A stretch of DNA of 64,000 nucleotides from Promethearchaeota archaeon. GTDB taxonomy: Archaea; Asgardarchaeota; Lokiarchaeia; Sigyniarchaeales; SOKP01. A program made the position numbers and the translations under genes. This document shows, piece by piece, positions 1 through 64,000 of this stretch. The stretch's first letter is position 1; the number at the start of each line of letters is the position of its first letter. The notes under the pieces are model-generated. The model saw only the letters and a list, made by a program, of their open reading frames with translations, was not told where the DNA came from and searched no databases. The DNA lies in NCBI GenBank assembly GCA_019058365.1, contig JAHPZE010000008.1:32001-96000 (forward strand). The letters run 5' to 3'.

Positions 1-200
1 ACATCAGAAAATCGCTGATTGTTTTTAACTGGATCATATATATCACATACTTGGCAAACATAAGCTCGAGTGCCCAAAGTTAATTCTCTAGCAGGACAAT
101 AACATAAAGCTTGGAGACTTGTGCTTATATTACCTTTTGGTTCAAGATGTTTACACGCAATTTTCCTTGAATATTTAATTTTCTGTTTACGTCGTGGCAT
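1..200 (-). CDS. Cys-containing hypothetical protein, partial (runs off left end)
   Basis: ATG at 200, open frame MPRRKQKIKYSRKIACKHL...CYCPAREL...CQVCDIY to the window edge; absent from the ORF track because it has no stop in the window. Confidence 0.6.
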   Translation of the reverse strand, partial: MPRRKQKIKYSRKIACKHLEPKGNISTSLQALCYCPARELTLGTRAYVCQVCDIYDPVKNNQRFSD

Positions 201-304
201 ATGCTGAGATCACTAAAAGAAGTATGCTAGATAATTATTCTTAAAATATAATTTTTTTGGATTGCATTTAATAAAATAAAATTTTTGGAAATATAGAATG
301 AAAT

Positions 305-1915
305 TTAAAAATTATAATGTAGGTTTTTGAGATCATTCACAATTTTATTTTTCAATTCAACGTTTTCGAGGTTTGGTAATAGTTCTTCGACAATATCTCT
401 TAACTCCATAACTTTTTGGACAAGTAATTCTGCTTTATTCCAAAAGGATGTTCTTAATGGATGCATTTTTAAAATAGCTTTATTAAAATTCTCAATTGCT
501 GCTCTATAAAATAAACAAGCATTTTCTAGTTTATTAAGCCTTGATTGATAAATTGTACCAATTTTGTTAAAACACATTCCTGCACCAGCAAAATCTCCTT
601 CTTTTTCAAAAATTATTGCAGCATCTTGAATTTTATTTAAAGCTTCCTCTAAAACATCGTTATCAGCTCTCTTCAATAACAGATATCCTTTAGTATAATG
701 TGCTATTCCCAGATAAAAACGGTGATTTTGTTTCTTAGCAAGTTTATAAAGTTCATCTGTAAATTCGTCAGCTAAAATGAGATGTTCATTTGATATACAC
801 ATATGTGAAACAATTCTTAATAAATCTAAAACTCTATCAAAATCTTTAATCTCTTTATACTTGTTAATACCTTGTCTAAGTTTTTCAATTCCAGCAAATG
901 AATCTTTCTGTTCAAAAGCTTGGTTTCCTTCATAAATCAATTGTTCTGCTACTTCTTTTAATTTTATCTCTTTCTGCTTTTTCTTCGCATCTATTTCACC
1001 GTAAAAGAAATCATCCACACCGAATGCTATATCTTCTGTCATAGGAATTTCAGTTAAGAACTCTTTATTTGAAATACTACTAAGTTCATCGTCAAAGTGA
1101 ATTGATTCTTTAGCTTCTTGTTCTGATGATACTAATGTATTTTCTGGTGGTTTTTTATCTTCTCCATAAGCAGATTGCAATGGTTTTCCTTCTGTAACTA
1201 ATGCTGATAGTTCTGATAACACATTTGCGAAAAAATATTTGTTTAATCCATCTACAACATAATCCACTTTGTGATAATTCGTATCATACTGAGGATCATT
1301 AATGTCCATAGTAACATCAGTTATTCGATAAATTTCAAAACCAGTATCATATTTAGTCATTGCATATTCAGAACCATCTTCATTTTTTATAATTTCCTGT
1401 TTTTTCTTTCCTAATAGTGTGTGATCGAATACTAACCCACAAAAATCATTGTTGTTTTGCTGAAAACCTAATTGGTTAAGTAAATCTATGTAAGAAAAGA
1501 ATAAGTTTAATCCAGGATGACTATGGAACCATCCAACCATATAATATCCTTTTCCTTCCTTATCGAGCGTTTCCTGAATATTTTCAATAAATCCATAATG
1601 TCTCTCATCTAATTGCACATCTGTGGCATGACCAAACGTTAGGGCCTCAGCTCGCTCTACATATACTAATTCTTCGTCAGAAGTTCCAATTAAAATCCCA
1701 TAGATCTCCTTCCATTGCTCTGGAGGAATTGATTTATTTGCATAACGACCTGCATATAAAATTATAGTTTTATAAGCATCTGCTCTGATAACTATTGATT
1801 TACTGATTTTTTCTATATGCTTTTCTTCTTTAGTATCTTCATTTTCTAAATTAGATTCCGTATTTTCATTTCCTGAATTATTGTTATTATCGGGTTTTTT
1901 GAATTTCTCTGACAT
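305..1915 (-). CDS. MPN+/JAMM metalloisopeptidase (Rpn11/CSN5-like) fused to C-terminal TPR-like helical repeats
   Basis: EIYGILIG...VGWFHSHPGLNLFFSYID = intact E-HxH-x7-S-x2-D JAMM motif; the C-terminal ~220 aa has TPR/SNAP-like repeats (AGMCFNKIGTIY, ACLFYRAAIENF). Confidence 0.85.
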   Translation of the reverse strand: MSEKFKKPDNNNNSGNENTESNLENEDTKEEKHIEKISKSIVIRADAYKTIILYAGRYANKSIPPEQWKEIYGILIGTSDEELVYVERAEALTFGHATDVQLDERHYGFIENIQETLDKEGKGYYMVGWFHSHPGLNLFFSYIDLLNQLGFQQNNNDFCGLVFDHTLLGKKKQEIIKNEDGSEYAMTKYDTGFEIYRITDVTMDINDPQYDTNYHKVDYVVDGLNKYFFANVLSELSALVTEGKPLQSAYGEDKKPPENTLVSSEQEAKESIHFDDELSSISNKEFLTEIPMTEDIAFGVDDFFYGEIDAKKKQKEIKLKEVAEQLIYEGNQAFEQKDSFAGIEKLRQGINKYKEIKDFDRVLDLLRIVSHMCISNEHLILADEFTDELYKLAKKQNHRFYLGIAHYTKGYLLLKRADNDVLEEALNKIQDAAIIFEKEGDFAGAGMCFNKIGTIYQSRLNKLENACLFYRAAIENFNKAILKMHPLRTSFWNKAELLVQKVMELRDIVEELLPNLENVELKNKIVNDLKNLHYNF

Positions 1916-2181
1916 ATCAACTTTTCCTAATTTATTAATTAGTTCTAAAAAAGTAATAAGTATATACTTAATTAAAATTATGTATGATTAGTTCATAATA
2001 AGTAGTTTTATCACATTATAAAAGACTTCTAATAAAAGAATAGAAAAAGCTCATAATTTTTTTAAAAAAACTCAATCTGATCCTTAATAAGAATATTTTA
2101 TGTGGAGATTTTTCGAATAATTAATTACCCGATCCACCGTGAATAATCCAAGAAGAAAGATAAAAAAAAAAGTTAATTTAA

Positions 2182-2233
2182 TTTTTTGATATTGATTTTA
2201 AAATTTTAAGTTTTTTTTCTTAAAGTGCCTGAA
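2182..2233. repeat. Copy 1 of a ~52-bp imperfect direct repeat (3' end of the SBP gene)
   Basis: ttttttgatattgatttt...tttttttct...gtgcctgaa matches 4900-4951. Confidence 0.75.
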
Positions 2234-4723
2234 AACCAGAATGATGGATATCAGTCCAATTATTGGCATGAGTAAGAATCCATTGTATCCTGGAATAAAG
2301 TCTAATCCATTACTTTCTTCAAGTAAAACAGTGACACTAACACAATTGGATAATGTATACCCATGCTTATTATAAGCTGCAATAATGTAATAGTAGGTTC
2401 CATCCGACAGTCCGGTAATATGGTATGGTGAGGTTGCATTTTGATAGGAAAGTGGCGTTTGGCTGTAATCAAGGACAGTAATAAAACTATTAGATGTATA
2501 CACCGTATAATTATCTGCTCCTTGAGAACTGGTCCATAATAATTTGAAATATCCATCAGGATCAGGTGTATCAGCGTCGGATAACAACGTAAATGGTTTT
2601 GGAATTTCTCCTACAACAGTAACATTAATACAATTGCATAATGTGTACCCATACTCGTTATATGCTGCAACAATATAATAGTAAGTTCCATCCGACAATC
2701 CGGTAATAGAGTATGGTGAGGTTGCGTTCTGATCAGCAATAAGAGTAAGACCTCCGTTGATATCAGTAATATAACTATTAGATGTAAACACCGAATAATT
2801 ATCTGCTCCTTGAGAACTGGTCCATATTAAGTTGAAATTTCCATCAAGATCAGGACTATCTGCATCAGAATCCAAATTGAAATTATTGGGTGCCCATTCT
2901 ATTGAATAGAAATCAAGTATTCCCATCACATTATAAGAAAAGTTTTCTAATTCTGCCTTATGAACTTGTTGTACTAAGTACACCCAACCTGAGATATGAA
3001 CATGACTAGCTGGATTTAATGGGCGGTTTACGTCATAAATTAATGATTGGAACTTCATGTAATAGTCTAATTGTGTTGAATAATCAGTCTCGATTGCGGC
3101 TGCATCCATCAATTCAGTTAAACCGCCAGTACTAGTATCGTTAATTCGTGAGAAACATGCACCAGAATCTAAGTTAAATAATGGATCAATCATAGCAAAT
3201 GGATTTAAGTAATCTGGGCACCATCCTATATATCCAATATCCATCTCCCAAGGAGTTTGTTCACCAGTGTCTAAATAATCACCCCAATCTCTTATAGTTT
3301 CTGTAGTCTGAATTCCAATTAAATCAAAGTTGCTTGCCATTAATTGATTTAATCGTAGATTGGTGTTACTTCCAAAGTGCCTGTTTACTTCAAGATTTCT
3401 TCCAAGGATGTTTTGACCTGTCCAATCACCATCAGTATTGACATCAAATCCAGAAATATCGATCCCGCCACGAGCAATAATATCAGCAGCGTTATCTTTC
3501 AAAAGTTGTCTTGTTTTTACGATATTGGCTTCCCATGTGAAACTATCATCACTAGCTTGTATAACTGATGCATTATATCCTGGCATAGCTCGAGGAACTG
3601 CGGTAGTTCCCTCAACAGCATACCCAGCTTGAATTTCTTCATAAATATATGTATAGTTAATTGCTAATGCAAGAGCTCGTCTTAAGTATGCAGGATTTTT
3701 CTGATATTGAGGATTACCTGGTACAATCATAGAACCAGCAGTATCTCTTGGACCACAGTAAATTTCTAAATAGAAATAACAGAGATCTTCACCAACATCT
3801 TCCACATGAAAGGCTGGATCGGCTCTGAACGTATCGATATATGTTTTTGTGACACCACCAATATAATCAAATAGTCCAGCTAACCCGGCAGTCATTCTTG
3901 TTGTATCATCTTCAATGATCGTCCAAATCATCTCTTTAATTCTAGCTTCTCCTCGCCAATAGTTACTAAACGCATGGAATAGTATCTCAACATCCAATAC
4001 AAAGCTATCAAATTCGAAAGGACCTGTACCAATTAAATCATCAGTTGCTAAATCGAGATATCTATATCTAGGCGTAGACTCAGGTGATAAAATATGTGTG
4101 GCTCCAAAACAGAGTAAATCTAATAACGCACCAAATGGTTTACTTAAAATTATTGTAAATTCATAAGGATCTATATTATCATCCGCAATAAATGAATCAA
4201 AGATAGGAGTACCGTCAACATGAAAAAATACTGAGCTTGGAAATGCTTGTGTGGTATTACCAGGAAGAGCACCTGTGGCATTAATAAAATATTGTACTCT
4301 TTCAAAATTCCATTTCACATCTTCAGCAGTCATGATTGTTCCATCCTGGAATTGCACACCTTGTCTTAATGTAAACGTGATTTGAGTATTACTATCCCAA
4401 ACCCATGATTCAGCAAGCATAGGCTTTATTGCAAAACTAGAATGATTGGAGTAATCGTACTCAACTAACCCCTCTATAACTTGGTATTGTACATTTTTTG
4501 ATGAGATATCCCACGTATCAACAGGGTCAAGTACTGAAGGATTCCTCGCATAAGCCACTTTAAATGGAATATTTACAGTGGAAGAAGGATTTGGATATGG
4601 TTCTATCGATTTTATACTACTTCCATTATTCTCATTCTGGTAATTTAAAATAATTGAATAAGCAATAATTGAGGTAGAAAATATAATTAAAAGAAGTAAA
4701 AAACCTCTAAACTCTTTTTTCAT
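2198..4723 (-). CDS. ABC-type family 5 (peptide/nickel) substrate-binding protein with two FN3-like repeats and a C-terminal Loki-CTERM-type anchor
   Basis: LDP...EGLV...PMLAESW, FTLRQGVQFQDGT, GTGPF and LRRALALAIN are SBP_5 motifs; N-terminal signal/TM; ends IPGY-hydrophobic helix-RHFKKK. Confidence 0.85.
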   Translation of the reverse strand: MKKEFRGFLLLLIIFSTSIIAYSIILNYQNENNGSSIKSIEPYPNPSSTVNIPFKVAYARNPSVLDPVDTWDISSKNVQYQVIEGLVEYDYSNHSSFAIKPMLAESWVWDSNTQITFTLRQGVQFQDGTIMTAEDVKWNFERVQYFINATGALPGNTTQAFPSSVFFHVDGTPIFDSFIADDNIDPYEFTIILSKPFGALLDLLCFGATHILSPESTPRYRYLDLATDDLIGTGPFEFDSFVLDVEILFHAFSNYWRGEARIKEMIWTIIEDDTTRMTAGLAGLFDYIGGVTKTYIDTFRADPAFHVEDVGEDLCYFYLEIYCGPRDTAGSMIVPGNPQYQKNPAYLRRALALAINYTYIYEEIQAGYAVEGTTAVPRAMPGYNASVIQASDDSFTWEANIVKTRQLLKDNAADIIARGGIDISGFDVNTDGDWTGQNILGRNLEVNRHFGSNTNLRLNQLMASNFDLIGIQTTETIRDWGDYLDTGEQTPWEMDIGYIGWCPDYLNPFAMIDPLFNLDSGACFSRINDTSTGGLTELMDAAAIETDYSTQLDYYMKFQSLIYDVNRPLNPASHVHISGWVYLVQQVHKAELENFSYNVMGILDFYSIEWAPNNFNLDSDADSPDLDGNFNLIWTSSQGADNYSVFTSNSYITDINGGLTLIADQNATSPYSITGLSDGTYYYIVAAYNEYGYTLCNCINVTVVGEIPKPFTLLSDADTPDPDGYFKLLWTSSQGADNYTVYTSNSFITVLDYSQTPLSYQNATSPYHITGLSDGTYYYIIAAYNKHGYTLSNCVSVTVLLEESNGLDFIPGYNGFLLMPIIGLISIILVFRHFKKKNLKF
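2325..2889 (-). repeat. Two tandem ~95-aa FN3-like repeats inside the SBP gene (boundaries approximate)
   Basis: WTSSQGADNY...QNATSPY.ITGLSDGTYYYI.AAYN..GYTL.NC..VTV occurs twice; DNA ataattatctgctccttgagaactggtccata is also duplicated. Confidence 0.9.
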
Positions 4724-4899
4724 TTTATTTCGCTCTTACTGATTGTTTTTATATAAATTTATCAAACAAATGATAAGTTTATTAATAGAATACTATGCTA
4801 TTATATATATTTTTCCGTGAGCATTTTTCTGACAATTAGAACACTATCTGGCTTGAATTCTCCAAATTAAAAGATTTGAACAATACTTCTTTCTTTGTA

Positions 4900-4951
4900 T
4901 TTTTTGATATTGATTTTTATGATTTTAGATTTTTTTCTTCAGGTGCCTGAA
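4900..4951. repeat. Copy 2 of the ~52-bp imperfect direct repeat (3' end of comE)
   Basis: Matches 2182-2233; the copies encode FRHLKKKI* and FRHFKKKNLKF*. Confidence 0.75.
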
Positions 4952-5503
4952 GTTCCGCATTGCCTTGCAAAATCGAGTTTTAATCTCCTCAGGAAGTAAA
5001 GGGATGTTGCTTACGTGAGCATTACCGGGTTGAGTTCTAATGAGTACAAAATGGTATCCAGTACCCAAGTTTTTTAGGTTTTGAATTATATCTTTTTCTT
5101 TGTCGATAATAGTAATTGATTCAAATCCAGCTCCTTTTGCGATGATATCTAATTTTGTCTTACCATTTGTATAAGTTTTTTGATCACCAGTAGATCCATA
5201 AGAAGAATTATCTATAACTATGAGAGTTAGATTATTTGGGCTATTATTGGCTATTGTACTGAGACTTCCGAGATTCATTAGTAAGGAACCATCTCCATCA
5301 ATGCACCAAATTGTTTGTTTAGGTTGAGCGAGAGCAACTCCTAGTGCTATAGAGCTAACTAGCCCCATAGAGCCTAACATATAAAAATTTGAGTCTCTAT
5401 CGGAGATGTTATACAATTCTCGTGAGGGAGCACCAAGATTGCATACGATGAATTCATTAGTCAACGACTCCACAATCTTTTTTAAAGCGTCATATCTTTT
5501 CAT
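4925..5503 (-). CDS. comE: Sulfopyruvate decarboxylase beta subunit (ThDP-binding)
   Basis: NFYMLGSMG, IDGDGSLLMNLG...DN ThDP motif, YGSTGDQ; adjacent to the alpha subunit. Confidence 0.85.
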   Translation of the reverse strand: MKRYDALKKIVESLTNEFIVCNLGAPSRELYNISDRDSNFYMLGSMGLVSSIALGVALAQPKQTIWCIDGDGSLLMNLGSLSTIANNSPNNLTLIVIDNSSYGSTGDQKTYTNGKTKLDIIAKGAGFESITIIDKEKDIIQNLKNLGTGYHFVLIRTQPGNAHVSNIPLLPEEIKTRFCKAMRNFRHLKKKI

Positions 5504-5504
5504 A

Positions 5505-5999
5505 TTATTTCCTCCATAATTGCCTTTTTAGAAGAATTCCCACTGATTGGTTGGATTTCTTACTAAATTCAACAGCTGTTTTGATTTCTTTTATTTTTTC
5601 TACTGAATCAATAATGAATTTTTTAATATTTAATATATCTAAAAGACTTGGAGTAAGCTGACCCATTGGAATTTGTGCGATTATTTTTTCTCCCTCGGCG
5701 CCTCTATGACTCATTATAAAAACAACTGGAATTTTATATAATTGTAGTAATGATTTTATAGCATTTACTGAATTGCCTAAGCCTGAATTCTGTATCAACA
5801 ATGCCGGAGTTCGTCCACCCAAGTAGGCACCTGCAGCAATTCCTATTCCTTCTTCTTCACGAGTTATTGGAATATTTTGAATCTCGTGTCTATCATCAAT
5901 TTCTTCTAAAAGTCCCTTTAGTAAAATACAAGGTAATGATAAAATTAAATTTATTCCAGAATCTTTAATCATTTCATATAATGTGATATCAACATTCAT
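5505..5999 (-). CDS. comD: Sulfopyruvate decarboxylase alpha subunit
   Basis: LPC, TREEEGIGIAAGAYLGG, IQNSGLGNS, SHRG..GE...AQ. Confidence 0.85.
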   Translation of the reverse strand: MNVDITLYEMIKDSGINLILSLPCILLKGLLEEIDDRHEIQNIPITREEEGIGIAAGAYLGGRTPALLIQNSGLGNSVNAIKSLLQLYKIPVVFIMSHRGAEGEKIIAQIPMGQLTPSLLDILNIKKFIIDSVEKIKEIKTAVEFSKKSNQSVGILLKRQLWRK

Positions 6000-6221
6000 A
6001 GCTCTAAGGTTTTTCGATAAATGTTATTATAAATGTAATTACAAAAATGAATTATAAAATCTTTAAAATATTATAATAGTTCTCTTGAATAAAATTATCT
6101 CAATTATTAGATTTAGTTTTAATTAATTAACACTTTTCAAGGAAATTATTTTTATTATTAAATAAACATCTTTAATTATTAAAAGTTTAATTGTTTATAT
6201 CATATCTAGTGAATACGGATT

Positions 6222-7481
6222 ATGAAAGCACTCGTATTTAATTACAAACTTTACAGATTAGCATTATCTAAAATATTGGGAACAGTTTATCTAAAAGGAT
6301 ATCTTTCTAAACTTGGAGCAGTACGATTGAAAGAAGTTTCTTTTCCAAAGCTTAAAAGTAACAACTGGTTGATTGTGAAGACGAAATATTGTGGGATATG
6401 CGGTTCTGATCAGAAACAAATCTTTCTTGATGGAAACATTGATAATCCAATAACTGCTTTACTTTCATGGCCTCAAACTTTAGGACATGAAGCTGTTGGG
6501 ATTGTCGATAAAGTCGGAAAATCATCAAATTTAAAGCCAGGTGATAGAGTTGCTTTAAATCCATGGATAAGTTGCGAACCGCGAGAAATTAAACCGATTT
6601 GTAGTGCGTGTGAAGATGGAAATAAATATCTTTGTAGAAATTTTACAAAAGGTATTCTCACTCCTGGAATTCATTCAGGTACTAGTAGGGATGCTACAGG
6701 GGGCTTTGCAGAATTTTTCCCGGCGCATGAAACTATGGCAATAAAAATTCCTGATTCCGTGTCATGGGAGCAAGCTGTTCTATCAGATCCTTTTTCAGTG
6801 GTGCTTCATTCTATATTAAAAGTTGAACTTAGAGAAGGATCGATTTGTGGGGTTTATGGTTGTGGAAATCTTGGGCTACTAACAATTCAATTCTTAAAGA
6901 GTATTTATGAAGATATAACTGTAATTGCTATTGCTAGATTTCCACATCAAATAGAAATGGCAAAAAAATTTGGTGCAGATCTTGTAATCAAATCATCTCC
7001 TCCAAGCAGAGTCATCGAAAGTGTTGGAGACTACTTAAATTGTGATATTTATTATTTAAAAAAAAATAAGCCTTGGTTATTAGAAGGAATTGATTTTTTA
7101 TTTGATACTGTTGCATCTGCAGAAACATTAGAAACAGGTTTACGTATCGTAAAATCAAGATTAGTAGATTTTAAGAATAATAAGGAGAGATCCGGAGTAA
7201 CTGTATTAACAGGAGTCCATGTTCCTAAGAGGTTTGAATGGACCCCATGGTATTTTAAAGAGATAAATATTATTGGTAGTAATGCCTTTGCAATAGAAAA
7301 TTTTGAGGGTACTCGAGAGCATGCATATTATCATTATTTTCGATTATTAGAAGAGGGAAGAATTGATCCAACACCAATAATTTCACATAAATTTCTCTTA
7401 AAAGATTATAAAAAAGCGTTTGTAACTGCAAGAAATCAAGAGAAATTTAAATCTATTAAAGTTAAATTTTATTTTGATTAA
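6222..7481 (+). CDS. Zinc-dependent alcohol dehydrogenase (MDR family)
   Basis: CGICGSD, GHE, structural-Zn Cys cluster, GxGxxG (YGCGNLG). Confidence 0.9.
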   Translation: MKALVFNYKLYRLALSKILGTVYLKGYLSKLGAVRLKEVSFPKLKSNNWLIVKTKYCGICGSDQKQIFLDGNIDNPITALLSWPQTLGHEAVGIVDKVGKSSNLKPGDRVALNPWISCEPREIKPICSACEDGNKYLCRNFTKGILTPGIHSGTSRDATGGFAEFFPAHETMAIKIPDSVSWEQAVLSDPFSVVLHSILKVELREGSICGVYGCGNLGLLTIQFLKSIYEDITVIAIARFPHQIEMAKKFGADLVIKSSPPSRVIESVGDYLNCDIYYLKKNKPWLLEGIDFLFDTVASAETLETGLRIVKSRLVDFKNNKERSGVTVLTGVHVPKRFEWTPWYFKEINIIGSNAFAIENFEGTREHAYYHYFRLLEEGRIDPTPIISHKFLLKDYKKAFVTARNQEKFKSIKVKFYFD

Positions 7482-7501
7482 AAATCGGAGTATAAATTCA
7501 T

Positions 7502-8764
7502 ATGAATTCAAAAAAGGAAAAGAGTTTCATCCCTGCATTAATATTCGAATTAAAAAAATTCAAGTTATTAAAGTCATTTATCAGAGGAAAAATAAATCCT
7601 AAAGGGTTTTGGAAATCGGGAGGACCAGTATCTCTAAAAAATATTCCATATCCAAAATTAATTGCAGAAGACTGGGTTATTGTTAAAACCGTTTTTTGTG
7701 GAATTTGTGGTAGTGACATGACTGAATTAAAACTTAAGGGGTCACTTGATAATCCTATACGTTCTTTTATTTCTTTTCCTCAGATAATGGGACATGAACC
7801 TGTCGGTATTATAGAAAGCGTTGGGCTTAAAGTTAAAAAGTTTAAAAAGGGAGATCGCGTGGTAATCACTCCGTGGTTTTCATGCATTCCTCGAGGAATC
7901 GTACCCATATGCTCAAGATGTTCTTTAGGTGATTTTAAACATTGTCAAAATTTCCAGAAGGGAAATCTTCCAGTAGGAATGCATTTAGGTGTTACAAGTG
8001 GATATGGAGGGTTTAGTCCATACATATCAGTTCATGAATCTCAATGTTTTTTGATACCAGAAAAAATATCATTTGAACAAGCAGTTTTAGCAGATCCTTT
8101 TTCTGTTTCTTTTCATTCCCTATTATTGCTAAATCCTAACCCTGACTCTCAAATTCTTGTTTATGGTTTAGGTATTATAGGTTTGCTTACAATACTTTCT
8201 TTAAAGAACATTTTTAGAGTAAAACATATAATAGGGATTGGACGATATCAATTTCAGAGAGAATTAGCTACAAAATTAGGAGCTGACCATGTTTTTTTAA
8301 GCTCAGGTGATTTATTAATTGAAGAAATAGCTGCATATAACAATGTTGAATTATATACACCTAAAAGGGGTCTTAAATGGACATTAGATGGCGTGAATGG
8401 GATAGTTGACACTATCGCTTCAGCAGAGACTTTTGAAATTGGAGAGAGAATACTTTGCACTCAAGGCAAATTAGTGTTTTTAGGTGCAAGTCCTCCAAAA
8501 AGGTTTGAAAATACTCTTCATTATTTTAAAGAACTCGAAGTTGTTGGTTCAAATGCATTTGGTATAGAAATATTCCGTGATAAATCGTTGCATGCATTTC
8601 AGCATTATTTAAATTTTTTATCAGAAGAATTAATAGATCCTCAGATGCTAGTTACCCATAAATTTCCACTTAATGCTTACAAGGATGCATTTGATACATT
8701 AGCTATTAAATCTGAATCTCATGCTGTCAAAGTTGTATTCAAGTTCTTAAATTCAAAAGCTTAA
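7502..8764 (+). CDS. Zinc-dependent alcohol dehydrogenase (MDR family), tandem paralogue
   Basis: CGICGSD, GHE, Cys cluster, YGLGIIG; clearly collinear with the upstream gene. Confidence 0.9.
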   Translation: MNSKKEKSFIPALIFELKKFKLLKSFIRGKINPKGFWKSGGPVSLKNIPYPKLIAEDWVIVKTVFCGICGSDMTELKLKGSLDNPIRSFISFPQIMGHEPVGIIESVGLKVKKFKKGDRVVITPWFSCIPRGIVPICSRCSLGDFKHCQNFQKGNLPVGMHLGVTSGYGGFSPYISVHESQCFLIPEKISFEQAVLADPFSVSFHSLLLLNPNPDSQILVYGLGIIGLLTILSLKNIFRVKHIIGIGRYQFQRELATKLGADHVFLSSGDLLIEEIAAYNNVELYTPKRGLKWTLDGVNGIVDTIASAETFEIGERILCTQGKLVFLGASPPKRFENTLHYFKELEVVGSNAFGIEIFRDKSLHAFQHYLNFLSEELIDPQMLVTHKFPLNAYKDAFDTLAIKSESHAVKVVFKFLNSKA

Positions 8765-8858
8765 TAAAATATTCATTACTGGACAATAATTTAAGATATT
8801 ATATTTACAGAAACTTTAAGTAAATATAATAATTAATAATTTTGATTCAATTAAATCG

Positions 8859-9251
8859 TTGAAGGTGATTAATATAGTTCTTGAATTAATTGCTTCATTA
8901 TATACAATTATAATAGGAATCACAATGCTCGGTATGTGGTTTCTTTTATTAATAAAGAGAGAAGTACCAGACCTTAAAACCAAACCAACTCAAATATTTT
9001 TTCACTTAGTTGCTGAATTTCTTACAGCTGTTATGCTAATAATCGGAGGAATTGGATTTATAATGAATCAACCTTGGGGTATGGCTATATTCTTTATAGC
9101 TATTGGAATGGTAATCTATTCTACGATAAACGCAGCAGGATTTTATGGGCAATTAAAAGATTGGCCCATGTTTATTATATTAATAGTGTTTACCATTTTT
9201 TCTCTTTTAATTACATCTATGATATTACTTATTGAATTCCATATATTATGA
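8859..9251 (+). CDS. Small 4-TM membrane protein
   Basis: Four hydrophobic segments; FHLVAEFLTA motif; start uncertain. Confidence 0.75.
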   Translation: MKVINIVLELIASLYTIIIGITMLGMWFLLLIKREVPDLKTKPTQIFFHLVAEFLTAVMLIIGGIGFIMNQPWGMAIFFIAIGMVIYSTINAAGFYGQLKDWPMFIILIVFTIFSLLITSMILLIEFHIL

Positions 9252-9258
9252 TAAAAAC

Positions 9259-10473
9259 TTAAATAATTCCCTTTTTTTTGAAGTCTCGAATGTCAATGTC
9301 TAAATAGCCAAGGTTTCTAAGTATCTCTTTTGTATGTTGTCCAATTTTTGGAGCAAGATTTCTGATTTTTAAAGGAGTTCGTGAATAATTTATAGGTGAA
9401 GCCACATTTTGGATATTTCCAAACTTGGGATGCTCCAATTCTAAGATCATATTACGTGCCTTAATCTGAGGGTCATTACAAGCCTCAGCAAATGAATTTA
9501 CTGGCATAACACATGCATCTAAAGTTTTAAAAATATCCATCCATTCCATTTGAGTTTTTTGTAAAAATTCTTTTTGTAACTCTTTAAACAGATCTTCTCT
9601 TTCTTTTCCTTTAACAAATTGTTTTGGTTTTAAATCCTCACGTTCAAGACCTTCACAGAATTCTCGCCAGAATTTAAATTCAACAATACCAACGGATAAA
9701 AATTTGTTATCTTTTGTTTTATAAACATTATAAAAAGGAAAATCACCATGTAGGGGATTTTGGGTTTCGACGCCGTCATTTAAATTCTTGGAAAAATGAA
9801 ATGCAGCTACAAGAGGCATAAAAGAAAACACACAATCTGTCATTGATATATCAATAAATTGTCCCTTTCTATCAGGACTCTTCTCTCTTTCAATTATTGC
9901 GCCTAAAATCCCTATAGCTGATACTAATCCACCCCCAATATCAGCAACTTGAACACCTGGATTCAACGGTTTTCTATCCTTATTATTGTTATCATATACA
10001 GCTCGTTCTTTATTTAAATCCAATATCCCACATATTCCTATATAATTGAGATCGTGACCTGCAATTTGCTCGTAAGGTCCATATTGACCATATCCTGTCA
10101 AGGAACAGCAAATTATTGATGGATTAATTGAAGCTAATGTATCATAATCAATTTTCAATTTAGATGTTACCTTAGGTCTAAAAGTATCAAGAACAACGTC
10201 AGATTTTTTAACTAATTCATAAAAAATCTCTCTTGCTTTTTCCTTTTTAAAGTTAAGTGTAATAGATTGTTTATTTCTATTAAGAATAAAATTAAAAGCA
10301 CTTTCACGATCTCTTCCTTTTTGAAAGAATGGAGGTGGATGTCCATAGGGGTAATAAGGATCTTCTATTTTAATGACATTAGCACCAAGATCAGCAAGTA
10401 TCATTGAACAATATGGTCCAGGTAGCATTCTCGTTAGATCTAATACAACTTTCCCTTCTAAAGGTAATGACAT
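9259..10473 (-). CDS. CoA-transferase family III (CaiB/BaiF, AMACR-like)
   Basis: LDLTRMLPGPYC..ILADLGA.VIKIE, NRNK.S, GYGQYGP, GHDLNY, ADIGGG. Confidence 0.92.
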   Translation of the reverse strand: MSLPLEGKVVLDLTRMLPGPYCSMILADLGANVIKIEDPYYPYGHPPPFFQKGRDRESAFNFILNRNKQSITLNFKKEKAREIFYELVKKSDVVLDTFRPKVTSKLKIDYDTLASINPSIICCSLTGYGQYGPYEQIAGHDLNYIGICGILDLNKERAVYDNNNKDRKPLNPGVQVADIGGGLVSAIGILGAIIEREKSPDRKGQFIDISMTDCVFSFMPLVAAFHFSKNLNDGVETQNPLHGDFPFYNVYKTKDNKFLSVGIVEFKFWREFCEGLEREDLKPKQFVKGKEREDLFKELQKEFLQKTQMEWMDIFKTLDACVMPVNSFAEACNDPQIKARNMILELEHPKFGNIQNVASPINYSRTPLKIRNLAPKIGQHTKEILRNLGYLDIDIRDFKKKGII

Positions 10474-10554
10474 AATATTAAAAAAAATAGATAAAATAAA
10501 AGTATAGAGGAAAAGTTTGAGATTATAGAAATGTATATCTTTATTTAATATTAT

Positions 10555-11958
10555 TTAGCGAAAATAAGTTTTTTTACTTCTTTGTATCCATTTAATATCT
10601 CCTAACCTACTTAATTTAAATATTTCATATTCATTATTATTCCAGATAACAATCCAAGAGGAGTCTGTAAAAAAATCTACATGATTGTTAGCATTACTTA
10701 TTTCTTCAATAATGGACTGTGAATCAAATTTTTTATGGATAAATTTGATGTCTCTTACATTAATTGAAGGAATCTTTAATTTCTCTGGGTAAATATCCCA
10801 TAAAGAATTCGGAATAAAGACTCCTTCAGCATTTTTGATATCAAGCACTTTAATATGTTTCAATATATCTGTATTTGCAATATCTGGGATCTGATTAAAT
10901 CCTATATATAGATGTTGTAATTTCTTTAATTTTTCCAACCCCTTAACATCTATTATTTTATTATTTCGAATATCTAAAAATTTTAATTTACATAGATTTT
11001 CTAATCCGTTTATTTCATCTATTTCATTATGACTTATATCCAGAAATTCTAATCTGTTAAGATTTTCTAACCCTTTAATTTCAGAGATTTGATTATTACT
11101 AAGATCTAGCCTTTTTAAATTAGAAAGTTTTTTAAGACCTTTAATTTCAGAGATTTGATTATTACGTAGGTTTAATACTTCTAGGTTCGAAAGATTTTCT
11201 AAATTTTCAATCTCAGAAATGTTATTATCAAATAGTAGTAAAGATTTCAAGTTTGATAGACCACTAATTCCTTCTATTTTAGAGATCTCATTATTATTTA
11301 AGTACAAAGACTCAAGTTTTTTTAATTTAGATAAATCATTAATTTTAACGACCTTATTCCCTTGTAAATGTAAATATCTTAACTCTTTTAGTGTCTCCAA
11401 GCCTTTAATTTCAGAAATTTGATTATAGTTGAGATAAATTTTTTTTAATTCTGTTAAACTTTCTAAATTTTTGATTTTCTCAATCTTATCGATGTTCTTA
11501 TTATTGAGATTAATGATAATATTAGATTCTGAAGGAAAAATTATATTTCCTTTGAAATTAACATATTGTTTGATTTTTAAAACTGATTTTAATTTATCAT
11601 TTGCACTTTTTTCCAAGGATTTTATTATCGAAAAAAGAAAATTATTTGTTTTATCATGTTTCAACACCCATACTATTGGTTTGACTGCTTTTTCCGGAAA
11701 ATTAAAAATTAGAACGTTAGCAGCCTGTTCCCGCATTTGTTCATTCAAATCCGAAATTAATATATTCTCAAGAAAGTCAAAAATTTTTTTTTCATTCGGA
11801 TGTATTAACCCTAAAAATTTAATTCCTAATATTCTAGTTTTTTCTTCATATTCATGATAATCCTCAATTATTGAGATTAATAAATCTGAAGCTCTTTTTT
11901 TATCTATTTTTCTGTTTTTAAAATTTTCATAAATCTTATAAGGTGATAGTTCCATCAT
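10555..11958 (-). CDS. Leucine-rich repeat protein (SDS22-type) with N-terminal HEAT-like region
   Basis: About ten 22-aa repeats L..L.L..NQISEIKGL; the DNA repeat ctttaatttcagagatttgatta recurs. Confidence 0.9.
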   Translation of the reverse strand: MMELSPYKIYENFKNRKIDKKRASDLLISIIEDYHEYEEKTRILGIKFLGLIHPNEKKIFDFLENILISDLNEQMREQAANVLIFNFPEKAVKPIVWVLKHDKTNNFLFSIIKSLEKSANDKLKSVLKIKQYVNFKGNIIFPSESNIIINLNNKNIDKIEKIKNLESLTELKKIYLNYNQISEIKGLETLKELRYLHLQGNKVVKINDLSKLKKLESLYLNNNEISKIEGISGLSNLKSLLLFDNNISEIENLENLSNLEVLNLRNNQISEIKGLKKLSNLKRLDLSNNQISEIKGLENLNRLEFLDISHNEIDEINGLENLCKLKFLDIRNNKIIDVKGLEKLKKLQHLYIGFNQIPDIANTDILKHIKVLDIKNAEGVFIPNSLWDIYPEKLKIPSINVRDIKFIHKKFDSQSIIEEISNANNHVDFFTDSSWIVIWNNNEYEIFKLSRLGDIKWIQRSKKTYFR

Positions 11959-12080
11959 CAGATAGCGAGATTCATGAGTTTAAATAAAGATATGATATCA
12001 ATTTTAATACAATTTTATATAAATGATTGGATAAATAAAACTTATTATTATAATTAAAAATAAAAAAAATTAATTGAATT

Positions 12081-12593
12081 CTATAATTCAATTATTTCAG
12101 ATTCCATTTTATCAGTATCTATAATTGCAAAGGTCGCTCTTCCCGTTAAATAACCACATAATTCACCAGGATTAACAATTAAAATACCATTTTCTAGTTT
12201 TTTATTTGATAAAGAATGTGTATGACCAGATAAAATTATGTCAAAATGTCCTGAATTTGCCAAAGCTTCGATCGTTTTTTGTTTTGGCATATGAGATACA
12301 AAGATTCTTTTTCCTCCTAATTCTAAAATCATTTCATTGCCATTTTCAGCAAATTCACATATTTGTCCCAAATTTTGTTTTAAAAATAATTTCTCTCCAT
12401 CGTTATTCCCAAAAACACCATAAAAATTTTTTTTTATCGTATTATTTAACTTATCAAACCATCTCTTTACGAATGGAGCCACATAATCTCCACAATGAAT
12501 AAGTGCATCCACATTTCTTTCATTTATTATAGATACTGCTTTCAATATATTATTCATATGATCATGACTATCTGATAAAACTGCTAACTTCAT
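12081..12593 (-). CDS. Metallophosphoesterase, YfcE/MJ0936 family
   Basis: SDSH, HCGD, GNND, SGHTH, NPG motifs. Confidence 0.9.
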   Translation of the reverse strand: MKLAVLSDSHDHMNNILKAVSIINERNVDALIHCGDYVAPFVKRWFDKLNNTIKKNFYGVFGNNDGEKLFLKQNLGQICEFAENGNEMILELGGKRIFVSHMPKQKTIEALANSGHFDIILSGHTHSLSNKKLENGILIVNPGELCGYLTGRATFAIIDTDKMESEIIEL

Positions 12594-12684
12594 CGTCTTT
12601 AGTTTAAAATTTAATTGAATTAGATATAATTAAATTACATTATTATATGTTTTATATTAATAATGAACTTTTTGTGAATTAGTT

Positions 12685-13758
12685 ATGATCGAAGATTTCT
12701 TTAAAACAGAAATAACCTTTGTTAACAATGAATTGAAGAAATATTTTAATCAATTATACAAAATAGAAAAAGACATACTTCTTCAAGATTTTATAACTCA
12801 ATTAGAGAAATTTATTTTAAATGAGAAAGCAAAGAGAATTCATCCAATTCTGTTAACAGCTGCTTTTGCTGGAATTGTAAATCCCATGTATTTAGAAGAT
12901 CAAATGAATCAAATTCGCGAAGTATCCATAGCAGTTGAATTATTACATAATGGACACTTAATTCATGATGATCTTTTAGATGACGATATGGTGAGAAGAG
13001 GTAAACCTACTTTCCATATACAATTAAAGAATGAATTAGAACAGGTTTATAAAGATATTGATCTCCTAAAAAAAGATGAAATAGGTGGATTGTATGGAAG
13101 AGATATGTCAATTTTGGGTGGAACGCAAGGATATCTCTTAGGTTTGGATATATTAAAATCTTCTAAATTTCCAGAACAATTAAAACTATTAGCAATTAAC
13201 GAGTATACAAACGCAATGGACTATTTATTGAAAGGACAATTAATAGAAGAGTACATGAGTTATAATAATATTACTATGACATTAGAACAATATTTAAATA
13301 TTGCGGAGTGCCAAAGAGCAAGAATATTCGAGAAATCTACAAAAATTGGAGCTATTTTAGCTAAAGGAAATCTTCATTATCAAATAAAACCTTTAAGTGA
13401 TGCTATGTTAAGTATAGGACAAGCTCATTCTATTCGTGATGACATTCTTGATTTAGAAAAAGATATTAGAGGGAAAATGAAAAAAATATTATATATTTTA
13501 GCTATTAGCAATACGGATGAAGACCAATCTAAAAGAATGAATGAAATATATCATAAAGATAAATTAACTAAGAATGATATTGAAGAAGTTAAAGATATAT
13601 TTACTAAAACCAATGCTTTAATGATCGCGGAGCACTTAGCTAAAAATCTAGTAGAGCAATCTAAAAATACCTTAAAAGATATTTATCCCGATTTAAACAA
13701 AGAACAAAAAAAATTCTTTAACGAATTTTCAGATTTTGTGATTCAAAGAGATTACTAA
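12685..13758 (+). CDS. Polyprenyl diphosphate synthase family protein (divergent)
   Basis: ELLH..LIHDDLLDDD..RRG.P (FARM), RDDILD (SARM). Confidence 0.85.
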   Translation: MIEDFFKTEITFVNNELKKYFNQLYKIEKDILLQDFITQLEKFILNEKAKRIHPILLTAAFAGIVNPMYLEDQMNQIREVSIAVELLHNGHLIHDDLLDDDMVRRGKPTFHIQLKNELEQVYKDIDLLKKDEIGGLYGRDMSILGGTQGYLLGLDILKSSKFPEQLKLLAINEYTNAMDYLLKGQLIEEYMSYNNITMTLEQYLNIAECQRARIFEKSTKIGAILAKGNLHYQIKPLSDAMLSIGQAHSIRDDILDLEKDIRGKMKKILYILAISNTDEDQSKRMNEIYHKDKLTKNDIEEVKDIFTKTNALMIAEHLAKNLVEQSKNTLKDIYPDLNKEQKKFFNEFSDFVIQRDY

Positions 13759-13774
13759 AAAATTGCTTCCGATT

Positions 13775-14371
13775 TTACACAACAATATATGGTTTATGTT
13801 GTCTTTTTAACATCAAATTATTTAACTCTTTAAAAACCTCTAAAACATTATGATTCTTTAAAGCAGATGTTTTATAAAATCCTTCTAATTTTCTCTCTTT
13901 TACATAGTTGTAAATTAATTCCTCAACAATAATTTCAGAATCGGGTGTATTATCTATTAGATCGCTTTTACTTCCAACTAAAAGAATAGGAATCTTTGAA
14001 TCGACAGCATTCTCAATTAATTTATCATACCAGAAATCTAACTGATGAAAGGAGGGGTAGTTAACTAAATCGAATACCAATAAGGCTCCATTAGCACCTT
14101 CTATAAATTTAGGAATCAATGGGACAAATCTTTCTTGTCCTCCAAAATCAAAAATGGAATTAACTATATAATTCTCTTTCAATATTTCAGATTCTTTTTC
14201 TGTATTAATCTCTAAATATACAGAATGAAAATTTATCCCAATTGTCGGGGATGTGTCAAAATTGAATGAATTAAAACAATATCTGTTAAATAAACATGTC
14301 TTGCCCACTGAACTGGCGCCACATATTACTATTTTAAAACTAAATACTATATCTTTTCGATCATAACCCAT
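13775..14371 (-). CDS. Rab-like small GTPase
   Basis: G1 GASSVGKT, G2 PTIG, G3 DFGGQERF, G4 GSKSD, G5 TSA. Confidence 0.92.
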   Translation of the reverse strand: MGYDRKDIVFSFKIVICGASSVGKTCLFNRYCFNSFNFDTSPTIGINFHSVYLEINTEKESEILKENYIVNSIFDFGGQERFVPLIPKFIEGANGALLVFDLVNYPSFHQLDFWYDKLIENAVDSKIPILLVGSKSDLIDNTPDSEIIVEELIYNYVKERKLEGFYKTSALKNHNVLEVFKELNNLMLKRQHKPYIVV

Positions 14372-14569
14372 AGATTCATATTCTCTTTAATTATTTTAAA
14401 TTCAATTCAATTTTATTATGATTTACCAAATAAAATTATTTAACAACAGATTTAATTGAGAAAATTATGTGAACCTTAAATAATTTGCTTGAAATGTCGA
14501 TACTCTATACTATTAATAAGAGTTTCAAAAGTGGAAAATGTTGATACTTTTTAATTTAATAAAATATAT

Positions 14570-16162
14570 TTAAGATCCGACTGCTTGCCCATCTTTACGC
14601 CAGTCTGATGCTCCCAGATAACCATTTTCAAATTTATATATTATTTGGGCTCCTCCAAATTTATAGAAGCGCTCTTTAGATACTTGATGTCCTAGTCTTG
14701 ATAGATCTTTATAGATATTATTTTCAAATCCCGTTTCAAGGATTACTTTAAGATCATCCATTACTCTCCAACGAGGGGCATCTATTGCCGTTTGTGGATT
14801 TTGACCGTACTGAAATATCCTAATCATCATTTGAGCATGCCCCTGTGGTTGCATTGACCCGCCCATTACGCCAAATGACATTAAGGGCTCTCGATTTTTT
14901 GTTACAAATGCCGGAATTATTGTATGAAAAGGCCTCTTATTCGGACCTATTTGATTTGGGTGACCTTCGATTAAATTAAAACCTCTCGCTCGATTTTGAA
15001 GACTTATTCCAGTTCCGGGAATAACAATTCCAGACCCAAAATTCTCATAATTTGATTGTATATATGAAACCATCATTCCATCAGCATCAGCAGCAGTTAA
15101 ATATACAGTATCACCAAATTTTGGTATACCTGCATCATACTGTTTAGCTGTATTAAAATTAATCAAATTAGCTCTTTCACTTAAATAGCTTGGTTTTAAT
15201 AGAAAAGAAGGATCAAACTCTAAAGTTGTGGGATCAGATATATATCTATAAGCATCAGCAAATGCTAATTTCATCGCTTCGATTTGTAAATGTAAGCATT
15301 CTGGTGAATCCGATTCATAAGCACTTAAATCGAAATTTTTTAAAATTCCTAACATAATTAAAGCTGCTAATCCCTGTCCATTAGGAGGTATTTCATGAAG
15401 AGTAACTCCATTATATTCTGTTGTAAGAGTTTCTTCCCATGTTGCCTTATGATTTTCTAGATCATCAAGTGTAATTAAACCTCCTGTATTTTTAGCATAT
15501 TCTACTATTTTTTTAGCTAAAACTCCACTGTAAAAAGCTTCTCCCTTCGTTTCTGCAATAAGTCTTAATGTTTTTCCTTGAGCGGGAAAATTAAAAAGTT
15601 CACCAGGTTTTGGTGCTTTTCCATTAGGCATGAAAGATTTATGGAAATCAGGGAATGATCGTCGTTTAAACTGCTTTGAGAGAAAAGGCCATATTTCTGC
15701 TACAATTGGTGAAACTAAAAATCCATTTTCTGCATATTTAATAGCAGGCTGAAATAATTCTTTAAATTCTAGTTGCCCATATTTCTTCGAAAGCTCAACC
15801 CATGCTGAAACTGCTCCTGGTATGGTTACAGAATCCCATCCGTTTACAGGTATTGAATTATAGTGTGAAAAATGTTCTGGTGTCCATGCTGATGGTGATC
15901 TACCAGATGCGTTTAAGCTAATAACATTCCTACCATCCCACAAAACTGTAAAAGCATCACTACCTATCCCATTAGAAGTGGGTTCTACGACAGTTAATGT
16001 GATTGCAGAAGCAATAGCCGCATCTACAGCATTTCCTCCTTTTAAAATCATTTGAAGTCCTGCTTGTGAAGCTAAAGGTTGGGACGTTGCCACTATATTA
16101 TTTGCTAAAATAGGCATTCGTTTGGAAGGATATTTAAAATCCCAATTGAATATATTATTCAA
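14570..16162 (-). CDS. ggt: Gamma-glutamyltransferase family protein
   Basis: GGNAVDAAIA, VVEP..NGIGSD, DTVYL (nucleophile Thr), KRPFHTIIP, GVMGG.MQPQGH, SDWRKDG. Confidence 0.92.
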   Translation of the reverse strand: MNNIFNWDFKYPSKRMPILANNIVATSQPLASQAGLQMILKGGNAVDAAIASAITLTVVEPTSNGIGSDAFTVLWDGRNVISLNASGRSPSAWTPEHFSHYNSIPVNGWDSVTIPGAVSAWVELSKKYGQLEFKELFQPAIKYAENGFLVSPIVAEIWPFLSKQFKRRSFPDFHKSFMPNGKAPKPGELFNFPAQGKTLRLIAETKGEAFYSGVLAKKIVEYAKNTGGLITLDDLENHKATWEETLTTEYNGVTLHEIPPNGQGLAALIMLGILKNFDLSAYESDSPECLHLQIEAMKLAFADAYRYISDPTTLEFDPSFLLKPSYLSERANLINFNTAKQYDAGIPKFGDTVYLTAADADGMMVSYIQSNYENFGSGIVIPGTGISLQNRARGFNLIEGHPNQIGPNKRPFHTIIPAFVTKNREPLMSFGVMGGSMQPQGHAQMMIRIFQYGQNPQTAIDAPRWRVMDDLKVILETGFENNIYKDLSRLGHQVSKERFYKFGGAQIIYKFENGYLGASDWRKDGQAVGS

Positions 16163-16283
16163 AATTACTCTCCTTTTCCAATGATTAACTTCTTGTAAAA
16201 TATAATGATAATATCTAAAAATCTATTTTGATTTAATAAAATAGTAAGTGTGATATTGCAATTTTTAAAGATAGATAGTAAAA

Positions 16284-17198
16284 ATGTTTATGACAACTAA
16301 AATCCCTCCTTCAGAAATAGTCATTAGACCTCCAGTAGAAGCTTATTCAGTTTTAATACCTGTAACTGGTGGCTGTTCGTGGAATAAATGTCGTTTTTGT
16401 GGCACATATAAAGGTGTTTATGGTGTTACTCAAGATTATGCTATACGATCCTTAGAAGATGTTAAAAAAGATATTGATAAATATGCTCAATCGAATTATC
16501 ATGGATTTCCGGTTTTTTTAGCGGGAGGGAATCCTACTTCGGCACCAACCGGATACTTAGCCGAAATCATTAAATATGTAAGAGTTAAGTTAAGAAATGT
16601 TCCTCGAGTAAGTTGTTATGCTAAATCATTAGATATTCTAAAAAAGTCTGATGAAGAATTAAAAACATTAGCTAATGCAGGATTAGATATTGTTTATATG
16701 GGCTTAGAAAGTGGTTCAAATACAATATTAAGAATTATGAAAAAAGGAACTAATGCTGAATCTATGATAAAAGCAGGAAAGAAAATTTTAAAAGCTGGAA
16801 TTAAATTATCATTATACATCATTCTAGGGTTAGGTAGTCACAAATATTCAGAAGAGCATGTGAAAGAAACTGCTAGAGTGTTAACTGAAATTAACCCAAC
16901 CATTTTTCGGTTCCGAACTTTAAATATTTTGCCTGGGACTCCTCTTTGGGATGAATGGAAATCTGGAGTATTTGAGTTATTGAGCCCTTTAGAGAATATA
17001 AAAGAAGAAAGGGACATCATAGCTAATCTAGGTGAAAATGTTACTTCTCAAGTCTTTAACGACCATGTATCTAATTATTGTACAATAGAATCTTCAAATA
17101 TAAAAGAAGATCGAAATATGTTTATAAAAACATTAGATTCTTTTATTAATGACCCAAGAATCCAAAAGATGGAAAGAAAAAACTTAATAAGAATGTGA
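16284..17198 (+). CDS. Radical SAM protein
   Basis: RPP.EA.S...VT.GCSWNKCRFC (CxxxCxxC), GLESG. Confidence 0.9.
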   Translation: MFMTTKIPPSEIVIRPPVEAYSVLIPVTGGCSWNKCRFCGTYKGVYGVTQDYAIRSLEDVKKDIDKYAQSNYHGFPVFLAGGNPTSAPTGYLAEIIKYVRVKLRNVPRVSCYAKSLDILKKSDEELKTLANAGLDIVYMGLESGSNTILRIMKKGTNAESMIKAGKKILKAGIKLSLYIILGLGSHKYSEEHVKETARVLTEINPTIFRFRTLNILPGTPLWDEWKSGVFELLSPLENIKEERDIIANLGENVTSQVFNDHVSNYCTIESSNIKEDRNMFIKTLDSFINDPRIQKMERKNLIRM

Positions 17199-17229
17199 TT
17201 GTTTGAGGATAGAGCTAAAAACGTCTATT

Positions 17230-18306
17230 TCAACCTTCAAGAACTTTATCCAACGTATCAATGAAAATCTTATAATTAGATATTGAGTCTATAAGGAACT
17301 CATTTATTTTGTAAATCCGGGTATAGCCATTTAATATTTCCAAATTATTTTTATTATCTTCTAATTCTACTCTCATTTTTTTTAACATATCATTCCATTT
17401 TGCAAATCTATTAATCACTGATCTAGAGAATTTTAATAGGATCATTCCTGCGGATTCAGCACCATATGTAATCTTGCCTTTAGGTGAAATCTCTGATTTT
17501 TCTACTAATCCATTTTCTAAGAGTAAATTGACTTCTTCAGAAATCTTCCCTACAGATAAACCTGTGATCTTTTGTATAGTTTTTTGGGTAAGATATTTTC
17601 TTGTAATAAAATATCCGAGAATCCTAATAAACATAGGATCTCGACTTGAAAACATAGGAGATACTGCGAGTTGATTTAACATATCTTCCTCAACTAAATA
17701 AACTTCTGGGTCAAAAGAAATCTTTTTCACTTCTTCTTCCCTTTTTGTCAATTTGAAATATTTTGAAGCTATTTCTTCTGTTGTTTCATTAGTTGAATTT
17801 TTTACCACTAATGGGAATAAAATTTTATAAATTTCAAAAGTTTCAAGCAATTCATCAATTCTTCTTGAAAGATGTTGTGCTCCTTTTTTAGATTGTTCTA
17901 TTAATTTTATTAATTCTTCTTTTTTATTTTTCAAATAAGTTCCTAAAGGATCAAAAGAACTCAATGCGATTTCAATCCCTTTAGTCGTAAGATCTTCAAG
18001 TTTTCCAGTAAATGAATATGTAAATGTATGAGTATGAGGAATACGTTCTTTTTGAAAAACTCCTGTACCCGTCATAACTGATAGAAATGTAGAAATTAAG
18101 CCCATCGAAAACCCAGTTAACTCTTTTAATTCTTTCTGAGATAACTTTTCATGAATTAAGAGATAAGAGGAAATTGTTGATATCTTGGGATTAACATGTT
18201 TACTTTTAGCAATATCCAAGAGTAATTCCACAAGGTTATCTTCATATTTTCGTAGTTTATCACTGAAAAGGTGACTATTAGTTTCAGTATCTTCTTCAAT
18301 AGTCAT
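17230..18306 (-). CDS. Double-domain MarR/GbsR-like winged-helix regulator (fused A+B type)
   Basis: Two LS/TQK...LTG.S.G.IS HTH motifs; the N half resembles 18947-19471 and the C half resembles 18432-18950. Confidence 0.8.
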   Translation of the reverse strand: MTIEEDTETNSHLFSDKLRKYEDNLVELLLDIAKSKHVNPKISTISSYLLIHEKLSQKELKELTGFSMGLISTFLSVMTGTGVFQKERIPHTHTFTYSFTGKLEDLTTKGIEIALSSFDPLGTYLKNKKEELIKLIEQSKKGAQHLSRRIDELLETFEIYKILFPLVVKNSTNETTEEIASKYFKLTKREEEVKKISFDPEVYLVEEDMLNQLAVSPMFSSRDPMFIRILGYFITRKYLTQKTIQKITGLSVGKISEEVNLLLENGLVEKSEISPKGKITYGAESAGMILLKFSRSVINRFAKWNDMLKKMRVELEDNKNNLEILNGYTRIYKINEFLIDSISNYKIFIDTLDKVLEG

Positions 18307-18344
18307 TTCTTAACTAAATATAGGTTAGGAATCTATTTAAATGT

Positions 18345-18354
18345 TTTCATGAAA
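18345..18354. promoter_or_regulatory. Putative operator, palindrome TTTCATGAAA
   Basis: Perfect 10-bp palindrome ~40 bp upstream of the fused regulator; same core as the sites at 19512 and 19572. Confidence 0.55.
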
Positions 18355-18431
18355 TTTGAAACTTAAAAATTAGTTATTAAAAAAAATAAAATTAAAGATT
18401 ATTTAGGATTAAGGTCAATAAATAAATGGAA

Positions 18432-18950
18432 TTATTTTTTTTTTTCTTTTTTATATTTATTTTTAAGATCTTCCCAAAGGTTTATTACAGCCTTATATCC
18501 AGAAAATCTCATTAAATTTACATCAATAAAATCCTTTATTTCATTATATCCATTTAAATTTTGAAGTTCTTCTCTATTAATTACCAAATCATTTTTCATT
18601 TCGAGGAATTTTGCCTCCCATTTGATATTTGTTTTCAAGAGGCTAATTGCTCTACTAAAGGTTTCTGCGACAACTGATTCCATAGAGTAAATCCATGGTT
18701 TTGATTTTTTAGAAATCTTTATTAAATTAAACTCCAGAAAATTATTAAGCTCTTGAGAAATTTTTCCCGCAGAAAAGCCTGTTAAGTTTTGGAGTTCAGA
18801 TTGAGTTAAATCCTTTCGAGTTATAAAATAGAAAAGTATTTTTGAAGCTATCTCACCCCGAACAGAAAAAACAGTATACTTTAATAATGTTTTAAATATC
18901 TCACTCTCTATCTTTTTAATTTCAGGGTCAAATTTCTCTTCTTTTTTCAT
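18432..18950 (-). CDS. MarR/GbsR-like winged-helix regulator (type B)
   Basis: FDPEI, YFITRKDLTQSELQNLTGFSAGKISQEL. Confidence 0.8.
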   Translation of the reverse strand: MKKEEKFDPEIKKIESEIFKTLLKYTVFSVRGEIASKILFYFITRKDLTQSELQNLTGFSAGKISQELNNFLEFNLIKISKKSKPWIYSMESVVAETFSRAISLLKTNIKWEAKFLEMKNDLVINREELQNLNGYNEIKDFIDVNLMRFSGYKAVINLWEDLKNKYKKEKKK

Positions 18951-19471
18951 TGTAGATTTTCGTTATTTTTTTGTTTAAATATGAATTCTATATCAGACCA
19001 GATATTTTGAACAGTTTCAAAAGTTTCTGTTAAGCTTTGTATTCGTTCGGAAAGAAACTCCGCTCCTTTCTTATCTTTATTTTTCTCTATGTCAATAATC
19101 TTTTTTTTAAGAAATTCATTAATTTTTATGAATTCCTCTAGTGTTGCATCAGCAGTATCTCCGTATTTTTCGGGGGCATTTAAGTATAAATATTTATTTG
19201 TTTTTGGAATTTTTTCCTTTCTTATAACACCAAGCTCTAATATCTCTCTTAATTTTTTTGAGATTGTACCTGCAGAGAGATTTGTCAAATCTTTTAACTG
19301 TTTCTGAGTTAAATTTTTATGTATTCCAATATAACCAAGAATTAATTGGAGATTTGGATCAATACTCTTCGCTCTACCAGAATCTAACACAAATTCAATT
19401 AATATTTGCTCATATTCTTTAATCTTTCCCTGGAATATATGTTTTCTAGGCAAAAATTTCTTATCTATCAT
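18947..19471 (-). CDS. MarR/GbsR-like winged-helix regulator (type A)
   Basis: IHKNLTQKQLKDLTNLSAGTISKKL; ATGA overlap with the downstream gene. Confidence 0.8.
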   Translation of the reverse strand: MIDKKFLPRKHIFQGKIKEYEQILIEFVLDSGRAKSIDPNLQLILGYIGIHKNLTQKQLKDLTNLSAGTISKKLREILELGVIRKEKIPKTNKYLYLNAPEKYGDTADATLEEFIKINEFLKKKIIDIEKNKDKKGAEFLSERIQSLTETFETVQNIWSDIEFIFKQKNNENLQ

Positions 19472-19511
19472 TCCTTAATATGATTAATGTGCAAACAACT
19501 ATTTATAATTT

Positions 19512-19533
19512 TTCATCTTTCATGAAAAATGAA
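19512..19533. promoter_or_regulatory. Putative operator, 22-bp near-perfect palindrome TTCATCTTTCATGAAAAATGAA
   Basis: 10 of 11 pairs; in the divergent intergenic region. Confidence 0.7.
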
Positions 19534-19571
19534 GAACATTTATATATGCAGATTTCATATTATTTTATTAG

Positions 19572-19601
19572 GTTTTTTATTATTCATGAAAAATAAAAAA
19601 C
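19572..19601. promoter_or_regulatory. Putative operator, 30-bp near-perfect palindrome GTTTTTTATTATTCATGAAAAATAAAAAAC
   Basis: 14 of 15 pairs; immediately upstream of the ABC ATPase start. Confidence 0.7.
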
Positions 19602-19609
19602 TCTAAAAG

Positions 19610-20575
19610 TTGATAAATTTGAACGCAATCGAAGTAAAAAATCTAAAAAAATATTATAACAAGGGAAAAGTTAAAGCTGTTGATGGTGTTTCTTTTGAAG
19701 TTCCAGAAGGTTCTCGATTTGGTTTTCTTGGACCAAATGGGGCAGGGAAAACTACGACGATTCGATGCTTACTTGGATTTTTAAATGTTGATGCTGGTGA
19801 TATAACTATTCTTGGACAAAAAGTTAATCCCATAAAGGATGTAGAAATACGAAATCGAATTGGATATTTACCTGGGGAGCTTGGAATCTACAAGGAAATG
19901 AGTGCTACTCAATTAATTAGATATTTTGCGAAGCTTTACAAAATCGAAATTGATTGGAGATTTGTAGATGAGGTAGCTAACCGTCTTAAAATCGAAATGG
20001 AGCGAAAAATGGGCAACCTAAGCAAAGGCAATAAACAGAAAACAGGAGTCTTAGTAGCGTTAATGGGCAAGTTCGATTTATTAATCATGGATGAGCCAAC
20101 TTCAGGACTTGACCCATTAAATCAGAGTGAATTTTATCGAATCGTATCTGAACGCCAGAAAGAATCAAATTGTACTGTCTTTGTATGTTCTCATGTCCTT
20201 CCAGAAATAGAAAAATTCTGTGATAGCGTGGCAATTATTAAAAAAGGAAAAATTGTGGAGATTTCAGATGTTAGGGATCTTAAAGCAAAGAATTTAAAAA
20301 ATATTGAATTAATTTTTGAAACACCGAAAGGTTTAGAAGCATTTACGAACTTTTTAGCATCCGAGGTTCCAGAAGCTATTGTGAAACAATCCTACCACGT
20401 CGAGCTTCAATTTCTAGTCCCCCCAAAACAGACTCGAAAAGTTTTACATGAAATTAGTGAGAATGACTGGGATGGAGCCCCTATAAGAGATATATCAATT
20501 ACCCATTCTACTTTAGAGAATATTTTTATGCAATATTACAAAGATAGTACTACAGAAGGAGGTGAAGCTGCATGA
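19610..20575 (+). CDS. ABC-2 type exporter ATP-binding protein
   Basis: GPNGAGKTT, LSKGNKQK, IMDEPTSGLDP, SH. Confidence 0.95.
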   Translation: MINLNAIEVKNLKKYYNKGKVKAVDGVSFEVPEGSRFGFLGPNGAGKTTTIRCLLGFLNVDAGDITILGQKVNPIKDVEIRNRIGYLPGELGIYKEMSATQLIRYFAKLYKIEIDWRFVDEVANRLKIEMERKMGNLSKGNKQKTGVLVALMGKFDLLIMDEPTSGLDPLNQSEFYRIVSERQKESNCTVFVCSHVLPEIEKFCDSVAIIKKGKIVEISDVRDLKAKNLKNIELIFETPKGLEAFTNFLASEVPEAIVKQSYHVELQFLVPPKQTRKVLHEISENDWDGAPIRDISITHSTLENIFMQYYKDSTTEGGEAA

Positions 20576-21387
20576 ACACAATTAGAATTATGTTAAAGGA
20601 ACTTACGTCAAATAAAAAAGGCATTATCCTCTATACAGCATTACTGGGATTATTTTACATGTGGTTTGTTTCAATTTTTGATCCTATATTTTTTGCTGAC
20701 TTCGAAGATTTACTTGAATCTTATCCAGAAGCAATAAGGCAGATGATAGGTGAATTTTACTCACTTAGCACAATTGGAGGCTTAATGAATATATATCTTT
20801 TTTCAATGTCTTTGTTCTTTTTTGGAATTTATTTTGTACTAAAGGCTTCCCAAGACATTCCAAGAGAAATTGATAATAGAACAATCGATCTAATGCTGTC
20901 CAAACCTATTAAACGATGGGAATTTTCGCTAGGGAAATATTTATATCATATTATGGGAGCTATTATAATCCTGTTAGGTGTAATGTTGGCAGTAATTCTA
21001 GGTATTTTTATCATGCCAAATGTTGCTGCTAATGAAGTTCCATGGGCAGAATTTTTGACAGCTTTTCTTGTAATGATTTTATTAAATTTAGGCATTGTTA
21101 CTACTGGGTTTTTCTTCTCGACATTCATGGATACTAAGAAATCTCTTGTTTTAAGTTTTGGTACAATTATCTTTTTCTATGCAGTTGGTCAATTCTGGCA
21201 GAGTTTTGGCGAGAGTATGGAAGGCATTAAATATATTAGTATTTTCTACTACTCCGACATGTCAAATCTCCTTGTTAATAGTAATTGGGATGCAATACCT
21301 ATAAAAATCGTGTTTCTCTCAAGTTATACGATCATATTAGCCTTGATTTCATTACTAATCTTCAACAAACGGGATATCCCCGTCTAA
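20572..21387 (+). CDS. ABC-2 type exporter permease
   Basis: Six TM; EID.RTIDLMLSKPI.R; ends FNKRDI; ATGA overlap, SD GGAGGTGA. Confidence 0.9.
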   Translation: MNTIRIMLKELTSNKKGIILYTALLGLFYMWFVSIFDPIFFADFEDLLESYPEAIRQMIGEFYSLSTIGGLMNIYLFSMSLFFFGIYFVLKASQDIPREIDNRTIDLMLSKPIKRWEFSLGKYLYHIMGAIIILLGVMLAVILGIFIMPNVAANEVPWAEFLTAFLVMILLNLGIVTTGFFFSTFMDTKKSLVLSFGTIIFFYAVGQFWQSFGESMEGIKYISIFYYSDMSNLLVNSNWDAIPIKIVFLSSYTIILALISLLIFNKRDIPV

Positions 21388-21567
21388 ATTTATATTTTTT
21401 CCTATTTTTTCAAAATTTTCCAACTCATACATAGTTTAGAACCTTTAATTAAATAGGCAATACCAAAAATTTATAAGTTTGTCATAATACGAATATCTTT
21501 AATATTATAATATATATTTTTACGTTATAATAAGAACATAGTAAAATATTCAACGAGGCTAACCAAA

Positions 21568-23037
21568 ATGTCGAATTATTATCGTGAAAAGATACATTCA
21601 AAGGATCTTATAGCTACATTTGATGATGTACTAATACTTCCAGGATTTACAAATTTTTCACCAAATGAGGTTGATATATCCTCAAACTTAGGAAAATATC
21701 ATCTCGAACTTCCAATATTATCATCGGCTATGGATACTGTCACTGAAGAGAGTATGGCAATAAGAATGGCTTTACAAGGTGGTCTTGGAGTTTTACATCG
21801 TAATTGTTCTTATGAAAGACAATTAGAAATGGTTAGAATTGTTAAGCGGGCTAGATCTTTTGTAATTGACGATGTAGCAACTATTAACCCTTATGCAAAA
21901 GTTGCTAAAGCAAAATTTATGATGGATAATTATAATATAAGCGGGATCGTAGTAGTTGATGAAGCTAAGAAAGTATGTGGTATTTTCACTAAGCGAGACA
22001 TTCCTTTCTTTGAAAAAGATATACATAATGGTGTAATTAAAGATTACATGACCAAAGAAGTAATTTCTATCAAACCTGGAGCTTCTAGGGAAGAAGCATT
22101 GAAAATTTTATACAAATCACGTAAAGAGAAATTACCCATTATAGATGAGCATGGTTTATTAAAAGGATTAATTACAAAGAAAGATTTAGCTCCTGAATTT
22201 CCATTTGCGTCGAAGGATGATGAAGGTCATTTATTATGTGCAATAGCATTGTCTCCTAAATTCCCAGAATCCTCTCAAGCTCAAGAATTATTGAAGGAAA
22301 TTGATAAATATGTAGATATTTTCTTTATTGACGTAGCTGATTTTTATAAAAGAGATGATATTAACGGTACAATGAAGTTAATGAGACTTTTGGAATCTGA
22401 TTTTGTTTTAGGGAATATTGGAACTTACCAAGCTGCTGAATATTTGATTTCAAAATGCGATTTTGTAGAAGAACGGTTTATAGGTTTAAAAGTGGGAATG
22501 GGTTCTGGGTCAATTTGTACAACTTCAATACAAACAGGTGTAGGTGCTCCAACATTATATGCTACTGCACAAGTAGCTGATGCTATACAAGATTATAATC
22601 AGGAACTATCTTTAATTGCAGATGGGGGTTTCACTAAACCAGGTGATTTACCAAAAGCATTTTCTGTTGGCGCAGATCTAATAATGTCAGGGCATTTTCT
22701 TGCTGGTACTGATGAATCTCCTGGTTTTATAGATACCATTTCTGGAAGAAAGGTAAAGGTTTATCGTGGAATGGGAAGTAAAGATGCGAGAGTGTCAGGA
22801 TATATCGCAGATCGTTATATAGAAAGCTCAAAAATGTTAACTGAAGGTGTTAGTGATTATGTGCCCTATGTGGGGGATGTAACTGGAGTTTTAGCAACTC
22901 TAAAAGAAGGTTTAACAAATGGAATGATTTATGCTGGCGCGGGATCTATTGAAGAGATGAAAAAAGCATCACTTGGAATTGTCTCAATTGTTGGTCAGCG
23001 TGAAACATCACCACACGATCTTATTGGAAAATTTTAA
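21568..23037 (+). CDS. guaB: IMP dehydrogenase with CBS pair
   Basis: TFDDVLILP, SSAMDTVTE, GMGSGSICTT (catalytic Cys), ADGG, YRGMGS, EGV. Confidence 0.93.
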   Translation: MSNYYREKIHSKDLIATFDDVLILPGFTNFSPNEVDISSNLGKYHLELPILSSAMDTVTEESMAIRMALQGGLGVLHRNCSYERQLEMVRIVKRARSFVIDDVATINPYAKVAKAKFMMDNYNISGIVVVDEAKKVCGIFTKRDIPFFEKDIHNGVIKDYMTKEVISIKPGASREEALKILYKSRKEKLPIIDEHGLLKGLITKKDLAPEFPFASKDDEGHLLCAIALSPKFPESSQAQELLKEIDKYVDIFFIDVADFYKRDDINGTMKLMRLLESDFVLGNIGTYQAAEYLISKCDFVEERFIGLKVGMGSGSICTTSIQTGVGAPTLYATAQVADAIQDYNQELSLIADGGFTKPGDLPKAFSVGADLIMSGHFLAGTDESPGFIDTISGRKVKVYRGMGSKDARVSGYIADRYIESSKMLTEGVSDYVPYVGDVTGVLATLKEGLTNGMIYAGAGSIEEMKKASLGIVSIVGQRETSPHDLIGKF

Positions 23038-23211
23038 ATTGTTGTTCTACATTTGTGTCGATATTTAAAAATAGTAGATCTTTTTAAATTCTACAATCTT
23101 AACCCTAATTTCACTTATTAAAGCTCTATTAATTAAGTATTAACCACAAAAAACTTTTCTTTGTAACAATTATTTTTATTATTTAAGTAAATTAATTCAA
23201 ACTAGATTTTT

Positions 23212-24816
23212 ATGAAAGCTATAAAAAGAGTTCTTATTAGTGTTTTTGATAAAAGTGGGATTATTGAGTTAGCTAAGATATTAAAAAGTGAATTCAAAGT
23301 TGAAATTCTCTCTACAGAAACAACTGGAGCCCTCTTAGAGAAAAATGGTATTAAATATACAAAAATTTCTGAGTTTACTGATTCACCAGAAATGTTTGAT
23401 GGCAGAATTAAAACTTTACATCCAAAAATCGAAGGTGGTATTTTATATCGTAGAGGTTTGCAGAAAGATATTGATGACGCTAATAAATATGATATTAAAC
23501 CAATTGATATGGTTGTGTGTAATTTATATCAATTCAAAGAAGCAATTGAAAAACCAGGCATAGCTCTTGATGATGCATTGGAGATGATTGATATCGGAGG
23601 ACCAACCATGATTCGTGCTGCAGCAAAAAATTTTCCAGATGTTATCGTGGTTCCAAGCCCTGATTATTATGGAGAAATTATTGATGAGCTTAGGAAAAAT
23701 AAAGGAGCTATCACTGAAAAAACTCGGATTCTCCTCGCTCAAGAGGTTTTTTCAATTATGGCAGATTATAATGCTGCGATTGCAAATTATCTCCAAAAAT
23801 ATTACAATCCAGAAGCTTTGTTACCCAAAACAATTATAAAAGTATATGAAAAGGTACAAGATTGTAGATATGGAGAAAATTGGGATCAAACAGCAGCATA
23901 TTATAAAGATTCTTTTGCAAAACATGGTCTTCATAACTTAAGACAAATTAGTGGAAAAGAAATCTCTTTTAATAATTATCTAGATATCGATTCCTGTATG
24001 CAAATTCTTCTGGATTTTGGTACGGAACATTACACAACGGCAATTTTAAAACATACAAGTCCTAATGGTGTAGCAATTGATAAAAAGGATCAATTATCAT
24101 CGGTAAAAAAAGCATTCAGTACAGATCCATTGTCAGCATTTGGAGGAATTTGGGGAATTAATAAAGAATTGACAAAAGATATAGCTGATTTTATTGTAAA
24201 TAAAGAAAAAATATTTGTAGAAGTATTAATGGCACCTTCATATGAAGATGATGCTCTGCAGATATTAAAACAAAAAAAAAATATGATAATAATTGAATAT
24301 CAAGATTTCCTTGATAAAAGAAATGATATCTATAAAAGTCTTGAAATTAGAAGTGTTCTAGGTGGAGTCCTTATTCAACAATATGATAGTAAATCTGTTA
24401 TTAAAGAATGGAATGTTGTAAGTAAGAAAAAGGTGAATAATATTGAAAAGGAGGCTTTAATCTTTGCATATAAAGTTTCTAAATGGGCCAAATCGAATTC
24501 GGCATGCTTTGCTCAAATCTATGATAATGGAATTTATTCCATAGGAATTGGAGCTGGACAACAAAGTAGAGTTCATGTAGTTAAATTAGCTATTCAAAAA
24601 GCGATAGAATTTGGCCATAAAGATGAATTAAAAGATTCTTTTATGGGAACAGATTCCTTTTTTCCATTCCCTGATGGTTTAGAGGTTACAGTCGAAGCTG
24701 GGGCAAAAGCTATTATTAATCCTGGTGGATCCATTAGAGATGATGCTGTAATTAAACGTGCAAATGAATTAGGCTGTGCTTTAGTATTTTGTGGCAAAAG
24801 AGTATTCCGCCATTAA
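23212..24816 (+). CDS. purH: Bifunctional AICAR transformylase/IMP cyclohydrolase
   Basis: LISVFDKSG, GRIKTLHP, IDIGGPTMIRAAAKN, RYGEN, DP.SAFGG, GAGQQSR, PGGSIRD, R.FRH. Confidence 0.95.
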   Translation: MKAIKRVLISVFDKSGIIELAKILKSEFKVEILSTETTGALLEKNGIKYTKISEFTDSPEMFDGRIKTLHPKIEGGILYRRGLQKDIDDANKYDIKPIDMVVCNLYQFKEAIEKPGIALDDALEMIDIGGPTMIRAAAKNFPDVIVVPSPDYYGEIIDELRKNKGAITEKTRILLAQEVFSIMADYNAAIANYLQKYYNPEALLPKTIIKVYEKVQDCRYGENWDQTAAYYKDSFAKHGLHNLRQISGKEISFNNYLDIDSCMQILLDFGTEHYTTAILKHTSPNGVAIDKKDQLSSVKKAFSTDPLSAFGGIWGINKELTKDIADFIVNKEKIFVEVLMAPSYEDDALQILKQKKNMIIIEYQDFLDKRNDIYKSLEIRSVLGGVLIQQYDSKSVIKEWNVVSKKKVNNIEKEALIFAYKVSKWAKSNSACFAQIYDNGIYSIGIGAGQQSRVHVVKLAIQKAIEFGHKDELKDSFMGTDSFFPFPDGLEVTVEAGAKAIINPGGSIRDDAVIKRANELGCALVFCGKRVFRH

Positions 24817-25020
24817 AAAGCTTTAAACTTAATATTAATTTGGTTTTATATCTTTAAGAATTAATCTTTTTGAAAAAAAGTATTTGTAGTAAGAAAGGTT
24901 TATAAATTTCAAAAGATAATTTTATAATACTCAATATTTTGAATTTGACATTTTAAATTAATATTTTAAATGAGGAGACTTAATCTAATCATATCTTACT
25001 AAGATGGAGCTCTTTTAGAA

Positions 25021-25314
25021 ATGGATTTTTTTCTTGATAACTTGAAAGATACACTTGAAGCGATAAATAAATTAATAGAAAATAATGTAACTCTCGTAAA
25101 TACTAAGAGAATTAGAAGGTGTTATAATGTTAAATCCTCAAATCGCTCTAAGATAAATTTCATTTGGAGAGCTTTAAAATACCTTGAAGAAGAAGGAATT
25201 TTAACATTAAATGGAATAACCAATCCTAAAACCTATAAGATTATATCAAATGATAAAATAGACGTTGACAAGATACTCTCTCAAATTTGGAAAAATAAAA
25301 AAGCTGAATTTTAG
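25021..25314 (+). CDS. Small basic hypothetical protein, probable winged helix
   Basis: IWRALKYLEEEGIL followed by a beta-wing-like segment. Confidence 0.65.
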   Translation: MDFFLDNLKDTLEAINKLIENNVTLVNTKRIRRCYNVKSSNRSKINFIWRALKYLEEEGILTLNGITNPKTYKIISNDKIDVDKILSQIWKNKKAEF

Positions 25315-28037
25315 ATTAAGTCTAAATCTATTAATAAATCGTTTAATTTATTTTTAGATTCTTCATCATTTGGATTATTAATTAACCGTTTTTGGTAAAA
25401 TATTATATTTGGATATTTTAATTCTAATTTATTAATTCTTTTTATCCAACTATTAAAGTTATTTAAAAGTTCATTAACTTCAGGGTCGTCTTCTAAAGCT
25501 TTTACTTCTTCTTTATTTTCTCCTGAAAAAAGATTTTTATATTGCTTTACACTTACACCTTGATCTCTTAATAATTTCTTGTTAGTCTTACGAATGAATG
25601 TTTCCAAACTGCTTCTCCAACTGACGTATTTTTCATTAATCTTATCAATTATATTTTGAATAACCCTTATCTCCTGTGGATAAATAGTCTCTTCCTTCTT
25701 TGTTAGGATCTTCCTAACTTTTTGAAATTCAATTTCAAACTTCTTAATATAATTATTGACCATTTTTTCAAATTCAAATAAAACTGTATTATAATCTTTA
25801 GCAAACAATACTTCATTACTTGAAAAGCTTAGAGTCTCTTCATCAAAAACACCTGTTAGCTTTCTTGTCTTAACTAAACTATCAAAAATATCTCTTATCA
25901 AGTTAATCTCTGATTCATTTAAGTCTTTACCATAAAATAAATCATGAAAAGAAAAAAGAAAACTATTTTCTAATAACAGATTAGTAATCCCACGTTCAGT
26001 ATAAAAAATAACTTCTCCGTCATTATCATAAAAAATCCCTTTTATTTTTCCATCAGCTAATAAATTATTAATAAGATCTTCTATTAAAGTTGACGTAATA
26101 TCATATGTTCCTAAAGAAATATAATCATCATGTTTTGCTTTATCAATTAACATATATCTTATGTCATTTTTAGCGTCTTCTATTTTTTGCAAATTAAATA
26201 TTAATAAATCAGCTTTTTTAAAGTAGGAAATGCCCAAATCATCAATAAATTTTAAAAATATGTTAACTTCCATTCCAGTTTTTTCAAGGTATTCATCTAT
26301 TTTTATTTGATCTTTTTGTTTTATCTCTTCCGCAATTAATTGTAGGTTTTCATCTATTTTAGATAAAATATGATTTCTATCAATATCTAACTCGTCAGAG
26401 ATCTTTTCAATTTGCTGTAATTTCTTATTTTCATCAGAAATTATACTAATTTCTTTGATCTTGTCTTTTAGGAATTTTGAATAGTAGAAAATGTTTTTTT
26501 TTTTATTCCAAATTCCACTTCGATAATCTACAAATTGTTCAAAAACATCTAACAGTAAAAGTTCTCCTATATTTAATTTATCTGAAATTTTAGATATGTC
26601 AAAATAACCTACAATTCTAGAATTTTGAACTTCAATGGTAATTTTTTGTTTACCCAGATTAGTCAACCACTGTGTACCTTTATGAAATTTTGAAAGATAT
26701 TCTCTAGGGATATTTTTAACTAATTTTATAAAATCTTCTTCTAATAATGTCTCACGGTATGATTTTAGTTCTATTATACTGTTTTTTGCTGCTTCAGAAT
26801 TAATCTTGTCTTGAATATTTTTTAATGAGAAATAAATTTCTTGGTCTTTACTCTTTAAAAATTTTTGATTAGTAGAATTTGAAATATCTGTAGTAATTTT
26901 ATCAATAAAATTTTGTGGGAGGAATTTAAACCTTCTTATATTTATAGAAGCATTAATATGTAAATCCTCTAAAAATTTTGATTTTATGTATGCATAAGGA
27001 TAAAAAAAGCCTATATTCGAATAGTAACCATCAATGAGCTTTAGAGAAATTAATGTTTTTATAAAGATTTTTAATTCTGACTTGTTATCTATAATTTGAT
27101 AAAATGTTCTGTAAAGGGTTTCATCAGATATTTTCAATTCTTCCGCGAAAAATCTTTTTAGTTTAACTTTTTCTAATTCATAGACATAAATTATATTATC
27201 CTTGGTTTTTACATAGAAATAGATCTTTTTGTCCTTTTGTTTTGATTTGGCAAAAATTTTTAAATATTCTTTTAATGATACCCCCATATTCTTACTTAAT
27301 GCCGTAAAATTGTGTTTTTTCATTAAAAAATGCCTATCCAATGATCTTATAATCTTTTTAGCATCTTGATACTCCATTTCGTGTGCATCTTGCATTGGGA
27401 AAAATTTATTCAATAGCGCTACTAATTTATTATAAATTTTAGATTTTCTATTATCATCAAATGAGATAATTAAAGATTTTGAGATAATTCTTAAATTATA
27501 TAATTGATCAAATTCCAAATCCTCACAGTAATCAAGAAAATTTAATAAAGAAATAATATTAACATCCTTTTTTTCTATCTTAAGACTTTCAAGTAAAAAA
27601 TCTATGCTAAACATTACCAAATTTGGATTTTTCTTAAATAACTCCATTAAAAAATAATGAACATTATCACGTACATCCTCACATTGATCTGTTAGAAGTT
27701 CGATAATTATAGAAAAATATTCTTTAATTAAAACCGGTTTAGCAATCAGAGAAAATCCTATAATTATTAATGAGTTTACTCTTAATTTTATATTCTCAGA
27801 GTGAAGAAAAACCTTGATTTTCTGTAATAATCCTTCACTAATGAGATCTATACGATTTTCTGCCAAAATACTTAAAATATATGTAATTTTTACAGCATAT
27901 TCTTGTTGATCCAATAGATTTTGAAATTCTTCTATTAATTTTTTGACTTTATCAGTTTTTTTTTTTTTAAAATATCTGTTAAGTTGATCAACTTTTTCAA
28001 GAATTAAGCTGTCTTCAAAATCTTCAAGATTAAACAT
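25311..28037 (-). CDS. Large protein: N-terminal HEAT repeats, several PCI/UFL1-like winged-helix repeats, helical C-terminus
   Basis: ELLTDQCEDVRDN (HEAT); GYFDISKISDKLNI, LLADGKIKGIF, LVKTRKLTGVFD (WH-like). Confidence 0.6.
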   Translation of the reverse strand: MFNLEDFEDSLILEKVDQLNRYFKKKKTDKVKKLIEEFQNLLDQQEYAVKITYILSILAENRIDLISEGLLQKIKVFLHSENIKLRVNSLIIIGFSLIAKPVLIKEYFSIIIELLTDQCEDVRDNVHYFLMELFKKNPNLVMFSIDFLLESLKIEKKDVNIISLLNFLDYCEDLEFDQLYNLRIISKSLIISFDDNRKSKIYNKLVALLNKFFPMQDAHEMEYQDAKKIIRSLDRHFLMKKHNFTALSKNMGVSLKEYLKIFAKSKQKDKKIYFYVKTKDNIIYVYELEKVKLKRFFAEELKISDETLYRTFYQIIDNKSELKIFIKTLISLKLIDGYYSNIGFFYPYAYIKSKFLEDLHINASINIRRFKFLPQNFIDKITTDISNSTNQKFLKSKDQEIYFSLKNIQDKINSEAAKNSIIELKSYRETLLEEDFIKLVKNIPREYLSKFHKGTQWLTNLGKQKITIEVQNSRIVGYFDISKISDKLNIGELLLLDVFEQFVDYRSGIWNKKKNIFYYSKFLKDKIKEISIISDENKKLQQIEKISDELDIDRNHILSKIDENLQLIAEEIKQKDQIKIDEYLEKTGMEVNIFLKFIDDLGISYFKKADLLIFNLQKIEDAKNDIRYMLIDKAKHDDYISLGTYDITSTLIEDLINNLLADGKIKGIFYDNDGEVIFYTERGITNLLLENSFLFSFHDLFYGKDLNESEINLIRDIFDSLVKTRKLTGVFDEETLSFSSNEVLFAKDYNTVLFEFEKMVNNYIKKFEIEFQKVRKILTKKEETIYPQEIRVIQNIIDKINEKYVSWRSSLETFIRKTNKKLLRDQGVSVKQYKNLFSGENKEEVKALEDDPEVNELLNNFNSWIKRINKLELKYPNIIFYQKRLINNPNDEESKNKLNDLLIDLDLI

Positions 28038-28056
28038 ACTTAATTAAATTAAGTGT

Positions 28057-28782
28057 TTAGTCCAATAAGAATTTTTTGAATTGTTCAATTTCTATAATAT
28101 TCTTAATATCTTGGAGTAAAAACGTTGGATTAGATTGTTCTAAACCTCTTCTTGTACCATGCCCAGAAAGCAAAGCAATACTATTAATTTCTGCATTCTT
28201 AGCACATTCAATATCTGCGGGAAGATCACCGATATAATATACATTATCTCTATTTATTGAGTAATTAAAGCTTTTCTTAATTTTCATTAATGCAGTGATA
28301 ATTGGATATGGATTAGGTTTTCTAAAAGGAGTATCATCGCGAGAGATAAAGACAGAAAAAAACCTGTCTAGATTTAGTTTATTCCTAAAATAAATTAATC
28401 TCTTTTTACTTGTATTTGAAACGATTCCTAATAAAATACCCCTCTTTTTAAGGTGTGTTAAAATCGACTCTAGATTTGGTTTTAAGATTTCATATTTTTC
28501 ATATTTTGGATACATATGCCTAAATTTAATAAAGAATATGTTTCTTCTCCAGATACTGGGAATAAAAGGTTTATATACTTTATTTATCCTTTTAAAAGCT
28601 ACTAATTTATTTTTTGAGTCTGACTCTTCAAAAAGTCTCGCAAAATCAATAAGCCTCACTCCTTCTGTATTTCTCCATTTAAAAAATGTATCTCTTAAAT
28701 AGATTAATGCTGTATATTCAAGTGCCTTCTGAGTAATAATAACTCCATCAAAATCAAATAAAAATATTGGTGGGTGAGACAT
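28057..28782 (-). CDS. HAD-superfamily hydrolase
   Basis: FDFDGV, IVSN, KPNP, YIGD...D. Confidence 0.9.
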   Translation of the reverse strand: MSHPPIFLFDFDGVIITQKALEYTALIYLRDTFFKWRNTEGVRLIDFARLFEESDSKNKLVAFKRINKVYKPFIPSIWRRNIFFIKFRHMYPKYEKYEILKPNLESILTHLKKRGILLGIVSNTSKKRLIYFRNKLNLDRFFSVFISRDDTPFRKPNPYPIITALMKIKKSFNYSINRDNVYYIGDLPADIECAKNAEINSIALLSGHGTRRGLEQSNPTFLLQDIKNIIEIEQFKKFLLD

Positions 28783-28885
28783 AGGTGTGTTTAAAAAAGC
28801 TATTTAAAACTTAAATTTATCCATATTTATTTTAGTATTGAAATAATAAAATATTAAAAAAAAAGTAGTGTAACTTCTTATAATT

Positions 28886-29548
28886 CTATTGGTCTATTTC
28901 ATCTGGTTCAACCGAAACGTGAGAAAGCAACCAATCAAGTTGTTTTTCTTTTTTATTGACATTCAGTACAGTAGGGAGGATCATAACTTCATCGGCTTGT
29001 CCAGGCATAATAGTAAATTTTCCAGCTCTTAACATGAAGAACTCAAAGACATCAGGAATTTCTTTTTTGAAACGTAAGCTTTTCACTGGAAATCGTTCGG
29101 CTGAGCTGAAAATACCCGTTTTATGATAAATTTCATTCATTTCAATTTTATAGTATTCGAATCTCGTACTAATAACAATTATCCCGAGGATGAAAGCTAA
29201 AATTAAAGTCATCACCATATAGAACTCCCATGGCAGACCTAAATTGATTTCTATACTCGTAATCTGGAATGTGACATTCGGTAGAACTAAGAAAACAAGA
29301 ATTAAGAGGACAATAACAATAGCTAATACTAGCACAAAAAATTTAGTGGATGAGAAATCAAATGCAGTTACAAATATATTTACAAAGAACACTATAAACC
29401 AGATATATCCTAGAACGTCATTAGGGGTTTTAATTACTGCTTGGATAAACATTAAAATGAAGCTTGTGACGAGTAAAGGCCAAAAAAAGATAACTTTGGG
29501 GTAGGTCCTTAAATATATTTCATTTGGCTGTTTTTTTTGTTTAGACAT
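28886..29548 (-). CDS. Membrane protein (4 TM) with a C-terminal bacterial-PH-like domain
   Basis: Four TM followed by YYKIE..EIYHKTGIFS...P...L.AG pattern. Confidence 0.6.
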   Translation of the reverse strand: MSKQKKQPNEIYLRTYPKVIFFWPLLVTSFILMFIQAVIKTPNDVLGYIWFIVFFVNIFVTAFDFSSTKFFVLVLAIVIVLLILVFLVLPNVTFQITSIEINLGLPWEFYMVMTLILAFILGIIVISTRFEYYKIEMNEIYHKTGIFSSAERFPVKSLRFKKEIPDVFEFFMLRAGKFTIMPGQADEVMILPTVLNVNKKEKQLDWLLSHVSVEPDEIDQ

Positions 29549-29662
29549 AATAAATTTTCACTAATTATGTATTTTAATTTAAAGAAGATTATAAAAATAA
29601 TAGATAGATGTGTTATTTAAATATTAGTATCTTTTCAATATGCCTTAAATAGAGTCTTTTTA

Positions 29663-30409
29663 CTAAAAGAAACTAATAGATTGTATCATTTTATAGGAAA
29701 ACGCAATTTGTTGGTTACCTTTATCACTAATCCCCATATGACCAGGAAGTAAATATTCTACATCCAAATTATTTACATATTTAATTGAATTAATTAATGT
29801 ATTTAAAGACCCTCCTGGAAAATCATATCTTCCAAAACTACCTCCCGTAAAAACTAAATCTCCGGGGATTAAAATCTTTTTGTCAGAATCATAATAAGAA
29901 ATTGATCCTAAGGAATGACCGGGCGTATAATAGATTTGGAACTTGTATTCAGAAGAAATTTTAATCTCCTTTATATTAATTAAATCAGTAACTTCTAATG
30001 GAATAATTTCGACTCCAAACATTTTAGGATTCATTCCAAAATTTCCGGGAAATATTCGAGATTCATCTCCTCCTGTCAAGATTTCCGCCGTTTCACCATA
30101 AGCAAAAATTTCAATGGGATTGCTCTTACTTAATTTCATTAAGGGATAGAGGCCTAAAACATGATCTACATGTTCATGAGTTAAAAAGACTTTAGTTATA
30201 TTAGATGGATTAAGATTAAATTTTTCCATTCCTTTGAATAATCCTTTAAGAGATATACCATTCCCTGCATCAAATAAAGCTAAATCACCCGTATTTGGAT
30301 CTTTGATAATGTATTGATTGCAATCCAGCATCTGATTTTCAGCAAAATAGTATAGATTTGATTTTACTTCTTTTCCCTTTTTTTCAGAGTCAGTACTAGA
30401 AAAAAACAT
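29663..30409 (-). CDS. MBL-fold metallo-hydrolase
   Basis: THEHVDH, TPGHS, GD, PGH. Confidence 0.92.
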   Translation of the reverse strand: MFFSSTDSEKKGKEVKSNLYYFAENQMLDCNQYIIKDPNTGDLALFDAGNGISLKGLFKGMEKFNLNPSNITKVFLTHEHVDHVLGLYPLMKLSKSNPIEIFAYGETAEILTGGDESRIFPGNFGMNPKMFGVEIIPLEVTDLINIKEIKISSEYKFQIYYTPGHSLGSISYYDSDKKILIPGDLVFTGGSFGRYDFPGGSLNTLINSIKYVNNLDVEYLLPGHMGISDKGNQQIAFSYKMIQSISFF

Positions 30410-30520
30410 AATAAAATTACCAATAAAAGTTTTTTAAAAAGATAAAATAGACTTGACTTTAATGTTTTTCTTTTCCAAAATATAAAATTATTAAGTATAC
30501 AAAACTTAACATATAATAGT

Positions 30521-30901
30521 ATGGAGAATCAACCCAACCTTGAGGAATTAAAACCTAAAATAAAACTAGGTATGAAATTTTGGTTGGAATTTGAGAATAA
30601 AAGTATATTGGGTTCTGGATGGGCGAAGTTGCTAAAAAATATTGAGAAAAATAAAGAAGGTTCATTATCTCACGCAGCAAAAGAGTGTAATTATTCTTAT
30701 AAATACGCGTGGAATATACTAAAAAGAATAGAAAAAAGAACAGGTAAAGCTATAGTGATAACGGGTAAAGGAGGTCGTGGTGGAGGTGGTTGGGTAAAAT
30801 TAACCGATTGGGGGCTATATCTCTTAGAAATTTATCAGAAGTATCTAAATGAAATAACAAAAATTGAAAAAAAACTTGGAGAGACAATGAAGATCAGCTA
30901 A
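30521..30901 (+). CDS. ModE-family HTH transcriptional regulator
   Basis: GSLSHAAKECNYSYKYAW...GGRGGGG...LT..G. Confidence 0.88.
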   Translation: MENQPNLEELKPKIKLGMKFWLEFENKSILGSGWAKLLKNIEKNKEGSLSHAAKECNYSYKYAWNILKRIEKRTGKAIVITGKGGRGGGGWVKLTDWGLYLLEIYQKYLNEITKIEKKLGETMKIS

Positions 30902-30992
30902 TAAATATATTTTAATTTCATTATTAATTTATTTCAATAAGGAGCTAAATAACTTAATCTTTTCAAAGAATTATGTAAAAAGGGGTTTTTAC

Positions 30993-31418
30993 ATGGAAGA
31001 CCGTTTAACGCAATTAAGTAAAATAAAAGTTTGCGATATTATGATCAAAGATCCACTTTTTACTTTTCCAAAAGAAAAAATCAGTACCACTGAACTTTTA
31101 ATGGTCAGGAAAAATATTGGTGGACTTCCTGTTGTGAAAGATCGTAAAGATAGACAACTTATTGGTATTATTACACAAAGAGATATACGTTTGGCTAGAT
31201 TTGCGATGAGTTTAGATTCACCGAATACAACTGTGAAGGATTTAATGACACCAGAACCTATTGTTGTAAAAGAAAATAACACATTAAAAGAGGTTTTAGA
31301 AATAATGTTCGATAATAATATTCAAAGACTTCCTGTTGTAGATGAAAAAAAAGAGCTAGTTGGCTTAGTTATACAAAATGGAATCTTAAAAACTCTTCTT
31401 GAATTTTTTCAAAAATAA
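30993..31418 (+). CDS. CBS-domain pair protein
   Basis: V.DIM...IGGLPVV...LIGIIT.RD twice. Confidence 0.9.
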   Translation: MEDRLTQLSKIKVCDIMIKDPLFTFPKEKISTTELLMVRKNIGGLPVVKDRKDRQLIGIITQRDIRLARFAMSLDSPNTTVKDLMTPEPIVVKENNTLKEVLEIMFDNNIQRLPVVDEKKELVGLVIQNGILKTLLEFFQK

Positions 31419-31520
31419 TTAAAAGAATTCTTATTTATTAATTTTATAAAAAAATTATAAAAATCATTAATTTTAGATTATTAATAAGAAAAAGCAAATA
31501 AATTGCATTATTGATAGAAA

Positions 31521-33035
31521 ATGGCACTACCTTTTCCTGGCACACCAATTATAATTGATATTGGTTCAGCATATGTTAAAATAGGATTTTCGGGAGAGCC
31601 TGGACCAAGATTTGTTTTTCCTTGCATTACAGGAACTGAAAAATATAAATCTGTGATGGTTGATGTAAGTGCTAGAAGTATATATGTTGGAAATGATGTA
31701 TCTCGAATGCGTGGCGTTCTTAAAATAAAACACCCTATAGCAAGGGGGGAGATCATGGATTGGGAGAGTTTCTATGAAGTATTAAATTATATTTTTTATT
31801 CACTGCTTAGAATAGAGAATCTATCGGATTATCCTGTATTTTATTGTGAATCTCCTTTTATGCATAGAGATACTAAGGAGTATATTGCACGACTTTTCTT
31901 TGAAACTCATCAAGTTAAAAGTTTAGTTATGATGCCAACACCGTTATTGTCTATGTTTAGCGTTGGATTGACAACTGCGCTCGTAATTGAAAGTGGAGAT
32001 GGAATGACATGGATAGTTCCAATAGTTAATGGACAGATGGTCCAACATGCCGTTCAGAAACTTCCACTAGCGGGTGTAGACGTTAACCAAAACTTAAAAA
32101 GTCTCCTAATGAGAGAAGGTGTAAGTATTTCTTCTAGTGCTGCTGATGAGATTCTTCAAGAGATAAAAGAAAAGAATTGCTATTTTGTATTGGATCCTAA
32201 TAAACCTTCTACAACAGGAGAAATGTTTAATGTTCCGATGCCTGATGGCTCAAGCATCAACGTTCCGACTTATATTCTCTATCAAGCTCCAGAAGTTTTA
32301 TTTAATCCATCTATGTTAGGCTATACAAATATAATGAATATAACTCAAGCAGTTATTGCTTGTCTAAGAGCAATAGATAATCAATATTGGCATGATCTTT
32401 TATCACATATAGTATTTTCCGGAGGAAATCTTTCCTATAGTGGCTTTCAAGAACGCTTTGAATCAGAATTGGATCCACTTCTTTCTCAACTAGGTAGGAT
32501 TCCTAAACCCGTCGCACCTCTCTCTGCAATGAAAAGCGAATTAATCAAATTACAAGCTGTTGAAATCTCAAAGAAAAAAGAAGATACTTGCCCACATTGT
32601 GGCAGTTTAATAAACTTAAATGATGGAAAAGAATTATGTCCTTCATGTGGAGGAGTATTAATTTTACCTGAAATAAAGATTGGTGCATTAAATCAAAATA
32701 ATAAAAAAAGAAATAAATGCCCACATTGCTTAAGAGAAATAACTGATATATCTTCACTTTTCTGTCCTTATTGTGGAGCATCTATGGAAAATTTAGAAAA
32801 AACTCAAATCCCTGAAGAAATTTCAAAAAAATCACCTGCTCAAGAATTTTCTGAATTCATGGAATCTGCTAATAAAATAATCAAATTTTTTGTACCCGAT
32901 AACCTTCAATTTGCTATTTTTACTGGTGCGGCTATTTTAGGAAGTTTACCTTCTTTCCAACAGATATTTATTACTTATGAACAATTCCAAACAAATAGGG
33001 ATCTGTTATATAGAGATATTAGCGAGATTCTTTAA
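31521..33035 (+). CDS. Actin-related protein with an inserted double zinc ribbon
   Basis: IDIGSAYVKIGFSGE..PRFVFP, ESGDG, LAG.D, EIKEK.CY, PE.LFNPS, SGGN, GAAILGSL.SFQQ; insert with CPHCG/CPSCG/CPHC/CPYCG. Confidence 0.93.
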   Translation: MALPFPGTPIIIDIGSAYVKIGFSGEPGPRFVFPCITGTEKYKSVMVDVSARSIYVGNDVSRMRGVLKIKHPIARGEIMDWESFYEVLNYIFYSLLRIENLSDYPVFYCESPFMHRDTKEYIARLFFETHQVKSLVMMPTPLLSMFSVGLTTALVIESGDGMTWIVPIVNGQMVQHAVQKLPLAGVDVNQNLKSLLMREGVSISSSAADEILQEIKEKNCYFVLDPNKPSTTGEMFNVPMPDGSSINVPTYILYQAPEVLFNPSMLGYTNIMNITQAVIACLRAIDNQYWHDLLSHIVFSGGNLSYSGFQERFESELDPLLSQLGRIPKPVAPLSAMKSELIKLQAVEISKKKEDTCPHCGSLINLNDGKELCPSCGGVLILPEIKIGALNQNNKKRNKCPHCLREITDISSLFCPYCGASMENLEKTQIPEEISKKSPAQEFSEFMESANKIIKFFVPDNLQFAIFTGAAILGSLPSFQQIFITYEQFQTNRDLLYRDISEIL

Positions 33036-33189
33036 GTAAAAAATAAGATATTTGGATTTTTATTTGTATTTCTTACTTAATTATGTAAAATTGAAATATT
33101 CCTTTAAATTCTTTAAACATATAGTTACTTTTTAATTTCAAGATATATTTTTAAAATTAAATTTTAAGTTAACAGATAGGTTTTATTAT

Positions 33190-34290
33190 TTGAAGCATAA
33201 ATATCGGAGTTTAATCATTAGTACAATTGTAATATTTTTGGCTATAAATGCAATCCCGAGTGCCTTGGCAAAAACACGGCAGTATTATTTAACTAGTTTT
33301 ATATATAAAAATGAAATCCAAGGTGAGGGTTTTACTAATGCTATTGATAGCGATGATAGCATATCTTTTGAAGCAACAACTTATGCATTAGACATATTAA
33401 ATTATTTTGCAGTAAATCCACATAATATTGAAACACTTAAAAGCACTTTAGAAGATGACATTGAGGATATGTTTAATAATTATGAAGAAAATTTATATGA
33501 TTTATTCTTTTTAATGAAATCGCTAAATATTTTAGATCAGGATTATGAAATTAATCTTAATTTAGAAAATAAAATTTATGAATTTCTAAATGATACTGAA
33601 CAAATAACAGGTGGATTTTCTTATTCAAACACTACCGACTTAGTTAGTTTAACTTCAACCTATTACTGTATTCAACTTTTTTCATTAATAGAAAAACCAA
33701 TAGAAAATATTACAATACATAAGAACTGGGTTCTTTCATGTTATAATAGTGATGGTGGATATGGAAGCAATCAAAGTCTTCCTTCTACTATGGTAGATAC
33801 CTGTTTTGCAGTTTTTATTTTAGAGGAATTAGGAGAAATAGAAGCTTTAAATAGTGTTAATAAAACAATAGGGTATCTCCAATCTTTCTATGTTATAGAT
33901 TCTGCGGATCTTGACAATTATGGAGGATATATGCCAGATGATTATGCTTCAATTGCTTTGTTGAGTAGCACATATTATTGTGTAAAAGCAGTTTCTTTAA
34001 TTGATAGTACTAAATTATTTAAAAATACTATAAAAACATGGGTGTTAGCACGACAGAATTTCATGGATGGTGGATTTGCAGAGAACACTGAGGGATATCA
34101 ACAAAAAACTTCCTCAATTGTAGCCAGCTATTATGCATTTGAGACATTAAAAATATTAGGTTCTTTATCTAGTTTCCTCAGTGAAATTTGGATGGTAGAA
34201 TTTAATTACTGGATCTTAGGAATAGTTCTTTTTTCTATTGGATTAGTTATTGTAGCAGCTATATTTCTTTGGAGAAGAACAAGAATATAA
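33190..34290 (+). CDS. Secreted, C-terminally anchored prenyltransferase/squalene-oxidase-repeat (alpha/alpha toroid) protein
   Basis: Signal peptide; repeats WVL..Q..DGGF...STYY.V..L; C-terminal TM followed by RR. Confidence 0.8.
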   Translation: MKHKYRSLIISTIVIFLAINAIPSALAKTRQYYLTSFIYKNEIQGEGFTNAIDSDDSISFEATTYALDILNYFAVNPHNIETLKSTLEDDIEDMFNNYEENLYDLFFLMKSLNILDQDYEINLNLENKIYEFLNDTEQITGGFSYSNTTDLVSLTSTYYCIQLFSLIEKPIENITIHKNWVLSCYNSDGGYGSNQSLPSTMVDTCFAVFILEELGEIEALNSVNKTIGYLQSFYVIDSADLDNYGGYMPDDYASIALLSSTYYCVKAVSLIDSTKLFKNTIKTWVLARQNFMDGGFAENTEGYQQKTSSIVASYYAFETLKILGSLSSFLSEIWMVEFNYWILGIVLFSIGLVIVAAIFLWRRTRI

Positions 34291-34372
34291 ACATTTTGGG
34301 TTCATACAATATTTTGATGTTAATATAATTGTTTTTTTTAAATTTCAAATTTTATTATACACAGGATGGATC

Positions 34373-35242
34373 ATGCATAATAAAATCTTAGATGGAAAAA
34401 TATTAGCAGAAAAATTAAATTCAGAATTAAAAGAGCTAATTAAAAAAGCAATAGAGGAAACAGGAAAGCACCCAAAATTAGCTACTATACTTGTGGGAAA
34501 TGATCCCGCCTCTCAAGTTTATGTAAATATTAAACATAAAACATGCCAAGCTGTAGGTATTGATTCCATTATTGTTGAGTTAGAAAAAGATATTTCCAAG
34601 GAAGAACTTCTATATGAAATTGACAAACTCAATAAAGATTCCACTATTCATGGTATTTTATTGCAAATCCCACTTCCAGAAAAATTAAAAGTGGCTACAG
34701 CTGAGTTTCAAGAGAAAATATCACCCTTGAAAGATGCAGATGGTTTAAATCCAGTTAATAGAGGGAAACTATTTGATTATAATGAAGAATTAGCTCCGTG
34801 TACTCCTAAAGGAATAATTGCACTTTTAGAAAATTATAATATAGGACTTAAGGGGAAAGACACTGTTATTATAAATAGATCAAATTTAGTAGGCAAACCA
34901 CTAATATTTTTACTCTTAAAAAGGAATGCCACTGTTTCCATTTGCCATACATCAACAAAAGATATTGATAGATATATTAAAAACGCGGATATATTGATTG
35001 TTGCAGTAAGTAAACCAAAATTTATAACAAAAAAAAGAATTAAAGAAGGTGTTGTGATCATCGATGTTGGTACGAACAGAATTGATGGTAGATTATGTGG
35101 GGATGTTGATTTTGAAGATGTTTTTGAAAAATGTTCTTCGATAACACCTTCTCCCGGCGGGGTGGGGCCTCTCACAGTTCATTTTCTACTCCAAAATACT
35201 TTTACAGCTTATAAAAAACAATTGAATCTAACCAAAATGTAA
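34373..35242 (+). CDS. folD: Methylenetetrahydrofolate dehydrogenase/cyclohydrolase
   Basis: ILDGK, YV..K, HGILLQ.PLP, PCTP.G, RS.LVGKP, GDVDF, PGGVGPLT. Confidence 0.95.
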   Translation: MHNKILDGKILAEKLNSELKELIKKAIEETGKHPKLATILVGNDPASQVYVNIKHKTCQAVGIDSIIVELEKDISKEELLYEIDKLNKDSTIHGILLQIPLPEKLKVATAEFQEKISPLKDADGLNPVNRGKLFDYNEELAPCTPKGIIALLENYNIGLKGKDTVIINRSNLVGKPLIFLLLKRNATVSICHTSTKDIDRYIKNADILIVAVSKPKFITKKRIKEGVVIIDVGTNRIDGRLCGDVDFEDVFEKCSSITPSPGGVGPLTVHFLLQNTFTAYKKQLNLTKM

Positions 35243-35457
35243 CTATTAGACTCCTTCTTTTAAGAATTTAAATCAATTATAGAAGAATTTAATTGAATAT
35301 TAGTACTTATAATATCAATTTTAATCTAAAAAAACGATAAAAATAATATTAATTAAAGCTTAAAAAAAAAATAGAACTAAAAACTTTAATTATAAACATT
35401 AAACAAGAATAGAAAATTTATCATATTTTAGATAGAGTAAAAACATCCTTTATTAAA

Positions 35458-35913
35458 ATGGCAATTCTTGAAGTAGGAATTAATTTGGGAATGCGAAATT
35501 TAGTTGAAATTAAGTATTATTCATCTTCAGACAATTTATTAGATCCAAACTTACGTGCTGGATTTTTAACTGCACTTGAAAGTTTTACTACTGAAGTATT
35601 TGGCGATGATATTTCAATAATCAGTCTGGCTTCCTTTAAATTAGTTTGCTATTGCGAGATGATTCAATTACCTAATGATGATGTTGAAAATAAACAACCT
35701 TTATTATCATATGCAATAATAGAAAAAGGAACAGATGCATCAATAGTAAAAGATCAATTAAATCAAATTTTGTCCTATTTTCTCAATCGATATCCACTTA
35801 ATGATATATTTTCGAAAAAACCTAAATATTTTAAGCAATTTGAAAGTCGAATTAATGAAACATTAGGAGATTTAAAACTTAAAACAGAAGATAGATTTCG
35901 TTCTTTATTTTAA
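35458..35913 (+). CDS. Longin-like domain protein
   Basis: DPNLRAGFLTALESF..E......I..I.....K pattern typical of Asgard longin/sigma-adaptin-like proteins. Confidence 0.65.
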   Translation: MAILEVGINLGMRNLVEIKYYSSSDNLLDPNLRAGFLTALESFTTEVFGDDISIISLASFKLVCYCEMIQLPNDDVENKQPLLSYAIIEKGTDASIVKDQLNQILSYFLNRYPLNDIFSKKPKYFKQFESRINETLGDLKLKTEDRFRSLF

Positions 35914-35934
35914 ATATAAAAAAAGGATTTTAAA

Positions 35935-37128
35935 TTGAGTTCCAATTTACCTCCTCTAGCTAAAGCTAAATATCAAGAGTATCTAGATGCTGGGGCTTTA
36001 GAAGATAGAATCAAAAAATTAGAGGAATTTTTGTCTCTAGTTCCTAAACATAAAGCAACTGAAAAAATAGTTGCGCTTAATAAATCCCGCTTAGCAAAGA
36101 TGAAGCGTGAATTAGAGAATCGTAAGCAAAAACAAAAAATTACACAAAAAATTATTAGTCCTTTTTCAATAAAAAAGGAAGGAATTCAAGTGATATTAAT
36201 CAGCAGTTTTCAAACTCCTGGAGTCGGAAAAACATCACTTCTGAATTTTCTAACTGGAGCTGCAGAAGAAAAAATTGGTAAATTTACAGCTTTACCAGAA
36301 ATTGGAATTTATCAATATCAAAAAATCCGGTTTCAAATAGTCGACATGCCTTCCATCATGGAGGGTGCCTCTGATGGAGTTGGAAATGGAAAAGAAATCC
36401 TATCACAACTTCGAGCAGCCGATTTATTATGTTTTTGTATAGACTTATCAACAAATTTTGAAGAACAAATGAATTTATTATTAAATGAATTATCTAAAGC
36501 TGATATACGATTAAATGTGTCACCACCACCTTTAATTATTGAAAAAACCGGAGCAAATAAAATTCAAGTGCTCTATCTGACTAAAGAGGCAAAGGAGATT
36601 GAAGGATTTGATGTATTAACAGAAGAAATAAAAGAGATTATATATGAAAATGGGATTCGTAATGGTATTGTAAAAATTTATGGTGAAATAACTCTTGACA
36701 ATGTGATAGACGTTTTAACTCCTTCTGTCGTATATAAAAAAGTAATTTTACTAGGAACTAAGGGAGATCTTTCTCATACTCAAGATATTTTTGAAAATTT
36801 AAAAAGTAAGTATTCAGATAAATTTCCTATAATTTTAGGGACAAGTTATCAAAAAGAGAATTTTCCTAGAGATTTTGGTGAAATAATCTTAAAATTCTTA
36901 AAGAAAATTAAAATTTATACTATGAGTGGTGGAATTGTTGCTGAACAACCATTGATAATGGATGAAAATCCTACTGTTAAGGAAGTTGCATTAAAAATTC
37001 ATAGAAGTTTTTATGATTCTTTCGACCATGCTATAATAATACGAGAAGGAGAACGTCAAAAACGTAAAAAAGTTGGTTTAGATTACATTTTAGCGGACAA
37101 TGATATAGTAGAAATACACTTAACTTAA
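35935..37128 (+). CDS. DRG/OBG-family GTPase with TGS domain
   Basis: VPKHK.TE, PGVGKTS, FT, DMP...G, TKGD, C-terminal TGS (A.KIH...VGLDY.L.D.D.VE). Confidence 0.88.
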   Translation: MSSNLPPLAKAKYQEYLDAGALEDRIKKLEEFLSLVPKHKATEKIVALNKSRLAKMKRELENRKQKQKITQKIISPFSIKKEGIQVILISSFQTPGVGKTSLLNFLTGAAEEKIGKFTALPEIGIYQYQKIRFQIVDMPSIMEGASDGVGNGKEILSQLRAADLLCFCIDLSTNFEEQMNLLLNELSKADIRLNVSPPPLIIEKTGANKIQVLYLTKEAKEIEGFDVLTEEIKEIIYENGIRNGIVKIYGEITLDNVIDVLTPSVVYKKVILLGTKGDLSHTQDIFENLKSKYSDKFPIILGTSYQKENFPRDFGEIILKFLKKIKIYTMSGGIVAEQPLIMDENPTVKEVALKIHRSFYDSFDHAIIIREGERQKRKKVGLDYILADNDIVEIHLT

Positions 37129-39791
37129 TACTTTATGCTTTCTATTAAGTTTGGAATTTCTTTAATCTCTCTTACATAATTTTCATTTAAATTAGATATA
37201 CCTTCTGCAATATTTTTAATGCTTTCCAGACTATAGATTAAATTCTCTAAATAATCGATAAGATCTCCTTTAAAAACTAATATCTTATATTCATTAATCA
37301 AATAATTAGAGATCTCTTCAATTGTCATATCTTCTTTAATACGTAGATTAACTATTAAGTTTTCCAGATTTAAACGTCCGCAATCACAATATGGATTATC
37401 TTTACAGCTACAACTAAATATATCACTTGTTAGTTTCATTAAAAAATCAATAAAATCACGTGAGAATGTTTTTCTTTTCTTAACATAGTCAGCGTTCATT
37501 AAGGATAACACACTAGCACTGAATAAATTGTTTGAAAAATATTTCATATTGATATTCTTAGATAAATCTGCAACGATGTTTTTTGATAAATAAACATTTC
37601 TTAGAAATTCTAAGTCTAAAGCAATATCTAAAGGAGTAGCTAAATTATCTTGCAATTTTTTAATGATATTAAGACTTTCGTTAACACTTAAAAAAGAATT
37701 AGCGATAGCTCTTCCTAAACGGGTAGATTTAACTGTTAAATCTTCCTTTATCCTTATTAATCTAAAACTTATTAATTTCTTTAAAACGTCTTCTAAATCA
37801 AAATGAACATTAATTAAATGGTTATAAAAATCATAGATAAGTTCTTTTGAAATCCATTGATTAAACATAGAAATAAATGCAAGAATTTCTGTTTGAGATT
37901 TATCTTCGTCGGGAACAAGCTCATAATCTTTAATCTTACCATTTAATAGTTTTATCGCAATATTTTCTTCAGTAAGTTTCATTTTAGGAGAATAGACTTT
38001 TCCAGGTTCAACAAGAATATATGCTAAACCCTTTTCATGCTTTTTTAATCTCCCTGCTCTTCCCAGCATCTGTTCAAATTCTGCAACCGATAACCAATTT
38101 ATACCCATTGCTAACGACTCAAAGATTACTTGACGCGCTGGTAGATCTACTCCCGCTGCTAAAGCCGCTGTTGCAACCACACCAGTTATTCTTTGAGCTT
38201 GAAAATTTTCTTCAATAACTTTCCTTTCTTCATTAGTTAAACCCGAATGATATGCGGAAATATTTATACCTTTTTTTTGTAGATAAGATGTTATTAATTC
38301 ACATTTTTTTCTGGTATTTGAAAATATGATTGATTGACCTTTAAAACCATACATAGATTTCTCATAGAAAGAAGATTTTACTAATTTTGAAATATATTTT
38401 TGCTTTTGGGTTTCATTCAAGCATAATATTAAATGGCGTTCAACTGGAACAGGGCGATTATCATATTTTATTAATTGACAATTCAATTTTTTTGCAAGTA
38501 GTTCTGGTTCTCCCAGTGTTGCACTCAAATACAAAAACTGAGAATTATATTGTGTTTTTAGTCTCGCGATTAAACCGTCCAATATAAATCCACGTTCAGG
38601 ATCAATTAATGTTTGTATCTCATCAATAATAATTGTACCAATATTTCCTAAGAGTTCTTTTTTCCCATTCCTTAAAATATAGTCAATTGCTTCATAAGTT
38701 GCTATTATGATATGGGCATTAGTTAAATCTTGAATATTATCCGCCTCTTTCTTTCCAAATAATGATTCTCCAACTCTCTTGATAACTTTCAATTTAAGTC
38801 TTTTATATTTTTCCTTAAATTCTTCTGTTCTTATGTTAGCTAAAGCCACAATCGGCACTAAATACAACATTTTAGCACTTCTATTATTCAAAACACTCGA
38901 AATACCAGCCAATTCACCTACTAAAGTTTTGCCTCCAGAAGTAGGCGCCATAATTAATTGATCAAAACGTTCCATTAACAAACCTTTTTCAACTGATATT
39001 GCTTGAATTGGTAATAGGGTAGATATATTTGACCCTTTAAGTGTTTCTTTAAGTTCAAGAGGGATATTTAGATTTTCTATTCTTATATTAAGATATTTCT
39101 TACTAACCGGAGTTTTTTTTTCAATATCATAAAGTGTAATTTCTTTATTATTTACTGGATTGAAATCTGCATTAAAAGCACTTAATACTTTTCTGATATC
39201 TCTAAATTTAAGTAACATATGCATTAAAAAACTCTTTAACTTTGGACTGATTTTTTCTTGAGAAATCATCCCCGTAAGCTTAATTCTATTCACAACAATA
39301 TCATAAGCACATTTAGAACAAATAATTTGATTTTTTAAAGCTCTAATTTGCAAATTCTCATTTAGCAATGTAAACTTTTTTTTATCCAAACAAGAATCAC
39401 AAATAGTTAAGTTAATTATCTTATCTTTATCATATTGAAAACTATTTAACATTTCTTTAACTGGCAAAATATCTTTAGGCATAGTCTGGCTTGAGAATGC
39501 AATAAATTTGTTTTTCTCTGAAATGATAAACTTTCTTAGTAAATGTGGATCAATAGGCTTTGTACTTCCATCAATTTCGATTTTATTGAAATTTAGAGGT
39601 CTCATCTTATTTTTAAAATCTAATCCGAATAATACCGTACCCTTGAAGAAAGGTTCATTTACATACGTAAATGTGAATCTTTTTTTTTTAAATGATTTAA
39701 GGTAAAAGAAATTTACATTGAAAAGTATTTCTTTTTTAGAATCACGATTTCTATCCAAAACAATGAAATAAGATCTTGAAGGAATACTCAA
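37125..39791 (-). CDS. Archaea-specific Ski2-like SF2 helicase (COG1202/ASH type)
   Basis: LLPIQ, APTSGGKT, DEIQ, LSAT, YHSGL, AAGVDLPA, QMLGRAGR; C-terminal CSC...YC.C. Confidence 0.9.
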   Translation of the reverse strand: MSIPSRSYFIVLDRNRDSKKEILFNVNFFYLKSFKKKRFTFTYVNEPFFKGTVLFGLDFKNKMRPLNFNKIEIDGSTKPIDPHLLRKFIISEKNKFIAFSSQTMPKDILPVKEMLNSFQYDKDKIINLTICDSCLDKKKFTLLNENLQIRALKNQIICSKCAYDIVVNRIKLTGMISQEKISPKLKSFLMHMLLKFRDIRKVLSAFNADFNPVNNKEITLYDIEKKTPVSKKYLNIRIENLNIPLELKETLKGSNISTLLPIQAISVEKGLLMERFDQLIMAPTSGGKTLVGELAGISSVLNNRSAKMLYLVPIVALANIRTEEFKEKYKRLKLKVIKRVGESLFGKKEADNIQDLTNAHIIIATYEAIDYILRNGKKELLGNIGTIIIDEIQTLIDPERGFILDGLIARLKTQYNSQFLYLSATLGEPELLAKKLNCQLIKYDNRPVPVERHLILCLNETQKQKYISKLVKSSFYEKSMYGFKGQSIIFSNTRKKCELITSYLQKKGINISAYHSGLTNEERKVIEENFQAQRITGVVATAALAAGVDLPARQVIFESLAMGINWLSVAEFEQMLGRAGRLKKHEKGLAYILVEPGKVYSPKMKLTEENIAIKLLNGKIKDYELVPDEDKSQTEILAFISMFNQWISKELIYDFYNHLINVHFDLEDVLKKLISFRLIRIKEDLTVKSTRLGRAIANSFLSVNESLNIIKKLQDNLATPLDIALDLEFLRNVYLSKNIVADLSKNINMKYFSNNLFSASVLSLMNADYVKKRKTFSRDFIDFLMKLTSDIFSCSCKDNPYCDCGRLNLENLIVNLRIKEDMTIEEISNYLINEYKILVFKGDLIDYLENLIYSLESIKNIAEGISNLNENYVREIKEIPNLIESIKY

Positions 39792-39919
39792 TGTGAAACC
39801 ATTTATGGATAATATTAAATTAGAATGAATACCAACAATTCAATTTTACTAAATTCTAAAAAACCTAATATCAATTTAAGATAAATTAAGAATTAGGATA
39901 ATAAAAAAGAAATTAAAAA

Positions 39920-40081
39920 TTAGAATCCGAAAACTTGTTTAATTTTATCATAAACTTCTTTGATTTGCCTAAGTTTAGCCTCATCGCTCTGGTTTAGGAA
40001 ATGTTCTATCCATTGCGAAAGACCTTGATTCTTAATCCACTCAAGGAAGTATTCAACAGATTGACGTTCTTCAGCAGACAT
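39920..40081 (-). CDS. Small 53-aa helical hypothetical protein (below the ORF-track cutoff)
   Basis: MSAEERQSVEYFLEWIKNQGLSQWIEHFLNQSDEAKLRQIKEVYDKIKQVFGF*; GC-richer coding-like island in AT-rich spacer. Confidence 0.7.
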   Translation of the reverse strand: MSAEERQSVEYFLEWIKNQGLSQWIEHFLNQSDEAKLRQIKEVYDKIKQVFGF

Positions 40082-40230
40082 TTTTTATTCTATTTTTCTC
40101 TTGTGTTTAATTACTTTTTTAATTTTCTTCTATATAAGAATATAAATCATACTATTTTATATTTTTATAATTCTAAATCAATTAAGTAAAGTTAATCAAA
40201 TTTACAATTAATTTTTATAAGTGAAAAAAA

Positions 40231-41187
40231 ATGTCAACCAGAATAAAAACGCCCAATCTTGATGACATTTGGGTGAAATGGAAGGAGAAAGCTGCAAGAA
40301 CAGATCGAAAAAAGATGGAAAAACAATTTGGAACCAAAGGAGCAGTTTTTTCTTTAGATGCTATAAGTGCAGCAGAATATGTTAAAGATACAATGAAAGA
40401 AGCAGCAATATATTTTGCTGTTAAAAAATCACTTGGACCTGCACCAACAGGGAAAGAAGAAAACTTAGTTACAGCTCCAAGAGTAGGAAGAGAACAATAT
40501 TATTCCTTTAAAGGTGCTGGTAAAATTAATAAGGAAAATTGGAAAGGTAATGAAAAAGTCCCTCATTTTGAGTCAATTCAAGCTGTTCCTTGCAAAAATT
40601 GCAAAGGAAAAGGATATCTCGAAGATAAATGTAAAACATGTAAAGGAACGGGAAAAATCGAGGAAATTTTTACAGTTTTAGTTGGTGAAGAACAAAAAAA
40701 AGAAAAAAAACCCTTTTCCTACCCTTGTGGTGCGTGTTATGGAACGGGTAACAGAACAGAACCATGCAAGGAGTGTGGAGGCCATAAGAATATGTATAAA
40801 TATGAAATTCTTCCAGTTCCTTTTCAATCTGTTGTAACTGGAATCCCAATTTTACATAGTAGTGCTCAAACAAGATATGAAAAAGAAATCGGCGAAGACC
40901 TTCATAAAATAATTGAAGATGTTGAAGGAATAAAATTCAGTGATTTTAAAGAACTAGAGTCTAAAACAGAAGCATCTTTAGGGTATATGAATAAAAATAT
41001 CAGTAAGACTATAGGAGCCGCGAAGACTGATTATAGAAAACATGAAAAGGATAAAGATGCCCAAATCACATCCCAGATTTATCTCTTTCCGATGATACAA
41101 ATGATGGCGATTACCAAGCGAGGAACGAAGTTTGAAATCTACAGTCTTGGCTCAGGAAATAAATTTATGGTTTATTCTAATTTTTAA
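40231..41187 (+). CDS. CxxCxGxG (DnaJ-type zinc finger) repeat protein without a J-domain, SSUH2-like
   Basis: CKNCKGKG, CKTCKGTG, CGACYGTG, CKECGG; no HPD motif. Confidence 0.75.
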   Translation: MSTRIKTPNLDDIWVKWKEKAARTDRKKMEKQFGTKGAVFSLDAISAAEYVKDTMKEAAIYFAVKKSLGPAPTGKEENLVTAPRVGREQYYSFKGAGKINKENWKGNEKVPHFESIQAVPCKNCKGKGYLEDKCKTCKGTGKIEEIFTVLVGEEQKKEKKPFSYPCGACYGTGNRTEPCKECGGHKNMYKYEILPVPFQSVVTGIPILHSSAQTRYEKEIGEDLHKIIEDVEGIKFSDFKELESKTEASLGYMNKNISKTIGAAKTDYRKHEKDKDAQITSQIYLFPMIQMMAITKRGTKFEIYSLGSGNKFMVYSNF

Positions 41188-41294
41188 TTCCTATTTTTTT
41201 TTTAAAGTTAATTTCTTAATTTTGTATTAAATAACGATCTTTTCTCCTAATTTAGCTCCTAATCTAAACATTTAAATATAAGATAAGATAAACA

Positions 41295-41326
41295 TAAGTT
41301 GAAACTTACATATAGGTTCAAACTTA
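41295..41326. promoter_or_regulatory. Tandem 14-bp palindromic boxes TAAGTTGAAACTTA and TAGGTTCAAACTTA
   Basis: Two TAAGTT-NN-AACTTA-type boxes 4 bp apart, just downstream of TATA-like TTTAAATA (41271-41278). Confidence 0.55.
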
Positions 41327-41346
41327 TATATATGAAGTGAAAAATA

Positions 41347-41979
41347 GTGATAGAAGAAAGTAAAATAGTGAAAGAAAAAAGGTCTTTTAATCACGAAAGT
41401 CTTTTTGGTTATTATATACCCGATAATGCATTTTTAATTTCGATGATTGGTATTTTTACAGCTTTAAATTTTGTTGTAACATATTGGATTCAGATTCCTA
41501 TTCCTGCTACTGGAGGTTACATTAATATTGGAGATGTTGCCGTAATGTTCACGGCCCTTTTATTTGGACCCATTATAGGGGGTATTGCAGGTGGCGTAGG
41601 ACCCATGCTAGCAGACATTTTTTCACCGTGGATAATTTATGCTCCTGCTACTCTACTTATTAAAGGCATCGAGGGATTTTTAATTGGATTTATTGCAAAT
41701 CCCAAAGATTGTGAAGGGAGAGTTTCTTATCATGATATAATTGCAGTTTTAACTGGTGGAATTTTAATTCCTTTGGGATATTTTATTTATGAAGCATTTA
41801 TACTTCAGTTAGGAATTGCCGTAGCATTGGTCGAGATGCCTGGTAACTTTTTTCAATTTGGATTTGCTGCAATAGGTTCAATTTTACTTATAGCTGCTTC
41901 AAGAAAAAACATAATTGAAGCTCTACCACAGATATTTAATAAAGTATTTATTCAAATAGATAAAGGAAACAATGAATAA
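41347..41979 (+). CDS. ECF transporter S component
   Basis: A.FTAL..V.T..I.IPIP..GGYINIGD...A.LFGP..G...GG.G..LAD...YAP.T..IKG.EG. Confidence 0.9.
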   Translation: MIEESKIVKEKRSFNHESLFGYYIPDNAFLISMIGIFTALNFVVTYWIQIPIPATGGYINIGDVAVMFTALLFGPIIGGIAGGVGPMLADIFSPWIIYAPATLLIKGIEGFLIGFIANPKDCEGRVSYHDIIAVLTGGILIPLGYFIYEAFILQLGIAVALVEMPGNFFQFGFAAIGSILLIAASRKNIIEALPQIFNKVFIQIDKGNNE

Positions 41980-41987
41980 GGTATACT

Positions 41988-43424
41988 TTAAAGTAGTGTA
42001 ATCAAAACATCAAGAACATCCAAGACTTTTTTACCACTTTCAGTAATATAATATAACACATTTTTTCCTTCTTTTTTTCGAGAAATCAATCCTTTAGATT
42101 CTAATTCTTTCAAGTGCTGATATATTGCTGCTAAACTTATAGTTCCCATAATTTCTTGAATTTTAGTACCACTAATTCCCTTAATACTCGTTAATGAAAT
42201 TTGCGATAAAATTTTCAGTTTTGTAATAATAATTGATCCTTTGCCCGTTGTTTTTGTTTGAGAGGAGATAGCTTCTAACACATATGGTGCTTTTAGTCCA
42301 CTTCCTGTAATTAAGCATACAATCTTTTCATTAACTCCAAAAGTATTTTTTTGATTTAAGGTTTGCAATCCCGCTACTGTTAAAGCAGAAGCGGGCTCAG
42401 CAAAAATTCCCTCATATCGTATAAGCTTATCAATTGAATTCAAAATATTATCTTCGGGAATAGTTATAACAGTACCTTCACTCTCTCTTATGCATCTAAT
42501 AGCTAAATCTTTATAAATAGGTTTTTTTACTAATATTCCTAAAGCAAGAGATTTATCCAATCTTTTGCTTATTGGGTTAATGTTATCTTCTTTAAGAAAT
42601 TCATCTACAATGGGAGATAATATTTGAGACTGTATACCTACTAATTTTGGAATGTTATTTATGACATTAGCATCCCGAAGTTCATGAAATCCTTTCCATA
42701 AACTTACTAATAATTCTCCACTTCCCATGGGGATTAAAATCCAACTTGGATCTTCAATCTGTTTAATTATTTCATAAGCAATGGTTTTCTGGGCTTCAAG
42801 AGTAAGTGGATTTAAATCGGGAGTACCTTGATAGAAATCTGTAATATTCTCCCGTATTAACAGTTCTTCAATAGCATCATCAACAGTTTCTCCAATTACT
42901 TCTAATTCGGAGTTATAAGCGATTATTTGGGCTTTTTTACCTACATCAATTATTCTTGGAATGATATTCAAACAACCCATTCCTTCAACAGAAGTATAGG
43001 CTGCTAATGAGGCACCTTGATTACCATTTGAAGCACAGATAATCTTTTTATAATCCCAACTTCTCGCATGGGAAGTTAATAATGCCGCAGCACGATCCTT
43101 GAAAGAATTTGTAGGATTTTGAGTTTCGTCTTTAAAAAATAAACATTTTAATCCTAATTTTTCTCCAAATCTTTTTGATTTTCTACATGGGCTACCTCCT
43201 TCCCCTAATGAAACAATAAAATTATCCTCTATCTGAGGAAGTGCAAATTTATAATCCCAAAATTTATTGATAGCTTCAGCTTTAGAGAACTTCTGTTTAA
43301 AATTTTCTAAATTTACGTCAAACCATAATAATCCTTTACATTCAGGACATTTATGTTGAATAGAGGTAAATTCAAATTTTTTTTTGCATTCTATACAAGT
43401 TAGAGTTAGTGATTTTTTAATAAT
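41988..43424 (-). CDS. thrC: Threonine synthase-like PLP enzyme with a C-terminal winged-helix domain; extends 148 codons upstream of the tracked ATG
   Basis: Upstream in-frame CIECK...CPECKG, SLGEGGSP, KDETQNPTNSFKDR (PLP Lys), ASNGNQGASLAAY; EGIFAEPASA, ITGSGLK; C-terminal SLAAIYQHLKELESKGLI...YYITESGK. Confidence 0.85.
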   Translation of the reverse strand: MIKKSLTLTCIECKKKFEFTSIQHKCPECKGLLWFDVNLENFKQKFSKAEAINKFWDYKFALPQIEDNFIVSLGEGGSPCRKSKRFGEKLGLKCLFFKDETQNPTNSFKDRAAALLTSHARSWDYKKIICASNGNQGASLAAYTSVEGMGCLNIIPRIIDVGKKAQIIAYNSELEVIGETVDDAIEELLIRENITDFYQGTPDLNPLTLEAQKTIAYEIIKQIEDPSWILIPMGSGELLVSLWKGFHELRDANVINNIPKLVGIQSQILSPIVDEFLKEDNINPISKRLDKSLALGILVKKPIYKDLAIRCIRESEGTVITIPEDNILNSIDKLIRYEGIFAEPASALTVAGLQTLNQKNTFGVNEKIVCLITGSGLKAPYVLEAISSQTKTTGKGSIIITKLKILSQISLTSIKGISGTKIQEIMGTISLAAIYQHLKELESKGLISRKKEGKNVLYYITESGKKVLDVLDVLITLL

Positions 43425-43640
43425 GAAATAACCTCTAAGACAAATATTAATTTTGATTTATTAATTAATTGGGTTTTTTTATTATTAATTTCTTTTGACA
43501 ACCTTTTTTCTTTTGCGAGATAATTTAATAGAGATTAATTTATATGATTATATGTAAAAATTTACGATGAATCGTAAAACTTTTTTATAATAATAAAAAA
43601 ATTAAAAAAATAATTCAAATTCTATTTGAAGTGATAATAA

Positions 43641-43955
43641 ATTCTTCTATGGATTATATTATTTAGTGTTTTAGGGAGTATTGGAGTTATAGCCTTAGCT
43701 TTTATTTTTCTTAATTTAACTAAAAATGGTATTGAATTAGCAAAAGAATTGAACCGACATAGTAGGCTTCTCGAAATTCTGTTATATAATGAATTAGGAC
43801 TCCATCCAACTAAAGCTCACAATGAAAGTAAAAAATTTAGCTTACTTTTTTCATGTGAAACAATAAATAAAATCTATGAAAAATATGGCCCTCCCGAAGA
43901 ATGCCCTTGTGGTGAAAAGATTGTAAATAGTTCAGGGTGTTTTTGTGAAAAATAA
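43641..43955 (+). pseudogene. Chimeric or truncated DtxR/MntR metal-binding domain behind a hydrophobic leader, HTH missing
   Basis: In frame: ILLWIILFSVLGSIGVIALAFIFL-NLTKNGIELAKELNRHSRLLEILLYNELGL...AH.E...GPPEECPCGEKI. Confidence 0.55.
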
Positions 43956-43975
43956 ATTTACACTAAAATAAATAA

Positions 43976-44452
43976 TTATTTAGCAATTTCATTAGAAGCA
44001 TAAGCAGTTAGAATCTTTCCATAAAAATAATGGTGACTGCTCATATTTGATTTACTCGTATGAATAATCTGACATTCATAGCTTAAGATACAATCTTTTA
44101 TTGTAGGTACTTTTGTTTTTTTTCCCGGAATGGTTTCCAATCCTGCTTGTTTGAATTTGTTAGTATTTCTACCCGAATAAGAACCCGCAATATCTACTAC
44201 CTCATAATTATTCTCTGAGGGTATATTTATAGTAAATTCATTTACTCCCTCTGTGAGTAATTGATAAGTATATCGGCTATAAGCGACCTGTGCTCTAATA
44301 ACAGGGTTACCATTTAATTCTTCAATAGTCTTCCAATCTAAAGCCATAACATTGAGGTTTCCATTTCTTTCCATTGAGACCATTAACGCTGTATTTCTCT
44401 TAAAATACTCAATATAATCATACGGTCCAATTTCTTTTCTATTATTTGACAT
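43976..44452 (-). CDS. Flavin reductase-like FMN-binding protein
   Basis: NVM...W, EFTINIP, GSYSGR..NKF, P.I.DC...YEC, H.YFYGKI. Confidence 0.85.
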   Translation of the reverse strand: MSNNRKEIGPYDYIEYFKRNTALMVSMERNGNLNVMALDWKTIEELNGNPVIRAQVAYSRYTYQLLTEGVNEFTINIPSENNYEVVDIAGSYSGRNTNKFKQAGLETIPGKKTKVPTIKDCILSYECQIIHTSKSNMSSHHYFYGKILTAYASNEIAK

Positions 44453-44507
44453 ATTTTTATAAAATCAATTTTTAGTTTTAATAAAATTATTTGAAAAAGT
44501 TTAAAAA

Positions 44508-45335
44508 TTAAGGAAGCCCCGCACCGGGTATATCTACTTTCACATATTCTATTCGTCCGTTTATCCTTTCATGGGTTGAGGTGGCAATAAAAAGAATATC
44601 ACGATCAGATCCACCAAGCATACATGCATAAGCATCTGTTTCAACTTTTATTTTATGAGTAATTTTACCCCCTTCAATAACACGTACAACCCTATGTCTA
44701 CCTGGGGCAGCCAACCAAATCCCACCTTCACTATCTAAACAAATACCATCAGGAGCAAGTGATTTGAGGTTAGCCCATATTCGACGCTCTATAAGAGAAC
44801 CATCTTTCATAATATCAAATGCTGTAAGACGAGCAGCGAATGTTTCTCCAACAATCAGAGTATTATCATCTGGTGTAATAACAACTCCATTTGGAAAAGC
44901 TATATTATCAGCAACAACTCTGGCATCTCCATTAGAGTCTACAAGAACAATTTCTGCAGGTTTGAATGGTTTAGTATTAAAATAATCAAAACCAAAATTC
45001 CCAACATAAGCTCTTCCTTTTTTATCCACAACCATGTCATTACAATAAAATGTTGCCAGACCACTTAAATCTGCATGTTCTGTTATTCCTTCGGGATCAA
45101 GACGAAGTAAAGTACAATTTTCCATTGAAACTATTAAAAGTCTGTCATTTGGAAGCCAACCTAAACCAGAAGGACGATTCGGTATCTCTACTATTGTTTC
45201 CGTATTTCCATTAAGATCCAAAGTCATTACCTTATGGTTATCCATATCAGAAAACCATAATTTATCATTATGCCATCGCGGGCTTTCTGGAAATAACAAA
45301 CCTTCTAGAAGCACTCTTGTTTCTAAAAATACCAT
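44508..45335 (-). CDS. SMP-30/gluconolactonase/LRE family protein
   Basis: FPESPRWH..LWFSD, CNDMVVD, FPNG, PDGICLD.EGG.W. Confidence 0.92.
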   Translation of the reverse strand: MVFLETRVLLEGLLFPESPRWHNDKLWFSDMDNHKVMTLDLNGNTETIVEIPNRPSGLGWLPNDRLLIVSMENCTLLRLDPEGITEHADLSGLATFYCNDMVVDKKGRAYVGNFGFDYFNTKPFKPAEIVLVDSNGDARVVADNIAFPNGVVITPDDNTLIVGETFAARLTAFDIMKDGSLIERRIWANLKSLAPDGICLDSEGGIWLAAPGRHRVVRVIEGGKITHKIKVETDAYACMLGGSDRDILFIATSTHERINGRIEYVKVDIPGAGLP

Positions 45336-45368
45336 GTCTTACACACTTTTTTAACTTCGAAATTTTAT

Positions 45369-45608
45369 TTATGGTTTAAATTTTTCATCATGAATGACTT
45401 TGTCTATTGCGTTTAAACATGCATCTTCCCAATCATCATCAGGATCAATACTTTCACAACATTCAGGACACCAATCATCAGAATAGCCCTCATCAAACTC
45501 ATCCGCTTCCATGTCACCATTTAGGATGGTTCCACAGTAGAAACATACACCATCATCGTATCTATCCAATATTTCTGAAATCAATTGAATTTTTTTTTTT
45601 GAATTCAT
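45369..45608 (-). CDS. Small acidic putative zinc-binding protein
   Basis: CFYCG...WCPECC; very D/E-rich. Confidence 0.7.
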   Translation of the reverse strand: MNSKKKIQLISEILDRYDDGVCFYCGTILNGDMEADEFDEGYSDDWCPECCESIDPDDDWEDACLNAIDKVIHDEKFKP

Positions 45609-45685
45609 TTTCTTAAAGTAAAATTTTATTAGGAAATATTATAAAATAAGAAAAAAAATAATTTAAGTGTTTATTGAATTAATCT

Positions 45686-46723
45686 CTAAATTATATATGA
45701 ATTAGCTTCTTTTAGCCTTTTTTCCGCATCTTTAACGATATCATCAATAATATATTGAACAGATTCTATCGAATTAATTATACCTATACTTTGACCTAAA
45801 AGAACTGCTCCATCATTAATATTGCCATCATAAGTTATTTCATAAAATTTCTGATCTTCTAATGCCATAGCAGGAGTTATCTGTGCTTCCATTGCTAACT
45901 TCTCTTCCTTACTTGAAACAACTCCATGGTGTAAAGAATAATTGTTTTTCCAAAGTCTTATTGGGCCTAATACCCCTGTTACATATATTGTATCACTTGC
46001 TTTCGCAGATGGCACAATGTTTTTATAATTCTTATGAAATTCACTCTCTTTTGACGCGATAAATCTTGACCCCATAGCAATTGCTCCTGCTCCCATTGTT
46101 AATGCTGAAGCTAAACCTTCTCCACTTGCAAATCCTCCACATGCTATAAACGGTAGATCTGGATACTTTCGCTTAACTTGTTGAAGAAGCACTAATGTGC
46201 TAATTTTTTCGTAAGACTGATGACCTCCACCTTCGTATCCTGTCAATACAACCCCATCAACTCCCGCGTCAATACACTTTCCAGCTAGCCATAATGCTGG
46301 AGCAACATGAAAATGTTTAATATTAGAACCACTTTCTCTTAATCTTTGAAATGATTTTGTTTTTGGTAATTGTTTAGCTGACCCTGCACTTGTTACTGCG
46401 TAAACACATTGTTCTTTTATTTTCGGATTATCCATAATAAATCTTGAAATCCCACGACAGAGTCCTGGAGCATCTAGTTGTAATCGTGATGTTCTTATAT
46501 TAAAACCAAATGGTTTATCAGTATGTTCGATTACAAACTCCATATCTTTCTTCATTTCTTCTAAACTATTTTTTCCGAATAGATTGGTATGACTTAAAAC
46601 TCCCAATCCTCCTGCTTCGGAAACAGCAACAGTTAATTCTTTAGTGTAAAATGGGCCCATAGGAGCTGCAATAATTGGATGCTTAATTCCGAGCATTTCA
46701 GTTATGTTTGTTTTTAACCCCAT
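45686..46723 (-). CDS. Nitronate monooxygenase/FabK-like FMN oxidoreductase
   Basis: LGIKHPII.APM, AVSEAGGLG, GYEGGGH, IACGG, MGSRF, GQ.IG.I. Confidence 0.9.
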   Translation of the reverse strand: MGLKTNITEMLGIKHPIIAAPMGPFYTKELTVAVSEAGGLGVLSHTNLFGKNSLEEMKKDMEFVIEHTDKPFGFNIRTSRLQLDAPGLCRGISRFIMDNPKIKEQCVYAVTSAGSAKQLPKTKSFQRLRESGSNIKHFHVAPALWLAGKCIDAGVDGVVLTGYEGGGHQSYEKISTLVLLQQVKRKYPDLPFIACGGFASGEGLASALTMGAGAIAMGSRFIASKESEFHKNYKNIVPSAKASDTIYVTGVLGPIRLWKNNYSLHHGVVSSKEEKLAMEAQITPAMALEDQKFYEITYDGNINDGAVLLGQSIGIINSIESVQYIIDDIVKDAEKRLKEANSYII

Positions 46724-47035
46724 TTATTTTAACAACTTTTTACTTGTTTTAATATTTATAATAAGATTATAATAGTGATAGTGAGAAATAAGAAAAGAAT
46801 ATAAATCTTTTATTACTTAAAAAACGATTAATTAGATAGTATTCTCTTTAAAGAAATGCTTTTTTATTTTTTAAAATAATTAGAATCGAGACTGTAAAGT
46901 TTTCAACATTGTTTTTCTAAATATATTTAAATATAAGTTTCTTTTTGTTTTTATAAATTAAATAATCAAAGATATTCATAAACCAGTAACTTATTGATGA
47001 AAAATTTTGAATCTCTTTTCTAGGCGATTACTGCG

Positions 47036-48037
47036 TTGGAAGGAACTGTTAATTTAAAATTGGTCTTGTTAGGAGAAGCTAGTGTAGGGAAAACTTCAAT
47101 TATTAACACATATTTAGGGAGAGAGTTTCCAGAACAATATTTACCAACAATTGGGAATGAAACTGCTAAAAAAGAGTATAATATAAAAGAAACAGAAAAA
47201 ACTATAAGCATTACGGTTTGGGATGCTGGAGGTCAACGAGCATTTAACCCTTTTAATCCAAAATTATATACCAATATTGATGGAGCTCTTTTAGTCTTCG
47301 ATCTCACAAAACCAAAAGAAACATTTATGAATTTAAAAAAAGAGTATTTAGAAAACATAAACCGTTATTCTGAAGAAATTGTTACACTTTTAGTCGGAAA
47401 TAAAATAGATTTACTATCAAGTAATAAAATGCTTATTACAACCTTAAAAGAGCTTCTGACTAAAAGAGATCATGTATATTTAGTTTCAGCTAAAACGGGT
47501 GTAGGGGTTGATCAATGTTTTGAATTATTAATCTATACTTTTTTAAGAAAATCAGAGTTACTGAATCCCGATCTCGTTCCTAGCGAAACATCTAAAGCAT
47601 TTCTTAATTTAATTGGAAAAAGTGAAGAACAGTTAAAAGATCAATTGTTAAATTTATCGAACATTGATTCAGTTTTAGAAAAGGTAAAAAAAGAACCACA
47701 AGTTAAAAAAGAAAGCATTGTTGAGAAAGAAATCAATGAATTGAAATATTATGATTTCTTGAGACAAGAATTAGAAAAAAATGAAACTCAAAAAAATGAA
47801 GTTATGGATCAGTTTTTAATTAATATTTCGGAACTAGATAAAACAATCAAACGTATTCAAAAATCGCATGCTAAATCAGTTAAAGATTTAATCGACAACT
47901 TATTAAATCTTTTAACGATCACTAAGAAAGATTTTGATGTAAGTAAAGATTTAATTTTAAAACTAAATAGAGAAGAGTTTGAATTAGTAAAAATATTATC
48001 TAAGGTTAAAGAAGAACAATCTATACAACATGAATAG
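47036..48037 (+). CDS. Rab-like small GTPase with a C-terminal coiled-coil extension
   Basis: GEASVGKT, PTIG, WDAGGQ, GNKID, SAKTG; ~160 extra helical residues. Confidence 0.9.
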   Translation: MEGTVNLKLVLLGEASVGKTSIINTYLGREFPEQYLPTIGNETAKKEYNIKETEKTISITVWDAGGQRAFNPFNPKLYTNIDGALLVFDLTKPKETFMNLKKEYLENINRYSEEIVTLLVGNKIDLLSSNKMLITTLKELLTKRDHVYLVSAKTGVGVDQCFELLIYTFLRKSELLNPDLVPSETSKAFLNLIGKSEEQLKDQLLNLSNIDSVLEKVKKEPQVKKESIVEKEINELKYYDFLRQELEKNETQKNEVMDQFLINISELDKTIKRIQKSHAKSVKDLIDNLLNLLTITKKDFDVSKDLILKLNREEFELVKILSKVKEEQSIQHE

Positions 48038-48055
48038 AAGTTTTAGCTAGAAAAA

Positions 48056-49000
48056 TTGGATAATCACAATAAAAATGTAAAAATAATGAATAAAATGTCA
48101 GAAGAAATTAATGTTAAAGATTATCAGAAATTAAAGGAACAAGTTAATAAACTTGATCAGCTATTGAATGAGCAAACTAAAAAGTCTCCACAAAAAACAA
48201 GTGATCGAGTCAATAATCTTGAAAAAAAAATATTAGAACAAATAAATAATTTAAATCGAACTCTAAATGATAATATTAACAACCTCGAGAAAAAATTAAC
48301 TGAACAGAGCAATAAATTAGAACAGAGAACGAAAGTACAGTTCACACAATTGGATCTGAAAGTGGATAAGCAAGGAACTTTAACTAATAAGAAAATTGAA
48401 GATTTAGCAGATATGTTTGAAGGGGGATTAAAAGAAAAATACACTGCTCTTTATCAGAAGTTAGATGAAACCTTTAAAAAGCTGAAATTAGAAGTAGAAG
48501 AAAAATTTAATGCAGTTAATACGCAATTAAGTAAATATGTCGATAATTTTGAAAATGAAATAAAAATTCTTAAAGATAATATAAAAACACTGAACAATGA
48601 TTACTCAAATAAGTTAAATGTCTTTAAAGAAGAGTTTGATACCAAAGAGGATGTTCTGAGAGATATTTTTAAAAAATTCAATGAAGAAAATATAGAATAT
48701 CAAAACAACCTGAAACCTATATTAGAGGATCTTAAAAGCGAACAAGATTTAGTTAAAATAACTGTGGATGTACTTAAAAAACAGATATATGAAAGTGTAA
48801 AAGAGTGGATTGATGAAGAAATAAAACTAGCGTGTAAAAACAAAGAAAAAGAAATTCTCATGAATATTTGGATTGATGAAATGAAAGAGATCATTGATAA
48901 TTTAGATAAATTGAGAGAATTACATCCTAAAGAATTAAAACTTCATATTAATGAAATTTCAAGCACTATAGAATCCTTTAAACAGAAATTTATTAAATAA
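48056..49000 (+). CDS. Coiled-coil protein
   Basis: Continuous K/E/L/N-rich amphipathic heptads; 18 bp after the GTPase gene. Confidence 0.75.
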   Translation: MDNHNKNVKIMNKMSEEINVKDYQKLKEQVNKLDQLLNEQTKKSPQKTSDRVNNLEKKILEQINNLNRTLNDNINNLEKKLTEQSNKLEQRTKVQFTQLDLKVDKQGTLTNKKIEDLADMFEGGLKEKYTALYQKLDETFKKLKLEVEEKFNAVNTQLSKYVDNFENEIKILKDNIKTLNNDYSNKLNVFKEEFDTKEDVLRDIFKKFNEENIEYQNNLKPILEDLKSEQDLVKITVDVLKKQIYESVKEWIDEEIKLACKNKEKEILMNIWIDEMKEIIDNLDKLRELHPKELKLHINEISSTIESFKQKFIK

Positions 49001-49067
49001 TTTTTATTTGATAATTTCTTTTACAGAAAATCTTTTTTTAAAAATAATTTAATTAGATAAAAGTCCA

Positions 49068-50039
49068 ATGGTAAGAATGTGTCCAGATATTATTTCTCTT
49101 GGTGAATTATTAGTAGAAATCATGCGTGAAGAAAAAGATACTCCGCATGGAAAACTTGGTGCGATATATAGGGGACCATTCCCTAGTGGGGCTCCAGCAA
49201 TATATATTGATACAGCAGCTCGTATGGGAAAGAATTTCAAATTTACAGCGGGATTTATTGGAACAATAGGAAATGATGAATTTGGGTCATGCATAATTCA
49301 AAAATTTAAGACTGATGAAATTGATATTTCCCAAATAAGAATCAGTGAAGATTTCACAACTGGAATAGCATTTAATCAATATAATTCTGATGGCTCTCGC
49401 AAATTTATTTTTGCTAAAGGTGCTGCTGGTGAAACCTCTCCAGATGATATTAAAGCAGAATTCTTCAAGAACATAAAAAATCTTCATATTATGGGAAGTG
49501 CCCTTTCCATAAGTTATAACTCTCGAGATGCATGTTATAAAGCAATTAAAATTGCAAAAGAATCTAATCCAGATGTCATTATCACATTTGATCCAAATCT
49601 TAGACCAGAAATGTTAGGGATCGAAAATATTTTAGAAATAAGTAAACCAGTGTTAGAAACTACTCAAATTTTACTCCCAAGTGGAGAAGAAGCTGAGATG
49701 TTAGCTGGAGTAAATGGATCAAAAAAAGCATGTCAAAAACTACTTGAAATGGGACCAGAAATTATCGTGTTAAAACAAGGAAAAGAAGGGTGTACTATTT
49801 TTACTTCTGATGAAAGTAATGGTAAAAAAGTAAAAGGATTTAAAGTAGATGAAAGAGATCCCACTGGAGCAGGAGATTCTTTTGGAGGGGCTTTTATCAT
49901 TGGATACTTAGCAGGTTGGGATATGGAAAAAATCGCAACTTTTGCAAATGCAGTAGGAGCCCTTAAAGTAGAATCTTTTGGTCCTATGGCTAATACTTCA
50001 TACGAAAATGTTATTAAATTCATGAAAAAGATTGATTGA
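49068..50039 (+). CDS. PfkB-family carbohydrate kinase
   Basis: GAPA, G.IGNDEFG, FDPNLR, DPTGAGDSFGG. Confidence 0.92.
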   Translation: MVRMCPDIISLGELLVEIMREEKDTPHGKLGAIYRGPFPSGAPAIYIDTAARMGKNFKFTAGFIGTIGNDEFGSCIIQKFKTDEIDISQIRISEDFTTGIAFNQYNSDGSRKFIFAKGAAGETSPDDIKAEFFKNIKNLHIMGSALSISYNSRDACYKAIKIAKESNPDVIITFDPNLRPEMLGIENILEISKPVLETTQILLPSGEEAEMLAGVNGSKKACQKLLEMGPEIIVLKQGKEGCTIFTSDESNGKKVKGFKVDERDPTGAGDSFGGAFIIGYLAGWDMEKIATFANAVGALKVESFGPMANTSYENVIKFMKKID

Positions 50040-50971
50040 TAAATATGTCAATTAGTTCTGCTAAATCAATTCAAGAGAGAACGTTAGATTTTTGTAAAAC
50101 AATAGGAAATTGGCAAATCAATACCACATTTTTCGACCAAATTAATGTTCTACTTAATAAAGAGTATGATATGATTCCAGAGAAAGAACGAATTGGCAAG
50201 GGAATTAAATTTATATCTAACCATGTCGCTAAAGGTGTGTTTCAAAACTTAATTAATAAGAAAAGAACCAACATAGGATTTATTATTGAGCTTGTAGAGA
50301 ATATATTTGATTATGGAGAAAATATAGATAGTAATATACTCCAGCTTTATGCTCTCCATATTATTGCAGAATTTATAACATCATTTCCTGAAGAATTTGA
50401 AAAAATGATACCATTAATAGAAGTATACGCATGTCATAGAAATTGGATAGTTAGAGAGACAATTGTGGATGCAATTTTAGTAGGTTTAAAAAAAACTCCA
50501 AACAAAACCCTTGAATTATTATCCAATTGGGCTGAAAGTAGCAATGAAAATCTCAGAAGACTTGTTTCAGAAAGCCTTAGACCTCACGTGTCCGTAAAAT
50601 GGCTTAGAGATCCTACAAAAAATGATAAAATTATAGAACTTCTCACAATTTTAAGAAAAGATCCTTCTATTTATGTAAGAAAATCAGTAGGGAATAATCT
50701 TAAAGATCTATCAAAATATATGCCCGAGAAGATCTTGGGTTTAATGGAATCCTGGATTAATAAAGCACAAATCAAAGTTCATGCTGAAATTTCTACTGAA
50801 ATTGGGCTAAGCATAGAAAAAAAAAGATTAATTTGGACTGTGAAGCATGCAATGAGATGGTTGAAAAATAAAAATCCCGAATTCCACCCTTTTCTTGAAA
50901 AAATTTTAGGAAAAAACTATGTACTATATTTTGATGAAAAGCGAAATAGGTTAGCAAAACCTATAAATTAA
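50036..50971 (+). CDS. HEAT-repeat DNA alkylation repair-like protein (AlkC/AlkD-like)
   Basis: WA.S.NENLRRLVSE..RP, LRKDPS.YVRKSVGNNL.D.SK. Confidence 0.8.
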   Translation: MINMSISSAKSIQERTLDFCKTIGNWQINTTFFDQINVLLNKEYDMIPEKERIGKGIKFISNHVAKGVFQNLINKKRTNIGFIIELVENIFDYGENIDSNILQLYALHIIAEFITSFPEEFEKMIPLIEVYACHRNWIVRETIVDAILVGLKKTPNKTLELLSNWAESSNENLRRLVSESLRPHVSVKWLRDPTKNDKIIELLTILRKDPSIYVRKSVGNNLKDLSKYMPEKILGLMESWINKAQIKVHAEISTEIGLSIEKKRLIWTVKHAMRWLKNKNPEFHPFLEKILGKNYVLYFDEKRNRLAKPIN

Positions 50972-50984
50972 AATGAAATTAAGC

Positions 50985-51068
50985 GGGGTTAGTGTGCCTG
51001 TTCAAATGCGAATCATAGATAAAGTATTACCGATATCATTCAATCCGGTCAAAAGACACATAAACCCC
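50985..51068. ncRNA. Candidate structured non-coding RNA (84 nt, long closing stem), class unknown
   Basis: GGGGTT...AACCCC termini close a ~15-bp stem; internal hairpins; GC-richer than the flanks. Confidence 0.4.
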
Positions 51069-51364
51069 ATAAATATTTGTTTCTCGATTTAGAATAATCC
51101 AATTTACTACTTAAAACATAATCATATATAAATTTATTCATTAATTTTATCCTATTGCCTAAATATAGACAAGAAAAAATCAACATTTAAATATCTGAAT
51201 AAGTATTTTAACATAAGAAACTTATTAGATGTGTATATCTATAATGATCGATTATTTAAATCGAGATATATTTTACCAAAAATTTTGCATTTGCAAAAAC
51301 TAATTAAATTTACATATTCTAATTCTATATGAGGTATTAATTATCATAATCCAACAATTATAAA

Positions 51365-52819
51365 ATGACAGACGAATTTAAAGGAGAAGAAAAGGAAGGC
51401 AAGTCGGAAAGGGAAACGGACAGAGTTGATAAGGAATTTTTATCTAAAGCTAAAAACTCAAGAGATATGATAGATAAAAAATTAAGAACATTTGAAAATA
51501 GCATTGAAGATATATCAGAGACCATAACAAATGGAGAAGCAGTAGAAAAGAAAGAGACTGAGACGAAAGCTATCGAAGAAATTAGCGAAGAGATAAAAGA
51601 AGCTCAAGAAAAACTTAATTCTATTACTAAAAAGGTAGATGACAAAGAGGAATATCTTAGTGCGATAGAAGATACAATAAAACAGCTTGAGGAAAAATAT
51701 AATAGTAAAACTGATGAGATGAATAATTTAGAGGAAAGACTAAGCATTACTACAGAAAGTAAAGAGAATTTAGAACAAGAATATATGGAACTTTTGAAAA
51801 ATAATGAACAATTAGTAAAACAGTATGAAACAAGACAAGTAGATTTAATTGTACTTACAGATTCAATAAAAGAAAAGGTTACTACTCAAGATGAACTTCG
51901 CACTAAATTATCTAAAATGAATCAAGAGATTCAAACAGGTGAAGACTTACTTGAAAAGCAAAGAGAAGAAGCGGAAGCAATAGAAAAGAAATTAAAGAGT
52001 CAACGAGCTGAAAATGAGACTTTGCGAGTCTCTATTAGCAAGAATAAAATTGAATTAGAACATTCGAATTCTGAAATTGAAGCAAAAGAAGAAGAAAAAA
52101 ATCTGCTTACTGAACAAATTGATAAAAAAGAAAGAAGAATTAAAGAAATTGAATCAAGACTCGAAGAATACAAAGAAGGTTTTCCTGAAATGGAAAAACA
52201 AAGAGAAACATATGAGGAACTTCTTGCTAAATATAAAATACAGTTAGCTGATAAACAACAACAAATGATAGAGATTGAATCCCGTATACAAGAACTTAAT
52301 GGCACAGCTAATTCTTTGATTGAACAAATCATTTCAAAGGAAAATTTAATCGAAGCTAATGAAAAACGAGTAGCTGAATTAAAAAAAGGCATTGAAACAT
52401 CAAATACTGAATATATTGAACGAGAGAAGCGCTTAGAAGCATTAACAGAAAAATTAAAACGTCTGGAAACTGATCAAGAGAAATTAAGTAAAGCAAAAGA
52501 AGCAATTGAAAGCAGTACCAATGATTCTAGAGCAATCTTGCAAAAACTAAAAATAGAATTAGAAAGTCAAGAGAAAGAGATTAGAGATAAGGAAAGCAGA
52601 ATTCATAGATTAGAAGTTTTATCAGCTATTTATCGTGCTTCTAAATTTTTTGGAGGTATCTTAATTGGTGTTGGTATTTTTTTCATAATATGGGCTATGG
52701 GTGTATTTTTTAATATCATTGATCTAGGTAATTTAAATAACTACTTAATGAGTTTATTCTTATTAATTGGTGCTATAGTATCTATTATTTCAGGTATATT
52801 TCATTTAGAAAAATCGTAA
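51365..52819 (+). CDS. Long coiled-coil protein with two C-terminal TM helices
   Basis: ~400 aa E/K-rich heptads, then FFGGILIGVGIFFIIWAMGVF and LMSLFLLIGAIVSIISGIF. Confidence 0.85.
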   Translation: MTDEFKGEEKEGKSERETDRVDKEFLSKAKNSRDMIDKKLRTFENSIEDISETITNGEAVEKKETETKAIEEISEEIKEAQEKLNSITKKVDDKEEYLSAIEDTIKQLEEKYNSKTDEMNNLEERLSITTESKENLEQEYMELLKNNEQLVKQYETRQVDLIVLTDSIKEKVTTQDELRTKLSKMNQEIQTGEDLLEKQREEAEAIEKKLKSQRAENETLRVSISKNKIELEHSNSEIEAKEEEKNLLTEQIDKKERRIKEIESRLEEYKEGFPEMEKQRETYEELLAKYKIQLADKQQQMIEIESRIQELNGTANSLIEQIISKENLIEANEKRVAELKKGIETSNTEYIEREKRLEALTEKLKRLETDQEKLSKAKEAIESSTNDSRAILQKLKIELESQEKEIRDKESRIHRLEVLSAIYRASKFFGGILIGVGIFFIIWAMGVFFNIIDLGNLNNYLMSLFLLIGAIVSIISGIFHLEKS

Positions 52820-52882
52820 TATATTAAATTCATATCATAATATTGTAATTTTTAATTTGAACATTAATTAAATGAGATAAAT

Positions 52883-54772
52883 TTGACTGAAAAAGAGCAA
52901 AAAAGAATTCTTCCAACACGAACTATTGGATTATGGGCAGGTGTTTTATATGGGATTGGTTGTGGAATTGGAGGATCAATATTTATCTTATTAGGATCAG
53001 CAATAAATGACGCGGGATCTGGTGTATTAATTAGTCTATCTCTTGGAGGAATTTTGATATTTTTTACTGCTTTAAATTCTAGTGAACTATCAACTAGTTT
53101 GCCTATTTCTGGTGGTGCATATAATTTCAGTAAAGAAGCATTAGGAGGATTCCTTGCTTTTATAATTGGCTTTTTTCTATGGATTGCTAATATAGCATCA
53201 TTTTCATTTTCAGCTCAAGCTTTAGCAATCGTTATTCAAGAATTTTTTAATTTACCCTTTTATATACCCTTTATTCTATTAATAGCAATTGTATCAATAT
53301 TGTTCATCGCGATTGTGGTATTCAGAACCCAAAAATTAGCACTAAGGACCTTAATTACTTTGACAATAATTCAATTGATAATTTTTGGTATATTTATTTT
53401 TGCAGGTTTAATTATTGCGCCAAATATTAATTTACCAAGTTATAATCCAAGTTTTTTACATTCAGATTTAGATTTTTTTAGGATTATTTTTGTTTTTGCA
53501 TCTACCTTCATTTTTTTTGCAAGTATTATCTCAAACTTGGCATACTTAAATGCAGACTTAAAAAATCCCTCGAGAAGTATTCCTAAAGTTAATATTCTCG
53601 CAATTATGATAACATTGAGCATATATCTTTTAACCACTTTTACTGTACTGATTAATCTTGGAAATAAACAATCAGAGTTAGGTAAATCCTCTATTTTATT
53701 AACATTAATAAGTGGTGATATAATGGGTTTTCCAGGATATTTGCTTATGGGTATAGCCGCTATAATTTCGACATTTATTATGATGAATGCTGCTTTAGGT
53801 TCTGCGATAGCAGTCTTTAGTGCTCTTGCTAGGGATCATTATGTATCGCAGAAATTTTTAAAAGTAAATAAAAAAACAAATGTACAACCTTATATTTTAA
53901 TCCTAACGTCTTTAATTACAATTTCATTTACTATATTAGCTTTAACATTCGCTAATATTGGATTTTCTGCCAACATTACTACATTTATTTATTTCATAGG
54001 ATTAGCATTTATAAACTTTGCCGCAGTTAATCTACGACGTAAGAGAAAAGAACTTGATAGACCTTTTAAAGCTCCATTTTATCCCTATTTACCAGTGATC
54101 GTTATGTCTTTCTATCTAATACTTGCTTTATTCTTAGATATAAGTGCAATCTTCTTAGGATTAATTATTTTAAGTATTGGAATAACATATTACTTACTTA
54201 CAATTGCAGATCGTCATTCAATCATTCTAACCCTAGCTGGATTAAAATTTTTTGCTATAATTTTAGTTGGAATCTTTATTTGGGTATTAAATAATTTAAG
54301 CGTTCTAAATTCACCAATACCTGGAATTGCTGCTGTTTTTTCATTTATCTTATTACGCATTTTAATTGTTATTTGTTTTTTTATAATTGGCACTATTTTC
54401 TTTGATGTTATTCCATTAAAACAAGTAGTATATTTTTTTATCAAAAAGATCAATAAAGATGAAGTAGCCATAGATATAGGAATTGGACGAATCATCGAAC
54501 TCAAAAAAGTTAAAGCAAAATCTATTTATTATGCGAATATCATTATTGGCATTATTCAAATTATTTCTGCAATTTTCATTTTTGCTTTAGTCTCCTTATT
54601 TGTATATGAGATAATTTCAATTGATAGTATTACTATTGGTAGTACGGTTATAGCTCAAGCAACTGGAGAATATTTATTTCTATCTCTTTTGGTCTTTCTT
54701 GGTGCGACATTATTGTTTAGTGGACCCTTTAATTTATACATTAATAAAGAAACAAAGACATTGGGAATATAA
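52883..54772 (+). CDS. APC-family amino acid permease with additional C-terminal TM segments
   Basis: IGGSIF, ELSTSLP.SGGAY, KNP.RSIP, RPFKAPFYP. Confidence 0.88.
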   Translation: MTEKEQKRILPTRTIGLWAGVLYGIGCGIGGSIFILLGSAINDAGSGVLISLSLGGILIFFTALNSSELSTSLPISGGAYNFSKEALGGFLAFIIGFFLWIANIASFSFSAQALAIVIQEFFNLPFYIPFILLIAIVSILFIAIVVFRTQKLALRTLITLTIIQLIIFGIFIFAGLIIAPNINLPSYNPSFLHSDLDFFRIIFVFASTFIFFASIISNLAYLNADLKNPSRSIPKVNILAIMITLSIYLLTTFTVLINLGNKQSELGKSSILLTLISGDIMGFPGYLLMGIAAIISTFIMMNAALGSAIAVFSALARDHYVSQKFLKVNKKTNVQPYILILTSLITISFTILALTFANIGFSANITTFIYFIGLAFINFAAVNLRRKRKELDRPFKAPFYPYLPVIVMSFYLILALFLDISAIFLGLIILSIGITYYLLTIADRHSIILTLAGLKFFAIILVGIFIWVLNNLSVLNSPIPGIAAVFSFILLRILIVICFFIIGTIFFDVIPLKQVVYFFIKKINKDEVAIDIGIGRIIELKKVKAKSIYYANIIIGIIQIISAIFIFALVSLFVYEIISIDSITIGSTVIAQATGEYLFLSLLVFLGATLLFSGPFNLYINKETKTLGI

Positions 54773-54798
54773 TCTGTTCCTTTTTATCTATAAGAAAA

Positions 54799-55533
54799 AT
54801 GCAATTTCCAAAAATTAATCTCCATATTCATTCGAATTATTCTGATGGAAAACAAACAATTAAACGAATTATAGAAAAAGCAATTGAGCTAGAATTAGAT
54901 TATATTGCTATAACAGATCATTTTACTAACTCTTGGAAAGCGTGGGTATCGACTCTGAAGAATTCTGACATAATTTCGACTTATCTAGACGAAATTTCAA
55001 GTTGTCAGGAATATTTATCAGCAAATAATAAACAATTAACTCTTCTAAAAGGCATAGAAGTAGATCTTTCTAGCTCTATGCAATTTATACAAAAGTATAT
55101 TCAAGCAGATAAATTTGATCTGATTTTGTTTGAGTATCTTCAAAGCCCTGAGTCAATCGCTTTTATTGAAAATTTAATTTATTATTGGAAATTAACAAAT
55201 TTAGATAAATTCGCAATATTTGGCTTAGCACATTTCGATCCTTCTTATTTCATTATGGGAAACCTTGATACTTTAATGTTATTTCTCATAAAACATAACA
55301 TTTATTTTGAATTTAACTCAAGCTATCCTTCATTTTATTCTCCTAAATATGAACGATTTTTTGAAAAATTAAGAGAATATGAAATTCCTGTTGCAATTGG
55401 ATGTGATTCTCATGACCTAAGAACTCTGGATAATATTGATGAACCTTTTGAGATGATAAAGTATTATAACCTTGAAAGAAACTTCGAAATTCTCATAAAT
55501 TTATTAGATATAAAAAATCATAAAAAAAACTAA
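54799..55533 (+). CDS. PHP-domain metal-dependent phosphoesterase
   Basis: LHIHSNYSDG, ITDH, GIE, AH, GCDSH. Confidence 0.9.
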   Translation: MQFPKINLHIHSNYSDGKQTIKRIIEKAIELELDYIAITDHFTNSWKAWVSTLKNSDIISTYLDEISSCQEYLSANNKQLTLLKGIEVDLSSSMQFIQKYIQADKFDLILFEYLQSPESIAFIENLIYYWKLTNLDKFAIFGLAHFDPSYFIMGNLDTLMLFLIKHNIYFEFNSSYPSFYSPKYERFFEKLREYEIPVAIGCDSHDLRTLDNIDEPFEMIKYYNLERNFEILINLLDIKNHKKN

Positions 55534-55578
55534 TTTTCAAAATAAATTTATAATCATTTGTTTTTTACTTGGAACTGT

Positions 55579-55983
55579 TCAGAAACAATTTTTATTTAAA
55601 TAATTAAGATAATATTTAAATGCTTTTTCAAATGCAATGTCAATAATAATCTCACCTGTAGATTTGGGATCTTCTAACATTCTTTTTAAAATATTTCTCC
55701 CAAAGTAAAATATCTCCTTAATCGCATTTAACCTTATCCCAATTGGCATTTCTGCTATTTTAGCTATAGTTTTATTATTCTTTAGTTGCCAATCTCTTAA
55801 TGCATTCCAAACGATACCTCTAATAGCAGATTTAGGAATTTTTATGATAAGATATAAAAATGTGGATATTTCATCAATAAATTTGGATTGATATACCGTA
55901 CATTCAATATTTTCATAATCTTTTTCAGTATGCTTTAAAGCTTCCATATCAAAATTAATAGTATATGATAAAATATTCCTCAA
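55579..55983 (-). CDS. Hypothetical protein
   Basis: 134-aa ORF filling the space between genes; no motif recognised. Confidence 0.6.
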   Translation of the reverse strand: MRNILSYTINFDMEALKHTEKDYENIECTVYQSKFIDEISTFLYLIIKIPKSAIRGIVWNALRDWQLKNNKTIAKIAEMPIGIRLNAIKEIFYFGRNILKRMLEDPKSTGEIIIDIAFEKAFKYYLNYLNKNCF

Positions 55984-56188
55984 CCTCTGTTATACCAATT
56001 AAAATATCAAATAAGTTCTATTTAAACTTTAATTAAAACAAAAATTTATAAGGCGTTATATTAACTGCTCAATTTATTTAAATACAATCTCTATCGATCA
56101 ATCCTTTAAAAAAATCTATATAAAATACTCTTTTTTTTAGTATCAAAAAAAAAAAGATTTTAATATTTTACAGTAGAAAAATATTAAC

Positions 56189-57448
56189 ATGAGAGATAAT
56201 AAAAAAGTAAGCAGAAAGTTTTTCTCCTATTTTAAATATATGATTTTTATCTTAATATTTGTTGAAATACTTGATACGTATACAACAAATAATCTAAATG
56301 TTGTAGTTTCCGAAATATCTGGAGAATTTTTTCCAGATTTATCCTCGAATGCAGCAATCTCAATTTTTCAAATTTTTGTAGCTATAGGAACATTGGGAAT
56401 GTATTTAGTATTTTTAAATCAGTATTTAGCTGATAGAGTAGGAAGAAAATTACTCTTAGTCTTTACTGTCTTTGGAATGGGATTTGCTTCCTTACTAATT
56501 AATTTCTCAACTAACATAATCACGTATACTATTTTTTTGTTTTTATTGTATTTTTTCTTCAATTCAGATATATGGGTAATATATATTAATGAAGAGAGCC
56601 CTTCTGATAAAAGAGCTTTTTATACAAACTTAGTTCTGATTGGAGGAGTTGTGGGGGCGTTATTAATACCGGCATTTCATGATATTATTATAAATTGGAG
56701 AGGTATGACATATTTCTCAATATTATTAGGGATTCCATTAAGCATAATCATCTTCTTTACTTTTAAAGAAACTTCAAAGTATCTAGAAATAAAGGAAGAT
56801 AACTCCTTATTAACACAAAAACCAAAAACGTTTAAAGAAAATATAAAGAAAATCTTTAAATCTTCTCGAAGAAAGGAATTTATCGTAATTCTTATTATAA
56901 GTTTGATAATAGGTCTGAATAATCTCTTCATTTTAGTGGGAGAGGATTTTTTATCTGATAATTTTACTAAGGAAGATGTTGATACAGTTATCTGGGTGAT
57001 GGGAATTGCATCTATAATAGGATATCTTATTACTGGAGTAACTGCTGATAGAATTGGAAGAAGACCCTTATGCTATCTCTATTCTATTCTATTTCCTATC
57101 TCTATTTTTATTATTGTTCTTGGAGTTAATTTTTCGGAAGGTGCTTTAACAATGATTATGATTGGAGCAGGATTAGCAAATTTATCATATTGGGGACTTC
57201 GTGTTTTAATTAGTATTATAGCATTAGAAATTATACCTACTCAATCAAGAGGGACTGGAGTGGGATTAAAAACATTAACAAGTTCAGTTGGTATAACAGT
57301 AGGACTTATATTAAGTAGCATAATTACATTCACTCAAGGATTAGAACTGTCTTTTTTCATCTTTAGTTTATTATTCATTGGTGTCTTTTTCTTAGTTTTA
57401 GTATTTTTAAAGGAAACTAAAGGTGTGAATTTAAGCGATATTGAATAA
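56189..57448 (+). CDS. MFS transporter
   Basis: LADRVGRK and ADRIGRR motif A, E..P...RG, KETKG. Confidence 0.92.
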   Translation: MRDNKKVSRKFFSYFKYMIFILIFVEILDTYTTNNLNVVVSEISGEFFPDLSSNAAISIFQIFVAIGTLGMYLVFLNQYLADRVGRKLLLVFTVFGMGFASLLINFSTNIITYTIFLFLLYFFFNSDIWVIYINEESPSDKRAFYTNLVLIGGVVGALLIPAFHDIIINWRGMTYFSILLGIPLSIIIFFTFKETSKYLEIKEDNSLLTQKPKTFKENIKKIFKSSRRKEFIVILIISLIIGLNNLFILVGEDFLSDNFTKEDVDTVIWVMGIASIIGYLITGVTADRIGRRPLCYLYSILFPISIFIIVLGVNFSEGALTMIMIGAGLANLSYWGLRVLISIIALEIIPTQSRGTGVGLKTLTSSVGITVGLILSSIITFTQGLELSFFIFSLLFIGVFFLVLVFLKETKGVNLSDIE

Positions 57449-57483
57449 GTATTACAAAAATCTTTTTAAAGTCTATTATTTTT

Positions 57484-57692
57484 ATGTTTTTTAAAGATTT
57501 TGAAGAAAAAATTGATTTAGCTGCTAAATGAATAGCTGAATCAGAACGATTAGTAATTTTTACTGGTGCAAGAATTTCTACTGGGAGCGGATTATCTGAT
57601 TATAGAGGCCCAGATGGCGTTTGGACTAGACAGGATAAAGGACTTTCTCCTCCAAAGAGCCCTCCTTGGGATCAAGTGAAACCTAATCCTAA
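57484..57692 (+). pseudogene. Degenerate 5' fragment of a sirtuin (paralogue of 60874-61641)
   Basis: [48 protein letters not shown]...WDQVKPNPN; TGG>TGA at 57529, GAG>GAR, truncated. Confidence 0.9.
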
Positions 57693-57770
57693 TTATTCAT
57701 TGCAGTATTTTTCCTAGTTCTCATATTTCTAAAAGAAACTAAAGGTGTAGATTTAAGTAAGATTGAATAG
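57693..57770 (+). pseudogene. 3' remnant of a second MFS paralogue
   Basis: LFIAVFFLVLIFLKETKGVDLSKIE* versus intact LFIGVFFLVLVFLKETKGVNLSDIE*. Confidence 0.85.
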
Positions 57771-57876
57771 TTAATTTATATCTAATAATAAAAATAATTC
57801 TTTTGAAGAAACAAATTTATTTATAATACCATTTCATTAAATTATTTTAGATTTTTAAGTTCAATAATGATAATTA

Positions 57877-58476
57877 ATGTATCGGTTTAAAGTGATATTA
57901 GCTGGAGATAAAAATGTAGGAAAGAGTTCTCTTATTTCTCGCTTTTGTGATAATAATTTTGATGAACGTATAAAAGAAACTATAGGTGTTGCATTTAAAA
58001 GAAAAAAAGTTATTGTAATGGATAACAACAGTGAAGTTGCTTTAGATTTAAATATATGGGATTTTGGAGGAGAGGAAAAATATCGTACATTATTTCCTCC
58101 GTATGCTAATGGTGCAGCTGCAGCATTGATTTTATTTGATACTACAAATGAAAAATCTCTAGATGGTATAGCAAATTGGGTAAAAATTATCGAAGACAAT
58201 TCTATGCCAAATGTGGTAAAATTATTAATTGCCACTAAAATCGATTTAAAGGAAAAAAGAGAAGTATCTATAAAAAAAGCAATGGAATATTGTAATAATT
58301 ATGATTGGTGCAAGGAAATTGTTAAAACTTCATCAAAATCGGGAGAAAATGTTGAAGAAACATTCTTAACCGTTGCTAAGAATTTATTGAAAAGAAATTT
58401 GCAGAAATGTGAAGCTTGTGGGGCATTTTTTAGCATAAAATTGAAATTCTGTACTATTTGCGGCAAAAAAAATTAA
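57877..58476 (+). CDS. Rab-like small GTPase with a C-terminal zinc ribbon
   Basis: GDKNVGKSS, TIGVAF, WDFGGEEKY, TKID, SSK; CEACG...CTICG. Confidence 0.9.
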   Translation: MYRFKVILAGDKNVGKSSLISRFCDNNFDERIKETIGVAFKRKKVIVMDNNSEVALDLNIWDFGGEEKYRTLFPPYANGAAAALILFDTTNEKSLDGIANWVKIIEDNSMPNVVKLLIATKIDLKEKREVSIKKAMEYCNNYDWCKEIVKTSSKSGENVEETFLTVAKNLLKRNLQKCEACGAFFSIKLKFCTICGKKN

Positions 58477-58502
58477 ATGGATGTAAGTCCTATTTAAAAA
58501 TT

Positions 58503-59309
58503 TTATAAATCTTCTTCTTCTCTATTATAAAGAGAAGGGGGTATTTTTACTTTTTCTAAGGGTCTAGTTTTAATCCTATCAATAAAAGTTTCTAGTTCCA
58601 TTTTAGCATTAGTTATAGAAGATTCTATTTCCTTATTTACTAATTCTTCTCCAATGAGATAATTTCCATGACCTGGATAAAAACTATCTATTTTAAGAGT
58701 ATTTAATATTTGAAGCGAATTGATATACTCTGAAATTGAACCGGATTCATAAATATTCGTAATTCTTCCTTTAAATAATGTATCTCCTGAAAATAAATAA
58801 TGTTTAAATGGTTCATAAAGACATATACATCCAGATGTATGGCCTGGTGTTTCAATTACTTTTAATATGGTATTTCCTAAATCTATTATATTTCTATCTT
58901 CAAACCAAATGTTTATAGTTAAATTTGTTAAATCTACTCCCCATTTCTTTCCTTTAGTTATCAACTCATCACTATACTGGATTTTTACTGCTGCCCACCT
59001 ATGTGCTGCTGTAATACAGTGAAAGTAGGCGTTTGAACTGATATGATCAAAATGTTCATGTGTATTGATAACAAGATTAATTTCTTCTAATTTTAAACCT
59101 ATTTCTGTAGTAAGTAAATAATTAAAACTATTGAATTTTGTAATAATACCAGTGTCTATAAGTACATTTAATTCATCACCTACTATTAAATAAACATGAC
59201 AACCAGGTCCTGCAGAGTAAAATTGGTAAACATTAGGAGTTAAATGGTTTAATATATATCCTGATTTACCATATAAATCATCTTCTTTGATTAAATGAGG
59301 TTTAAACAT
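58503..59309 (-). CDS. MBL-fold metallo-hydrolase
   Basis: IDTG, THEHFDH, TPGHT, SGD, PGHG. Confidence 0.92.
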   Translation of the reverse strand: MFKPHLIKEDDLYGKSGYILNHLTPNVYQFYSAGPGCHVYLIVGDELNVLIDTGIITKFNSFNYLLTTEIGLKLEEINLVINTHEHFDHISSNAYFHCITAAHRWAAVKIQYSDELITKGKKWGVDLTNLTINIWFEDRNIIDLGNTILKVIETPGHTSGCICLYEPFKHYLFSGDTLFKGRITNIYESGSISEYINSLQILNTLKIDSFYPGHGNYLIGEELVNKEIESSITNAKMELETFIDRIKTRPLEKVKIPPSLYNREEEDL

Positions 59310-59516
59310 ATTTTTTTAACCTATTAATTGTAGATTTCAATTTATTTCATTTTTTATTTAAATAACTAATGAAAAGAGTTAAAAAAAGTTTAGATAAAAA
59401 TACAATTTTCAATCTACAATTTGTCAACATAATTTTAAATAAAATGTAAAATATTTTCTTTTACTTAAAATTATAATTCCTATAACCCCCTTAATTAAAA
59501 AGGAGGGCAAAATAAA

Positions 59517-60719
59517 ATGGTTGATATAAGTGATATTAGAAATATTGCAGTTATTGGAGCAGGTGTACAAGGACATAAAATAGCTCAAGTTGCTTTGATG
59601 GCTGGGTTTGATAAGGTTATTCTTAATAGTAGAACAATGCAATCGATTGAAAGAGCAGTAGATCAGATAATTAATAGTAAATCTGTAGGTTTAAAATTAC
59701 TTGAATCTAAGGGGCTTTTGAAAGAAGATCAAACTACTGAAATCCTAATGAGTAAATTGGTTAAAGAAACTGACTTAAAGAAAGCAGTACAAGATGCAGA
59801 TTTTGTAATTGAAGCTGTACCAGAAATTTTAAAATTAAAACAAGAGATTTTTAAAAAAATGGGAGAATTTTCACCAGATGAAACAATCTTAGTTTCTGAT
59901 ACATCAACAATGAGTATTACAAAAATAGGAGAATCCTCCGGAAGACCCGAGAGAGTAATGGGGATGCATTTTTTTAGCCCAATGGGAAGCACACTAATTG
60001 AGATTACAAGAGGAGCCGAAACATCTGATAAAACTATGGATATCGGATATAATATTGCTAAAAGATTACCTTGTGAAATGGGAGAAAGAATGGTTATTAG
60101 ACTTGAAAAAGAGTCACCTGGATTTGTAGTAAATAGAGTGATAGGTACTGGAGAAGTATATTTCAAATGGGTTATTGAACAAGCTACTAAGCGGGGGATT
60201 CCTTATGAGCAGGTTGATGCTGATGTCATTAAATTGATGCCTATGGGTTGTTGTTTAATGTGTGATATCATGGGTATAGATACAGTCTATAATTCAATGA
60301 AATATTTTGCTTCAACTTTATCATCTGATTTTGCACCTAGTCCTGTTTTTAAAAATTTAATTGAACAAGGGTGTAAAGGAAAGAAATCTGGTAAAGGATT
60401 TTATGACTGGTCCAAAGGTAAACCAATAATAAATAGAAAGAAAAAAGCTGGTCTCATGGATGTTAAAATAGTTGCAGCAATACATTTAAATGAAGGATGC
60501 AAGCTTCTTGAAGAAGGAATTGTAGATAATTATGAAATCATTGACGATGCAGTCTCTGCTGGATATCATATCCCAGGTCCGTTCAAAGTAGGAAAAAGAT
60601 GGTATAAAAGGCTTTCAAAACTATTAGAATCATTCGCTGAAAAAGCTAATTTAGAATATCTTAAACCTTGTGATCTAATGAAATCTGGAGAATTTCGTAA
60701 GATGAGTAGATCCAGCTAA
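59517..60719 (+). CDS. 3-hydroxyacyl-CoA dehydrogenase family protein
   Basis: IAVIGAG.QG..IA, EAVPE...LK, SDTST, GMHFF, PGFVVNR, G.KSGKGFY; duplicated C-terminal domain. Confidence 0.92.
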   Translation: MVDISDIRNIAVIGAGVQGHKIAQVALMAGFDKVILNSRTMQSIERAVDQIINSKSVGLKLLESKGLLKEDQTTEILMSKLVKETDLKKAVQDADFVIEAVPEILKLKQEIFKKMGEFSPDETILVSDTSTMSITKIGESSGRPERVMGMHFFSPMGSTLIEITRGAETSDKTMDIGYNIAKRLPCEMGERMVIRLEKESPGFVVNRVIGTGEVYFKWVIEQATKRGIPYEQVDADVIKLMPMGCCLMCDIMGIDTVYNSMKYFASTLSSDFAPSPVFKNLIEQGCKGKKSGKGFYDWSKGKPIINRKKKAGLMDVKIVAAIHLNEGCKLLEEGIVDNYEIIDDAVSAGYHIPGPFKVGKRWYKRLSKLLESFAEKANLEYLKPCDLMKSGEFRKMSRSS

Positions 60720-60811
60720 AAAGAATTATTGTTTAATATTTAAAAATGAAAATTAATAATTCAGTATCTGTGTTATTTTATCATAATTCCGCTCTCTTTA
60801 GTAGAGAATAA

Positions 60812-60873
60812 AGTATGAATTTAAGTGATATTGAATAAATATTATAAAAATCTTTTTAAACTCTATTTTTTTT
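60812..60873 (+). repeat. Copy of the MFS 3' tail and spacer in front of the intact sirtuin
   Basis: gtatgaatttaagtgatattgaataa.tatta.aaaaatctttttaaa.tctatt matches 57423-57483. Confidence 0.8.
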
Positions 60874-61641
60874 ATGTTTTTTATGAATTTTGAAGAAAAA
60901 ATTGATTTAGCTGCTAAATGGATAGCTGAATCAGAGCGATTGGTGGTCTTTACTGGTGCTGGAATTTCTACTGATAGTGGATTACCAGATTATAGAGGCC
61001 CAGATGGCGTTTGGACTCGTCGTGATAAGGGATTACCACCCCCTAAGTCAAAAGTTGCATGGGATCAAGTGAAACCGAATCCTAATCATCATGCAATTGT
61101 AGAGTTAATGAAAATGGGAAAGCTTAATTATCTAATTTCCCAAAATGTAGATGGATTACATGCTAAATCAGGGATTCCTTTTGATATATTAGCCGAACTT
61201 CATGGGAATCAATTTTTCATGAAATGTTTATCATGTAATAAAAAAATGTTATTCGAAGAAGCTAGTTGGGACAAAGATGTATGGGGTCCAGGATATAGAA
61301 CACATCCAGTTCGAGAAGGTCAGCCAAAATGCCCCTTCTGTGAAGGAAGAATAATTTCGAGTATTGTTAATTTCGGTGATCCATTACCATATGACGAACT
61401 CGAAGAATCGATACAACGATCTCAAAATTCTGATGTGTTTTTTGTAATTGGGTCATCCTTAGTAGTTACACCTGCAGCAAATATGCCAGGGATTGCAAAA
61501 CAAAATGGTGCTAAACTGATTCTTTTAAATAAAGGTGATACTCCTTATGATCACGCAGCAGATATAAGGTTTGATAACTTAATTGAAGAAGTACTCCCAC
61601 CAATAATGGAAAAGGTAAAAGAAATAGTAAATAAAAATTAA
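60874..61641 (+). CDS. NAD-dependent deacylase (sirtuin) with SIRT6/7-like signatures
   Basis: GAGISTDSGLPDYRGPDGVWT, SQNVDGLH, LAELHGN, CLSC...CPFC, GSSL.V.PAA. Confidence 0.93.
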   Translation: MFFMNFEEKIDLAAKWIAESERLVVFTGAGISTDSGLPDYRGPDGVWTRRDKGLPPPKSKVAWDQVKPNPNHHAIVELMKMGKLNYLISQNVDGLHAKSGIPFDILAELHGNQFFMKCLSCNKKMLFEEASWDKDVWGPGYRTHPVREGQPKCPFCEGRIISSIVNFGDPLPYDELEESIQRSQNSDVFFVIGSSLVVTPAANMPGIAKQNGAKLILLNKGDTPYDHAADIRFDNLIEEVLPPIMEKVKEIVNKN

Positions 61642-61692
61642 TAATTTATTGCTCTGTTTTATTTTTTTTTATTATATGATGTGATATTTTCA

Positions 61693-61830
61693 ATGAGAAC
61701 AATAGATGAAAGTCAGATAAAAAAGATAAAAGAATTTATTTTTAAAAATGGTAGACTCCTTGAAAGAAAATTATTTTCATCAAATGAATCCAAATGTAAA
61801 GAGTTCGTATGCTTTTTTAAAAGAATATAA
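61693..61830 (+). pseudogene. Probable truncated gene fragment (45 aa)
   Basis: MRTIDESQIKKIKEFIFKNGRLLERKLF then an early stop; looks like the N-terminus of a longer protein. Confidence 0.35.
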
Positions 61831-61858
61831 TGTTGAACTGTTTGACGGGCGGATTAGT

Positions 61859-61924
61859 TAAAGAAATCCTAATATCCAAAGAAGTAAAGAAATCCTAATA
61901 TCCAAAGAAGTAAAGAAATCCTAA
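61859..61924. repeat. Perfect 26-bp tandem repeat, 2.5 copies
   Basis: TAAAGAAATCCTAATATCCAAAGAAG twice plus TAAAGAAATCCTAA. Confidence 0.95.
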
Positions 61925-61936
61925 ACCTTAATCTAC

Positions 61937-62260
61937 TCATTTCAATACTCCTATCCATTTTAAAAATCTGAAAACAAGAATTCCAATTAGTATAATACAT
62001 ATCAGAATATCTGTAATTGTTAACAAATCGGTGCTTGCTAGTAAAAATATTCCTAATAACCATCCAATGATATAAGAAGTTGCCCAGTGAGGCATTTCTA
62101 GAATAAGAATTATTATGCCAACTATGCTTGATATATCAAAGATCCAAATGAAATCTCTTAAATCTGTACTGGCAAAAATGGATATAATTATTGGAGGTAT
62201 TATTCCCACAACTATTTCCGAGATAGCTGCATCAGCACTTTCATCAAACTTACTAGACAT
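61937..62260 (-). CDS. Small membrane protein
   Basis: 107 aa with about four hydrophobic segments. Confidence 0.6.
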   Translation of the reverse strand: MSSKFDESADAAISEIVVGIIPPIIISIFASTDLRDFIWIFDISSIVGIIILILEMPHWATSYIIGWLLGIFLLASTDLLTITDILICIILIGILVFRFLKWIGVLK

Positions 62261-62382
62261 GATTATGAAACACTCTTTAAATTTTATAAAACTGGGATTT
62301 TGATAATAATATAAGAAATAGAAGATATTAATGTTATTGAAGTGGAAATGGATTTAAAACTACATAAAAAAGAGAAAAAATC

Positions 62383-62580
62383 ATGAAGCAAAAATTAAAC
62401 ACACTTGATTTAGAATTTTTATTTACATATTATGACGATCTCAGAAGTGATCATTTTGAAGCAAGAACAAAATTTAAGAAATTCATATTATCTCTTAGGA
62501 TCAAACACTTGAAGAAGATCATAGATAAAGCTGTAAGTAAAGGAGAACCTCTTCCTTATTTATTTATAGTTTTTGTTTAA
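62383..62580 (+). CDS. Small hypothetical protein
   Basis: 65-aa ATG ORF; no motif recognised. Confidence 0.45.
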   Translation: MKQKLNTLDLEFLFTYYDDLRSDHFEARTKFKKFILSLRIKHLKKIIDKAVSKGEPLPYLFIVFV

Positions 62581-62693
62581 TTTTTAGATTAGATTTTAAA
62601 ATAAAAAAAAATTTTAACTAAGTCATATTTATATATAAAAATGATTTTCCAGATGCATGAGTTTCGTGCAATAATCCCAACCCTGTGTTTGAC

Positions 62694-64000
62694 ATGAGCG
62701 AAGAAAAACTAGCAATACATAAAAGAAAAGTAGAAGCGATCTCTGAAATGGTTAGAAATGCGTACGATAACGCGAAGCCGGGGGAATATTTCTCTCTAAA
62801 AAAGGCGAGCGTTTCCCACATGGCTCCACAGCCGGATAATCCGATCTATAGTGACAAGCCGATAGACGTGAAGTCACTTACAGACATTATTGAGATAAAC
62901 ACGGATACAAGGACGTGTATTGCAGAAGCAGGGGTTACTTTTGTTAGGCTTGCAAGAGAAACCTTAAAGTATGGGCTCGTACCGCAATGTGTTTCCGAGC
63001 TCAAGGGAATCACGATAGGCGGGGTAGTAGCAGGATGTTCAGTTGAATCCATGTCTTTCAAGTATGGGGGATTTTTCGATTCCTGTGAAGAAATAGAGAT
63101 TGTGACAGGAACAGGTGACATAATGTTATGCACGAAAAGTGATAACCATGAAATATTCGAGATGCTGCACGGGAGTTTCGGCACGATTGCAATCATCACG
63201 CTCCTGAAGTTCAGACTCGTTCCAGCAAAAGAGTGCGTCCGCATCGATTACATCCGTTACGAAACTTTTAGTGAATACATGGAAGCTATCAAGCAACACT
63301 ACGAAAAGCAGGATATAGAAATGATGGACGGGCTTATCTTCTCCGAGAATATGAACGTACTCTGCGTTGCCAGCTTCGTTGATGAGGAGGAAGCTCCTTA
63401 CAAGAGTAAATATTTCTACGATATTTATTACAAAAGTGCGATGAAAAAAAAACGAGACTTCCTCTTCACCATAGATTATTTTTTCAGGTATGATGCAGAT
63501 TGCCACTGGTCGATACGGAATGTTGCTGGAGGAATTTTTGAGAATAAAGTAGTCCGGTGGTTAGTAGGGCCCTTTATACTTGGATCGACAAATATTCTTA
63601 AGATCAGCGAACGATTGCCATTTTTAACTAAGAATGGGGGAGAACCGGATGTGATTGTTGATGTCTTCATACCAATCACTCACGCGGAAGAATTTTTCAA
63701 TTGGTACCTGGAGTTATTTGATTACTTCCCGGTTTGGATCGTCCCTTACCGCATGCAAAAAAACAAACTAGATGGGTACAAGTTCTACCCATGGATCAAT
63801 CAAGACATGGTCGCTCCCATCGAGGATGAACTATTCATAGATTTTGCCATCTACGGGTTCGAGCAAAAAAGAAAGGGATTTAACTTCTATAAAGCGCTAG
63901 AAGAAAAGGTTCATGAGCTCAGGGGAATGAAAACCCTGATAACTCACAATTTCTACGAGGAAGACTTGTTCTGGAAGGTATATAACAAGAAATTATACGA
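62694..64000 (+). CDS. FAD-binding oxidoreductase, Delta24-sterol reductase (DHCR24)/TmsA-like, partial (runs off right end)
   Basis: Open frame from ATG 62694: AEAGVTF..L...TL.YGLVP..VSELKGITIGG.VAGCSVESMSFKYGGFFD...EIVTGTG...HGSFGT...DYFFRYD...DVFIP...PVWIVP; missed by the ORF track. Confidence 0.85.
   Translation, partial: MSEEKLAIHKRKVEAISEMVRNAYDNAKPGEYFSLKKASVSHMAPQPDNPIYSDKPIDVKSLTDIIEINTDTRTCIAEAGVTFVRLARETLKYGLVPQCVSELKGITIGGVVAGCSVESMSFKYGGFFDSCEEIEIVTGTGDIMLCTKSDNHEIFEMLHGSFGTIAIITLLKFRLVPAKECVRIDYIRYETFSEYMEAIKQHYEKQDIEMMDGLIFSENMNVLCVASFVDEEEAPYKSKYFYDIYYKSAMKKKRDFLFTIDYFFRYDADCHWSIRNVAGGIFENKVVRWLVGPFILGSTNILKISERLPFLTKNGGEPDVIVDVFIPITHAEEFFNWYLELFDYFPVWIVPYRMQKNKLDGYKFYPWINQDMVAPIEDELFIDFAIYGFEQKRKGFNFYKALEEKVHELRGMKTLITHNFYEEDLFWKVYNKKLY

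Follow-up and report, generated by a model that had tools for sequence, protein, structure and literature searches.

A split gene pair and a fused gene for the same two winged-helix modules in an Asgard archaeon: a probable heterodimeric MarR/GbsR-type regulator and its single-chain form

MarR-type regulators are textbook symmetric homodimers that read palindromes. The locus described here raises the question of whether the two halves of such a dimer can be two different proteins. In the window, that is, the whole stretch of 64,000 nucleotides of Promethearchaeota DNA that was analysed, two small overlapping genes (A and B) lie beside a longer gene (AB) that resembles both of them joined end to end. 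The initial annotation proposed that A and B form a heterodimer and that AB is its single-chain equivalent. The features of the locus are collected in Table 1.

Table 1. Genes, modules, promoter elements and putative operators of the A-B/AB locus (positions in the window)
Feature	Position	Strand	Basis or remark
Gene AB, fused N-C single chain, 358 aa	17230..18306	-	ORF
AB N module, ~residues 1-185	17752-18306	-	
AB C module, ~residues 186-358	17233-17751	-	
TATA-like box of AB promoter, TATTTAAAT on +	18334..18342	-	Read from sequence; putative
Putative AB operator TTCATGAAATTTGAA (TTCA-N7-TGAA)	18346..18360	.	3 nt from TATA-like box
Gene B, C-type module, 172 aa, second gene of split unit	18432..18950	-	ORF and BLASTP
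Gene A, N-type module, 174 aa, first gene of split unit	18947..19471	-	ORF and BLASTP
TATA-like box of A-B operon, TATTTATAA on +	19500..19508	-	29-37 nt upstream of A's ATG; putative
22-bp near-palindrome, two overlapping TTCA-N7-TGAA sites	19512..19533	.	Between divergent A-B and ABC promoters
TATA-like box facing ABC operon, TTTATATA	19539..19546	+	Putative
Extra TTCATGAA palindrome	19583..19590	.	20-36 nt upstream of ABC start codon
ABC transporter ATPase, divergent putative target	19610..20575	+	Pfam ABC_tran, E 2.6e-25
ABC-2 family permease, second putative target gene	20572..21387	+	Pfam ABC2_membrane_2, E 1.2e-13

In pairwise BLASTP, residues 12-177 of AB align with A (35% identity, E 5e-26) and residues 198-350 with B (38% identity, E 2e-22), a likeness far beyond chance. 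The initial annotation was thus right to match A to the N half and B to the C half of AB. The gene order A then B is also the domain order of AB, and the ORFs and the ATGA shared by the end of A and the start of B (4 nt, 18947-18950) are exactly as first given. Between A and B themselves, the wHTH alone aligns (42% over 53 aa, E 4e-9). All three are real genes under purifying selection, with dN/dS values of 0.14-0.20 for A, 0.13-0.43 for B, and 0.20-0.38 for AB. No other members of the family are present in the window's own genome.

A frameshift artefact at the A/B junction had been named as a possible source of error. Logan contigs from two further samples (X2 and X3) span 18947-18950 with zero differences, and a contig from a diverged strain of another study (X4) spans these positions too, without an indel there. 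The X4 contig has 113 substitutions, and over that stretch its sole indel is at 19552 in the intergenic spacer; a second listed indel, at 18320, is likewise intergenic. As these independent contigs, including that of the diverged strain, are free of indels at the junction, the split is real. Two separate ORFs are kept in twenty related species, where the junctions comprise a 4-nt overlap, a 1-nt overlap, and gaps of 1, 2, 4, 5, 10, 17, and 20 nt, and none of these species' split pairs has an in-frame junction. Split pairs are present in other families too, and one is found in a genome that we take to be that of the cultured Promethearchaeum syntrophicum.

Profiles of the two module types were used to assign fold and family. 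A plain sequence search of the PDB with AB alone gave nothing significant; the matches came from the half-profiles. For the N-type profile the first match was MJ223 (1ku9; E 1.9e-10, positions 15-154 against residues 4-147 of 152), and for the C-type profile it was the same protein (E 1.1e-5). By these matches each half is a complete homologue of an MJ223/GbsR-type monomer of the MarR superfamily (PDB 1KU9). The N-type and C-type profiles also match each other (99.8%, E 4e-29, 169 columns), and by sequence the two are distinct, ancient paralogues. Homology to the superfamily is therefore detectable from both profiles. The Pfam family MarR_2 (PF12802, cut-off 27 bits) scores 27.8 for A, 26.0 for AB, and 12.2 for B, NCBIfam gives weak sub-threshold matches only (Lrs14, Sta1, MarR_EPS, and ArsR families), and several orthologues are labelled "GbsR (MarR family)" by JGI. 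On sequence grounds A, B, and AB are a divergent branch of the MarR superfamily.

The AF2 model of AB (pLDDT 85.7, pTM 0.81) is confident except at residues 1-9 and across the linker (~residues 165-199). The chain packs as one body, and the uncertain linker corresponds to the boundary between the split genes. Each modelled half consists of alpha1, a wHTH of three helices, a beta wing, and long helices at the C-terminal end, so that both carry the wHTH head and dimerisation-type helices of the MJ223 fold. The wHTH modules are at residues 40-99 and 224-282, and the recognition helices of the two modules are near-identical (S-x-G-T/K-I-S-x-x-L-N). The nearest fold neighbours of the halves in VIA were 4nb5 (Z 8.3), 5jbr (Z 8.2), and 1ku9 (Z 7.9), with 143-146 residues covered; these Z values are in a middling range, and the sequence-profile matches therefore weigh more.

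The distribution of the family shows how closely the two modules are tied. It comprises 355 representatives among 1.84 billion, all named members are from Asgard archaea, and the copy number varies from 0 to 19 per genome, patchily over the phylum. Orthologues of AB form about 100 clusters of 350-365 aa with 54-92% identity. The best 148 of the 355 representatives include 75 N-C fusions, which is half of the family, 38 N-only, and 31 C-only proteins. Among the same 148, C-N fusions were absent and no clear N-N or C-C fusions were seen; two divergent proteins scored N-N, and their C half may just be divergent. The proposed survey of A/B/AB co-occurrence bore out the initial annotation: no strong match is solitary, an N module is always followed by a C module, in one chain or in the adjoining gene, and partner sets match exactly across the two allele classes (the A1 and B1 clades occur in an identical set of 11 genomes). 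The N gene precedes the C gene at 24 of 25 split loci; at the remaining one, the C gene was skipped by ORF calling and recovered by tblastn. Within the genus, the best trees need two changes between split and fused forms, and a single split clade gave AU test p values of 0.044 (N) and 0.154 (C) for a group named after the tree was seen. This hints weakly that fusion or fission happened more than once, independently, in the genus.

Split and fused units share the same genomic slot beside ABC exporters. All split pairs in the genus are divergent from an ABC ATPase and an ABC-2 permease, as are split units of other families (G050, G055, and G042), and the permease is syntenic in all loci compared. 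Comparison with orthologues indicates that the ATPase may start at a TTG at 19619. Beside the split pair, neither a substrate-binding protein nor Opu genes were found; its neighbours are the ABC ATPase and ABC-2 permease. In four related genomes (G014, G025, G031, and G018), the fused gene lies divergent from a second ABC pair, and in this window that pair is absent. In G026 and in G012/G030/G033, the split unit occupies the slot that AB holds in other genomes. The family also adjoins varied cargo genes.

Each promoter of the locus carries a putative operator. The inverted repeat TTCA-N7-TGAA has three matches in the 64 kb window, all of them in the AB and A-B promoters. It is matched at 36 of the 38 units in the genus and abuts the TATA box in nearly every one, and 58 of 102 matches in 416 kb fall within 7.7 kb of upstream windows. 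Four sites in the 4.74 Mb genome have an adjacent TATA box upstream of a gene, and three of these are in the AB and A-B promoters. The element is found at -53 to -55 from the ATG of AB orthologues in eight other genomes of the genus, and the TATA-like box, 28-36 nt upstream of the ATG of AB, reads TTTAAATA in orthologous promoters. The 22-bp near-palindrome is kept at -62/-55 in 11/11 A1/B1-type loci, and the ABC-side box is TATATAAAT or TATTTAAAT in orthologous spacers. There are four half-sites in the A-B promoter and two in AB promoters. The extra TTCATGAA palindrome, which is without a full N7 partner and which every A1/B1-type locus keeps at -116 to -127, is possibly a second, weaker site. 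Taken alone, TTCATGAA is mildly enriched in the window (9 matches against 4.4 expected; 5 of 100 shuffles reach 9), and it is the N7 form with its placement that is the informative motif. The exact motif is missing from many distant fused paralogues, so the operator rule is not family-wide.

The reading that we prefer, with a probability of about 70%, is that A:B and the AB pseudo-dimer are the split and fused forms of one unit, with A:B acting as a local, probably ligand-released repressor. The heterodimer proposal of the initial annotation is backed by comparative evidence, namely paralogy, fixed N-C order, the common slot, and matching partner sets, from which we infer physical pairing. A would be the N-type subunit and B the C-type subunit of one winged-helix regulator, each reading DNA with a wHTH head that precedes the dimerisation helices. 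Since AB has the same two modules on a flexible linker of ~35 residues, it would be a single-chain pseudo-dimer. The two DNA-reading heads of either unit would each take one arm of TTCA-N7-TGAA. The unit was also proposed to be asymmetric, and the N and C modules are indeed unlike, but the asymmetry stops short of the operator core, which is symmetric.

The term repressor is one that we infer from position. In the A-B/ABC spacer, the 22-bp palindrome lies between back-to-back TATA boxes, with gaps of 3 and 5 nt, and so covers both BRE positions. Binding there would keep TFB and TBP off both promoters, and the regulator operon and the ABC-2 exporter would be held down together. Release by some ligand, possibly the substrate of the pump, would follow the usual MarR logic. 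As a putative operator also lies against its own TATA box, we propose that AB is autoregulated. In this genome, AB no longer has the second ABC pair found opposite it in the four relatives, and because the operator core is common to AB and A:B, the two regulators probably cross-talk at the locus.

The same complex may act with the opposite sign. Archaeal activators, too, can bind just upstream of the TATA box, and Ptr2 and TFB-RF1 of other archaea recruit TFB/TBP from there. At both promoters of this locus the operator is upstream of the TATA box and not over the start site, and activators are known within the MarR superfamily (PMC6207618). An activating heterodimer or pseudo-dimer is nevertheless unlikely, because the gap of 3-5 nt places the site over the BRE rather than beyond it, in G012-type loci a second identical box lies downstream of the TATA on the ABC side, where a repressor would sit, and the divergent layout of regulator and efflux pump is classically repressive.

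A and B could also be separate homodimeric regulators in one operon, paralogues with their own sites or ligands, and the fused proteins a functionally different lineage. The characterised GbsR-type MarR members are homodimers of one gene product, including the relatives GbsR, OpuAR, and MJ223 (PMC6207618), in agreement with the initial annotation, and co-transcribed paralogous regulators exist. The symmetric core means that the DNA reading alone would equally fit homodimers; the four half-sites of the A-B promoter suffice for two dimers and could equally mean A2 and B2 side by side. What makes this arrangement distinctly improbable is that solitary N or C genes are lacking among strong matches and the order is fixed, that half of the family consists of N-C fusions, with no clear N-N or C-C fusions seen, that split and fused units swap in one slot, and that AB promoters offer just two half-sites to a two-headed chain.

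The tandem winged helices also recall scaffold or general-factor-like proteins (TFE/TFIIE-alpha or RPC62/C82-like) of the kind common to Asgard archaea and eukaryotes, which would not be local regulators. RNA polymerase III RPC62/C82 chains are the top Foldseek matches by E-value (from E 2.8e-6), TFE-alpha appears at Z 6.7 in the fold search, and B alone matches Pfam TFIIE_alpha below threshold (E 2.9e-4; 21.1 bits, cut-off 22.9). The RPC62/C82 matches have TM values of 0.2-0.3 and an rmsd >23 Å, reflecting just repeated wH units, and the best whole-module matches are MarR/GbsR regulators. With a patchy 0-19 copies per genome where a single copy would be expected, varied cargo neighbours, and a palindromic operator of its own, such an identity is very improbable, and we rejected it on superposition, copy number, and genomic context. 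The chance is negligible that A and B are a second fused gene broken by a frameshift error in assembly or sequencing, or by recent pseudogenisation, and this reading is refuted as far as the sequence data reach: the ATGA overlap could remain from a -1 shift and A plus B (346 aa) is near AB in length (358 aa), but the junction is free of indels in contigs of three further runs, it is varied and never in frame in twenty species, split pairs exist in other families, and both A and B are under purifying selection.

With the heterodimer reading preferred, we lean slightly towards a wider proposal. A, B, and AB would belong to a natural, obligately heterodimeric MarR/GbsR branch in which an ancient duplication gave non-interchangeable N and C modules and lineages moved between two-gene and single-chain forms. 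With the built-in asymmetry (unlike dimerisation helices, possibly a single ligand pocket or a one-sided TFB contact), a single complex could set a pair of back-to-back archaeal promoters.

The system is no new kind of machine. If its dimer does consist of two different co-inherited subunits, it would show an asymmetric factor evolving from a symmetric one, and it would offer a simple prokaryotic model, from the closest archaeal relatives of eukaryotes, of how homodimers give rise to heteromeric winged-helix factors. It is compact, with just three small genes, a pair of short operators, and a single pump, and the split and fused forms in one genome provide a natural single-chain control. A relative is apparently present in cultured P. 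syntrophicum, which makes pairing, DNA binding, and ligand response directly testable. The TATA/BRE positions and operator consensus are among few concrete promoter-operator predictions for Asgard archaea. The initial annotation knew of no description of this split/fused arrangement, and our search of the literature on heterodimeric or tandem MarR proteins and Asgard MarR-type regulators likewise found none; it was mostly outside subscription journals, which leaves absence unproven.

Among known systems, the classical MarR-type efflux regulators (MarR, MexR, MepR, and Rv0678) share the genomic logic: the regulator is divergent from or adjacent to the efflux system, a palindromic operator overlaps promoter elements, and the regulator is expected to control its own gene. 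The structure that best matches the fold of the N module, 4nb5, is presumably Rv0678, a MarR-type efflux regulator. The classical proteins are bacterial homodimers on sigma-70 promoters, whereas archaeal TATA/BRE promoters and a two-module unit are found here.

The two-domain SarA family of Staphylococcus aureus (SarS, SarU, and SarY; SarS PDB 1P4X) resembles AB in having two tandem wH modules in one chain. SarS was reportedly described by Li et al. in 2003 as one polypeptide with two homologous, non-identical winged-helix modules that mimic a dimer. Foldseek matched 1p4x to AB at E 1.2e-3, but the global superposition is poor (TM 0.22, rmsd 18.5 Å), so the modules are probably arranged differently in the two proteins. 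No Sar-family match was found in the Pfam, NCBIfam, and PDB sequence searches, and the modules here are longer (~170 aa) with extra helices. We know of no Sar proteins with a split two-gene form of the same two modules.

A third comparison is with MJ223 of Methanocaldococcus jannaschii and the GbsR family (GbsR, OpuAR, OpcR, and CydE), to which A, B, and each half of AB are full-length homologues, with the wHTH head likewise at the N-terminus and the dimerisation helices at the C-terminus. No PDB sequence matches the modules better than MJ223, which is also a top fold match. Many GbsR-type genes adjoin transporters, and the osmoprotectant subgroup (GbsR/OpuAR/OpcR) has an aromatic cage near the inter-domain linker and is associated with Opu-type importers or gbsAB (PMC6207618). 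The partner at the A-B locus is instead an ABC-2 exporter-type pair of ATPase and permease. In contrast to the GbsR homodimers, two diverged paralogous modules always occur together here, either split or fused. Archaeal GbsR-type proteins were confined to Euryarchaeota in a 2018 survey (PMC6207618), whereas the present branch is in Asgard archaea.

Genes A, B and AB lie where the initial annotation had placed them, in exact agreement with the ORF listing, and the correspondence that it had drawn between the split genes and the halves of the fusion was borne out by BLASTP. A matches residues 12-177 of AB (35% identity, E 5e-26) and B matches residues 198-350 (38% identity, E 2e-22), while the likeness between A and B is confined to the winged helix-turn-helix (wHTH; 42% over 53 aa, BLASTP). 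Sequence confirms the overlap of A and B by an ATGA common to the stop of the former and the start of the latter. These three genes are the only family members in the window's own 4.74-Mb genome.

A frameshift at the A/B split, raised in the same annotation, is ruled out by independent contigs and by differing junctions in related species. The junction at 18947-18950 is spanned with zero differences by Logan contigs of two other source-study samples. The contig of a diverged strain, obtained in a separate salt-marsh study, likewise runs through the junction. It carries 113 substitutions and a sole indel over that stretch, at 19552; the second indel listed for this strain, at 18320, is intergenic as well. 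The two-gene state is kept in 20 related species, with overlaps of 4 or 1 nt or gaps of 1, 2, 4, 5, 10, 17 or 20 nt, and none of the 20 has an in-frame junction. Purifying selection acts on all three genes, with dN/dS values of 0.14-0.20 in A, 0.13-0.43 in B and 0.20-0.38 in AB (0.06-0.13 for the ABC ATPase and radical SAM neighbours in the same comparison).

Conventional domain databases say little about these proteins: Pfam gave only borderline MarR_2 matches and NCBIfam no match above threshold. A profile of 32 N-type proteins matches MJ223 (PDB 1KU9) over nearly its whole length (E 1.9e-10), and one of 32 C-type proteins matches the same chain (E 1.1e-5). The two profiles also align over their full lengths (hhalign 99.8%, E 4e-29, 169 columns, 22% identity). 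Because both match MJ223 and each other in this way, A and B are ancient paralogues, each corresponding to a whole GbsR/MJ223-type monomer and not to a piece of one domain. An AF2 model of AB, built on a 54-sequence alignment (pLDDT 85.7, pTM 0.81), gives each half an alpha1, a wHTH, a wing and long helices. Confidence is weak only over residues 1-9 and in the linker (about 165-199), and this linker is exactly the part that the split genes are without. Structural matches of each half are of MarR/GbsR type (4nb5, Z 8.3; 5jbr, Z 8.2; 1ku9, Z 7.9). The lowest Foldseek E-values went to RNA polymerase III RPC62/C82, a likeness discounted as a mere string of wH units with poor superposition (TM 0.2-0.3, rmsd >23 A). 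SarS (1p4x), a single chain of two modules, was also matched, with poor global superposition.

Among strong matches, the two modules keep constant company and order. An N-type gene is directly followed by a C-type gene at 25 of 25 split loci examined, one C gene having been missed by ORF calling and recovered by tblastn. Searching 1.84 billion representatives by profile returned only 355 proteins at E <= 1e-3; the best 148 of these include 75 N-C fusions, 38 N-only and 31 C-only proteins, and none in C-N order. In a tree of all halves, N-type sequences (fused N halves and first genes) stand apart from C-type sequences (fused C halves and second genes), and four very distant first genes sit at the unresolved base. 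Sub-clades on the two sides mirror each other, the A1 and B1 allele clades comprising the same 11 genomes. The nearest relatives of the fused AB clade are split pairs, with G026 as sister (support 94 and 99), then G012/G030/G033; AB-type orthologues are likewise split in G286 and G089. The best trees imply two switches of state inside the genus and 4-6 in total. Under the AU test a single split clade is not firmly rejected (p 0.044 with N, 0.154 with C), so we claim that the fused and split states interconvert but no frequency of it.

All named family members are Asgard archaea. The fused form is conserved in Promethearchaeota MAGs (about 100 clusters, 350-365 aa, 54-92% identity). Matches occur in 67 of 301 genomes sampled across the phylum and concentrate in the window's family (42/68 genomes) and its sister family (5/7). 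Three or four further families hold a few more distant, fused-length members, and most families in this sample hold none. Copy number ranges from 0 to 19 per genome: the family is expanded to 19 matches in G055 (a 6.04-Mb single contig) and to 8 in G050. Several fused copies are divergent from PEP-utilising enzymes of about 800 aa (PPDK_N + PEP-utilizers). Some N-type subunits reach about 250-260 aa through an N-terminal extension of about 70-90 residues, one of them named from a Lokiarchaeota MAG.

Features of the regulator locus in the window and in loci (L) and protein representatives (P) from related genomes
Feature	Position or identifier	Strand	Remark
gene A	18947-19471	-	174 aa; ORF listing
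gene B	18432-18950	-	172 aa; ORF listing
gene AB	17230-18306	-	358 aa; ORF listing
TTCA-N7-TGAA matches	18346-18360; 19512-19526; 19519-19533		
TATA-like box, AB promoter	18334-18342		3 nt from AB site; read from sequence
22-bp near-palindrome, A-B/ABC spacer	19512-19533		read from sequence
TATA-like box facing A	19500-19508		3 nt from near-palindrome
TATA-like box facing pump	19539-19546		5 nt from near-palindrome
variable island between split pair and AB	L036:5365-9050; L037:5379-9897; L038:5542-9227; L044:5102-9269		
third fused paralogue	L034:5305-6411; L042:6615-7721; L043:6610-7728; L045:6474-7580		
long N-type subunits	L035:8357-9142 (G003); P0193, P0195, P0201, P0221, P0223, P0226, P0229, P0238		

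Both promoters (AB and A-B/ABC) share the inverted repeat TTCA-N7-TGAA, a candidate operator; its three matches in the 64-kb window all fall there, and TTCATGAA palindromes are present in the window. Among the fetched loci, 36 of 38 genus units carry it no more than 130 nt from the start. Upstream windows, 7.7 kb in all, contain 58 of the 102 matches present in 416 kb, an enrichment of about 70-fold. Genome-wide there are 210 matches; just four have both an adjacent TATA-like box and an intergenic position upstream of a gene, three of them at these promoters. The near-palindrome stands between two back-to-back TATA-like boxes, so close to each that it covers both BRE positions. N-type and C-type recognition helices alike read S-x-G-(T/K)-I-S-x-x-L-N, in agreement with half-sites that are symmetric. 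The exact TTCA-N7-TGAA motif is missing from many distant paralogues.

We conclude that one two-headed regulator exists here in two forms, encoded by two genes as the presumed pair A:B and as a single chain in AB. This regulator would sit at the BRE/TATA edge, bound to TTCA-N7-TGAA, and most likely block initiation at its own promoter and that of the pump (the ABC ATPase and ABC-2 permease), a block that a ligand would relieve. That the same protein instead activates these promoters seems unlikely. In the window AB lacks a dedicated pump, and its operator core is the same as that of A-B; the single-chain form probably regulates its own expression and cross-talks with the A-B/ABC promoter.

Throughout the genus, the regulator unit or units converge on a radical SAM gene and diverge from genes for the ABC ATPase, ABC-2 permease and IMPDH. 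All split pairs are divergent from an ABC pair, also in other families (G042, G050, G055). The fused orthologue is divergent from a second ABC pair (ATPase 37-41% identical) in G014, G025, G031 and G018, and a single split unit faces this second type in G026 and G012/G030/G033. Since either form faces the second pair, depending on the genome, split and fused units are interchangeable in a single slot. The window and G005 lack the second pump, and AB directly follows B there. Varied cargo beside distant fused paralogues (PEP-utilising enzymes, an ABC ATPase with FtsX permease, DUF998, a solute-binding protein) is consistent with a role of the family in local regulation.

The identity levels of regulator and pump do not agree between species when L044 (G008), L045 (G021) and L036 (G006) are compared with window 18432-21387. 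The ATPase and permease of G008 and G021 share 85-93% identity with those of the window, and the adjacent split pair, of a different allele class (A2/B2), only 32-39%; in G006 the split pair is 75-78% identical and the permease just 52-53%. This suggests that cassettes have been swapped, or have recombined, within the locus. Where A-B and AB stand 3-6 kb apart, the gap is filled by a variable island, wholly missing from the window and G005, with two ICMT/PEMT-like membrane methyltransferases, one or two TetR regulators, a free condensation-domain protein (PapA-like) and a conserved 434-439-aa protein without Pfam match. A third fused paralogue (about 370 aa, 26-28% identical to AB by BLASTP), also absent from the window, is divergent from a 434-477-aa uncharacterised protein and has its own pair of TTCA-N7-TGAA sites. 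The window's ABC ATPase lacks an ATG start (19610-19621): orthologues begin ATG AAC GC, and the window reads TTG AAC GC at 19619 with a second in-frame TTG at 19610. The conserved flank includes a Ras/Rab-like small GTPase (198 aa, 13775-14371), 99.5% identical in G005, far more conserved than the regulators.

GbsR-type proteins are described as homodimers modelled on MJ223, and in 2018 their archaeal members had been found in Euryarchaeota alone (PMC6207618). Our literature search turned up no description of MarR-type regulators that are heterodimeric or tandem, nor of the present Asgard family. As an analogue of the fused form, SarS/SarU/SarY come closest; we know no split counterpart of them. 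The split/fused Asgard regulator is real and conserved, and it is readily testable.

What the first reader, a model, noticed from the sequence alone, without database searches (positions are those of the whole stretch)
31521..33035. Actin-related protein with a double zinc-ribbon insert and substituted hydrolysis residues
Seen: a complete actin fold with a normal-length D-loop (KSVMVDVSAR). A ~125-aa insert (about 32490-32880) with four CxxC pairs replaces the short actin 321-325 loop before the IIAPPER-equivalent strand. By manual alignment Q137 is T, H161 is W and H73 is R, while D11, K18, xSGDG and SGG are kept. Known: Arp2 and Arp3 carry inserts in this same subdomain-3 loop, and Q137/H161 drive ATP hydrolysis. 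Inference: an ATP-binding, hydrolysis-poor Arp-like adaptor, nucleator or capper that links actin to partners through zinc ribbons, distinct from the conserved lokiactin.
Basis: partly seen in the sequence, partly recalled or inferred. Interest (0 to 1): 0.8.

Follow-up and report, generated by a model that had tools for sequence, protein, structure and literature searches.

The report
Asgard actin-related protein with zinc-ribbon insert
This is a real, strongly conserved actin-like protein of Loki-type Asgard archaea that carries two small zinc-binding modules inserted next to a filament-contact loop and has lost actin's ATP-splitting residues; it is probably an accessory factor of the archaeal actin cytoskeleton whose architecture has not been described or tested.

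Summary
Window 31521-33035 (+) encodes an intact 504-aa protein with a complete actin fold (Pfam Actin 3.9e-66; model TM about 0.90 to actin). A 127-aa insert (residues 326-452, nt 32496-32876) carries four CxxC pairs. Q137 is T, H161 is W and H73 is R, while the nucleotide-binding motifs are kept. One correction: the insert sits after the retained 321-325 loop and does not replace it.

It is not a chimera. Orthologues with the insert at the same site occur in almost every genome of one Lokiarchaeia order, closed genomes included, and form one 100/100-supported clade apart from lokiactin. By an exact primer match, the Ca. Lokiarchaeum ossiferum orthologue is the published 'ARP' UYP44711.1. No paper found mentions the zinc ribbons.

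Linker 1 and ribbon 1 evolve almost as slowly as the actin core. The D-loop face is well conserved; barbed-face and lateral contacts are not.

My best reading (inferred) is a hydrolysis-poor, non-polymerising subunit that docks on lokiactin by its pointed face and presents a tethered zinc-ribbon platform.

The gene sits beside a surface-anchored prenyltransferase-like protein gene throughout the order.

This scan noted the same protein in several other genomes, and one follow-up reached a similar verdict.

The parts
31521..33035 (+). Whole gene: 504-aa zinc-ribbon actin-related protein (P0001), stop codon included
   Evidence: ORF list and translation; Pfam Actin + DZR; orthologues 35-98% identical across one order
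31521..32495 (+). Actin core, N-terminal part (residues 1-325: subdomains 1, 2, 4 and most of 3), ending in the retained contact loop L321-S-Q-L-G325
   Evidence: HMMER alignment to actin 8-320; AF2 pLDDT 80-95; Foldseek TM about 0.90 to actins; dN/dS 0.07
31638..31682 (+). D-loop region (residues 40-54, EKYKSVMVDVSARSI): K41 and Y42 invariant, lokiactin-like pattern
   Evidence: Residue table and conservation: mean top-residue frequency 0.82 against 0.72 overall; 7/12 positions equal the lokiactin consensus
31743..31745 (+). R75 at the position of actin H73 (R in 48/48 family members)
31938..31940 (+). T140 at the position of catalytic Q137 (family: T32, S14, A2; never Q)
32010..32012 (+). 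W164 at the position of catalytic H161 (family: W34, F4, T4, Y2, others; H kept in the L. ossiferum orthologue)
32496..32582 (+). Insert, linker 1 with leading strand (residues 326-354), basic, strongly constrained
   Evidence: dN/dS 0.08; low AF2 confidence at 333-352; alignment A1
32583..32654 (+). Zinc ribbon 1 (residues 355-378; D355, C357, C360, G361, C373, C376 invariant), present in every family member
   Evidence: Pfam Zn_ribbon_3/DZR; invariant columns; present in one-ribbon lineages; dN/dS 0.15
32655..32714 (+). Linker 2 (residues 379-398), basic, variable in length and sequence
   Evidence: dN/dS 0.65; pLDDT below 50
32715..32783 (+). Zinc ribbon 2 (residues 399-421; C400, C403, C415, C418 in at least 90% of members), absent in family f4 and in L. 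ossiferum
   Evidence: Pfam DUF7575/Zn_Ribbon_1; dN/dS 0.29
32784..32876 (+). Acidic tail of the insert (residues 422-452) with the nearly invariant E442-F443 motif (nt 32844-32849)
   Evidence: E442/F443 in at least 90% of members; short helix 442-445 at low confidence; dN/dS 0.54 overall
32877..33032 (+). Actin core, C-terminal part (residues 453-504 = actin 326-375 equivalents), including groove residues L473, L476, F479, I482
   Evidence: HMMER alignment to actin 326-364; dN/dS 0.06
33190..34290 (+). Conserved neighbour: 366-aa protein with signal peptide, prenyltransferase-beta-like alpha-alpha toroid, C-terminal membrane helix and short basic tail
   Evidence: Pfam Prenyltrans 6.5e-16; AF2 pLDDT 88; Foldseek best matches are RabGGTase/GGTase3/FTase beta subunits; adjacent and co-directional with the Arp gene across the order
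30521..30901 (+). Conserved upstream neighbour: 126-aa ModE-N-terminal-type winged-helix protein
   Evidence: TIGR00637 ModE_repress 1.2e-17, below cut-off; syntenic even in genomes where the Arp is 35-37% identical

Best explanation
SHOWN: the gene encodes an intact, vertically inherited actin-family protein (an 'Asgard ARP'; the Ca. L. ossiferum orthologue is UYP44711.1) found in essentially every genome of one Lokiarchaeia order. It has a complete actin fold with conserved nucleotide-binding loops, but the water-activating residues Q137 and H161 and the sensor H73 are replaced. A 127-aa module is inserted directly after the subdomain-3 loop (actin 321-325) that makes the longitudinal filament contact. 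The module consists of a constrained leading segment plus zinc ribbon 1 (universal), a variable basic linker, zinc ribbon 2 (most lineages) and an acidic tail with a conserved Glu-Phe motif. INFERRED: the protein binds ATP or ADP but turns it over slowly or not at all, and it does not build its own filament. It uses its conserved pointed face (a lokiactin-like D-loop and the invariant Pro-Asp-Gly loop of subdomain 4) to dock onto the barbed-end face or groove of lokiactin. There it would act as a terminal or accessory subunit (capper or end-adaptor). The flexibly tethered zinc-ribbon module, sitting at its own barbed face, would recruit a still unknown partner.
For: Fold and motifs. Catalytic substitutions are family-wide while D11, G13, K18, G156, G158, K213, E214, G301 and G302 are invariant. 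Insert position is next to the longitudinal contact loop: with PMC7247010 for the actin 321-325 / 241-245 contact. Order-wide conservation, single clade and vertical pattern. The insert is under selection (linker 1 dN/dS 0.08, ribbon 1 0.15, against core 0.06-0.07). Asymmetric conservation: D-loop 0.82 and subdomain-2 residues 61-65 1.00, against W-loop 0.57, subdomain-3 residues 283-294 0.54 and lateral contacts 0.51-0.69, whereas lokiactin keeps all of these at 0.73-0.98. Lokiactin is present in the same genome in two copies. The L. ossiferum orthologue was among the ARPs assayed by RT-qPCR, for which lokiactin transcripts were severalfold higher (PMC9834061). That is the pattern expected of a substoichiometric accessory factor.
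Against: No binding, zinc content or ATPase has been measured for any member. The conservation asymmetry is indirect: the groove helices (139-148 and 346-355) are also conserved, and poorly conserved lateral contacts would also weaken stable seating at a two-stranded filament end. The insert's linkers are long enough to swing aside, so it need not block subunit addition. A Thr or Ser at position 137 might still support slow hydrolysis. The L. ossiferum orthologue keeps H161 and some lineages replace D157 by Cys or Thr, so nucleotide handling may differ between lineages. AF2 places the insert at low confidence (pLDDT 30-66).
Confidence: 0.45

Rival explanations
1. Cytoskeleton-to-envelope linker. 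The zinc-ribbon Arp works together with the adjacent, order-specific surface-anchored toroid protein and couples lokiactin filaments to a membrane or surface complex, for example in protrusions or adhesion sites. The acidic, zinc-ribbon insert would contact the short basic cytoplasmic tail or an associated membrane partner.
For: The two genes are adjacent and co-directional in families f1, f2, f3 and most of f4, even where they are only 25-37% identical to the window's copies. Strong matches to both genes are confined to the same order. Two fairly complete genomes (G147 100%, G232 92%) lack both. The neighbour has a signal peptide, a C-terminal membrane helix and a conserved basic C-terminus ending in ...RRI.
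Against: The cytoplasmic tail is only about 5-7 residues, and basic residues after a membrane helix are expected anyway. FolD and a ModE-type HTH gene belong to the same conserved block, so synteny here is not specific to function. Four genomes have the Arp without the neighbour. The AT-rich intergenic region of 154 nt with a T-run suggests separate transcription. Joint absence in draft genomes may be a single assembly gap.
Confidence: 0.15
2. A specialised self-polymerising actin. The protein forms its own filaments, or co-polymerises along lokiactin filaments, decorated on the outside by zinc ribbons.
For: Complete four-subdomain fold; normal-length D-loop; hydrophobic plug of normal length with F262, P264 and G268 kept; invariant P243-D244-G245; the 321-325 loop is retained before the insert; groove residues L346, L349 and F352 are kept.
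Against: W-loop, subdomain-3 residues 283-294 and lateral contact residues are less conserved than the protein average, unlike lokiactin. The catalytic residues that polymerising actins conserve are lost. Y169, which packs on the incoming D-loop, varies (Q/E/K/T). A 127-aa module sits at the longitudinal interface.
Confidence: 0.15
3. A non-cytoskeletal Arp, comparable to the eukaryotic nuclear Arps. It would be a nucleotide-bound scaffold subunit of another complex, with the zinc ribbons binding nucleic acid or a protein unrelated to actin.
For: Loss of hydrolysis residues and of filament-contact conservation is typical of scaffold Arps (established knowledge). Zinc ribbons often bind nucleic acids or proteins. 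Both linkers are basic (sequence). There is a weak hit to a 'Zn-ribbon RNA-binding protein' model (far below cut-off).
Against: The ribbons themselves and the tail are acidic. The D-loop is highly conserved and lokiactin-like, which is not expected if actin contacts were abandoned. No chromatin or RNA gene is in the conserved neighbourhood.
Confidence: 0.15
4. Artefact: an assembly chimera, a mis-called gene or a decaying pseudogene.
For: None found.
Against: The same open frame and architecture occur in about 150 genomes, including single-contig ones (G135, G138, G143, G187, G188). dN/dS is well below 1 in the core and in ribbon 1. Short contigs 93-97% identical to the gene, some covering the insert, are present in two metatranscriptome libraries (weak).
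Confidence: 0.01

Closest known systems
Ca. Lokiarchaeum ossiferum ARP, GenBank UYP44711.1 (Rodrigues-Oliveira et al. 2022, PMC9834061)
   Same: Orthologue. The published RT-qPCR primer 361F matches exactly inside the orthologous gene of the 6.04-Mb single-contig genome G138. It has the same insert site, a zinc ribbon and the same neighbours (HTH, toroid, FolD).
   Different: 37% identical. It has one zinc ribbon instead of two, keeps His at position 161 and carries an extra Lys- and Glu-rich segment. The paper treats it only as one of three 'ARPs' in a tree and an RT-qPCR panel, and never mentions zinc or an insert.
Lokiactin (conserved Asgard actin)
   Same: Same fold and family (PF00022). 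Similar D-loop pattern (K-Y-x-x-V/I-M-x-D-V). Present in the same genome.
   Different: Only 36% identical to the genome's lokiactin and in a separate clade. Lokiactin keeps Q137, H161 and H73 and all filament contacts and has no insert.
Insert-less Asgard ARP 'paralogue 4' of the same genome (L004, 373 aa)
   Same: Nearest relative in the trees: the split {zinc-ribbon clade + paralogue 4} against the rest has support 96/82. It also lacks Q137 (Asp) and H161 (Arg) and has Glu at position 154.
   Different: No insert; 33% identical; a long branch, so the grouping could owe something to long-branch attraction.
Eukaryotic Arp2 and Arp3
   Same: Actin fold with lineage-specific inserts that add functions (PMC4947185). 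The Arp3 C-terminal tail, which occupies its own barbed-end groove, is a precedent for a barbed-face appendage that regulates activity.
   Different: Arp2 and Arp3 keep Q137 and H161 and hydrolyse ATP (my own knowledge). They act inside a seven-subunit complex, and no ARPC2 or ARPC4 homologue was found here. None carries a zinc ribbon.
Double zinc ribbon (Pfam DZR PF12773, Zn_ribbon_3 PF13248, DUF7575 PF24460)
   Same: Two C-x2-C ... C-x2-C knuckle pairs scoring above the curated cut-offs.
   Different: These families are usually standalone small proteins or N-terminal modules. Here the module is inserted inside an actin fold. No close standalone copy exists in this genome (best E = 1.4e-5).

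Membership tests
Actin family (Pfam PF00022, ASKHA superfamily) | Profile score above the curated cut-off | tested here: met
   223.8 bits against a cut-off of 27
Actin family (Pfam PF00022, ASKHA superfamily) | Four-subdomain actin fold | tested here: met
   AF2 core pLDDT 80-95; Foldseek TM 0.90-0.91 normalised to actin chains
Actin family (Pfam PF00022, ASKHA superfamily) | Phosphate-1, phosphate-2 and adenosine motifs | tested here: met
   D13-x-G15...K20, E157-S-G-D-G161, S300-G-G302, K216-E217; invariant or nearly so in 48 members
Lokiactin | High identity to other lokiactins (above 80%) and about 60% to eukaryotic actin; membership of the lokiactin clade | tested here: not met
   36% identical to the genome's lokiactin; separate starred clades; the lokiactin identities are
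Lokiactin | Catalytic Q137 and H161 and sensor H73 retained | tested here: not met
   T140, W164, R75; lokiactin has Q, H and H in 27/27
Lokiactin | Present in all Asgard lineages | tested here: not met
   The zinc-ribbon form is confined to one order; elsewhere only lokiactin-type matches to residues 5-325
Eukaryotic Arp2/3-type nucleator | Accessory ARPC subunits encoded in the genome | tested here: inconclusive
   No PF05856 (ARPC4) or PF04045 (ARPC2) match in a genome 100% complete by markers, but the controls contained no positive case
Eukaryotic Arp2/3-type nucleator | Retention of Q137 and H161 with ATP hydrolysis | tested here: not met
   Both are substituted; hydrolysis itself cannot be tested here
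Eukaryotic Arp2/3-type nucleator | Phylogenetic placement inside the Arp2 or Arp3 clade | not tested
   No named eukaryotic Arp sequences could be obtained. The best 60 PDB sequence matches are all actins, at 203 bits or more.
Double zinc ribbon (DZR and related Pfam families) | Two pairs of CxxC knuckles scoring above the cut-off | tested here: met
   DZR 28.0 against 27.3; Zn_ribbon_3 29.3 against 27; DUF7575 28.6 against 28.5; the Cys residues are invariant or present in at least 90% of members
Double zinc ribbon (DZR and related Pfam families) | Actual zinc binding | not testable with these tools
   Needs metal analysis of purified protein

The most novel reading that the evidence does not exclude
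The zinc-ribbon Arp and its permanently adjacent, order-specific surface-anchored toroid protein form a two-component module that physically couples the lokiactin cytoskeleton to the cell surface. This would be an archaeal counterpart of actin-membrane adhesion linkers, used in the protrusions and crawling of Loki-type Asgard archaea.
Probability: 0.12. Interest if true: 0.85.

Novelty: new variant of a known kind. Interest (0 to 1): 0.6.

Why it matters
[quoted passage not shown] Lokiactin, profilins and gelsolins have been studied, but the 'ARPs' have only been listed. This one is conserved across a whole order that includes both cultivated model organisms of the Loki group. It is under strong selection and combines an apparently hydrolysis-dead actin fold with a tethered zinc-ribbon module at a filament-contact site. 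No eukaryotic Arp shows that solution. Orthologues exist in culturable strains and antibodies and cryo-ET pipelines are already in place, so its role as a filament-end factor, membrane linker or something else can be tested directly.

Tried and rejected
1. Complex prediction of the Arp (A1) with lokiactin (A2): the tool did not fold the pair, because lokiactin was judged eukaryote-like.
2. RNA evidence: only five short contigs (151-283 nt, 93-97% identical) in two metatranscriptome libraries. These come from relatives, and DNA carry-over is not excluded. They show nothing about level, strand or operon structure.
3. ESM Atlas feature search with the insert alone: no usable hit.
4. The first numbering reference (P0316) proved to be a chimeric gene model beyond about residue 300, so the rows above 300 were discarded and redone with a clean actin.
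5. The paper on Arp3 inserts (Liu et al. 2013, PMC3537046) is not held, so the claim that Arp2 and Arp3 carry inserts in this very loop stays unverified.
6. Test of a 'two-gene cassette inserted between HTH and FolD': in four same-class outgroup genomes FolD has other neighbours and no HTH nearby, so there is no evidence for that scenario.
7. Search for a standalone source of the insert in the genome: only weak DZR-type matches.
8. ARPC2 and ARPC4 searches: negative but without a positive control.
9. NCBIfam has no model for the family; the crenactin hit scores 25.6 bits against a cut-off of 630.
10. Placement relative to eukaryotic Arp1-10 was not possible because no named Arp sequences were available.
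11. Model coordinates are not exposed to scripts, so the insert's geometry relative to a filament could not be measured.

Full report
THE OBSERVATION

Window 31521-33035 (+) is a single open frame of 504 codons starting with ATG. Pfam finds Actin at E = 3.9e-66 (223.8 bits) in two stretches. Three zinc-ribbon families score above their curated cut-offs at residues 356-421: DZR, Zn_ribbon_3 and DUF7575.

Against solved structures the best matches are actins (best 2e-66). Yeast actin residues 8-320 align to query 10-320, and actin 326-364 aligns to query 453-491. An alignment with a clean 375-residue actin places the extra segment between actin positions 325 and 326. That is query residues 326-452, 127 residues, nt 32496-32876.

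The four CxxC pairs are C357/C360, C373/C376, C400/C403 and C415/C418. Q137 is T140, H161 is W164 and H73 is R75. D11, K18, the xSGDG loop and SGG are kept. The D-loop is one residue shorter than actin's.

One correction is needed. The 321-325 loop is retained (LSQLG here, LPQLG as the family consensus, with Leu and Gly in 47 of 48 members), and the insert follows it rather than replacing it.

IS IT REAL?

A word-indexed search found more than 120 protein clusters, 62-98% identical and all 503-510 residues long, with Actin plus zinc-ribbon domains.

I then searched 400 genomes of the phylum:
- Full-length matches occur in nearly all 134 genomes of the window's family (f1).
- Copies 37-48% identical, in long open frames, occur in the three other families of the same order.
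- Beyond the order, only lokiactin-type matches to residues 5-325 appear.

The divergent copies carry the insert at the same position. Several of them lie in single-contig genomes. An assembly chimera is therefore excluded.

A published RT-qPCR primer for GenBank UYP44711.1 matches exactly inside the orthologue of the 6.04-Mb single-contig genome G138. That identifies G138 as Ca. Lokiarchaeum ossiferum, and the family as one of its three published 'ARPs' (PMC9834061). That paper placed the protein in a tree and assayed it by RT-qPCR alongside the other actin homologues, with lokiactin transcripts severalfold higher. It contains no mention of zinc or of an insert. No other paper in the library cites the accession. 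Searches combining Asgard, actin and zinc ribbon found nothing relevant.

ANATOMY

The AlphaFold2 model built on a 38-sequence alignment has a confident actin core (pLDDT 80-95). It superposes on actin chains with TM 0.90-0.91 normalised to actin.

The insert is modelled as two small knuckles (pLDDT about 60-66) joined by low-confidence linkers (333-352, 381-397, 423-451). A short helix lies at 442-445.

Conservation across the order:
- Ribbon 1 is universal: D355, C357, C360, G361, C373 and C376 are invariant.
- Ribbon 2 is present in at least 90% of members, but is missing in family f4 and in L. ossiferum.
- A Glu-Phe motif (E442-F443) in the acidic tail is nearly invariant.

Region-wise dN/dS among 13 orthologues from the genus and family:
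- Actin core: 0.06-0.07
- Linker 1: 0.08
- Ribbon 1: 0.15
- Ribbon 2: 0.29
- Tail: 0.54
- Linker 2: 0.65

Synonymous sites are near saturation, so only the ranking should be trusted. The leading segment and ribbon 1 are constrained about as strongly as the actin fold. Linker 2 behaves as a spacer.

NUCLEOTIDE SITE

In 48 family members D11, G13, K18, G156, G158, K213, E214, G301 and G302 are invariant. This supports retained nucleotide binding.

Other positions differ from actin:
- Position 137 is Thr (32), Ser (14) or Ala (2), and never Gln.
- Position 161 is Trp (34), or Phe, Thr, Tyr or another residue.
- Position 73 is Arg in all 48.
- D154 is Glu in 45.
- Residues of the phosphate-release and sensing network (N111, R177, D179, R183) are replaced.

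Lokiactin keeps all of these. That Q137 and H161 position the attacking water is established knowledge; structures of Q137A mutant actin appear among the fold matches. 'Hydrolysis-poor' is therefore a sound inference, but it remains untested.

WHICH FACES ARE CONSTRAINED?

Actin residues 321-325 contact residues 241-245 of the next subunit along the filament strand (PMC7247010). The insert therefore sits at the barbed face, beside a longitudinal contact.

Mean top-residue frequency within the family, against 0.72 for all aligned positions:
- D-loop: 0.82. It matches the lokiactin consensus at 7 of 12 positions, and K41 and Y42 are invariant.
- Subdomain-2 residues 61-65: 1.00
- P243-D244-G245: invariant
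- W-loop: 0.57
- Subdomain-3 residues 283-294: 0.54
- Lateral contacts: 0.51-0.69

In lokiactin all of these sets score 0.73-0.98. I read this as follows. The pointed face is used, most simply to enter the barbed-end groove of lokiactin. The protein's own barbed and lateral faces are not held to filament geometry. This favours an end-binding or accessory subunit over a self-polymer. The argument is indirect.

RELATIVES

The genome has six actin-family genes:
- Two lokiactins, 81-99% identical to other Asgard lokiactins and about 60% to eukaryotic actin.
- This protein.
- Three other ARPs.

In a careful maximum-likelihood tree (LG+C20 PMSF, 48 rows) the zinc-ribbon proteins form a 100/100 clade. 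Its internal order follows the genome families, which indicates vertical descent. A 96/82 split groups the clade with insert-less paralogue 4, which also lacks Q137 and H161. If that grouping is real, loss of the catalytic pair preceded the insertion. Long branches call for caution. Placement among eukaryotic Arps could not be tested.

No ARPC2 or ARPC4 homologue was found, although that search had no positive control. NCBIfam has no model for the family.

NEIGHBOURHOOD

A block of four genes lies on one strand: a ModE-type HTH protein, the Arp, a 366-residue protein and FolD. The block is conserved even in L. ossiferum-type genomes.

The 366-residue neighbour has these features:
- A signal peptide, a C-terminal membrane helix and a conserved basic tail.
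- A confident alpha-alpha toroid fold (pLDDT 88) most like protein prenyltransferase beta subunits.
- No invariant Cys or His, so it is not a zinc-dependent prenyltransferase.

Strong matches to this neighbour are confined to the same order, and they lie next to the Arp gene almost everywhere.

This is suggestive of a functional link, with caveats:
- FolD shares the block.
- The cytoplasmic tail is tiny.
- The intergenic regions look like separate promoters.
- Outgroup genomes show no ancestral HTH-FolD pair.

VERDICT

This is a genuine, order-wide, selected actin-related protein with an undescribed zinc-ribbon insertion, and a new variant of a known kind. The mechanism is inferred, not shown. 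I take it to be a nucleotide-bound, hydrolysis-poor, non-polymerising subunit that docks on lokiactin by its pointed face and offers a tethered zinc-ribbon platform.

The same protein was flagged by this scan in several other genomes. One earlier follow-up (e1-5081915) reached a similar reading. The checks reported here were made independently on this window.

Noticed in passing
window 33190-34290 (+): A 366-aa protein with a signal peptide, a prenyltransferase-beta-like alpha-alpha toroid without the zinc ligands, a C-terminal membrane helix and a conserved basic C-terminus (...RRI). Strong matches are confined to the same order, and it lies next to the zinc-ribbon Arp gene almost everywhere.
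   Followed up: yes
window 30521-30901 (+): A 126-aa ModE-N-terminal-type winged-helix protein (TIGR00637 1.2e-17, below cut-off) conserved upstream of the Arp gene even in distant genomes of the order. In this family a CBS-pair protein (30993-31418) is wedged between the two.
   Followed up: partly
window 35458-35913 (+) and 35935-37128 (+): A 151-aa protein with no Pfam or NCBIfam match lies directly upstream of a DRG/Obg-type GTPase with a TGS domain. The pair is syntenic in family f1 (65-88% identical). It may be a small GTPase-partner pair of the kind counted among Asgard eukaryotic signature proteins.
   Followed up: no
G000 contigs C39 (L001), C34 (L002), C29 (L003), C16 (L004), C40 (L006): The genome has two lokiactin genes and three further insert-less ARPs. 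Paralogue 4 (L004) has Asp at position 137 and Arg at 161; paralogue 3 keeps Q137 but has Lys at 161.
   Followed up: partly
proteins P0129, P0131, P0133, P0138 (representative search): Proteins of 742-895 aa of unknown origin, each giving two matched actin stretches in Pfam (E 1e-148 to 1e-200), so apparently tandem double-actin proteins or fused gene models.
   Followed up: partly
L021/L031 (G138 = Ca. L. ossiferum), L019/L020/L026 (family f4): These orthologues have a single zinc ribbon. The L. ossiferum copy keeps His at position 161. Family f3 copies replace D157 by Cys or Thr and add a Lys- and Glu-rich segment (DRKEKKLLKKT) after the ribbons.
   Followed up: partly
window 31508-31756 (-) and 32545-32781 (-): Antisense ORFs of 82 and 78 aa lie inside the Arp gene. 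They have low-complexity, AT-driven sequences and no support, and are most likely mechanical ORFs.
   Followed up: no
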